Of a DNA stretch of 1,326 nucleotides, positions 1 through 1,326 are shown in pieces. This stretch comes from Naegleria gruberi (lineage: Eukaryota). The translations under genes were made by a program, and so were the position numbers. A model generated the notes under the pieces. The model saw only the letters and a program-made list of their open reading frames with translations. It did no database searches and was not told the origin of the DNA. Numbering within the stretch: the first letter of the stretch is position 1; every line of letters starts with the position of its first letter. The DNA is taken from the NCBI GenBank assembly GCA_000004985.1, contig GG739445.1. The stretch is one strand, 5' to 3'.

Positions 1-117
1 TGCCTGTTTGAATTGGCCGTAATAACATTTTAAGGTAATAGAAACTTGAGTATGATGAGTAATACCATGAATATATATTGTATTTCCTTTAGAATCTAGT
101 AATTTGGTTACCTTGGT

Positions 118-167
118 AAGTCAAGTGTTGTATATTTTCGCTTTATTAGTTGTAAATGACTTTGAGA

Positions 168-208
<41 letters not shown>

Positions 209-264
209 ATTTGAAAAATTTATCAAGTGTTGTAGTAAAATTTAATTTGAGTGTAATAAATCTT
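118..264. repeat. Degenerate partial tandem duplication of about 100 bp. It is marked by the exact 12-mer 'tcaagtgttgta' at 121-132 and 223-234, and in both copies this is followed by 'tttgag' then 'aataaat'.
   Basis: The 12-mer is exact at both sites. Downstream, 'tttgagaataaata' (161-174) matches 'tttgagtgtaataaatc' (246-262). The spacing between the 12-mer and 'tttgag' is 40 bp in one copy and 23 bp in the other, which implies indels. The (AT)16 tract sits between the two copies. Confidence 0.6.
172..203. repeat. Perfect (AT)16 dinucleotide microsatellite.
   Basis: Positions 172 to 203 alternate a/t without a break. An AT-rich imperfect extension lies on both sides (aataaata upstream, tttataat downstream). 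Confidence 0.95.
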
Positions 265-471
265 TATATGAAAAGCTATAAAAAGTACTTTCTTTATTAG
301 AGATCAAGTTATCGGCGTTAATTGTCTTAAAAATCAATTTTGTTAAACAACTTCAATCATATTTATTAGAATCTTGATGATACAATTTTTGTTCCATACC
401 ATGTTTACCATTTAATATCGAGTAGTAAAAATATGTAAATTAAAAAAAGGAAAAAATGTTGAGTTTTGGTA

Positions 472-501
472 TTTTTTTAAAAAATGTTTTTTTGAAAAAA
501 A
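472..501. repeat. Two adjacent homopolymer T-tract/A-tract blocks (T7A6 followed by T7GA7), that is a low-complexity sequence expected to be intrinsically bent. They are preceded by A7GGA6 at 442-456.
   Basis: 'tttttttaaaaaatg' is at 472-486 and 'tttttttgaaaaaaa' at 487-501. Each block is nearly self-complementary. Confidence 0.85.
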
Positions 502-532
502 TTTCGATAAAAACTAGAAATTTATTAGTATT

Positions 533-865
533 TCAGTCTTCTACAGATTTCAATCTCAGAGTTTCTAGAGTTTTCCACCAATATTGGGATTTCCACACTG
601 GATGAACTAGAACCATTTGAGCTTTGGATTCTATGCAATGTTGGATTACTCTCCCTATTAGATTGAATGGGACGCAACACCAATTGATTACTGGTTCTAT
701 CCAAAGACGGGAGAATGAATCTGCTGGAATTTCCCTGCTGGTTCTGTGTCTTGTACAGAATGGGATTACCTTGAAATTGTACGGGCTGGCAAATCGATCG
801 TATCCTATTGATACATTCAATTGCTGCTGTACTCGGTTGAAGGAACTTGTTAAGATTTCCCAATC
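533..865 (-). pseudogene. pol fragment 2: the post-RNase H conserved domain of a DIRS-like element (DWEIL at 851-865; DRFAS at 785-799; VPFNLIGRV at ~647-673; HPVWKSQYWW at 575-604). It ends at stop 533-535.
   Basis: About 105 aa align with the conserved block that I recall following RNase H in DIRS-type pol proteins. This fragment is in a different frame from fragment 1. It stops about 8 aa after the 'WW..L..L' motif, where intact elements continue. Confidence 0.68.
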
Positions 866-893
866 TGCAAAACAATCAATCAATGTTCTAGAG

Positions 894-1326
894 TTAAGAG
901 CTGTTGGACCAATGACCATCGATTTTTAAATTCTTCTCCTTGAAATGAGCTCCCCATCCAATCTTTGAAGCATCTGTCCAGAAATAATTCACCAGACTTG
1001 GGAATTGAAAAACCTTTCCATTCCAAAAATTCAGATTTGCTGAAATCCATTGGAGGCAGTAAACTACTCGATCGGAGAGGTAACAACTTCCTTCCCATCC
1101 GTGTTTGAAAACTTTCTCTGCTGCAAATGTATAAATTGGATTGAGCATTACTCTTGCTGGTTGAAAACAATCTAGATAAGCAATAACAATACCAGTGATA
1201 CGATATAAATCTCTTAGGAAAATTCTTTCTCCTTGATGAAATTGAGATAAAACCATTTCAATTCTTTGTTTTATCTTGATTATTGTTGACGAATTCATTG
1301 ACAATATCTTCTTTTCTAAATCTACA
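894..1326 (-). pseudogene. pol fragment 1: reverse-transcriptase C-terminal region (YLDC motif at 1167-1178), a shortened connection region and the start of RNase H (TDASKIGWGA at 948-977; GHWS at 906-917). It is terminated by TAA at 894-896.
   Basis: The frame is open from the window edge. Codon 1304-1302 is TTG, so the ORF-track 'M' is an alternative start and not a real initiator. The YLDC-to-TDAS spacing is 64 aa, against roughly 150 aa in intact DIRS/gypsy-type pol. The RNase H is cut off after about 28 aa. Confidence 0.6.

Follow-up and report, generated by a model that had tools for sequence, protein, structure and literature searches.

The window, meaning the whole stretch of 1,326 nucleotides that was analysed, falls into two parts by base composition. 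Bases 1-532 form a very AT-rich, non-coding flank (GC 0.19-0.25) without assigned strand, with a (TA)n microsatellite at 168-208 detected by Tandem Repeats Finder, and bases 533-1326 have a higher GC content of 0.35-0.42. Every long open reading frame (ORF) of the window lies within 533-1326. Scans of the window against Rfam and for tRNAs came back empty.

Two minus-strand frames carry recognisable protein motifs. One is open from the window edge at 1325 to 897 and contains GIVIAYLDCFQPA and, at its stop, FWTDASKIGWGAHFKEKNLKIDGHWSNSS. The other, ORF 919..533, is offset from it by 1 base and contains DWEILTSSFNRVQQQLNVSIGYDRFAS, NWCCVPFNLIGRVIQHCIESKAQMVLVHPVWKSQYWW and, at its stop, SVED. An earlier note on this DNA had listed diagnostic strings spread over two reading frames, and translation bears this out: FWTDASKIGWGA, the start of an RNase H, is located in the 1325..897 frame, and 'DRFAS', NWCCVPFNLIGRVIQ and LVHPVWKSQYWW are all found within ORF 919..533. 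We consider that 533-1326 is very probably a defective piece of pol, read on the minus strand, from a DIRS-order retrotransposon of the subgroup with a methyltransferase-like (MT) domain (DIRS1-like/PAT-like). Because the window is devoid of a recombinase and of terminal repeats, this assignment rests on homology to intact relatives (41-65% identity).

Read along the minus strand, the fragment begins with the C-terminal end of a reverse transcriptase (RT) domain (996..1325, thumb/connection), which is open to the window edge and was delimited by alignment with the homologous protein P0158 and by the family profile. The Pfam RVT_1 match in the ORF of L005, a related contig, ends at residue 507, equivalent to residue 477 of P0158 and to window position 1325. 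Since the window begins exactly where the RVT_1 match of the relatives ends, the part that had been called RT-like is thumb/connection only, and RT catalytic motifs are found nowhere inside the window. The earlier description of RT-like motifs therefore holds for the thumb/connection region, but not for the RT catalytic core, which lies outside. With that core left beyond the edge, the fragment shows the RT plus RNase H arrangement of an LTR-retroelement-type pol. The ~30 N-terminal residues of RNase H follow at 906..995 (minus strand, from translation and alignment), ending in ...GHWS. The first catalytic Asp motif, FWTDASKIGWGA, is located at 948-983; the alignment of the RNase H start has W116 T117 D118 A119 S120 and G123 W124 G125 A126 invariant, and the Pfam RT_RNaseH match of L005 begins at the equivalent position.

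A further RNase H fragment is present at 864..905 in inverted orientation, on the plus strand. Its peptide, SAKQSINVLELRAV, corresponds to the HINxxELxAV motif with the catalytic Glu. Directly after the RNase H (865-536) comes a Dam/PCIF1-like MT domain, mapped to 536..865 of the minus strand by alignments with P0158 and L001 and reading DWEIL...DRFAS...NWCCVPFNLIGR...LVHPVWK..., with a stop codon at 533-535. The window retains ~110 aa of this domain, and its last ~25-35 residues are absent. The post-RNase H block of about 100 aa singled out previously is thus real and specific, and can be refined to this MT domain of ~110 aa.

Homologues and intact relatives

When the raw window ORFs were compared with Pfam, only one weak match was obtained (Dam, PF05869, E 0.033, ORF 919..533). 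The joined ORFs had no match in a word-indexed homologue search, and a PDB sequence search returned noise only (indoleamine dioxygenase at E 0.13). As exact sequences, the 128-aa ORF had no database record, and a 36-mer did not occur in collections of viral, metagenome or prokaryotic genome sequences. A full HMMER scan, in which the two blocks were joined as the query and 1.84 billion representative proteins served as the target, gave 1226 homologues at E<=1e-3 and 100 at E<=1e-10, most of the homologues matching both halves of the query. The top matches were P0001 (5e-48, the best value; 55% identity) and P0002 (1e-31, 41%). A family profile built from 184 homologous sequences matched window 1325-885 (E 1.1e-45, profile positions 477-624) and window 892-518 (E 4.7e-42, profile positions 708-829). 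The homologue search and these profile matches (E 1e-45 and 5e-42) are far beyond chance and establish the fragment as retroelement pol, as had been proposed.

The closest proteins are encoded on metagenome contigs. By tblastn, residues 477-619 of P0158 align with window 1325-900 (61% identity, E 1.5e-58) and residues 719-819 with window 865-563 (65% identity, E 3.9e-50), and the MT ORF of L001 aligns with window 751-539 (65% identity, E 2e-37). P0001/P0152, encoded on the ENA contigs L001, L002 and L004, have 58% identity to the window over 142 residues. Between the window and L005/P0158, identity is 69-73% at the DNA level and 61-65% at the amino-acid level; to any named element it is at most 41%. 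Broken down by codon position, identity to relatives is 0.63-0.75 at position 1, 0.75-0.79 at position 2 and 0.41-0.55 at position 3, and because of this pattern we take the divergence to have arisen mostly under selection on the pol frame.

Pfam analysis of 19 homologues from the search gave a common order of domains: RVT_1, then RT_RNaseH or RVT_3, then Dam (PF05869), sometimes with a weak PCIF1_WW match. The Dam matches of P0004 (34.0 bits), P0095 (40.2) and P0146 (34.1) exceed the Pfam gathering score of 28.1 bits, and that of P0007 likewise passes it. No rve, RVP or chromo domain was detected in 22 proteins of relatives (the 19 homologues, the L005 ORFs and the Naegleria ORFs).

The nearest near-intact relative is L005, a JGI metagenome contig that carries P0158. 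Its ORF 77-2719 runs from a gag with a CX2CX4HX4C knuckle through RT and RNase H to the MT domain. Directly after the MT, ORF 2694-3638 encodes a protein of 314 aa that reads HSLRIGGAT...GHWKSDAVDRYFR and matches Pfam Phage_integrase (5e-5, 23.6 bits, profile 26-167 of 172) and NCBIfam XerA (1.9e-7, residues 30-299). The Phage_integrase matches of the relatives, at 21-24 bits, are under the gathering score of 27.1. The L005 recombinase is 42% identical to the C-terminus of the Naegleria protein described below, with the R, HxxR, W and Y residues conserved. A profile of these two recombinases gave weak, non-significant matches to solved structures (integrase at E 0.014, Cre at E 0.3-0.9).

The only named relatives are proteins of Naegleria lovaniensis (P0002, XP_044550393 and cluster mates). 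The corresponding element on contig L007 extends over ~3889-8674 (4.8 kb) and is bounded by split direct repeats: A1 (3889-4075) and A2 (7947-8133) are 99% identical, B1 (7912-7955) and B2 (8631-8674) are 100% identical, and B1 and A2 are adjacent. Such an A1...B1A2...B2 layout defines the PAT-like and Ngaro elements (PMC4157794). Among the relatives, element ends are visible only in L007, the metagenomic ones being too short. ORF 4977-7004 of L007 encodes RT-RNase H-MT and has the strings DRFASNYNFKV, NWCCVPF and ILVHPVWK in common with the window. ORF 3950-7903 (ORF-A, 1317 aa), which is +2 relative to pol, encodes gag (CCHC), an overprinted stretch and a tyrosine recombinase. The overprinted stretch spans the entire pol ORF, so that pol is nested inside a gag-X-recombinase gene. 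The NCBI gene model for P0002, which hops between both frames, is an annotation artefact.

Additional degenerate copies were found, one being L006, a further copy in metagenomes recovered by the related-locus scan. The degenerate copy in L001-L004 adjoins a protein kinase gene, whose best named matches are in Willaertia magna (36%) and Naegleria lovaniensis (28%). A Glomeromycota host, considered on the basis of kinase and Transposase_21 neighbours, was rejected in view of these two best matches. The kinase matches and the Naegleria element point to heterolobosean amoebae as the hosts of the element family. For the window copy, the relatives make an AT-rich protist of the heterolobosean type, akin to Naegleria or Willaertia, the probable host. 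In N. gruberi, seven putative, unconfirmed DIRS1-like copies have been reported (PMC3266345). The family has its only named relatives in a genus for which DIRS-type elements were listed as uncertain in that survey.

It is exceedingly improbable that the ORFs derive from a prokaryotic or viral system, be it a retron, group II intron or DGR whose RT is paired with a Dam methylase, or a Dam of phage origin. Such an origin could appeal to the sole direct Pfam match of a raw ORF, which is to the phage-type Dam PF05869 (E 0.033). However, neither 185,579 prokaryotic genomes nor the viral contigs of IMG/VR yielded any relative; the homologues join an LTR-retroelement-type RT_RNaseH to Dam and sit in Naegleria nuclear contigs, and the genes next to the element on related contigs encode eukaryotic protein kinases with best matches in Willaertia and Naegleria. 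The view that this is a eukaryotic element and not a prokaryotic system therefore stands. Since its long ORFs belong to a decayed eukaryotic retrotransposon, the window does not merit follow-up as a prokaryotic system of defence or metabolism.

Lesions of the window copy

Alignment of the window with L005 (blastn) gave two segments, 907-1199 and 590-867, separated by 302 nt in L005 but only 39 nt in the window, which has therefore lost ~263 nt of the RNase H core. The remaining ~40 nt (864-905) are inverted, as HINxxELxAV follows ...G.WS on the pol strand in every relative. The inverted peptide was scored with a PSSM made from profile columns 620-633 (consensus ERSRHINVRELLAV). It reached 23.7 bits, whereas no other 14-mer in the six-frame translation of the window exceeded 5.6 bits, and 0 of ~1.5 million 14-mers from 1000 shuffles attained the 23.7-bit score. 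Independently, hmmsearch placed the 864-905 peptide at profile positions 620-633. In principle, an error of assembly could have produced this inversion.

The catalytic motifs of the RNase H are assigned here by what is generally known of the RNase H of retroelements. On this presumed assignment, the first Asp (TDAS) has kept its position and the Glu lies within the inverted segment, and the two remaining Asp motifs (YTDS and AD.LSR in the relatives) have been lost with the deletion. The lesion also shifts the pol frame by one base. At the other end of the fragment, similarity to the relatives stops at ~539-563, and beyond this point the window has neither the end of the MT nor a recombinase or terminal repeats.

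What the copy keeps is the thumb/connection of the RT, an RNase H start of ~30 residues and an MT domain that lacks only its end. The RNase H lesion by itself abolishes autonomy, and the fragment presumably has no function of its own. That the copy is dead, as had been suggested, is supported by the RNase H deletion, the inversion, the broken frame and the missing recombinase. Apart from the listed lesions, both pol pieces are free of stops, and the ORFs are still long because little decay has occurred since inactivation, the rearrangement aside.

The flank 1-532 is either host DNA past a 3' truncation or an insertion that breaks up the element. Against the element family profile it gave residual matches only (domain E >= 0.3, negative scores), and the L005 recombinase, used as a tblastn query, had no match in window 1-532. 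We regard it as unlikely that the copy, instead of being truncated at ~535, is interrupted by an AT-rich insertion (1-532) or represents a propagating non-autonomous deletion derivative. Any sequence lying more than 532 nt to the left of the element end would fall outside the window, and pol and +2 frames that are otherwise free of stops fit a young copy. Against this, no other carrier of the deletion and inversion was found, and L001-L005 and L006 differ from the window in this respect. The classification as a defective DIRS-order pol fragment would in any event be unchanged, with the RNase H lesion sufficient to end autonomy. L006 was for a time thought to share the RNase H deletion of the window; this was ruled out by comparison, the deletion being absent from it.

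The ~263-nt RNase H deletion and the ~40-nt inversion had escaped the earlier note, as had a third meaningful frame that overlaps pol.

The overlapping +2 frame

This frame, +2 relative to pol, is preserved in two parts on the minus strand. The upstream part, 880..1257, corresponds to the overprinted N-terminal extension of the recombinase ORF, lies open across the RT-connection/RNase H region and includes ORF 880..1170. The downstream part, 525..875 (an ORF of 116 aa), lies over the MT domain and is recognised by homology and by its stop-free run. The scarcity of stops was assessed by synonymous-codon shuffles that kept the pol protein and codon usage fixed (2000 shuffles for the second block of the window). 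The +2 frame of the first block (143 codons) has 1 stop, with 9.3 expected (P<5e-4). The longest stop-free run in the second block covers 113 of 128 codons, a length reached by 0/2000 shuffles. The same was seen in the relatives: the RT-RH-MT part of L005 has 0 stops in 464 codons (~25 expected, P<5e-4), and the longest open run in L004 is 443 codons, compared with a shuffle mean of 59. Stops in the +1 frame occur as chance predicts.

Homology in the +2 frame is likewise detectable. The frame at window 880..1257 is homologous to the alternative ORF of L005 (E 2e-21), which also has 47% identity to the 525..875 region (E 5e-27), and residues 473-554 of P0152 match window 809-564 with 51% identity (E 1.5e-23). 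In P0001/P0152 and in ORF-A of Naegleria the +2 frame runs into the tyrosine recombinase. The pol and +2 frames of L005 trade places just past ...SGNV through a frameshift of one base; this is evident because the alternative ORF ends, before its stop, in ...EPWKKSWRIVASLISFRSTN, the normal MT end in L004 and Naegleria.

Judged from these comparisons, the +2 frame represents the long, pol-overlapping recombinase ORF already known from DIRS1-like elements. In that group the long pol/recombinase overlap leaves the catalytic domain in the non-overlapping 3' end (PMC3266345). The overlap of the DIRS1-like type is present in the window, L004 and L005; it amounts to 464-675 stop-free codons in intact relatives and to 233 of 271 codons in the window, which carries a dead trace only of the overprinted recombinase frame. 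The earlier note had attributed all long ORFs of the window to the element. This can be extended to 880..1170 and 525..875 through the +2 frame, but not to the plus-strand ORF 624..929, which was examined as an antisense gene and rejected as a chance antisense frame (P=0.36, not conserved in the relatives).

The overprinted stretch of ~450 residues may be translated and selected as protein, which would make it an unusually long functional gene overlap for a eukaryotic mobile element, although we hold this reading tentatively and incline somewhat to doubt it. By codon-position identity, shared ancestry and selection on the +2 frame are indistinguishable, the support coming from the scarcity of stops only. 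If the reading is true, expression of pol by +1 frameshifting or by internal initiation is implied.

Placement among retrotransposons with a tyrosine recombinase

According to the literature, elements of the DIRS order move by transcription, followed by reverse transcription by RT/RNase H and by insertion of the cDNA by the recombinase without a target-site duplication. The parent of the window copy would have encoded gag and a pol with RT, RNase H and a Dam/PCIF1-like MT, as the intact relatives do, and would have had in the +2 frame a long second ORF, overprinted on pol and ending in a tyrosine recombinase. The fragment is a divergent member of a previously undescribed MT-bearing tyrosine-recombinase family, and the kind of element is already known.

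The presence of an MT domain together with a tyrosine recombinase defines the DIRS group, and Ngaro and VIPER are without the MT (PMC3266345, PMC4157794). A 2026 preprint also reports a Dam-like domain in some Ty3/gypsy LTR elements (bioRxiv 10.64898/2026.05.21.726589). The block after RNase H had been regarded as the mark that sets DIRS elements apart; as an MT domain it does define the group, but it is not strictly diagnostic, since some Ty3/gypsy elements are reported to carry one. Because the MT alone is not strictly diagnostic, the recombinase of the intact relatives is the decisive evidence. L005 and the N. lovaniensis element carry this recombinase and have no rve or RVP, in agreement with the claim that the element is of the DIRS/tyrosine-recombinase type and not gypsy or BEL.

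Derivation of the fragment from a Dam-carrying Ty3/gypsy LTR retrotransposon with a captured DIRS-derived MT was weighed on the same evidence and appears highly improbable. These elements (DAM-LTR; bioRxiv 10.64898/2026.05.21.726589) resemble the family in having a Dam-like domain on an RT/RNase H pol, and RT_RNaseH (PF17917) matches are common to Ty3/gypsy elements; with the integration enzyme missing from it, the window alone does not decide the matter. DAM-LTR elements, however, are flanked by LTRs and encode a DDE integrase, in many cases together with a chromodomain, whereas the relatives of the window have a tyrosine recombinase and split direct repeats. In L005 and in the Naegleria element the recombinase comes directly after the MT, with no rve, RVP or chromo domain, and rve is found in 0/19 of the homologous proteins scanned with Pfam. 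The Naegleria element bears split direct repeats and not LTRs, and the +2 frame that leads into the recombinase in the relatives is preserved in the window. As judged on the relatives, then, the rve, protease and LTRs of DAM-LTR elements are absent, and the DIRS-order assignment is retained.

Within the DIRS order, the layout of the parent element was most likely PAT-like. The RT-RNase H-MT pol of the PAT-like elements (Pat1, Toc, Kangaroo) is alike, and the recombinase lies downstream of the MT in the intact relatives. The split direct repeats of the PAT-like elements are shared by the N. lovaniensis element on L007 (definition in PMC4157794), and the CCHC zinc knuckle in the gag of Pat1 is likewise found in the gag of the relatives. 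The window copy itself differs in having no repeats or recombinase, and the clade of the relatives differs in that the recombinase ORF covers virtually the full length of pol by overprinting, a trait described for DIRS1-like elements. The latter (Dictyostelium DIRS-1) have RT-RH-MT, a recombinase and a long overlap; the same holds for L001/L004, L005 and L007, and the window keeps a vestige of the overlap. They have inverted terminal repeats and internal complementary regions, whereas the L007 relative has split direct repeats instead. Ngaro and VIPER resemble the family in their split direct repeats and in the tyrosine recombinase that comes after RT-RNase H. They are, however, without an MT and usually without ORF overlaps (PMC3266345), and the window has both an MT and an overlapping frame.

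The MT domain of the DIRS1-like elements has substituted catalytic residues (PMC4738411), and a comparable substitution is seen here. The active-site position, NPP[YF] in Dam, reads CVPF in the window, L001, L005, L006 and Naegleria, and a motif census found NPP[FW] kept in 36 of 159 aligned relatives. The DIRS1 domain has been described as PCIF1-related and likely inactive (PMC4738411), and no 6mA activity was seen in E. coli in the preprint cited above (bioRxiv 10.64898/2026.05.21.726589). MT domains of the CVPF type are, from their sequence, probably catalytically dead. Conservation of the motif suggests that they may retain some non-catalytic role in active elements. The extreme pol/recombinase overlap and the likely dead MT may be of interest for studies of overprinting in transposable elements and of the role of the DIRS MT. 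The motif stretch NWCCVPFNLIGRVIQHCIESKAQMVL is identical in the window and in the degenerate copy L006.

An overprinted recombinase frame

The +2 frame, read relative to pol, is an N-terminal extension of the tyrosine recombinase ORF, overprinted on pol. Stops are absent from this frame across hundreds of codons in every diverged copy: in the window, the stop-free stretches lie on the minus strand at 880-1257 and 525-875, and the frame was also mapped in the near-intact relative on the JGI contig L005 (1324-2751), in the degenerate relative on the metagenome contig L004, and in the Naegleria lovaniensis element on contig L007 (3950-7903). The L005 element is intact except for a 1-base frameshift at ~2690, just past ...SGNV, which exchanges the pol and recombinase frames and reflects mutation or an error in sequencing.

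The N. lovaniensis element is full-length, with split direct repeats (L007, PYSW02000016.1, 3889-8674), and its pol ORF (4977-7004) is nested within a gag-...-recombinase ORF of 1317 aa. For this element, the gene models at NCBI (XP_044550393 and others) are chimeric, their splices joining both frames. Between repeats A2 and B2, at 8205-8460, repeats that contain GGGATGCC(T) form an array, made up of an 81-nt unit present twice and a 31-nt unit present three times; these could possibly be recombinase or packaging sites.

Active site of the methyltransferase domain

The methyltransferase domain is probably a conserved pseudo-enzyme. CVPF (minus strand, 621-632), within NWCCVPF (621-641), stands where the Dam active-site tetrad has NPP[YF], and it is invariant in the window, in L001, L005 and L006 (the last a further degenerate metagenome copy), and in Naegleria. 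Among 159 aligned relatives, NPP[FW] is retained in only 36. A plus-strand ORF of 101 aa antisense to this domain (624-929) was rejected as a candidate: its length is at chance level (P=0.36), and it was not found in relatives.

The RNase H lesion

A piece of the RNase H gene of ~40 nt, carrying the HINxxELxAV motif, is inverted onto the plus strand at 864-905 of the window, immediately adjoining a deletion of ~263 nt. The short sequence CCAAT flanks the inverted piece on either side (860-864 and 909-913). The lesion looks like a combined inversion-deletion, arising through template switching or break repair, while an assembly artefact is a possible source. Elsewhere in the window, long runs of A and of T lie at 440-510, and the AT-rich flank holds a (TA)n microsatellite of ~20 units (168-208).

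Surroundings of the degenerate relative

In the metagenome contigs L001, L002 and L004, the degenerate relative is adjoined by a Pkinase + DUF6826 gene (L004, 238-1842), whose best named matches are from Willaertia magna and Naegleria lovaniensis. Several ENA samples (ERZ272372xx-ERZ272374xx) yielded this same locus. A Transposase_21/DUF1258 gene was mapped to a neighbouring contig (L003, 3025-5166).
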